A stretch of 32,000 bases of DNA from Bifidobacterium longum subsp. longum JCM 1217 (lineage in GTDB: Bacteria > Actinomycetota > Actinomycetes > Actinomycetales > Bifidobacteriaceae): NCBI RefSeq assembly GCF_000196555.1, contig NC_015067.1:690001-722000 (forward strand), read 5' to 3'. Of the stretch, positions 1 to 32,000 are shown in pieces. The translations under genes were made by a program, and so were the position numbers. The notes below the pieces were generated by a model. The model was given only the letters and a program-made list of their open reading frames with translations, made no database searches and was not told where the DNA came from. Position 1 is the stretch's first letter, and every line of letters starts with the position of its first letter.

Positions 1-820
1 AGGATTCCCGGTCAAGCACTGTATCACGGGACGCCTTCTTGTCGAATATTTCCAGAATCGAATATGAGAAGTTTCGGATGATGTGCTCTGCCCCGTACTG
101 GTTCTTCAACTCGATCATCTCCTTGTTGCCGCCGGTCGGGTCGGAGAGGTTCGCGTAGGATGACCATCGTGTCCATAGGCCATCGGCGTCACTGGATGCG
201 CTCCCCACGTATAGCCGTCCTGTGCTCCGGTCTGTAATCACATATACCGCCTTTACGCTGGATAGAGCGTCATGCCATTCCGGTTCGTTGTGGTTGATGA
301 TGTCCTGTAACTCGCCGTGCGTGAGACACACGTGATCGTATCCGTTGAATGCTCCGAGCTTCGTCCGTGGCGAGATCTCATACACTTCAGGATCCAGTTG
401 CGCCTGTATATTCGCGTATTTGCGTAGATACAAATCACGCCCAATGGGTTTGTTGAGACGAATTACAAGTCTTTTCCGATATTCGGAATACTCATCCATT
501 AGAGTTAGCTCATATCCATATATGTTCCATTGTCCCGGGGCTGCATCTCGTACATGGTATAGACCGCCAAAGATGAAGTACTCTGGCCCATATCGATAGT
601 ATTGGGCGAACGCGAACAAGTACTTCCTGCCTCCCATATTGCCGTTTGGTTGCTTGGTTTTCCAGGCGTTCATGATCAGCCAATCCGGGTCGTCATGTAG
701 CAATAGATTCCATGCTGGTCGTGACCGGTCGTTCGGGTTCATGTTGAACTTAATCTTTGCCTGATCTGGTTTGTCGAAGTGGAACAGATCAGTGAGTTTT
801 ATTGGCATTTGCTCTGTCAT
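1..820 (-). CDS. GIY-YIG nuclease family protein: unassigned ~190-aa N-terminal domain plus C-terminal GIY-YIG domain; partial, C-terminus lies beyond the window edge
   Basis: Missing from the ORF track only because it has no stop inside the window. I read the minus-strand frame codon by codon from nt 829 to nt 2 and found no stop. An in-frame TAG at 830-832 closes it upstream. Start candidates are ATG 826, 820 and 808; AGGAG (827-831, minus) sits 6 nt from ATG 820. Translation begins MKMTEQMPIKLTDLFHFDKPDQAKIKFNMNPND. The C-terminal part has GIY-YIG signatures KAVYVITDRSTGRLYVGSA, GLWTRWSSYA, GGNKEM and NFSYSILEIFD. The gene is visibly more AT-rich than the core genes. Confidence 0.8.
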   Translation of the reverse strand, partial: MTEQMPIKLTDLFHFDKPDQAKIKFNMNPNDRSRPAWNLLLHDDPDWLIMNAWKTKQPNGNMGGRKYLFAFAQYYRYGPEYFIFGGLYHVRDAAPGQWNIYGYELTLMDEYSEYRKRLVIRLNKPIGRDLYLRKYANIQAQLDPEVYEISPRTKLGAFNGYDHVCLTHGELQDIINHNEPEWHDALSSVKAVYVITDRSTGRLYVGSASSDADGLWTRWSSYANLSDPTGGNKEMIELKNQYGAEHIIRNFSYSILEIFDKKASRDTVLDRES

Positions 821-905
821 TTTCATCTCCTAAGGTAACGTTTGAACTTTTCGTTTGTTGCAGAGTGCGCTACCGCGCCAGTTATAAAAGAAAACGTGAG
901 TCTCT

Positions 906-1439
906 CTACCTGAGTATTTCGTAAATGAATCCGTCGTGTAGCTTGACGGCGATCTTGTCGTAGCGGGAGTCATCGGGGTGCTCTTCCATCGCATCGTGGG
1001 CGGCGCACAGTCGTTGGATGTCGCCACCGATCAGGTTCCGTTTGCTGAAGAGGTCACTGGCGTGCTTATGCATTGCCTTGGCGACGCTGTTCTTGCTGTC
1101 TCCTTGGTGGATTGCCCATGCGGCGACTACCGCCAGTTCATGGTCGAGGGCTTTCTTGAGTTCCGATATCAGCAGCACTTGGGCGACGTGATGGCATAGT
1201 CCGTTGTCGTACTCCGGAGACAGGGGCATCACTATGCGGCCGTTCTCTCGTTGTATTGGCATGACAGCCGTCTCTGCTTCCAGCTGTTTGGCTAAATCAG
1301 TGGACGCTTCATCGACTTGGTCGAGAAGATCGAGAACCATGTTGTGCATGAGTTTGCTGTAATAGGCGCTGTTCTCGATTTCCTTGAGAACTCGCATGTT
1401 ATCTCGCGTGTGTTTCTGCGGTGATTCCAGCCGTGCCAT
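906..1439 (-). CDS. hypothetical 177-aa protein, first gene of the operon containing the GIY-YIG nuclease gene
   Basis: ORF track 906..1439. GGAGAAGGGA lies a few nt upstream of the ATG. It is co-oriented with the nuclease gene, about 85 nt upstream of it. Composition looks helical and acidic (DLLDQVDEASTDLAKQLEAE). I recognise no family motif; only a weak R-x4-H string (RLCAAH) is present. Confidence 0.6.
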   Translation of the reverse strand: MARLESPQKHTRDNMRVLKEIENSAYYSKLMHNMVLDLLDQVDEASTDLAKQLEAETAVMPIQRENGRIVMPLSPEYDNGLCHHVAQVLLISELKKALDHELAVVAAWAIHQGDSKNSVAKAMHKHASDLFSKRNLIGGDIQRLCAAHDAMEEHPDDSRYDKIAVKLHDGFIYEILR

Positions 1440-1507
1440 AGGAGTCCCTTCTCCAGAACAATTCTATATGAATATGGTACCCAGAAAAACTTTGGGGAAT
1501 TAGCTGA

Positions 1508-1532
1508 TTGACGAAAGGATGGACATCGTCAA
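1508..1532. promoter_or_regulatory. 7-bp inverted repeat TTGACGA-n11-TCGTCAA in the divergent intergenic region; candidate operator
   Basis: The perfect inverted repeat was read directly at 1508-1514 and 1526-1532. It lies in the 138-bp gap between the divergent cargo operon and the pra-like/RHH/tra operon. Its function is inferred only. Confidence 0.25.
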
Positions 1533-1577
1533 GGGAGCGCACAGAGCGATCCCGAAAACCAGAAAGGCGGCGGTCAT

Positions 1578-1976
1578 ATGCCACGCAGGAAAAGCTATAC
1601 AACTGTCGAAGGATTTCAGAGCCTTGATCAGCATCTCATTGCCCAGCAGATGATTCCCCTGAGGGTTGATGCGAAGCAGGGCGATTGGGATGCCGAGACC
1701 AAAACCAATGCGCAGAAGACCAATGCGGACGGCGTACCCCAGTGGCTGATCCAGACCTTGTTCCAGCCAATCGACGGTGATGCAGAGCATGTGCCCGAGG
1801 TCGTGCCCGTTACCGTGACGGCCAAGGTGAAACCCGTCATCCGTGTGGGGGCTCCGGTGGAATTTGTTGGATTCGGCGCATGGGTTTACGTCTCCCACGA
1901 CAAGACTACGAAGCAGGTCACGTCGGTGAGGCGCAGCTTCATGGCCGCCGGGTTCAAACAGAACGGTGGTGAATGA
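1578..1976 (+). CDS. AICE Pra-like protein (plasmid replication/integration/excision activator-like), tentative
   Basis: ORF track 132 aa. The sequence pattern DGVPQWLIQTL...VPVTVTAKVKPV...GAPVEFVGFGAWVYV resembles, from memory, small actinobacterial Pra-family proteins encoded next to tra/rep genes. The start could instead be the internal ATG at 1650. The stop overlaps the next ORF's start (ATGA). Confidence 0.45.
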   Translation: MPRRKSYTTVEGFQSLDQHLIAQQMIPLRVDAKQGDWDAETKTNAQKTNADGVPQWLIQTLFQPIDGDAEHVPEVVPVTVTAKVKPVIRVGAPVEFVGFGAWVYVSHDKTTKQVTSVRRSFMAAGFKQNGGE

Positions 1977-2146
1977 TGATGGGGCGTAAGACCAGTATCA
2001 CGGTCCGTATCCCCATTGACCTGCTGGACCGGTTGGACGCGTACGGGGAATCCGAATTCGGTCGTCGTTTTGATCGGAGCATGTTCGTCGTGGAAGCGGT
2101 AATGGATCGGCTGAATAATATCACGGAAGGAATCCATCATGGGTGA
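1973..2146 (+). CDS. ribbon-helix-helix (CopG/Arc-type) DNA-binding protein, 57 aa
   Basis: Below the ORF-track size cut-off; translated by hand as MMMGRKTSITVRIPIDLLDRLDAYGESEFGRRFDRSMFVVEAVMDRLNNITEGIHHG*. ITVRIPIDLLDRLD followed by two helices is the classic RHH layout. Its start overlaps the previous stop (ATGA at 1973-1976). Its stop (2144-2146) overlaps the tra ATG (2139) by 8 nt. Confidence 0.65.
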   Translation: MMMGRKTSITVRIPIDLLDRLDAYGESEFGRRFDRSMFVVEAVMDRLNNITEGIHHG

Positions 2147-3245
2147 CGTGTTGTTCTGGCCGGCGCTGACTTTGATTGTCTGCGTCGCGGCCGTGGTCTT
2201 TATCTTGGTCGTGCGGTTGCGGAAACTGCGCCATACGATTGAGCATCACATGCCTGAAGCGGTCGTGCGCCGCGATGGTTGGGGCTGTCGCGCGATTGCC
2301 CTACCCGGCCGTCGGATCTGGCTGGTGCCGACCGACATCGCCGAGCAGCAGGCGATGGACGCGTTGAAGGAGACGGCGAAGGCGTACCCCGGCTGGATCC
2401 CCTCGCATCGGATGATGGGACGTGGTACGCGGGCATACTGGTTGCTGTCCGTCCGCCGTCCGGTGCGGAAGATAATCCGTCGCGAAGATATACCGGCGGA
2501 GAAGGATCCGGCCCATTACGTCTGTATCGGTCTCAACTTATCTCGCAAGCCGGTCATGATCCGTAGCGACGCGCACACACTGGTCATCGGCTTGACAGGC
2601 AGTGGCAAGGGCAGCATCATGGCGACTTACGTCGACGGACTTTCGCAGCTGTATGAAGACGGCCTCGTCCAGTTCTGGGGCATCGACCTCAAAGGCGGCG
2701 TCGAAATGTCGGTGTACGGCACTCTCTTTGATTCCCACCACGCCTATACGCTCGACGACGCCGTCGCTCTCCTGCAAGATCTGTCTACCGAATGCGACCA
2801 CAGAATGGACAGTCTGCGTGGGCGCGCGCGGGAGCTGCCGCCGACGCCCGAGTATCCACGAATCGTCCTGCTGATCGATGAAGCCGCCGAGCTACACGGC
2901 AAGGCAGATAGGAAGAAGAGCGAATTGGTCACGCGCTTGCTGGACTCGATCCTCAGACGTGGGCGTGCGCTCGGCATCGTCGTCGTGGCGCTCAGTCAGG
3001 ATCCACGTGTCGAATCCGTCCCGCTGCGGGCACGGTTCCCGCAGCGCATCGCCCTCCGGTTGAACAGCGAGGAGGAAACCGCCATGTTGCTCGGCAAGGA
3101 GGCGATAGATAGGGGAGCGGCACCTTGGCTGATCGCTCCCAACCAGCAGGGATCCGGATTCGTCTGGAACCAAAACATGGGAACAATCGACTATTTCAGG
3201 GCGCCGTGGTATGGCGACGACGACCTGATGGAACTGGGCGCGTAG
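2139..3245 (+). CDS. FtsK/SpoIIIE-family DNA translocase (TraSA/TraB-type conjugative transfer protein)
   Basis: N-terminal TM segment VLFWPALTLIVCVAAVVFILVV, Walker A GLTGSGKGS and Walker B VLLIDEAAEL. A size of about 370 aa with a single TM is typical of AICE transfer ATPases. Confidence 0.85.
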   Translation: MGDVLFWPALTLIVCVAAVVFILVVRLRKLRHTIEHHMPEAVVRRDGWGCRAIALPGRRIWLVPTDIAEQQAMDALKETAKAYPGWIPSHRMMGRGTRAYWLLSVRRPVRKIIRREDIPAEKDPAHYVCIGLNLSRKPVMIRSDAHTLVIGLTGSGKGSIMATYVDGLSQLYEDGLVQFWGIDLKGGVEMSVYGTLFDSHHAYTLDDAVALLQDLSTECDHRMDSLRGRARELPPTPEYPRIVLLIDEAAELHGKADRKKSELVTRLLDSILRRGRALGIVVVALSQDPRVESVPLRARFPQRIALRLNSEEETAMLLGKEAIDRGAAPWLIAPNQQGSGFVWNQNMGTIDYFRAPWYGDDDLMELGA

Positions 3246-3252
3246 GCGCTGT

Positions 3253-3299
3253 GAGAACCCCGCCGTCGGAGCGATGCTCGCGCAGGCGGCGGGGTTCTC
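3253..3299 (+). other. 13-bp-stem hairpin between tra and rep (terminator and/or rep-proximal origin structure)
   Basis: GAGAACCCCGCCG (3253-3265) pairs perfectly with CGGCGGGGTTCTC (3287-3299). The loop holds a small GAGC-GAT-GCTC hairpin. No T-tract follows, so it is not a classic intrinsic terminator. Confidence 0.4.
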
Positions 3300-3384
3300 T
3301 ATACCCAAAATTCGGTCATTGAAGCCCGGCTGCTCTTGATTATTAGATCCAAATCTCACCGAATACCCTGAAAGGAGGTGCATT

Positions 3385-4635
3385 ATGCCCCGGATAACCG
3401 TCCGCCGACACGGCGCAAGCGCATCCATTCCACACGTCGGGGTGCATAATGGCACACTCCAATCAGACCCCACAAGGACGGCGAACAGGGGATGGACTCC
3501 CGCCGTCGCCCGGCGGAATGCGCAATTCCTCCAGCGGGTGGATTTCGGCATGATGGAAGGCATACCGTATGCGCTGACGTTGACGTTGCCGGCCAAAAGC
3601 ATGGAACGTGTGACGCCCGACTTACTGCACCGCCTCATCGACGTCATGCTCAAATACCTTGCCAGAAGGGGAATGAAGCACTTCCACTGGGTCATTGAGT
3701 TCACCGCCAAGCACATGCCCCACGTGCATATGACCGTCTGGATGTCCGATACGCACCAGCGGTGGAATCCGAAAACCCATCAGCACGAAACCGTGGACAA
3801 CGACCTTGTTACGGTTACCGGCATCGTTGTCGGCAAGTGGCTGGATGTGACAGCCGACTGTGGGATACATACCTCCGGACAATCGCAGGACGTGCAACTG
3901 TTGGACGGCAACGCTGCATGGCTTTCATATGTCGCCAAGCACACTCAACGCGGAGTCTGGCACTATCAGAGGGCGTTGGAGAACATGCCTTCCACGTGGA
4001 AGGAGAACCCGGGCGCGATGTGGGGACACTCCCGGAAAATTCCTCTGACCGAGGACTCCGTTCTTCCCGCCGATCTGCATGCCTTTCATCAATTCCGTCG
4101 TGAAACCCGGAAATGGTGTTGTTCGCAGGCCTCACGGATAGCTGACCCGAAACGTCGGGCAAAGGCCATCCAGCAAGCGCGGCGCATGAACCGATGCCCG
4201 ATACGGGAACTGTCCGTTGTGCGTCCGATCTCGATATGGATTCCGCGAACGGTGTCAGCGGCGATCATTAGAGGATTGCGGTCGCGCGGATACATGATCG
4301 GTCGTGACGTTTACGAATGGGTGATATCAGAAATGGATCGATTGCGTGCGACCGGTGACGATCCTGACCGGATGCGGGCGCTCCAACGGACATTTGCGGA
4401 AATGATGCGGGGGGTGAACATCATGGCGATCGTCATCCCCGAAATCCCACTCAAGGACAAGCTCACGCTCACGGTGCCGGAGGCGTCGGCCCTTTCCGGC
4501 ATCCCATACAAGATCGTCAACGCCGCCGTCAAGAACGGCAACCTCGCCGCATGCTACGCCGGCAGCTCCACCGTCCGGATCCGACGTTCCGACCTCGACG
4601 ACTGGGTGGCGGCCTTGCCATCCGACTGGTGTTGA
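3385..4635 (+). CDS. HUH rolling-circle replication initiator (RepSA-like) with in-frame C-terminal excisionase/MerR-type HTH domain
   Basis: Strong RBS AAGGAGGTG upstream of ATG 3385. The HUH motif PHVHMTVW is at nt 3721-3729. The catalytic-Tyr context AWLSYVAKHTQRG has Tyr at 3928-3930. The last 70 aa (from ATG 4423) read MAIVIPEIPLKDKLTLTVPEASALSGIPYKIVNAAVKNGNLAACYAGSSTVRIRRSDLDDWVAAL, a typical Xis-type HTH. Confidence 0.8.
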   Translation: MPRITVRRHGASASIPHVGVHNGTLQSDPTRTANRGWTPAVARRNAQFLQRVDFGMMEGIPYALTLTLPAKSMERVTPDLLHRLIDVMLKYLARRGMKHFHWVIEFTAKHMPHVHMTVWMSDTHQRWNPKTHQHETVDNDLVTVTGIVVGKWLDVTADCGIHTSGQSQDVQLLDGNAAWLSYVAKHTQRGVWHYQRALENMPSTWKENPGAMWGHSRKIPLTEDSVLPADLHAFHQFRRETRKWCCSQASRIADPKRRAKAIQQARRMNRCPIRELSVVRPISIWIPRTVSAAIIRGLRSRGYMIGRDVYEWVISEMDRLRATGDDPDRMRALQRTFAEMMRGVNIMAIVIPEIPLKDKLTLTVPEASALSGIPYKIVNAAVKNGNLAACYAGSSTVRIRRSDLDDWVAALPSDWC

Positions 4636-4644
4636 AACACAAGA

Positions 4645-4668
4645 AGACCCCGGAGAAATCCGGGGTCT
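4645..4668 (+). terminator. intrinsic terminator after rep
   Basis: AGACCCCGGA-GAAA-TCCGGGGTCT is a perfect 10-bp stem, followed by CTTTGT. T-rich sequence also follows it on the opposite strand. Confidence 0.7.
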
Positions 4669-4681
4669 CTTTGTATGCCAA

Positions 4682-4701
4682 TTGGCTACCGTTTGGCTAC
4701 C
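4682..4701. repeat. direct repeat TTGGCTACC x2 (11-bp period) at the element/chromosome junction
   Basis: Read directly at 4682-4690 and 4693-4701, between the rep terminator and the glnA terminator hairpin. Its function (att core or recombinase arm site) is not established. Confidence 0.3.
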
Positions 4702-4714
4702 CTTAGAATCAAGA

Positions 4715-4743
4715 ATGGCTCAATTCCATGGAAAATTAGCCAT
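4715..4743 (-). terminator. candidate glnA terminator hairpin
   Basis: ATGGCT (4715-4720) pairs with AGCCAT (4738-4743), enclosing the palindrome TTCCATGGAA. It starts 6 nt downstream of the glnA stop on the minus strand and is followed there by TCTTGATTCT. Confidence 0.35.
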
Positions 4744-4748
4744 ACGGG

Positions 4749-6185
4749 TCAGATGTGGAAGTAGAGCTCGTACTCGAGCGGGGTCGGGGCCAGGCGAGCC
4801 TGGTCGATCTCGTCGCGCTTGAGGCCAATCCAGGTCTCGATCAGGTCGTCGGTGAACACGTCGCCGGCGGTGAGGAAGTCGTGGTCCTCTTCCAGGGCGT
4901 CCATAGCCTCAGCCAGGGAGCTCGGCACCTGCTTGATGCCGGCGTGCTCTTCCGGCGGCAGCTCGTAGAGGTCCTTGTCGACCGGCTCCGGAGGCTCGAT
5001 GTGGTTCAGGATGCCGTCCAGGCCAGCCATCAGCTGAGCGGAGAAGGCCAGGAACGGGTTGCAGGACGGATCCGGAGCACGGAACTCGATGCGCTTGGCA
5101 GCCGGGGAGGTGCCGGCCAGCGGAATACGGATGGCGGCAGAACGGTTACGAGCGGAGTACACCAGGTTGACCGGAGCCTCGAAGCCCGGAACCAGACGGT
5201 GGTAGGAGTTCAGGGACGGGTTGGTGAAGGCCAGCACGGAGGAGGAGTGCTTGATCAGACCGCCGATGTACCAGCGAGCCAGATCGGACAGGCCAGCGTA
5301 GCCCTTCTCGTCGTAGAACAGCGGCTTGCCGTCCTTCCACAGGGACTGGTGGCAGTGCATACCAGTGCCGTTGTCGCCAGCGATCGGCTTCGGCATGAAG
5401 GTCGCAGCCTTGCCGGCCAGAGCGGCGGTCTCGTGGACGACGTACTTGTACTTCATCAGGTCATCGCCTGCGTGCTGCAGGGTGTTGAAGCGGTAGTTGA
5501 TCTCCTGCTGACCAGCGCCGGCCACCTCGTGGTGGGAACGCTCGAGAATCAGGCCGACCTTCTGCAGGTTGGCGACCATATCGTCGCGCAGGTCCTGAGT
5601 GTGGTCAATCGGCGGAACCGGGAAGTAGCCCTTCTTGACGCGGTTCTTGAAACCGATGTTCGGGGTGCCGTCTTCCTCAACGTCAACACCGGAGTTCCAC
5701 GGAGCTTCGATGGAGTCGACCTCGTAGAAGGAGCGGTTCATGCCGTTCTCGAAGCGGACCTTGTCGAAGATGAAGAACTCGGCCTCAGGAGCGAAGGAGG
5801 CGGTGTCGGCGATACCGGTGGACTTCAGGTAGGCCTCGGCCTTGCCAGCAACCTGACGCGGGTCGCGGGAGTACGGCTCGTCGGTCAGCGGGTCGACGAT
5901 GGAGAAGGCCACGTCAAGGGTCTTGTGCTTGCGGAACGGGTCAATGAAAGCGGTCTCAACGTCCGGGACCAGCTTCATGTCGGACTCGTTGATGGCTTGG
6001 AAGCCCTGAACGGAGGAACCATCGAACGGCATGCCGTCGGTGAAAGCGTCCTTCAGGAATTCGCTAGCCGGCACGGTGAAGTGCTGCTGAACGCCGATAA
6101 GATCGGTGAAACGGACGGAGACATACTCGATGCCTTCCTTGTTGATAAGGGCCTCGGCGTCTTCCTTGGACTTGAGTTCGGTCAC
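4749..6185 (-). CDS. glnA: glutamine synthetase, type I
   Basis: The 478-aa ORF has GSI hallmarks along its length ([47 protein letters not shown]). The adenylylation-loop Tyr context [10 protein letters not shown] is present. Confidence 0.97.
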
Positions 6186-6236
6186 GGGACCGCTCCTTTC
6201 GTATGAAATATAACGGTATCTATCGTAAAATCGAGC

Positions 6237-6338
6237 GTTTCGCCGGCTCGAAACTTGGGTTACGAGAATGTTTCGTGACTGTGGCCGACAATCGCGCAGG
6301 CGCGTTATTTCAACGAAACATCATTACAGAATGGAAAC
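6237..6338 (-). promoter_or_regulatory. glnA upstream region with clustered GAAAC/GTTTC and GTnAC pentamers (candidate GlnR boxes)
   Basis: GTTTC 6237-6241, GAAAC 6250-6254, GTTAC 6259-6263, GTTTC 6270-6274, GTGAC 6275-6279, GAAAC 6315-6319 and GAAAC 6334-6338. These match the two half-site types of the actinobacterial GlnR box (gTnAc / GaAAc). Confidence 0.35.
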
Positions 6339-6441
6339 GGAGGCTATCGGGGGAGTGGGTAGAGGTGTCCGCAACGTGGACAGTGGATATTGACAGGTGA
6401 CGTAGGTGGATGTATGTGGACGCGATTATGAGACATATGAC

Positions 6442-6478
6442 GAAGCCCCGGAACCGATTGAACGGATTCCGGGGCTTC
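6442..6478 (-). terminator. hairpin downstream of the DUF4191 gene
   Basis: GAAGCCCCGGAA (6442-6453) pairs with TTCCGGGGCTTC (6467-6478), a 12-bp perfect stem 27 nt after the stop at 6505. The T-tail is weak. Confidence 0.45.
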
Positions 6479-6504
6479 TGTGCGATTTGGTGGTGTGCTG
6501 CCGA

Positions 6505-7287
6505 TCAGCGACCGCGCATCGCGCGGCGGGAGATCTTCTGCGGGTGGTTCGGGTCCATGCCCTTGGGGATGGCATAACCCTTCTTGGCCTGCAGCGTGCG
6601 CAGACGATCGTTCAGCGTTTCCATCTCGGCCTTGGTCAGCAGGAAGCGACGACGCGGATGAATCTTGGCGATCAGTGCGTTCTTGTGGTTCGTGGGCTCA
6701 TAGCTCTTGGACTTGGTCACCGTGCTACGCAGCTTGTCCAGTGGCACCTGCTTGGGGCCGTGGCCCACGGAGATGCGGTACACCGGAATGGAGGAGCCGG
6801 CGGTGACGCCCTTGATATCGTGTTCCTGACGATCCATCGCCTTCATGATGCGACCGTATTCGCCTTCGCCGATCAGGTAGATGCCGTTCATCGAAGTGCC
6901 GCGCCAGATGGCATCCTTGGTCTTCGGGTCGATCCACACCGGTTCCTGCGGGAAGTTAAAGCCGGCTTTCTGCATGTTGCTCAGCACGCCGATGGCGGCA
7001 CCAGGCTTGCCGTCAATCTGCTTGTAGCCGACTGCATCCGCGCGGCGGGTGAGCATCATGGTGGCCAGTAGCATGCCGAGCATGATGGCGGTGATCATGG
7101 TGAAGATCCAGGTCAGCCAGGTCCACTTGGCAATCAGACCGATGATGATCATCACGACTACAGGCAGCAGGAAAGCACCGGCCTCAAGCCACGGCAGGGC
7201 CTTGTCTTCCTTAGCCGTGTACTTGTAGATCTGGATGATCTGCTTGATTGTGCTCTGCTTCTTCGGCTTCGCGTCCTTTTCCGCCAT
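6505..7287 (-). CDS. DUF4191-family membrane protein
   Basis: The track ORF begins at GTG 7317, directly after a stop. ATG 7287 (MAEKDAKPKKQSTIKQ...) with GGAAG upstream is preferred. Two TM helices and its conserved position next to lpdA and glnA in actinobacteria support the call. Confidence 0.85.
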   Translation of the reverse strand: MAEKDAKPKKQSTIKQIIQIYKYTAKEDKALPWLEAGAFLLPVVVMIIIGLIAKWTWLTWIFTMITAIMLGMLLATMMLTRRADAVGYKQIDGKPGAAIGVLSNMQKAGFNFPQEPVWIDPKTKDAIWRGTSMNGIYLIGEGEYGRIMKAMDRQEHDIKGVTAGSSIPVYRISVGHGPKQVPLDKLRSTVTKSKSYEPTNHKNALIAKIHPRRRFLLTKAEMETLNDRLRTLQAKKGYAIPKGMDPNHPQKISRRAMRGR

Positions 7288-7370
7288 CACTTCTTCCTTT
7301 GTTGGGACGAAACACACTAGACAACATCTTATCAGGTGCGCTGGTCCGAACTTGTTTGTGCTGGTTGGTC

Positions 7371-8861
7371 TCAGCGTGTGTGTAACGGCCGTCCGTCGGC
7401 CTTGAGCAGCGCCTCGCCGAGCGTTTCACTGAACGTGGGATGCGGGTGAACGAGGCGGGCTGCGTCGGCGAGCGGCACATGGTTGCCGACCAGCTGTTCG
7501 GCTTCGGCGATGATGTCGGAGGCCATCTGGGAGACCATGTGCACGCCGAGCACGCGCGGGGTGTCCGGGTTGGCCGCGTCGCAGCCGGAGACGATGGTCA
7601 GTGAACCGGCCGTGCCGCTCATCAGCATGCGCGCGTTCGCCAGCATCGGATAGTTGGTCTCCTTGATTTCAATGAGATCCTCTCTCGCCTGCGCCTGTTC
7701 GACGGTGAGCCCGACCGACGCCGCTTCGGGGAAGGAGAACACGATTTGCGGCACGGTGGCTTCGTCCACCGGCTTGGGATTGAGTCCGGCGATGGTCTCC
7801 GCGATGACGATGCCTTGCTCAAAAGCACGATGCGCCAGCGCGTGACCGGCCGTCACATCGCCCACCGCCCATACGCCCGGTTTGTCGGTGCGGCCGTACG
7901 CATCCGTGGCGACATGTCCGTGGTCGTCAATCGTCACGCCCCATGCTGGGTCGGTGATCGGGTCACGCCCGATGGCGACAAGGGCGATTTCGCCCCAGAC
8001 GCTTTGTTCGCCGTCCTGGCCTTCGCACGTGTAGTGCACGGTGGCACCAAGGTTCGCGCCGGTGTCCACATGGGTGACGCTGGCGCGGGTGATGATGTTC
8101 ACGCCATGACGTTTGAGCTCACGGGTCAGCGTGGTGCCGGCTCTCCGGTCCCAGGCTGAGAGCACACGGTCCTTGCGAATCAGCAAGGTCACCTTCGAAC
8201 CGGCGGCGTTCCACATCGAGGCGAATTCAAGGGCGATGGCCCCGGCGCCGATAATCACCGCCGACGAGGGAAATTCGTTGACTTCCAGCGCCTGTGTGGA
8301 GTCGATGAGGGCGCCGGCGAACGGGTTGCCGGGCAATGGGCGTGGCTTGGCACCGGTGGCGATGACGATGTTCGTGGCCGTGAGGTCCATCGTGGGGCCG
8401 CTGGGCTCGGGGACATCGGCCTTGTGATAGGTGAGGATGTCGCTTTGGTCGGGGGAAGGGACGAGGTGGACGATGTGGTTGGAAGTTGCTGGAGCGGTCT
8501 CATCCGCATGGAACGCGGCATTGGCTCGGAACACGGTGATGCCGCGATGGGCAAGCAGTCCGGCCAGTCCTCCCACCATCGTCTTGACCACGCGCAGGCG
8601 ATAGTCGCGCAGCGTGCCGAAGTCGATGCCATTCACCGAGGCGTTGACGCCGAGCTCGGCCGCACGGTGCACGGTGTCGATGGTGTGGGTGGCGGTGATG
8701 AGCGCCTTGGAGGGGATGCAGCCACGGTTGAGACATGTGCCGCCTACGGTGGCGTCACGCTCGACGAGTGCCACTTTCATGCCGAGTTCGGCGGCGCGCA
8801 AGGCCGTGGAATAGCCGCCGGGGCCGGCCCCGATGATGACCAGATCAAACTGTTCGCTCAT
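7371..8861 (-). CDS. lpdA: dihydrolipoyl dehydrogenase
   Basis: MSEQFDLVIIGAGPGGY FAD-binding fold, redox-active disulfide GGTCLNRGCIPSK, and C-terminal HPHPTFSE interface motif. RBS AAGGAGG precedes ATG 8861; the track start at 8897 is an upstream GTG. Confidence 0.95.
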   Translation of the reverse strand: MSEQFDLVIIGAGPGGYSTALRAAELGMKVALVERDATVGGTCLNRGCIPSKALITATHTIDTVHRAAELGVNASVNGIDFGTLRDYRLRVVKTMVGGLAGLLAHRGITVFRANAAFHADETAPATSNHIVHLVPSPDQSDILTYHKADVPEPSGPTMDLTATNIVIATGAKPRPLPGNPFAGALIDSTQALEVNEFPSSAVIIGAGAIALEFASMWNAAGSKVTLLIRKDRVLSAWDRRAGTTLTRELKRHGVNIITRASVTHVDTGANLGATVHYTCEGQDGEQSVWGEIALVAIGRDPITDPAWGVTIDDHGHVATDAYGRTDKPGVWAVGDVTAGHALAHRAFEQGIVIAETIAGLNPKPVDEATVPQIVFSFPEAASVGLTVEQAQAREDLIEIKETNYPMLANARMLMSGTAGSLTIVSGCDAANPDTPRVLGVHMVSQMASDIIAEAEQLVGNHVPLADAARLVHPHPTFSETLGEALLKADGRPLHTR

Positions 8862-8936
8862 GATTGCCTCCTTGATACATATAAGTATGGCTCCCACGCT
8901 AGGGAGCCATATGCGGCTATCGCCGCCACTTCGCCT

Positions 8937-8992
8937 AAAAACAGTCCACTGGACTGTTTTCTTTACGGCTCAGCCCCTCAACGAGGGGAGCC
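8937..8992 (-). repeat. 56-bp composite palindromic intergenic repeat (two hairpins), copy 1; probable terminator of the DUF3043 gene
   Basis: 48/56 nt are identical to the reverse complement of 27349-27404. Minus-strand reading: GGCTCCCCTC-GTT-GAGGGG...CCGTAAAG...AAACAGTCC-AGT-GGACTGTTTTT. Confidence 0.8.
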
Positions 8993-9009
8993 AGAGTATA
9001 TATGGACAA

Positions 9010-9633
9010 TCAGTCCGCCGGCCAGTGACCGCGCTTCGGGTAACGCGGCTTGGGAAGCCTCCAACGACGCATCTGAATCGAACGGCTCCAAGCGTAGGAG
9101 AAGGAGCGGGAGCCCTTGGACACGGACCGTTCGCCGTACTTGGCGATGAGCTTGGCCTTGAGCTTGCGCCACATCAGCCATACGTCGATGATCACGGCAA
9201 TCAGGTAACCGTACATAAGCGCCATCATGATGATGGAAGCCCACTGGTTCTGCATCAAAGAAGTGACGAACATGGAAACGATCAGAATCGCGAAGGCCAC
9301 CGGGATGAACCATTCACCAAGGTTGAAACGGGCATCCACATAATCACGGATGTAGATACGCCAAGGCAAGCGTTCCGCCTTGGGCATGTGGTTGATATCG
9401 CCATTCTGCATCGCCTCGTACTCGGCGTTCTCCTTCTCACGCAGACGGGCTTTGGCGGCCTTGGCGCTGGCCCTGCGGTCCACCGGAACCAGCGGACGGA
9501 TACCGGCGGCCTGAGCCTGCTTCATCTTCGGGGTAGGACGGCCTTTTTTCTCAGAAGGATTGGCGGCCTTCTTCGGGGCCTGCTCAACAGGAGCCTGGAC
9601 CTCTTCTTTTTTCTTAAACGGATTCCATGTCAT
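9010..9633 (-). CDS. DUF3043-family membrane protein
   Basis: 207 aa with a lysine-rich N-terminus containing KKGRPTPKMKQAQA, followed by two TM helices. This matches the actinobacterial DUF3043 pattern. Confidence 0.85.
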   Translation of the reverse strand: MTWNPFKKKEEVQAPVEQAPKKAANPSEKKGRPTPKMKQAQAAGIRPLVPVDRRASAKAAKARLREKENAEYEAMQNGDINHMPKAERLPWRIYIRDYVDARFNLGEWFIPVAFAILIVSMFVTSLMQNQWASIIMMALMYGYLIAVIIDVWLMWRKLKAKLIAKYGERSVSKGSRSFSYAWSRSIQMRRWRLPKPRYPKRGHWPAD

Positions 9634-9724
9634 GCTTTGAGGTTACGGTGACGTTCAGACACTTGTACACTGGCGCAGCCATTGCAATGACGCCGCTCAC
9701 ACATATATATAAAGGAGGACCATC

Positions 9725-11092
9725 ATGACAACGCTCACCGCTGACGAGATTCGTTCGCGCGTCGAAACCGATTGGAACCGCATCGTCAAGGTACTGGCCG
9801 AAAAGGTCGCGCTGCAGTCGATCTCCGCCAAGGGCATCACCGCCGAACAAATGAAGCGCTCCGCTGAATTCGTGGCAGACGAACTGCGCCTCGTGGGTGT
9901 GGATACCAAGGTGGTTCAGGCTTCCAATGCCGACGGCACTCCGGGCGCATGGGAGGTCATCGGCTCGCATATCGTTTCTCCGGACGCCCTCACCGTGCTG
10001 CTCTACGCCCATCACGACGTGCAGCCTGTTCCGGACCCGGCCGAGTGGAACACCGACCCGTTCGTGGCCACCGAAATTGACGGCCGCCTCTACGGCCGTG
10101 GCTCCGCCGATGACGGCGGCGGTATCGCCATCCATTCCGGTGCACTGAAGGCCCTGGGCGACGACCTCAACGTCAATATCAAAGTGTTCATCGAAGGCGA
10201 AGAGGAGATGGGCTCGCCAAGCTTCATTCCCTTCATCGAGGCTCACCGCGACGAATTCGCCGCTGACGTGATTATCGTGGCCGATTCCGGCAACTGGTCG
10301 GCGGACATTCCTTCTTTGACCACCTCGCTGCGCGGCAACACCTGTGTGGACGTGACCGTGCAGGGCCTTGAGCATCCGGTGCACTCCGGCCAGTACGGCG
10401 GCCCGATTCTCGACTCCAATACGTTGGCCGCCATGCTCATCGCTTCCATGTATGACGAGAACGGCGATCTGGCCGTACCCGGCGTGGCCGCGGAAGAGCC
10501 GATCGGCGGTTTGCAGCACGACCTTGACGAAACCACCGTGCGCAAGGATTCTGGCGTGGTGGCCGGTTACGAGTTCGCCGGCACCGGTTCACTGGCCTCA
10601 CGCCTGTGGACCAAGCCGTCCGTGACCGTGATCGGCTTCGACGCCCACCCGGTCGAGGGATCCTTCAACGTGATCGCTCCGGAGACCCGCTTCCGTCTGT
10701 CGCTGCGCACCGCGCCCACCCAGCGCCCTGAAGAAGCGCAGGAAGCACTGGCTGCATTCCTCGAATCCCACGCGCCGTTCGGCGCCAAGGTCACTGTCGA
10801 ACGCGGCGAAAACGGCATGGGCTGGGCCATGGACCCGACCGCCGTGGCCACCAAGGACGCGCTGGAAGCCATGACCGAGGCCTTCGGCGTTGAGCCCATC
10901 AACAAGGGCGAAGGCGGCTCCATTCCGTTCATCCCCGAACTGCAGCGCATTTTCCCCAACGCTCAGGTGCTGGTCACCGGTCCCGAAGACCCGAAGGCCA
11001 ACGCCCACAGCCCCAATGAGTCCATCTCCCTGCCCGGCCTCAAGAACAACGTGATCACCGAGGCTTTGCTGCTGGACAAGCTCGGCAAGTAG
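9725..11092 (+). CDS. M20/M25/M40 family metallopeptidase (dipeptidase-like)
   Basis: RBS AAAGGAGGA. Metal-binding motifs YAHHDVQP, GRGSADDGGG and EGEEEMGS. 455 aa. Confidence 0.9.
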   Translation: MTTLTADEIRSRVETDWNRIVKVLAEKVALQSISAKGITAEQMKRSAEFVADELRLVGVDTKVVQASNADGTPGAWEVIGSHIVSPDALTVLLYAHHDVQPVPDPAEWNTDPFVATEIDGRLYGRGSADDGGGIAIHSGALKALGDDLNVNIKVFIEGEEEMGSPSFIPFIEAHRDEFAADVIIVADSGNWSADIPSLTTSLRGNTCVDVTVQGLEHPVHSGQYGGPILDSNTLAAMLIASMYDENGDLAVPGVAAEEPIGGLQHDLDETTVRKDSGVVAGYEFAGTGSLASRLWTKPSVTVIGFDAHPVEGSFNVIAPETRFRLSLRTAPTQRPEEAQEALAAFLESHAPFGAKVTVERGENGMGWAMDPTAVATKDALEAMTEAFGVEPINKGEGGSIPFIPELQRIFPNAQVLVTGPEDPKANAHSPNESISLPGLKNNVITEALLLDKLGK

Positions 11093-11118
11093 CCGAACCG
11101 CATCGGTAATGGTAGTGA

Positions 11119-11167
11119 GCCGCCGTCAGGTAGGTCACAGATGTGGCTATTGCCTTTGACGGCGGCT
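11119..11167 (+). terminator. hairpin after the M20 peptidase gene
   Basis: AGCCGCCGTCA (11119-11129) pairs with TGACGGCGGCT (11157-11167), followed by TGCTTTAT. The loop is long (27 nt). Confidence 0.45.
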
Positions 11168-11186
11168 TGCTTTATAGTCGGGAGTT

Positions 11187-11276
11187 GACACGGGAGCTGC
11201 CGTTGGGCGGCTGAGAGGAGACTCATAGTCTCGACCGATGGAACGTGACCGGATAATGCCGGCGCACGGAAATGTC
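11187..11276 (+). ncRNA. TPP (THI-box) riboswitch upstream of ykoEDC
   Basis: CTGAGAG at 11211-11217 and ACCGATGGAACGTGACCGGATAATGCCGGCGCACGGAA match the conserved TPP aptamer core. The P1 candidate is GACA (11187-11190) paired with TGTC (11273-11276). Confidence 0.85.
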
Positions 11277-11391
11277 GCTCTTACCTACCCGTGCCTGAAC
11301 CAACCCGCGCGTGGCCACGAACATATGCATCATGTGCGTACATATATCCACGTATGTTCGGCCTGCGTGCGAGCAGAAGAAAGGCACATTC

Positions 11392-11991
11392 ATGACTGAA
11401 GCTGTGGCCAAAGCCAATTACAAGTGGCGCGTCGTCGATATCGTCGTCGCCGCAATCATCGCCGTCGCATCCGGCGTCATTTTCTGGGGCTGGGACATTG
11501 TCTGCTCCGCCCCGCTGGCCCTGTTTGAAGGCGTGACCCCCGGTTTCGAGGGTCTGCTCAACGGATTCTGGCTGTTCGCCGGCCCGCTCGCTGCAATCAT
11601 TGTGCGCAAGCCCGGTGCCGCACTGTTTGCCGAAACCCTCGCCGCCTTCCTTGAGCTTACGCTGGGCAACCAGTGGGGCGTCGGCGGCTCGCTGATCGTC
11701 GGCATCATCCAGGGTCTGGGTGCCGAAATTGCCTTCGCCGTCTTCGCTTGGAAGAAGTGGAACATCGGCACCACCATCCTGTCCGGTGCGCTCGCCGGCG
11801 TGGGCTGCTGGGCCTACTACTGGGCCACCAACCCGGGCTGGAACGGCCTGCGCGTCACTTGGTATCTGGTGGGCTCCATCATCTCCGGCGTCGTGATCGC
11901 CGGCGTGGTGGTCTGGTACTTGTCTCGTGCGCTCGCCGTCACCGGGGCTCTGGAGCGTTTTGAATCCGGCCGCAGCAAGGCGCGCGTCTGA
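11392..11991 (+). CDS. ykoE: ECF transporter S component, HMP/thiamine-precursor type (YkoE family)
   Basis: MTEAVAKANYKW... contains VRKPGAALFAETLAAFLELTLGN and IQGLGAEIAF, as in B. subtilis YkoE. ATG 11392 with GAAAGG upstream is preferred over the track start at 11311, which would lie inside the riboswitch leader. Confidence 0.85.
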   Translation: MTEAVAKANYKWRVVDIVVAAIIAVASGVIFWGWDIVCSAPLALFEGVTPGFEGLLNGFWLFAGPLAAIIVRKPGAALFAETLAAFLELTLGNQWGVGGSLIVGIIQGLGAEIAFAVFAWKKWNIGTTILSGALAGVGCWAYYWATNPGWNGLRVTWYLVGSIISGVVIAGVVVWYLSRALAVTGALERFESGRSKARV

Positions 11992-13466
11992 TGCAGATTA
12001 ATCCGGCTGCGGTAGAGGCCAGCGGCTGGGGATGGCGGCACGCCACGCGTAAGGACTTCGCGTTGCGTGCCGTCGATTTCACCATCCGGCCAGGTGAACG
12101 TGTGTTGCTGCTCGGTGCTTCGGGCGCGGGCAAAAGCACGATGATGGCCGGTCTCGCAGGCGTACTTGGCGGCGATGAGGAAGGCGAGCAGGAGGGCTCG
12201 CTCACCATCGATGGCGTCGATGCGCGCGAGGCGCGAGGTCGCGTGGGACTGGTGCTTCAGGACCCGGACTCGCAGATCATTCTTGAACGACTGGGCGATG
12301 ACGCGGCCTTCGGCTGCGAAAACCTCAACGTGCCGCGCGAGGAGATTTGGCAGCGAGTGCGCGAATCATTGGATATGGTGGGACTCGGCGGACTCGAACT
12401 GGATCGGTCCACCCGCCATCTGTCCGGCGGTCAGCGTCAACGTCTCGCGTTGGCCGGCGTGCTGGCTATGAAGCCCGGTCTGCTGTTGTTGGACGAACCG
12501 ACCGCCAACCTCGATCCCGAAGGCGTGGTCGAAGTGCATGACGCGGTCAAAAAGGTCATCGAGGCCACCGGACAGACCATGGTTGTGGTCGAACATCATA
12601 TCGATGTATGGCTCGATCTGGTCGATCGCGTGATTGTGCTCGGCCGACCCGATGCAAGTTCGCCCACGGGTGCGGTCATTGCCGACGGCAAGCCGGACGA
12701 GGTGTTCGCCGAGATGGGCGACGTGTTGGCCGCCGGTGGCGCGTGGGTGCCGGGCCGTGCGATTCCCGATTACTCACCGAAGCAGGAGTCTGCGCACGAT
12801 GCGCCGGTGCTCAGCACCGAGAACTTAAGCTTTGGCCGTGGGGCCGCTCTTGGCGTTGGTATCAATCTGGATTTTTATCCCGGCGAAGTAACGGCTCTGA
12901 TGGGTCCGAACGGCGCGGGCAAATCGACCTTGGCCTTGACCTTGGCCGGGCTACTCAAGCCTATCGCCGGCAAGGTGCTCATCGCCGACAACCTCAAGCC
13001 CGCGCATGCCGGGCGTGAGCCGATCGACTGGAAAAGCAAGGAACTGCTGGGCCGTATCGGCATGGTGTTCCAGGAGCCCGAACACCAGTTCGCTGCCAAC
13101 TTTGTGCGTGACGAGGTATCCATCGGCCCCAAGTCGATGGGGCAGAGCCAAGACGAGGCTTATCAGACCGCCGACCGCATGCTTGAGCAGATGAATCTCA
13201 CGCGCTTCGCCAAAGCCAACCCGTACACCTTGTCTGGCGGGGAGAAGCGGCGACTGTCCGTGGCCTCCATGCTGGCCGCCGCACCCAAAGTGTTGGTGAT
13301 GGACGAGCCGACATTCGGACAGGATTTCAGTACGTGGAATGAAATGGTCAAGCTGATCGCCGCCATCCGCGACCAAGGCTCGTGCGTGATCATGGTGACG
13401 CACGATGAGGCGCTGGTGGATGCGCTGGGCGCACGACGCGTGATGTTCGAGGAGGCGAAGGCATGA
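11991..13466 (+). CDS. ykoD: ECF transporter duplicated ATPase (two ABC domains)
   Basis: Two Walker A motifs (GASGAGKST, GPNGAGKST), two signature motifs (LSGGQRQR, LSGGEKRR) and two Walker B motifs (LLLLDEP, VLVMDEP). The start overlaps the ykoE stop by 1 nt. Confidence 0.93.
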   Translation: MQINPAAVEASGWGWRHATRKDFALRAVDFTIRPGERVLLLGASGAGKSTMMAGLAGVLGGDEEGEQEGSLTIDGVDAREARGRVGLVLQDPDSQIILERLGDDAAFGCENLNVPREEIWQRVRESLDMVGLGGLELDRSTRHLSGGQRQRLALAGVLAMKPGLLLLDEPTANLDPEGVVEVHDAVKKVIEATGQTMVVVEHHIDVWLDLVDRVIVLGRPDASSPTGAVIADGKPDEVFAEMGDVLAAGGAWVPGRAIPDYSPKQESAHDAPVLSTENLSFGRGAALGVGINLDFYPGEVTALMGPNGAGKSTLALTLAGLLKPIAGKVLIADNLKPAHAGREPIDWKSKELLGRIGMVFQEPEHQFAANFVRDEVSIGPKSMGQSQDEAYQTADRMLEQMNLTRFAKANPYTLSGGEKRRLSVASMLAAAPKVLVMDEPTFGQDFSTWNEMVKLIAAIRDQGSCVIMVTHDEALVDALGARRVMFEEAKA

Positions 13467-14290
13467 GTGACGTGGTAACCGTCAGCCCGCAGGAAACGCG
13501 CGTGGAGCCGGTCAAAGCCTCATCGCCCTCATGGTTCATCGCGCGCATCAACGCGGTCAGTCGCATCATCGGTGCGTTGCTGCTGTGCATTCCGATGTTC
13601 ATCAGTCTGGATGTGGTATCCGCATCCACGGCGCTCGGCATCGAATTCGTGCTGCTGTGGATTGGTGGCGTGGCTCCGTGGACCGTATGCCGTAAGACCT
13701 GGCCGGTATGGATCGCCGCCGCCGGCAGTTTTATCTCCGTGTTCCTCTACGGCCGCACCTCGGGCGAGATCCTGTGGCAGGGTGGCTGGATTGTGATCAG
13801 CGAGGGGTCCATCAATCTGGCCATCGCCACGGCTATCAGGGTGGCGGCCATTGCCGTACCCGGCGTGATTCTGGCCTTGGGCCTCGATCCCACTGATTTG
13901 GCGGACGGTCTGGTTGAGATTCTGCACTTCTCACCGCGATTCGTATACGGCGGATTGGCCGGATTGCGCATGTTTACGCTGCTGCAGGAAGATTGGCGCG
14001 CACTCGGCTTGTCCCAGCGTTCGCGCGGCCTTGGTGACGGTAACGCCATCGCCCGTGCTCTCTCCCAAGCGTTCGGACTGCTGGTGCTCTCCATCCGGCG
14101 TGCCACCAAACTTGCCACCGCCATGGAAGCGCGCGGCTTCGGCTCCGGCGCCCCACGTTCCCAAGCCCGCATCTCGCGTCTGAAGCCTATCGACTGGATC
14201 TTCTACGTCATCTGTCTGGCCGTCCCGCTGGCCTCCATAGGCGTAGCCGTCGGCACCGGGAATTGGCACTTCGCCTTTCAGGGTGTCTGA
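13463..14290 (+). CDS. ykoC: ECF transporter transmembrane (T) component
   Basis: A multi-TM 275-aa ORF overlapping ykoD (ATGA). It holds the EcfT/CbiQ-like position in a ykoEDC arrangement. Confidence 0.85.
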   Translation: MSDVVTVSPQETRVEPVKASSPSWFIARINAVSRIIGALLLCIPMFISLDVVSASTALGIEFVLLWIGGVAPWTVCRKTWPVWIAAAGSFISVFLYGRTSGEILWQGGWIVISEGSINLAIATAIRVAAIAVPGVILALGLDPTDLADGLVEILHFSPRFVYGGLAGLRMFTLLQEDWRALGLSQRSRGLGDGNAIARALSQAFGLLVLSIRRATKLATAMEARGFGSGAPRSQARISRLKPIDWIFYVICLAVPLASIGVAVGTGNWHFAFQGV

Positions 14291-14373
14291 AAGGCGACAG
14301 GCTGGCACAGTGCCTTTCAGGGTGTCTGAAAGGCGACAGATTAGCACAGTGCCTTTCAAGGTGTCTGAACGCC
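14266..14373 (+). repeat. 39-bp tandem repeat, about 2.7 copies, each unit containing a 9-bp-stem hairpin; the first unit includes the ykoC stop
   Basis: Units start at 14266, 14305 and 14344: GCACTTCGCCTTTCAGGGTGTCTGAAAGGCGACAGGCTG, GCACAGTGCCTTTCAGGGTGTCTGAAAGGCGACAGATTA and GCACAGTGCCTTTCAAGGTGTCTGAACGCC. The hairpin is GCCTTTCAG-GGTGT-CTGAAAGGC. Confidence 0.9.
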
Positions 14374-14480
14374 TTATGATGCCCCCGCTGGCGGGGGGCT
14401 GTCGGCGTAGCCGACTGGGGTGGTTCCAGCCTCGACCACCCTCAGTCTCGCGACTGACGTAATGACCCGGCAGTAGGGTA

Positions 14481-15365
14481 GTGGCTATGCCCATCAACGC
14501 CCAGATTCTTGATAATCCGAAATCCGACCGCGTGCGCCGCATCGCCGATCTGACCCGCGCCAAAGGCCGCGAACGTTCGGGCCGTTTTCTTATCGAAGGC
14601 CCGCAATCCGTGCGCGAGGCCGTCACTTGGCGGCCGGACGTGGTGCAGGACCTGTATGTAGAGGTTTCGCAGGCGCTGGAACATCCGCGTATCATCTCCT
14701 CCACGTTGGAGAAGATCGTCGAAACCTCGCAGGATGCCACGATTTATGTGCACTACTGCACCGGCGACGTGATGCGCCGCATCAGTCCGGACGCCCAAGG
14801 CATCGCGGCCGTCGGCAATGCCGAGTCCATGCACGCCGGAGCCGATGACGTCGAACTTGGCAAGAACGGTCGGGCCCCGCAGATTGCCGCCTTCTGGCAG
14901 GTGCGCGACCCGGGCAACGCCGGCACCGTGATCCGTGCGGCCGATGCGGCCGGCTGCGACGCCGTAATCTTCGTGGACGACTGCGTGGACGTGCTGAACC
15001 CCAAGGTCATCCGCTCCACCGCAGGCTCCCTGTTCCATCTGCCGGTACTCGCCATGAGCACCGACGAATTCTTCACCTGGACAGGCGACCATAATATGGA
15101 CGTCTGGGCCGCCGACGTATACGGCACCGAAGAACGCAAGCCGGAAAGCCTGCCCGCAGTACTGGCGGACAAGGCGGCGGTCGAGGCTCCGAAAGCCGTG
15201 CTGTTCGGCAATGAGGCGCGTGGCTTGGAACCGGACATCCTCACGCGCTGCGGCCGCATCGTCTCCATCCCGCTTTATGGCAAGGCCGAATCGCTGAACC
15301 TCGGCACCTCGGCCGCGGTGATGCTGATGTCGCTATCTATGTCGGGTCATGTTGAAAGAATGTGA
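14481..15365 (+). CDS. TrmH/SpoU-family RNA 2'-O-methyltransferase (TsnR-like)
   Basis: N-terminal RFLIEGPQSVREA, SpoU motifs VRDPGNAGTVIRAADAAG, LFGNEARGL and IPLYGKAESLNLGTSAAV. The start is GTG 14481 or ATG 14487. This position upstream of pheST is conserved in actinobacteria. Confidence 0.9.
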   Translation: MAMPINAQILDNPKSDRVRRIADLTRAKGRERSGRFLIEGPQSVREAVTWRPDVVQDLYVEVSQALEHPRIISSTLEKIVETSQDATIYVHYCTGDVMRRISPDAQGIAAVGNAESMHAGADDVELGKNGRAPQIAAFWQVRDPGNAGTVIRAADAAGCDAVIFVDDCVDVLNPKVIRSTAGSLFHLPVLAMSTDEFFTWTGDHNMDVWAADVYGTEERKPESLPAVLADKAAVEAPKAVLFGNEARGLEPDILTRCGRIVSIPLYGKAESLNLGTSAAVMLMSLSMSGHVERM

Positions 15366-15418
15366 AACCGGTAAAAACGCTGTGAAACGCTGAGAAAACA
15401 TCAGACGAAAGGGTTCTC

Positions 15419-16486
15419 GTGGCAGAACAAATGGTGTTCGACGCCGACCAGGTGACCGCTGAGGTTGCCGAGGGCATCGAGAAAATCCAGAACGCCTCCA
15501 ACCTGGAGGAGCTCAAGGCCATCAAGACAACGTACGCAGGTGCCGATTCGGCGATGACCAAGGCCAGCAAGGCCATTGGCTCCCTGCCCGCCGACCAGAA
15601 GAAGGAAGCCGGCAAGCTCATGGGCAAGCTGCGCGCCGACTTCGGCCGCGCCTATGGTCCCAAGGAGGTCGAGCTCAAGGAAGCCGCCGAGAAGGCCGCG
15701 CTTGCCGCCGAAACCGTGGATATGACGCTGCCGGTGAGCCGTAAGCCTCTGGGCGCCCGTCACCCGCTGCCTAAGCTGATGGAGGACGTCGAGGACTTCT
15801 TCATCTCCATGGGCTGGCAGATCTCCTCCGGCCCGGAAATCGAAGCCGAATGGTACAACTTCGACTCCCTGAATTTCGGCCCGGACCATCCGGCCCGCCA
15901 GATGCAGGACACCTTCTACGTCAAGGGCAATCAAGCCAAGGACGCCGCCGGTTTCGTCGGCTCCAACATGGTGGTGCGTACGCAGACCTCCTCCGATCAG
16001 GTCCGTGCCCTCCTGACCCGTGGAGTGCCGCTGTACATCGCGTCCCCGGGCCGCGTGTTCCGCACCGATGAGCTGGACGCCACCCATACTCCGGTGTTCC
16101 ACCAGTGCGAAGCCCTCGCCGTCGACAAGCACCTGACCATGGCCGACCTGAAGGGCGTGCTGGACAAGCTCGCCGTCGCCATGTTCGGCCCTGAAGCCAA
16201 GACGCGCCTGCGCCCGAGCTACTTCCCGTTCACTGAGCCGAGCGCCGAACTCGACCTGTGGTTCCCCGACAAGAAGGGCGGCCCCGGCTGGCTCGAGTGG
16301 GGCGGCTGCGGCATGGTGAACCCGAACGTGTTGAAGTCCGCCGGCATCGACCCGGACGTCTACACCGGTTTCGCCTTCGGCGTCGGCATGGAGCGCACGC
16401 TCCTGCTGCGCAGCGACATCAACGACATGCACGACCTGGTCGAAGGTGACGTGCGTTTCGCCGAACAGTTTGTGATGGGGGAGTGA
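15419..16486 (+). CDS. pheS: phenylalanine--tRNA ligase alpha subunit
   Basis: Class II synthetase motifs (HPARQMQDTFY, FRTDELDATHTPVFHQCE, GFAFGVGMERT). GTG start with GAAAGGG upstream. Confidence 0.96.
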   Translation: MAEQMVFDADQVTAEVAEGIEKIQNASNLEELKAIKTTYAGADSAMTKASKAIGSLPADQKKEAGKLMGKLRADFGRAYGPKEVELKEAAEKAALAAETVDMTLPVSRKPLGARHPLPKLMEDVEDFFISMGWQISSGPEIEAEWYNFDSLNFGPDHPARQMQDTFYVKGNQAKDAAGFVGSNMVVRTQTSSDQVRALLTRGVPLYIASPGRVFRTDELDATHTPVFHQCEALAVDKHLTMADLKGVLDKLAVAMFGPEAKTRLRPSYFPFTEPSAELDLWFPDKKGGPGWLEWGGCGMVNPNVLKSAGIDPDVYTGFAFGVGMERTLLLRSDINDMHDLVEGDVRFAEQFVMGE

Positions 16487-16493
16487 TTCAGCC

Positions 16494-19103
16494 ATGCCTA
16501 TGATCGATATCGATTGGCTCAAGGACCATGTCGAGGTTCCCGAAGGCCTGACCTACGAACAGCTCGCCAAGGACCTTGTCAAGGTGGGTCTTGAGGAAGA
16601 GGAGATTCACTCCTCTCAGGTGACCGGCCCGATTGTGGTCGGCTACGTGGTCGACGCCACCCCCGAACCGCAGAAGAACGGCAAGACCATCAACTGGTGC
16701 CACGTGGACTGCGGCGACGAATGGAACGAGACCGACGAAGACGGCAACAAGGTGCCGCGCGGCATCATCTGCGGCGCGCCCAACATGAAGGCCGGCGAAA
16801 AGGTCGTCGTCACCCTGCCCGGTGCCGTGCTGCCCGGCGACTTCAAGATCGAACCGCGCAAGACCTACGGCCACATCTCCAACGGCATGTGTGCCTCCGA
16901 ACGTGAGCTGGGTCTGGGCGACAACCACAACGGCATCATCCTGCTGCGTCAGTACGGCTTCTCCGAGGCTGAATACGAGGCTCTGAAGCCTGGTCAGGAT
17001 GCCATGCACCTGCTGCACCTCGACCAGCCTCTGCTTGAGATCAACATCACCCCGGACCGTGGCTACACGCTGTCCTACCGTGGCGTGGCCCGCGAGTACC
17101 ACCACTCCACCGGTGCCGCCTACACCGATCCGGCCGTGGCACTCAACGAGAAGGCCCCGGAACCTGCTGACTACCAGCCCGGCACCCCGGTGGACATCGA
17201 TGTTGAAATCGACGATAACAATCCGATTCACGGCGTGCCCGGTTGCGACCGCTACTACGCGCGTATCGTCAAGGACTTCAATCCCAACGCCCACACGCCC
17301 AACTGGATGCGCCGCCGCCTGATTCGCGCCGGCATGCGCTCCATCTCCTTGGCCGTGGACGTGACCAACTACGTGATGCTTGACCTCGGCCAGCCGATGC
17401 ACGCCTACGACCTCGACAAGCTCGAAGGCCCGATTGTCGTGCGCCGCGCCAACGAGGGTGAGAAACTCACCACCCTGGACGGCAAGGAACATGACCTGAG
17501 CGTCGAAGATCTGCTTATCACCGATTCGCCGAACGGCGAACGCGGCTCGCGCATCCTCGGCCTTGCCGGTGTGATGGGCGGTCTGTATGGCGAAGTGACC
17601 GCCGACACCAAGAACATTCTTCTGGAGGCCGCGCACTTCGATCAGGTGACCATTGCCCGTTCGGCCCGTCGCCACAAGATTCCATCCGAGGCCTCCCGTC
17701 GCTTCGAACGTGGCGTCGACACCGCGCTGCAGCCTGCCGCCACCCAGATGGCCGCCGAGCTCATGGCCAAGTACGGCAACGGCGAGCCCAGCGAACACCC
17801 GAACGACGTGAACAACACGCCGCGCGCCAAGGCCATCCACTTCAAGGCCTCCGAAGTGGCCCGCGTAGCCGGCCTCGACGTGGACATCAACCGCATCTCC
17901 GACATCCTGACCGACATTGGCTGCACGGTGGCCGGTGGCGGCAACGGTGAGTTCGCCGTAACCGCGCCGAGCTGGCGTCCGGACTTGAACGAGCCGTGCG
18001 ACCTGGTCGAGGAGGTCGCCCGACTGGTCGGCTACGACCAGATTCCGATCACCGTGCCGCCGGCACCGGTCGAGGGTCTGGTGGGCCTGACCCCGGACCA
18101 GCAGCGTCGCCGTCGCGTGGCGGACGAGCTCGCCGAGTTCGGCATGGTCGAATCGCTGAGCTACCCGTTCGTGGGTGACGACGATTACAAGGCCTTCGGC
18201 TTCGACCCGGAAGCCACCAAGAAGGTCAGCGTCGAGATCGCCAACCCGCTCTACGGCGACCGTCCGTACTTGCGTCGCGAGATTCTGCCGACCCTGGCCA
18301 CCACCGTGCAGCGCAACATCCGCCGCGGCATCGAAAACGTGTCCCTGTACGAGCTCGGCCACGTCTACCTGTGGGATCCGAACGCGCCCGCCATCCCGGC
18401 ACTGCCCGGCGGCGTGCGCCCCACCGACGAACAGCTCGCCGCGCTTGACGCCGGTCTGCCCGAACAGCCCGACCATGTGGCCGGCATCCTGACCGGTCTG
18501 GCCGAGGACGACGGCTGGATGGGCGGCAAGCGCCCGGTCGACTGGTCCGACGCCGTCGAGGCCGTGCGCCGCATCGCCGGCCGTATCGGTGCCGCAATCG
18601 AACTCGACCAGCCCGCCGCTGACGATGTGCCCGTCCAATGGCACCCCGGCCGCGCCGCCCGCGTCATGGTGGGCGACGTCTTCACCGGCTGGGTTGGTGA
18701 ACTGCATCCGCGCGTCAACGAGGCGCTCGGCTTCCCGGCCCATTCCGCGGCCTTCGAGCTGAACCTCACCGCGCTGTTCGCCACGCTGACCGGCAAGCCC
18801 GTCCAGGCCAAGCCGATCTCCACGTTCCCGCCGGTCAAGCAGGATTTGGCCTTCACCGTGGACGAGACCGTGACCGCAGGCCAGCTTGAGAACGTGATTC
18901 GCAAGGCCGCCGGCGCGAACCTCGAATCCATCGAACTGTTCGACGTGTTCACCGGCGAACAGGTGGGCGAGGGCAAGAAGTCCCTGGCCTATGCGGTGGT
19001 GTTCCGTTCGCCGAGCAAGACGCTGTCCGCCGAAGACAGCGACGCCATCCGCAAGGCCATCGTGGCTGAGGCCGCCGAAATCGGCGCCCAGCTGCGCGCC
19101 TGA
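16494..19103 (+). CDS. pheT: phenylalanine--tRNA ligase beta subunit
   Basis: 869 aa, starting 7 nt after pheS. It shows the tRNA-binding, B3/4, B5 and FDX-ACB domain order typical of PheT. Confidence 0.96.
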   Translation: MPMIDIDWLKDHVEVPEGLTYEQLAKDLVKVGLEEEEIHSSQVTGPIVVGYVVDATPEPQKNGKTINWCHVDCGDEWNETDEDGNKVPRGIICGAPNMKAGEKVVVTLPGAVLPGDFKIEPRKTYGHISNGMCASERELGLGDNHNGIILLRQYGFSEAEYEALKPGQDAMHLLHLDQPLLEINITPDRGYTLSYRGVAREYHHSTGAAYTDPAVALNEKAPEPADYQPGTPVDIDVEIDDNNPIHGVPGCDRYYARIVKDFNPNAHTPNWMRRRLIRAGMRSISLAVDVTNYVMLDLGQPMHAYDLDKLEGPIVVRRANEGEKLTTLDGKEHDLSVEDLLITDSPNGERGSRILGLAGVMGGLYGEVTADTKNILLEAAHFDQVTIARSARRHKIPSEASRRFERGVDTALQPAATQMAAELMAKYGNGEPSEHPNDVNNTPRAKAIHFKASEVARVAGLDVDINRISDILTDIGCTVAGGGNGEFAVTAPSWRPDLNEPCDLVEEVARLVGYDQIPITVPPAPVEGLVGLTPDQQRRRRVADELAEFGMVESLSYPFVGDDDYKAFGFDPEATKKVSVEIANPLYGDRPYLRREILPTLATTVQRNIRRGIENVSLYELGHVYLWDPNAPAIPALPGGVRPTDEQLAALDAGLPEQPDHVAGILTGLAEDDGWMGGKRPVDWSDAVEAVRRIAGRIGAAIELDQPAADDVPVQWHPGRAARVMVGDVFTGWVGELHPRVNEALGFPAHSAAFELNLTALFATLTGKPVQAKPISTFPPVKQDLAFTVDETVTAGQLENVIRKAAGANLESIELFDVFTGEQVGEGKKSLAYAVVFRSPSKTLSAEDSDAIRKAIVAEAAEIGAQLRA

Positions 19104-19133
19104 CCCAACCAATCATCCGAATCGAGGAGCGCC

Positions 19134-19820
19134 ATGAGCCAACCGGAGCAGGACAAGCCGAAATACGGGCAGTACCAGCAGCCTGAATATGGTGCTATGT
19201 CTGGCCAATACGGGCCGAATTACAACCCGTATATTTATGGCGCTCCCGAGCCGGATACTAAGAAGGATTCCGCCGCAGCCGCTGGCGATAACGGTGGCGC
19301 GGCACAATCTCAGCAGGCTGGCCAGCCGTATGGTCAGCAGCCGGCGTGGCCCGGCAATCAGCAGGCGGGCGGCTGGCCGTACGCTCAAGGCGGCCAACAG
19401 TCCGGTCCGGGCGCATATCCGGGCGGGTACCCGGGCATGCAGGGCCAGCCGTATGGTCAACAGCCGAACGGTCAGCCTCACCAGCCGCATTATTACCACG
19501 GCATCGACCTGAACGATCCAAACCAGAACCCACTCTACGGGCACTGGGATTCGTATGCGATCATCTCCTTTATCCTCGCCCTGTTCTTCCCGGTGCCAGT
19601 GCTCTCGGCACTGATGGGCGCGGTGGCAATGTGGCGCACGCGCACTTTCCATATGAAGGGCTTCGGTTTGGCCGTGGCCGCCGTGGTAATCAACGTGCTG
19701 TACACCATCGCCGTCATCTGGATGGCCTTCAATGGCTATGACGCCATGAGCCTTTACCAGGAAGCCCTCCAGCAACTGACCGGCGGCACCGGCTCCTCCT
19801 CCGACTCCATCTCCGCATAA
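19134..19820 (+). CDS. DUF4190-type membrane protein with Q/P/G/Y-rich low-complexity N-terminus
   Basis: RBS GAGGAG. The N-terminal ~120 aa are rich in Q, P, G and Y, with GQPYGQQP occurring twice. The C-terminal part has two TM helices (YAIISFILALFFPVPVLSALMGAVAMW, FGLAVAAVVINVLYTIAVIWMAF). Confidence 0.8.
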   Translation: MSQPEQDKPKYGQYQQPEYGAMSGQYGPNYNPYIYGAPEPDTKKDSAAAAGDNGGAAQSQQAGQPYGQQPAWPGNQQAGGWPYAQGGQQSGPGAYPGGYPGMQGQPYGQQPNGQPHQPHYYHGIDLNDPNQNPLYGHWDSYAIISFILALFFPVPVLSALMGAVAMWRTRTFHMKGFGLAVAAVVINVLYTIAVIWMAFNGYDAMSLYQEALQQLTGGTGSSSDSISA

Positions 19821-19847
19821 GTAGCGTTCACATACCAACACACCCAC

Positions 19848-19881
19848 TGCATAAATATGCAATAGTCTGCATAATCGCGTA
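19848..19881 (+). promoter_or_regulatory. paired ARG boxes (ArgR operator) upstream of argC
   Basis: TGCATAAATATGCA (19848-19861), a 6-nt spacer, then TGCATAATCGCGTA (19868-19881). The architecture matches 26028-26061. The -10-like hexamers CATAAT and TATACT overlap box 2. Confidence 0.7.
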
Positions 19882-19912
19882 TACTCATCCGAAGACACAT
19901 CAGTGAAAAGAG

Positions 19913-21013
19913 ATGAGTATGGCGAAATATACAGTGGCCGTGGCCGGTGCCACGGGCTATGCCGGCGGTGAAGCGCTGCGCATTCTGGCCGCGCACCCCG
20001 ACTTCGACATCACCTGCGTGGCAGGCCATTCCTCAGTGGGGGAGTCGATGGCCAAGCACATGCCGCATATTCCCCAACTGGCCAATCTGGTCGTTGAAGA
20101 TACCACGCCCGAAGTGCTGAACGGGCATGACGTTATCATCCTCGCACTGCCGCACGGTGCTTCGGGCAAGCTCGCCTCGCAGCTCGATCCGAATGCCGTG
20201 GTTGTGGATTTGGGCGCCGACCATCGCCTCGAAGAACAGGCCGCTTGGGATGAGTTCTACGGCGGCGATTTCTATGAGCATTGGACCTACGGCATGCCCG
20301 AGCTCATCACCGGCAAAGCTGCGGACGGCTCCTACACCCGCCAGCGTGCGGCGCTTCCTGGCACCAAGCGCATCGCAGGTCCTGGCTGCAACGTCACCGC
20401 CACCACGCTGGCCCTCCAGCCCGGCATCGCCGAAGGACTGGTTGAATCGCAGGATATCGTGGCCGATCTGGTCGTCGGATACTCGGGTGCCGGCAAGAAT
20501 CTCAAGCGCACCAACCTGCTTGCCGCCGAGGCCCTGCAATCCGCCCTGCCGTATTCGGTGGGCGGCAAGCACCGCCACATTCCCGAAATCCTGCAGAACT
20601 TCGCCCACGCGGCCGGCAAGAGCGCGGCCGAAGCCAGCGAATTCACGCTCGGCTTCACACCGATTCTCGCTCCCATGTCCCGAGGTATCCTCGCCACCGT
20701 GTCCGCCCGCATGACGGACAAGGCCAAGACACTGAGCGATGAGGAGATTCGCGCCGTATGGTCCAAGGCCTATGAAGGTCAGGACTTCATGGTGCTGCTG
20801 CCCGAGGGCACGCTGCCCGCCACCGGCAACATCATCGGATCCAACGCAGCCCACCTGCAGGTCGTCACCGACCGCAAGGCCGGCCGCATCTACGCTTTTG
20901 CCGCCATCGACAACCTCAACCGTGGTACCGCCGGACAAGCGGTCCAATCACTGAACATCGCACTAGGCCTGCCGGAAGACGCGGGCCTGACCAAGATCGG
21001 AGTAGCACCGTGA
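19913..21013 (+). CDS. argC: N-acetyl-gamma-glutamyl-phosphate reductase
   Basis: VAVAGATGYAGGE NAD-binding fold and the active-site Cys context GPGCNVTA. First gene of the argCJBDFRGH order. Confidence 0.95.
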   Translation: MSMAKYTVAVAGATGYAGGEALRILAAHPDFDITCVAGHSSVGESMAKHMPHIPQLANLVVEDTTPEVLNGHDVIILALPHGASGKLASQLDPNAVVVDLGADHRLEEQAAWDEFYGGDFYEHWTYGMPELITGKAADGSYTRQRAALPGTKRIAGPGCNVTATTLALQPGIAEGLVESQDIVADLVVGYSGAGKNLKRTNLLAAEALQSALPYSVGGKHRHIPEILQNFAHAAGKSAAEASEFTLGFTPILAPMSRGILATVSARMTDKAKTLSDEEIRAVWSKAYEGQDFMVLLPEGTLPATGNIIGSNAAHLQVVTDRKAGRIYAFAAIDNLNRGTAGQAVQSLNIALGLPEDAGLTKIGVAP

Positions 21014-22185
21014 GCGTTACATTTGCACAAGGTTTCTCCGCCGCCGGCGTGGCGGCTGGTATTTCATCCGTCGAAGGCAAGAAGGACTTGGCCCTCGTGG
21101 TCAACAACGGCCCGCTCGACGCGGCTGCAGGCGTGTTCACCTCGAACCGTTTCTGTGCCGCCCCGGTGCAGTGGAGCCGTAAGGTCGTCGCCGACGGTCA
21201 CGTCAAGGCCGTGATTCTGAACTCCGGCGGTGCCAACGCCTGCACCGGCGAGGCCGGTTACGCCCAGTCCGTCGCCACCGCGGAAACGGTCGCCGGGCTC
21301 ATCGGCGCCGAACCGAATGATGTGGCTGTCTGCTCCACCGGTCTCATCGGTGAACTGCTGCCGTTGGACAACGTGCTGGCTGGTGCCAAGAGTGCCCATG
21401 AGGCTCTTGCCGCCACCGCCGAAGCCGGCACCGACGCCTCCCACGCCATCATGACCACCGACACCAAGCCGAAGACGGTCGAACTGACCGGCTCCAACGG
21501 CTGGAAGATCGGCGGCATGGTCAAGGGCTCGGGCATGATTGCCCCGCAGCTGGCCACCATGCTGTGCGTCATCACCACCGATGCGGTTGTCTCCGCCGGT
21601 CAGATGCAGGCCGCACTCGCTGTGGCTGCCGAACATTCGTTCAACCGCATCGACGTGGACGGCTGCATGTCCACCAACGACACGGTCCTGCTGCTCGCCT
21701 CCGGTGCCTCTGGCGTCGAACCGGACAAGGACGAATTCAACAAGCTGGTGCGTGAGGCCTGCGCATCCCTGTCCCGCCAGATCATCGGCGACGGCGAAGG
21801 TGCCTCCCACGACATCCGTATCACCGTCACCGGTGCCACCAGCGAAGACGCGGCACTTGCCTGTGGTCGTGCCGTCGCCGCCTCGAACCTGCTCAAGTGC
21901 GCCATCTCCGGCAACGATCCGAACTGGGGCCGCATCGTCAGCTCCCTGGGCACTGTGCCGCCTGAAGTCGCGCCTTACGATTCGAACAAGGTGACCGTGG
22001 ACGTCAACGGCGTGCGCATCTGCGAGAACGGCGGTGCCGGCCGCGACCGTAGCGAGGTCGACATGACCCCGCGCGAAGTCCACATTGACATCGACCTGAA
22101 CACCGGCTCGGACGCCGAGGCCACCGTCTGGACCGACGATCTCACCCACGAATACGTCCACATCAACGCCGACTACGAAAGCTGA
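21010..22185 (+). CDS. argJ: bifunctional ornithine acetyltransferase / N-acetylglutamate synthase
   Basis: GTG start overlaps the argC stop (GTGA). The autoprocessing site context is ATMLCVITTDA. 391 aa. Confidence 0.95.
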   Translation: MSVTFAQGFSAAGVAAGISSVEGKKDLALVVNNGPLDAAAGVFTSNRFCAAPVQWSRKVVADGHVKAVILNSGGANACTGEAGYAQSVATAETVAGLIGAEPNDVAVCSTGLIGELLPLDNVLAGAKSAHEALAATAEAGTDASHAIMTTDTKPKTVELTGSNGWKIGGMVKGSGMIAPQLATMLCVITTDAVVSAGQMQAALAVAAEHSFNRIDVDGCMSTNDTVLLLASGASGVEPDKDEFNKLVREACASLSRQIIGDGEGASHDIRITVTGATSEDAALACGRAVAASNLLKCAISGNDPNWGRIVSSLGTVPPEVAPYDSNKVTVDVNGVRICENGGAGRDRSEVDMTPREVHIDIDLNTGSDAEATVWTDDLTHEYVHINADYES

Positions 22186-22208
22186 CAAACAGCCCAGTGG
22201 GCTGTTTG
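22186..22208 (+). repeat. hairpin repeat CAAACAGCCC-AGT-GGGCTGTTTG immediately after the argJ stop
   Basis: 23/23 nt identical to 27381-27403 and related to 8938-8960. Followed by TAGCAG, with no real T-tract. Confidence 0.8.
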
Positions 22209-22256
22209 TAGCAGCCGGCAGCGATAGCGTCGCCGGCGTCGCAGAAAAGAGAAAAA

Positions 22257-23213
22257 TTGTCTACAGAATTGAAGGGACCTGGGTTCCATTTCGACGTGCA
22301 CACCGATTTGCGCGCCGATCAGAAGGCAGAAGTGCTTATTGAAGCGCTGCCATGGCTGGAGGAGTTCGCCGGCCAGCGTATCGTCGTCAAATACGGCGGC
22401 AATGCCATGGTCGATGACCATCTGAAGCAGTGCTTCGCCGAAGACATGGTCTTTCTGCGTCAGGTGGGTCTGCACCCGATCGTCGTGCACGGCGGCGGTC
22501 CGCAGATTTCCCACATGCTCAAGGCCCTCGGCATCAAATCCGAATTCAAAGGCGGCCTGAGGGTCACCACCCCCGAGGCCATGGATGTGGTGCGCATGGT
22601 TCTGACCGGCAAGGTGTCACGCGAACTGGTAGGCCTGATCAACGCGCACGGCCCGCTGGCCGTAGGCATGTCCGGTGAAGACGGCGGCCTGTTCTCGGCC
22701 ATGCAGCGCAGGCCCGTCATCGATGGCAAGCCCACCGATATCGGCCTGGTCGGCGACGTGGTTTCCGTCGATGCCTCGGCAGTCGAGGATCTGGTGGCTG
22801 CCGGTCGTATCCCGGTCGTCTCTTCCGTGGCTCCGAACGAAGAAGATGCCACTGAAGTGCTCAACGTGAACGCTGATTCCGCCGCCGCCGCTTTGGCTGC
22901 CGCTGTGGGCGCGCACAAGCTCGTTATCTTGACTGATGTGGATGGTCTGTACGCCGATTGGCCGGATAAGAATTCTCTGATTGGCCGGATCGGTGTGGAA
23001 AACCTGCGCGATATGCTGCCGGACCTGGAATCCGGTATGCGACCCAAGATGGAGGCCTGTGTCAGGGCCATCGACGGTGGCGTGCCCCAAGCCCATGTCA
23101 TCGACGGGCGCAAGCCGCATTCGATTTTGAACGAGATATTCACCTCCGCAGGCATCGGTACCATGGTTATGCCCGATGAAGGACTGGAAATGAGGAGCTC
23201 TTATGGCTACTGA
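22257..23213 (+). CDS. argB: acetylglutamate kinase
   Basis: [17 protein letters not shown] and other amino-acid-kinase motifs. The apparent start is TTG at 22257; there is no nearby in-frame ATG. Confidence 0.93.
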
Positions 23214-24498
23214 GCATGAGGAAAAACTAGGTACGGAAGACAGCAAGTGGCTGGGAGAGTACTCTCAGGTCCACATGAATGTGTTCGGTACGCCGTTGCG
23301 CGTCATGGATCACGGCCAAGGTGCCCACATCTGGGATGTTGACGGTAACGAATACCTCGATTTCCTGGCAGGCATCGCCGTCAATTCCCTCGGATACGCC
23401 CACCCCAAGTGGGTCAAGGCGGTTGCCGATCAGGCTGCCAAGGTGGCTCATATCAGCAACTATTTCGCGTCCGAGCCGCAAATTGAGCTGGCATCCAAAC
23501 TGGTCAAGCTGGCTGGTGCACCTGAAGGCTCCAAAGTCTACTTCGGCAACTCCGGTGCTGAAGGCAATGAAGCTGCCCTCAAGCTTGCCAAGCTGTATGG
23601 CCGCACCTTGCCTGGTGCCCTGCCTTCCATCGGCGGCAAGCCCGCACGCATTCTCGCAATGACTCACGGCTTCCATGGCCGTACGATGGGTGCGCTGTCC
23701 GCCACATGGAAACCCGGTATCCGCAAGCCGTATGATCCGCTGGTGCCGAACATTGAATTCGTACGCGCCGGCGACAAGGTCGCCCTGCACGACGCTTTTG
23801 CACAGACCGGTCTCGGCCGCTATGGCAAGGGTCCGGTGGCTGCTGTGATTCTGGAACTTATCCAGGGCGAAGCCGGCGTACAGCCGTTGGGCGCCGATTA
23901 CGTCAAGTTCGTGCACGAACTGTGCGATATCAACCACGCGCTGCTCATCATCGATGAAGTACAGACCGGTATCGGACGTACCGGCAAGTGGTTCGCATTC
24001 CAGCGTGACGATCTGTCCGGCGGCGTGACGCCGGATATGGTGACTTTCGCCAAGGGCGTGGCAGGCGGATTCCCGATGGGCGGCATGATCGCTTTCGGCG
24101 AGAAACTTGCGGCTCTGTTCACTCCTGGTTCCCACGGCTCCACCTTTGCCGGCAATCCGCTGGGTGCGGCTGCGGGACTCGCCACTCTTGGCGTGATTGA
24201 AGACGAGAATCTGGTGGCCAACGCCGAAGCTCGCGGCGAACAGCTGCGCGATGGCATTATGGCCACCGGTAATCCGCTGTTCGTTTCCGTACGCGGTCGT
24301 GGTTTGCTGGACGCCGTCGAGCTCAAGCATCCCTGCTCCCACGCGGTGATGAACTACTGCCTCGAACACGGGCTCATCGTCAACGCGGTGGCTCCCAATG
24401 CGCTGCGTTTCGCACCGCCGCTGATTATAACCGCACAAGACGTGGATCAGGCACTTGCCATCCTCAAGGATGTGCCTACGGACCTGCCCGACGACTGA
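23203..24498 (+). CDS. argD: acetylornithine aminotransferase
   Basis: RBS GAGGAG. Class-III aminotransferase motifs [28 protein letters not shown] and PLP-lysine context TFAKGVAGG. Overlaps the argB end by 11 nt. Confidence 0.95.
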
Positions 24499-24541
24499 TT
24501 TCTCTCCGTCACTGCCGCCCCACCGATCCAAGGAGATCATC

Positions 24542-26016
<1,475 letters not shown>

Positions 26017-26027
26017 CCAACACGCCG

Positions 26028-26061
26028 TGCATAAATATACAGTCCTCTGTATATACTTGCA
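26028..26061 (+). promoter_or_regulatory. paired ARG boxes (ArgR operator) upstream of argG
   Basis: TGCATAAATATACA (26028-26041), a 6-nt spacer, then TGTATATACTTGCA (26048-26061). A -10-like TATACT at 26052-26057 lies inside box 2. Confidence 0.7.
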
Positions 26062-26098
26062 TCAGTTTGTTTTTCAGACCTTGAACGAAAGGGAACCA

Positions 26099-27337
26099 AT
26101 GGCAGATAACAAGCGCATTGTTCTGGCCTACTCCGGCGGTCTTGACACATCCGTCGCCATCTCGTACCTGAAGGAGCGCACCGGCAAGGACGTCGTGGCC
26201 GTGTCCCTCGACGTCGGCCAGGGCGGCGAAAGCCTCGAGACCATCAAGCAGCGCGCCCTTGCCTGCGGAGCCGTCGAATCCTACGTGGTCGACGCCCGTG
26301 ACGAGTTCGCCAACGAATATTGCATGAAGGCCCTCAAGGCCAACGCCATGTACGAAGGCGTCTACCCGCTGGTCTCCGCCATCTCCCGTCCGCTGATCTC
26401 CAAGCACCTCGTGCGCGCCGCCCACCAGTTCGGCGCCGACACCATCTCCCACGGTTGCACCGGCAAGGGCAACGACCAGGTTCGTTTCGAGGTCTCCATC
26501 GCCTCCATCGACCCGACGCTGAAGGCCATCAGCCCGATTCGCGACCTGTCCCTGACCCGCGACGTCGAGATCGCGTTCGCCAAGGAGCACAAGTTGCCGA
26601 TCACCCAGACCGAGAAGTCCCCGTACTCCATCGACCAGAACGTATGGGGCCGCGCCATTGAGACCGGCTTCCTTGAGGATCCGTGGAACGGCCCGACCAA
26701 GGACTGCTACTCCTACACCGACGACCCGGCCTTCCCGCCGGTCGAAGATGAAGTCGTCATCGAGTTCAAGGAAGGTGTGCCGGTCAAGATCGATGGACGT
26801 GACGTCACCCCGCTGCAGGCCATCGAAGAGATGAACCGCCGCGCCGGAGCCCAGGGCATCGGCCGCATCGACCTCATCGAGGACCGCCTGGTCGGCATCA
26901 AGTCCCGCGAGCTGTACGAGGCTCCGGGTGCCGTGGCTCTGATCACCGCTCACCAGGAACTCGAAAACTGCTGCCTCGAACGCGAACAGCACCGCATCAA
27001 GCGCGACATCGACAAGCGCTGGGGCGAGCTGGTTTACGATGCGCAGTGGTTCTCCCCGGCAACCCAGTCGCTCAACGCCTTCATCGAAGACACCCAGAAG
27101 TACGTGTCCGGTGAGATTCGCATGGTCCTGCACGGTGGCCGCGCCGTGGTGACCGGCCGTCGTTCCGACTCCTCGCTGTACGACTACAAGCTCGCCACCT
27201 ACGATTCCGGCGATACCTTCGACCAGAGGTCCTCCAACGGCTTCATCGACATCTATGGCCTGCCGTCCCGCGTGGCCGCAGCCCGCGACGTCAAGTTCGG
27301 CAACGGCATCGAGGTCCCGAAGAACACCGTCGAGTAA
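26099..27337 (+). CDS. argG: argininosuccinate synthase
   Basis: ATG 26099 ([19 protein letters not shown]) with AAAGGGA upstream. The track start at 26027 would run through the ARG boxes. ATP-binding AYSGGLDTS motif. Confidence 0.95.
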
Positions 27338-27348
27338 TCATTTACTTT

Positions 27349-27404
27349 GGCTCCCCTCGTTGAGGGGTCGCGCCGTAAAGCAAACAGCCCAGTGGGCTGT
27401 TTGC
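27349..27404 (+). repeat. 56-bp composite palindromic intergenic repeat, copy 2, starting 12 nt after the argG stop
   Basis: GGCTCCCCTC-GTT-GAGGGG TCGCGCCGTAAAG CAAACAGCCC-AGT-GGGCTGTTTGC. It is the reverse-complement homologue of 8937-8992. Confidence 0.8.
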
Positions 27405-27488
27405 AGGTGAGGTGCGAACGACAGTGAGCCAACAATCAGCAGCCGTCAGGCTGTCCGTAATTACAGGACGCTGTCGCCGCAGATGACT

Positions 27489-27537
27489 GAGGGGAGTACG
27501 AGCAAAGATTATGCTCGTGCTCCCCTCGTTTTTTTTT
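27489..27537 (+). terminator. strong intrinsic terminator between argG and argH
   Basis: GAGGGGAGTACGAGC (27489-27503) pairs with GCTCGTGCTCCCCTC (27513-27527), a 15-bp stem with one wobble position. G plus a run of nine T follows. The T-tail exists only on the plus strand. Confidence 0.75.
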
Positions 27538-27555
27538 GCCGATGACGGAAGAAGC

Positions 27556-29256
<1,701 letters not shown>

Positions 29257-29265
29257 TCCCAATGA

Positions 29266-29299
29266 AGCTCCCTCTGATGAGGGAGCTCTATTTTGTTGT
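29266..29299 (+). terminator. intrinsic terminator after argH
   Basis: AGCTCCCTC-TGAT-GAGGGAGCT (29266-29287) followed by CTATTTTGTTGTTG. Confidence 0.7.
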
Positions 29300-29331
29300 T
29301 GTCACTGCAACGGCATACACTGAGAAACCGT

Positions 29332-29418
29332 AACGAACGGGAGCCGTGAGGCTGAGAGGAAGTCGCCAGACTTCGACCGGGGAACTTGACGCGGGTCATG
29401 CCGCCGTAAGGAATCGTT
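29332..29418 (+). ncRNA. TPP (THI-box) riboswitch upstream of thiS-thiG-thiF
   Basis: CTGAGA at 29352-29357 and ACCGGGGAACTTGACGCGGGTCATGCCGCCGTAAGGAA match the aptamer core. The P1 candidate is AACGA (29332-29336) paired with TCGTT (29414-29418). Confidence 0.8.
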
Positions 29419-29542
29419 GTCGCAGATTTGCCGGGTTCTCCGATACAGCTTTCATTCCGTTTGCATAATTCAGCCGTGAGACGGTCGTGATGGAGCCAAT
29501 ACATCACAGCGGTCGAACGGTCGCATGATTGGGTTCATGAAT

Positions 29543-29586
29543 GGGCGCACCACTTAAGGTACGGTTCGTTTCGTGCACCCTTTTTT
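29543..29586 (+). terminator. riboswitch expression-platform terminator
   Basis: GGGCGCAC (29543-29550) pairs with GTGCACCC (29573-29580) at 7 of 8 positions. TTTTTT (29581-29586) follows, 19 nt before the thiS ATG. Confidence 0.55.
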
Positions 29587-29604
29587 ACTATCTGAAAGGA
29601 TATT

Positions 29605-29799
29605 ATGCAGGTCAACGGAGAGCAGGTCACGCTCGAGACGCCGGTCAGCGTCGCCGATTATCTCGAAGCGCACGGATTCCGCGCCGAGCGTGTGGCCATC
29701 GAACTCAATGGTGAGATTATCCCGCGCGATAAGCGTGCCGACGCCATGCTCGACGACCAGTGCGTCATGGAAATTGTGCAGTTTGTACAGGGTGGATGA
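29605..29799 (+). CDS. thiS: sulfur carrier protein ThiS
   Basis: 64 aa, a ubiquitin-like small protein ending in ...VQFVQGG. RBS GAAAGGA. Confidence 0.9.
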
Positions 29800-29810
29800 A
29801 AGGAAAAGCT

Positions 29811-30680
29811 ATGAGCAATATTAATCCGGTTACTGAAGCATCTGTTGAGGCGACTCCGCTGCCGCCGCAGCCCGCCGTCACCAATCCGGTCGGCACCGCC
29901 GCGCCGATTCTCCCGGTGGAAGACAAGCCGCTGAACCTGGGCGGTCACGAGTTCCAGTCGCGATTCATTCTGGGCTCCGGCCGCTACGACCTGAACCTCA
30001 TCAAGGCTACGGTCGAACATGCAGGCACGCAAATCGTCACCATGGCACTGCGCCGCGCGCAGACCACCGAGAACAGCGTGCTCGACTACATTCCCGAAGG
30101 CATTACGCTGCTGCCCAACACCTCCGGTGCGCGCAACGCCGAGGAAGCCGTGCGTATCGCCCGACTGGCACGCGAAGTGTGCCACACCGACTTCGTCAAG
30201 GTCGAAATCGAACACGAGACCAAGTACCTCTTGCCGGACAACGCCGAAACCATCCGAGCCACCGAAATGCTGGCCAAGGAAGGCTTCGTGGTCATGCCCT
30301 ACATGTTCCCGGACCCGATTGCGGCCCGTCAGCTGGAGGAGGCCGGTGCCGCTGCCGTTATGCCGCTCGGTTCGTTGATCGGCTCCAATATGGGCCTGCG
30401 CATGCGTGACTTCATCGAAATCATCATCGCCAACGCGCATGTGCCGGTCATCATCGACGCTGGTATCGGCCGTCCGAGCCAGGCCTGCGATGCGATGGAG
30501 ATGGGTGCGGATGCGGTGATGGCGTACACGGCCGTTGCCTCTGCTGGCAATATCCCGCTGATGGCTGAGGCGTTCAAGCACGCCATCGATGCTGGTCGTG
30601 CGGCGTATTTGTCTGGCCTTGGCAAAGTGACCGAGGGACAGGCTGTGCCGTCCAGCCCGACTACGGGGTATTTGCACTGA
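29811..30680 (+). CDS. thiG: thiazole synthase
   Basis: ATG 29811 with GAAAGGAAA upstream; the track start at 29760 overlaps thiS. Motifs include LLPNTSG, VKVE, VMPLGS and IIDAGIG. It has an N-terminal extension of about 35 aa ([35 protein letters not shown]). Confidence 0.92.
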
Positions 30681-30690
30681 CACTTTTATT

Positions 30691-30737
30691 AGCTCCCCTC
30701 TCTGAGGGGAGCTGGCCGCGTAGCGGACTGAGGGGAG
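30691..30737 (+). repeat. GCTCCCCTC/GAGGGGAGC hairpin plus CTGGCCGCGTAGCGGACTGAGGGGAG motif (dispersed repeat family)
   Basis: AGCTCCCCTC-TCT-GAGGGGAGCT (30691-30713) starts 11 nt after the thiG stop. A second GAGGGGAG lies at 30730-30737. Related copies are at 14399-14421 and 27471-27496. Confidence 0.75.
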
Positions 30738-30756
30738 ATGGAAACATGGAGAAAAC

Positions 30757-31566
30757 ATGGCATTGACTGATGAACAGGTGGAGCGGTACGCGCGCCATCT
30801 GATTTTGAAGGGTGTGGGGGTCAAAGGGCAAAAGCGGTTGCTGGCCTCCAGCGTGCTCATCATCGGAGCGGGCGGTCTTGGTTCTCCGGCCGCCCTGTAT
30901 CTGGCGGCGGCCGGCGTCGGCCATATCGGACTGGTGGACGGCGATGTGGTGGATATGAGCAATCTGCAACGCCAAATCATCCATACCACTGCACGTGTCG
31001 GAGCGCCCAAAGTGGAATCCGCGGCCACAGCCATCCGCGCGCTCAACCCGGATGTGACGGTTGATACCTACTACGAGCTCGTCGACGCGAGCAACATCGC
31101 CGGCCTCATCGAACCGTACGATCTGGTGATCGATGCCACCGACAACTTCGCCGCAAAATTCCTCATCAATGACGCCTGCGTGCTGGCCGGCAAGCCGTAT
31201 ATCCATGCCGGCGTGGTCGGATTCGCCGGTCAGGTGATGACCGTCATTCCCGGCGAAGGCCCCTGCTACCGCTGCATCTTCCGCGACCTGCCCGCCGCCG
31301 GTGAGATTCCGACCTGCAAGGAAGCCGGCGTACTGGGCGCGGTGGTCGGCGTGATCGGCAGTCTGGAGGCGACTGAGGCCGTCAAGCTGATTGCCGGCGT
31401 GGGGGAGCCGCTCGTGGCTCGCATGCTCACTGTGGATGCCCTGACCATGAATATTCGACGGGTCCCACTGCCAAAGCATGTGCCGGATTGCCCGGTGTGC
31501 GGTGAGCAGCCGACCATTACTGCTATTGATCCGGCCAACTATATTCAGCCGGCCTGCGCGATTTAG
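30757..31566 (+). CDS. thiF: ThiF/MoeB/HesA-family adenylyltransferase
   Basis: RYARHLIL, the nucleotide-binding loop IIGAGGLGSPAALYLAAAGVG, LQRQIIH, and CxxC pairs (CYRC, CPVC). Confidence 0.9.
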   Translation: MALTDEQVERYARHLILKGVGVKGQKRLLASSVLIIGAGGLGSPAALYLAAAGVGHIGLVDGDVVDMSNLQRQIIHTTARVGAPKVESAATAIRALNPDVTVDTYYELVDASNIAGLIEPYDLVIDATDNFAAKFLINDACVLAGKPYIHAGVVGFAGQVMTVIPGEGPCYRCIFRDLPAAGEIPTCKEAGVLGAVVGVIGSLEATEAVKLIAGVGEPLVARMLTVDALTMNIRRVPLPKHVPDCPVCGEQPTITAIDPANYIQPACAI

Positions 31567-31574
31567 AGCTATGT

Positions 31575-31597
31575 GGTGCCCCTCCTTGAGGGGTGCC
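31575..31597 (+). repeat. CCCCTC/GAGGGG-core hairpin after thiF
   Basis: GGTGCCCCTC-CTT-GAGGGGTGCC forms a 10-bp stem in RNA, including two G-U pairs. It starts 9 nt after the thiF stop and has no T-tail. Confidence 0.5.
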
Positions 31598-31622
31598 AAG
31601 ATCAGAACGAGAGGGGAAGAAC

Positions 31623-31979
31623 ATGCCTATTGCTTTGCATAATGCGGTCGATGACGATGAGAGCAGTGAAGCATCGTACCGCCGCATCACGCCGGCGGAA
31701 TTTGCCAAGCTCGACCCGAATACGGTCACGCTGCTCGACTTGAGGGAACCAGCCGACTTCGCCGCCCACCCGGTCGAAGGTGCCATCAATGCACCACTCG
31801 ACCCTCTGGCCCATGTGCTCAAAACCGTGCCCACAGATCGAACTGTCGTAGTCTATTGTGCTCAAGGATGGTGGAGCGAGGAAGTAGCTGAAATCCTTGC
31901 CGATCGCGGCTACGATGTAGCAAGCCTCGATGGCGGTTTTCAAGGTTATCTCGACTATCTTGAAACCCACCACGATTAA
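31623..31979 (+). CDS. rhodanese-domain sulfurtransferase (stand-alone)
   Basis: LLDLREPADF...VVVYCAQGWWSEEVAEIL...LDGGFQGY is the single-domain rhodanese layout with an active-site Cys loop. ATG 31623 with GAGGGGAAG upstream is preferred over the track start at 31593. Confidence 0.8.
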   Translation: MPIALHNAVDDDESSEASYRRITPAEFAKLDPNTVTLLDLREPADFAAHPVEGAINAPLDPLAHVLKTVPTDRTVVVYCAQGWWSEEVAEILADRGYDVASLDGGFQGYLDYLETHHD

Positions 31980-32000
31980 CGGTTCCCGTTGTCGTTCTTT

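Follow-up and report, generated by a model that had tools for sequence, protein, structure and literature searches.

GIY-YIG is a DNA-cleaving fold that occurs in homing endonucleases, in UvrC and in some restriction enzymes. Uzume was reportedly described by Millman et al. in 2022 as an anti-phage system made up of a single gene, uzuA, and the UzuA that was experimentally validated is said to be the protein of Bacillus sp. FJAT-27231. The phages used to validate Uzume were reportedly SPO1 and SP82G, which are hydroxymethyluracil phages. According to a preprint, Uzume is present in Bifidobacterium, in less than 10% of the B. longum genomes and in about 80% of the B. adolescentis genomes. In addition, it is among the most prevalent systems of Staphylococcus borealis, and in the B. 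cereus group it is mostly plasmid-borne. A GIY-YIG enzyme of a comparable kind, CMoRE (PD-T4-3), is a type IV restriction endonuclease for DNA containing 5hmC or 5ghmC (PMC12923530; PDB 9U75).

In this study we analysed a window of 32,000 nucleotides from Bifidobacterium longum subsp. longum JCM 1217, at whose left edge two co-oriented minus-strand genes are located, one of them (906-1439) encoding a 177-aa protein and the other, which starts at 820 and runs over the window edge, a nuclease. The features of this region are as follows.

1 to 820, minus strand: uzuA (Uzume), codons 1-273 of 289; the final 16 codons and the stop codon lie past the left edge
1 to 256, minus strand: GIY-YIG domain of UzuA, with residues 189-273 inside the window and its end at residue 289
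266 to 820, minus strand: N-terminal domain of UzuA (residues 1-185), family-specific and conserved in 16 homologues
821 to 905, minus strand: spacer of 85 nt that separates the 177-aa gene from uzuA and contains the ribosome-binding site AGGAG at 827-831; junction of backbone and cargo
906 to 1439, minus strand: 177-aa backbone gene (BLLJ_0544 type), an open reading frame with no profile match
1440 to 1577, no strand: divergent intergenic region, with a conserved GTACnnTAnT...AGAA motif upstream of the start codon of the 177-aa gene
1578 to 4635, plus strand: backbone operon, encoding a 132-aa protein, a 57-aa RHH-like repressor, an FtsK/SpoIIIE (TraB-like) protein and a Rep-excisionase-type HTH fusion
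4677 to 4704, no strand: imperfect direct repeat, att-like, that marks the end of the element on the glnA side, repeat TGCCAATTGGCTACCGTTTGGCTACCCT

The original prediction had described two AT-richer, co-oriented genes about 85 nt apart that diverge from transfer and replication genes, and both the coordinates and the composition agreed with this description. The GC content was 0.496 in the nuclease gene and 0.541 in the 177-aa gene, in comparison to 0.59-0.62 in the FtsK, Rep and glnA genes and 0.61 in the whole window, and the operon of the 132-aa, 57-aa, FtsK and Rep genes begins at 1578 on the opposite strand. The frame that opens with ATG at 820 stays open to base 2 (273 codons) and carries all the strings that had been quoted for the nuclease (KAVYVITDRSTGRLYVGSA, GLWTRWSSYA, GGNKEM, NFSYSILEIFD, FAFAQYYRYGPEYFIFGGLYHV and YGYELTLMDEYSEYRKRLVIRLNKPIGRD). 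By extending the sequence, as had been proposed, we recovered the 16 codons missing from the window from identical contigs; the full protein has 289 aa, exactly 189 of which, estimated earlier at about 190, precede the GIY-YIG core. The exact proteins are known from B. longum JCM 1217 as BLLJ_0544 and BAJ66211.1, and our literature search found no mention of BLLJ_0543 to BLLJ_0546.

The original prediction had matched the locus to no named system. However, the PADLOC UzuA profile PDLC03973 recognised the truncated protein (E=1e-43) and covered the full-length protein from end to end (E=2.5e-50, residues 7-289 on profile positions 3-278 of 278), a match that is moderate at 170 bits over 278 positions and is made to one of three heterogeneous 'UzuA' models in PADLOC. 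The assignment refers to a PADLOC model and not to the experimentally tested Bacillus protein. The full-length protein also matched PDLC03974 (E=2e-38), and the nuclease matched phrog_26160 (E=2.9e-88). We found 752 UzuA homologues; those of Staphylococcus, Enterococcus and Salinicoccus are 56-59% identical to the B. longum protein over the full length. Homologues were also observed in Klebsiella phages and prophages. Like Uzume, the B. longum nuclease fits the profile from end to end, is about 285 aa long, combines a family-specific N-terminal domain with a C-terminal GIY-YIG domain, and is encoded by a stand-alone gene without a conserved partner on mobile elements. We saw no family-defining difference, the copy belonging to a bifidobacterial clade about 56-59% identical to that of Staphylococcus. 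As judged from its sequence, the nuclease is thus a member of the Uzume family, which is already catalogued and has already been reported in Bifidobacterium, and the earlier assignment of the nuclease to anti-phage defence would hold by this family membership.

The UzuA profile aligned to the catalytic domain of I-TevI (1LN0/1MK0) at E=1e-5, and 1LN0 and 1MK0 were also the best matches of the AF2 model in the Foldseek search of the PDB (probability 1.0, target TM 0.62-0.66, E about 9e-3). In BFVD, the listed matches with a description were nearly all GIY-YIG, homing or intron-associated endonucleases, aligned over about one domain at most. The Pfam GIY-YIG model gave E=0.001 with the B. longum UzuA and 4.9e-8 with a Staphylococcus homologue. 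In an alignment of 16 diverse homologues, Y193, Y204, Y222, E272 and N287 were invariant and R218 was nearly invariant. The Tyr/Tyr/Glu/Asn residues of UzuA align to Y6, Y17, E75 and N90 of I-TevI, and we take R218 and Y222 to complete the set from the R-x3-H/Y spacing of I-TevI and UvrC. Going by these alignments, UzuA keeps the I-TevI-type catalytic set (Y193, Y204, R218, Y222, E272 and N287) intact. The catalytic Glu had earlier been placed in the ILE string, but the alignment to I-TevI (1LN0, and the E75A mutant 1MK0) gives E272 in RESYW, at window bases 5-7, whereas the Glu of ILE is E257, an equally invariant residue. N287, the catalytic Asn, is encoded beyond the window edge.

The N-terminal domain is conserved over its full length in the 16 homologues (K22/K24/N26, W37, W47, AQYYxYGP, FGG and K116/R117). 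The AF2 model shows two domains, the N-terminal one mixed beta/alpha with a pLDDT of about 75-92, and between them a poorly modelled but conserved loop of residues 150-162, in which L155, G156, F158, G160 and Y161 are invariant. The N-terminal domain had no Pfam match, and Foldseek against the PDB and BFVD aligned nothing beyond the GIY-YIG domain. The 120 best hits of a search with the N-terminal domain alone were proteins of similar length, mostly with a GIY-YIG Pfam match, and there was no sign of domain shuffling among them. The alignments to I-TevI and among homologues bear out the description of the downstream gene as a GIY-YIG nuclease; its N-terminal domain is specific to the family. 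The structural searches that had been proposed succeeded for the GIY-YIG domain of UzuA and left its N-terminal domain and the 177-aa protein unmatched; according to the model, the N-terminal domain may represent a fold without a counterpart in the PDB or in the viral (BFVD) library. A domain related to the known modification sensors (the C-terminal domain of CMoRE, SRA or EVE) was considered for UzuA and rejected, since only the nuclease domain was aligned by Foldseek in the PDB and BFVD. Type II restriction-modification with a GIY-YIG endonuclease (Eco29kI, Cfr42I, Hpy188I) was likewise rejected, as no cognate DNA methyltransferase is adjacent; the absence of a methyltransferase had been noted from the start and applies to the neighbourhood in the element.

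The similarity to I-TevI raises the alternative of a selfish, free-standing homing endonuclease of the GIY-YIG type with no role in defence. The I-TevI catalytic domain is the closest solved relative and shares the same Y, Y, R, H/Y, E, N set, there are weak matches to models of group I intron endonucleases and homing endonucleases, and uzuA is found as a lone gene with unrelated neighbours, across phyla, at high identity, and also in the Klebsiella phages and prophages. However, in comparison to I-TevI-type enzymes the domain order is reversed, the catalytic domain of UzuA being C-terminal, and neither a linker with a NUMOD/HTH module nor an intron accompanies it: the Pfam and NCBIfam scans found no NUMOD/IENR-type DNA-binding module, and intron or intein context is absent. 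Moreover, the family that the protein matches over its whole length is curated as anti-phage defence, and the neighbours of UzuA include defence genes (mREase, WYL, IetA and PDC candidates). We therefore regard a homing endonuclease as a very improbable explanation.

The element that carries the two genes is about 9.45 kb long, is of the actinomycete FtsK/Rep/tyrosine-integrase type and lies beside glnA in B. longum. The genes of the backbone operon matched Pfam, NCBIfam and PHROGs models, and their order is kept in relatives; a tyrosine integrase was found in the identical contigs. The att-like repeat of the window sits between Rep and glnA, and its second copy adjoins the integrase gene past the left edge, at a spacing of 9426 bp in L001. 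The FtsK, Rep, integrase and repeats agree with the earlier view of the nuclease as cargo of an integrative, conjugative-type element, and this cargo is horizontally acquired. The element resembles AICE-type elements in its tyrosine integrase, excisionase-type HTH, Rep, single FtsK/TraB-like translocase, size of about 9-10 kb and short direct repeats. In contrast to AICEs, it is inserted beside glnA and not in the 3' end of a tRNA gene (L001 contains no tRNA gene), its Rep is of the REP_ORF2-G2P type, and kor, pra and nudix genes were not recognised in it. Downstream of uzuA the element holds only a C-terminal fragment of MmeI and an S-subunit-like fragment. At the DNA level the MmeI fragment does not resemble the intact MmeI gene of L013, so that this comparison did not reveal a simple insertion of 1 kb. 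The defence genes in the cargo slot differ between relatives, UzuA being found in some, and in others an MmeI-type restriction enzyme or an XhoI restriction-modification system.

The family of the 177-aa protein is bifidobacterial and narrow: its members form only 11 clusters at 90% identity, and there are 19 representatives at 50% identity. No match was obtained in the Pfam, PADLOC, NCBIfam and PDB profile searches, and the AF2 model (pLDDT 63) gave noise and no fold match in Foldseek. An HTH-like string, GDSKNSVAKAMHKHPSDLF, was seen by eye in this protein and is backed by no tool. The string RLCAAH had been judged too weak to call HEPN; HEPN is rejected here, as there is no Pfam or PADLOC match and the R-x4-H motif lacks conservation, its His being replaced by Tyr or Leu in distant family members. 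The gene is always divergent from the Rep and transfer genes, with or without UzuA, and the GTACnnTAnT...AGAA motif in front of it was derived from an alignment of four bifidobacterial element types and the short metagenomic contig L098. The 132-aa divergent neighbour showed no similarity to the 131-aa neighbour of a distant member of the family. Judging from position only, the most plausible role of the 177-aa protein is in element maintenance or in regulation.

The original prediction had presented the two genes as an operon of a nuclease and a small partner, or as a toxin-immunity pair, and had asked whether the two families are neighbours across genomes. A profile search of six-frame ORFs (E<=10) detected a homologue of the 177-aa protein in none of 80 UzuA loci from diverse taxa, and the families do not co-occur as neighbours outside bifidobacterial elements, an outcome that the original prediction had itself listed as refuting it. 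The absence of the 177-aa family from other taxa would be expected anyway because the family is so narrow. We also found no other recurrent partner family next to UzuA in the 80 loci: the 405 flanking proteins fell into 357 clusters, the largest having 8 members in 7 loci, and the commonest family among 141 immediate neighbours occurred 5 times. WYL regulators lie upstream of UzuA in only 7 loci, from Clostridia, methyl-directed REase-like genes lie downstream in 5 loci, four of them from Microbacterium, and no DNA methyltransferase recurs across the 80 loci. Conversely, L009-L012 (B. bohemicum) and L013-L014 contain the 177-aa family but no UzuA, and in L013-L014 an MmeI gene comes next. The blastn homology between L001 and L013, which is devoid of UzuA, ends near the 3' end of the 177-aa gene and returns at the integrase, and that between L001 and L015 passes through the uzuA stop codon before it breaks. 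Because the homology stops at its 3' end, and because MmeI is next in the relative, the 177-aa gene ends the conserved backbone. On this comparison of sequences, the gene is a part of the element backbone and not a partner of UzuA.

A dedicated two-component system of the 177-aa protein and the nuclease (sensor and effector or toxin and immunity), at least in Bifidobacterium, could still be proposed on the basis of the gene arrangement. In both UzuA-bearing bifidobacterial element types, uzuA comes directly after a co-oriented 177/188-aa gene with a gap of 61-85 nt, and we found no terminator-like site between them, including in the 85-nt spacer at 821-905. The adjacency is kept even though the second element type has diverged (80% and 67% protein identity), and the GC content of both genes is lower than that of the host. 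In Bifidobacterium, the 177-aa gene and uzuA may be transcribed together or be linked in function in a lineage-specific way. However, the partner is absent from all 80 UzuA loci, two element types carry the 177-aa family without UzuA, the homology breakpoint falls between the genes, and Uzume is catalogued as a single-gene system. In addition, the GC content of the 177-aa gene (0.54, GC3 0.67) is near that of the 132-aa and 57-aa backbone genes (0.57 and 0.53), whereas uzuA has 0.50 (GC3 0.59). A dedicated pair thus appears highly unlikely to us.

In our opinion the data are probably best explained not by a two-gene module but by a canonical UzuA that acts alone and is carried as cargo behind the last backbone gene of the glnA-side element. 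The 177-aa gene, transcribed divergently from the transfer and replication operon, is the last gene of the conserved backbone, and a variable cargo slot opens right after it, with UzuA in first place, and reaches to the integrase. UzuA, as the sole protein of Uzume, would act without a partner: its C-terminal I-TevI-like GIY-YIG domain may cleave DNA, and the N-terminal domain of 185 aa may supply target recognition or gating. Since no methyltransferase accompanies it, UzuA must discriminate phage from self DNA, and it could do so through some property of the phage DNA or by becoming active during infection.

By analogy, CMoRE is a plausible model for the action of UzuA: both are anti-phage GIY-YIG nucleases made of one polypeptide, both have a non-catalytic domain besides the nuclease domain, and neither has a methyltransferase. 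In CMoRE, however, the nuclease is N-terminal and the sensor C-terminal, the reverse of UzuA; the CMoRE sensor domain has no relationship to the N-terminal domain of UzuA, and Foldseek aligned the two proteins over about 100 columns, about the length of the nuclease domain (E=0.7-2), with no sequence match. Another possibility is that UzuA does not recognise phage DNA directly but is an abortive-infection effector that is kept inactive until a phage product triggers it and then degrades host and phage DNA indiscriminately. The absence of a methyltransferase or any other self-protection gene would fit such an effector, the conserved inter-domain loop of residues 150-162 could, going by the model, be regulatory, and in CMoRE, likewise a defence enzyme that consists of one GIY-YIG protein, a loop causes autoinhibition (PMC12923530). 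CMoRE, however, acts directly on modified phage DNA (PMC12923530), and we consider abortive infection rather unlikely, although clearly less so than homing or a dedicated pair. On the side of direct recognition, we can only speculate, and at similarly long odds, that the N-terminal domain senses phage DNA as a sensor of a new kind, recognising hypermodified bases for instance, and that the promoter of the 177-aa gene is a fixed platform for interchangeable defence cargo. If the N-terminal domain were such a sensor, Uzume would form a new, type IV-like class among the modification-dependent restriction enzymes.

As a discovery the nuclease has little weight, since standard defence-annotation tools name it Uzume, and the locus illustrates that adjacency alone is unsafe ground for inferring a functional pair. 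At the same time, the B. longum element reveals a slot for exchangeable genes, bounded by a backbone gene and the integrase, that holds UzuA, an MmeI-type enzyme or an XhoI restriction-modification system in different relatives, and this slot bears on the phage resistance and the poor transformability of bifidobacteria.

The two minus-strand genes at the left edge of the window were as the original prediction had described them from the sequence, with the ORF, the adjoining open frame and all quoted motifs confirmed:

820 to the left edge, minus strand: uzuA, the nuclease gene, with its ATG at 820 and 273 open codons in the frame that holds every quoted motif
827-831: ribosome-binding site AGGAG, between the 177-aa protein gene and the nuclease gene
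906-1439, minus strand: 177-aa protein gene, an ORF with the translation quoted originally
1455-1480: conserved motif GTAC[CT]nTA[CT]T..A.A[AT]AGAA, also at homologous positions in the third element type (L015), the MmeI-type relative (L013) and B. bohemicum (L009)
1973-2146, plus strand: 57-aa ORF overlapping the FtsK gene start, RHH/CopG-type repressor-like (phrog_876, E = 3e-7)
3385-4635, plus strand: Rep, 416 aa, in which a REP_ORF2-G2P-type initiator is fused to a C-terminal excisionase-type HTH
4647-4704: region in which the hairpin terminator GACCCCGG-AGAAAT-CCGGGGTC, with a T-rich tail behind it, closes the Rep operon before the repeat
4677-4704: att-like imperfect direct repeat of about 28 nt, TGCCAATTGGCTACCGTTTGGCTACCCT, just past the hairpin terminator

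The genes lie 85 nt apart and diverge from the plus-strand operon (132-aa, 57-aa, FtsK/SpoIIIE and Rep), and their GC contents of 0.496 (nuclease) and 0.541 (177-aa gene) are lower than those of the whole window (0.61) and of glnA (0.62). In Bifidobacterium longum JCM 1217 the two proteins carry the identifiers BLLJ_0544 and BAJ66211.1; in the assembly collection, 1260 blocks record the exact 177-aa protein. The contig extension called for originally recovered the nuclease C-terminus and the rest of the element from eight long contigs with an arrangement identical to that of the window. The full-length nuclease has 289 aa, and the window thus lacks only its last 16 residues.

The PADLOC UzuA (Uzume) model PDLC03973 matched the window-truncated protein with E = 1e-43 and the full-length nuclease with E = 2.5e-50, covering profile positions 3-278 of 278. 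In addition, the nuclease matched phrog_26160 end to end (E = 2.9e-88). Among its 752 homologues, many from Staphylococcus, Enterococcus and Salinicoccus are full-length, 56-59% identical and annotated only as 'GIY-YIG nuclease family protein', and genome scans placed UzuA in Bacillota, Actinomycetota, Bacteroidota, Elusimicrobia, Melainabacteria and Mycoplasmopsis. The literature describes Uzume as a system of one gene whose protein has a GIY-YIG-like domain. About 80% of B. adolescentis genomes have it, and less than 10% of those of B. longum; in S. borealis it ranks with the most prevalent systems, and in the B. cereus group it is mostly plasmid-borne. These matches and reports name the system, and the proposal that it was undescribed was refuted: Uzume in Bifidobacterium is already known.

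Full-length UzuA relatives with 31% identity were found in two Klebsiella phage/phage-plasmid records (MK422451.1, 40534-41322; CP058330.1, 83415-84203). The family also matches a PHROG of unknown function, and Uzume-like genes are therefore carried by phages too. PADLOC holds three 'UzuA' models. A 307-aa protein of the PDLC03975 type (L061:7036-7959(-); E = 9e-85 to that model) showed no detectable similarity to the window UzuA (BLASTP E > 4), and genes of this type are convergent with an adjoining PDLC03973-type uzuA in two Microbacterium genomes (L061:7036-7959(-) and L062:6877-8178(-)). The name UzuA may therefore cover heterogeneous, co-localising families.

A profile built from 16 homologues aligned UzuA residues 190-286 with the I-TevI catalytic domain (1LN0, 1MK0; E = 1e-5), and the same structures were the top Foldseek matches for the AF2 model (pLDDT 78.8). 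Residues Y193, Y204, E272 and N287 correspond to I-TevI Y6, Y17, E75 and N90, and R218 and Y222 were assigned from the R-x3-H/Y spacing known for I-TevI (R27/H31) and UvrC (R39/Y43); all six are invariant or nearly invariant among the 16 homologues. The glutamate originally taken as catalytic (E257, of ILE) is conserved but by homology is not the metal-binding one. The N-terminal 185 residues are conserved to the same degree as the nuclease domain and were modelled as a mixed beta/alpha domain (pLDDT about 75-92) with no match in Pfam, PDB or BFVD; when this domain was searched alone, its 120 best hits were all in proteins of similar length, mostly with a GIY-YIG Pfam hit. Between the domains, residues 150-162 (window 335-373) form the sole internal stretch with pLDDT below 50 and hold five invariant residues (L155, G156, F158, G160, Y161), which may represent a functional loop for gating or DNA contact.

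The mechanism of Uzume is given as unknown in the literature. UzuA combines an active site that is intact by its residues with a conserved second domain, and no methyltransferase or partner was found. It would cleave DNA, with the N-terminal domain providing recognition or gating; it could possibly also work by abortive infection. Among single-protein GIY-YIG defence enzymes, CMoRE/PD-T4-3 has been characterised: it is of type IV and cuts 5hmC DNA (PMC12923530). Its domain order is the opposite, and its sensor domain is unrelated to the N-terminal domain of UzuA. It is an analogy, not a relative.

In the complete element, chromosomal glnA is followed by an att-like repeat, Rep, FtsK, the 57-aa and 132-aa genes, the divergent 177-aa gene and the nuclease, and then by an MmeI C-terminal fragment, an S-subunit-like fragment, a 303-aa protein, IS30-like pieces, a tyrosine integrase and the second repeat. 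A distance of 9426 bp separates the two imperfect direct repeats, and the second adjoins the integrase gene (L001:16163-16190). No tRNA gene was found in the element contig, and the repeats are probably attL/attR sites adjoining glnA, not within a tRNA gene. The remaining cargo slot past the window's left edge (L001:11563-14853) consists of decayed restriction genes and an insertion sequence: a 129-aa MmeI TRD/C-terminal fragment, a 183-aa S-subunit-like ORF, the 303-aa protein, which gave no hits, and the IS30-like pieces (HTH_38). In some contigs only (L004, L005, L007), extra IS21 or Mutator-type transposases are inserted there. In the relatives L007, L008, L013 and L015, the Rep region instead comprises two genes, one for a Rep of 342-343 aa and one for a 70-aa HTH_17 protein.

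The 177-aa protein had been proposed to form a two-gene module with the nuclease. When its family profile was run against the six-frame ORFs from 80 UzuA loci, flanks of 6 kb included, there were no matches, even at E ≤ 10. Nor did any other neighbour recur: the 405 flanking proteins fell into 357 clusters, the biggest with 8 members in 7 loci, and the commonest Pfam/PADLOC family among 141 immediate neighbours occurred 5 times. The 177-aa family is tiny, with 11 clusters when grouped at 90% identity and 19 representatives in a set of 1.84 billion, and its more diverged members occupy related elements without UzuA. One such element shares the Rep/FtsK backbone; its copy is 55% identical, and an intact MmeI-type enzyme of 931 aa is encoded after it. 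The copy in B. bohemicum, 39% identical, adjoins a 493-aa Rep. DNA homology between the window-type and MmeI-type elements ends near the 177-aa gene end and resumes at the integrase, and homology with the third type, which carries both UzuA and an XhoI restriction-modification system and whose UzuA cluster includes B. bifidum, passes the uzuA stop codon and then breaks. This implies that the conserved backbone ends with the 177-aa gene and that a variable slot for defence cargo begins with uzuA. Judged from these comparisons, the 177-aa protein is not the partner of UzuA, and the predicted defence cargo on an integrative element holds for the nuclease gene. Possibly, the promoter of the 177-aa gene drives uzuA by read-through transcription; no terminator-like site was found in the 85-nt gap.

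In seven Clostridia loci (L028, L067, L072, L078, L081, L085, L090) uzuA is preceded on its own strand by a gene for a WYL-domain protein, at most three genes away; in four of the seven loci the two genes are direct neighbours, and in L081 and L090 an AAA-ATPase-like gene lies still further upstream. This looks like a lineage-specific regulatory association.

The 177-aa protein had no match in Pfam, NCBIfam, PADLOC or PDB, and matched a PHROG of unknown function marginally (E = 0.002). Its AF2 model was helical and weak (pLDDT 63), Foldseek with it returned nothing, and the R-x4-H string is not conserved in the family. The 132-aa protein of the plus-strand operon has no assigned identity; the 57-aa ORF resembles RHH/CopG-type transcriptional repressors, so that, apart from the 177-aa protein, at least one regulator can be recognised in the element. 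In four element types, the motif at 1455-1480 precedes the start codon of the 177-aa family gene by about 25-40 nt; it is probably a -10 region or an operator of the divergent promoter region. Since genes of this family are constantly placed divergent from the replication/transfer genes, their position together with this motif suggests a role of the 177-aa protein in the maintenance or regulation of the element.
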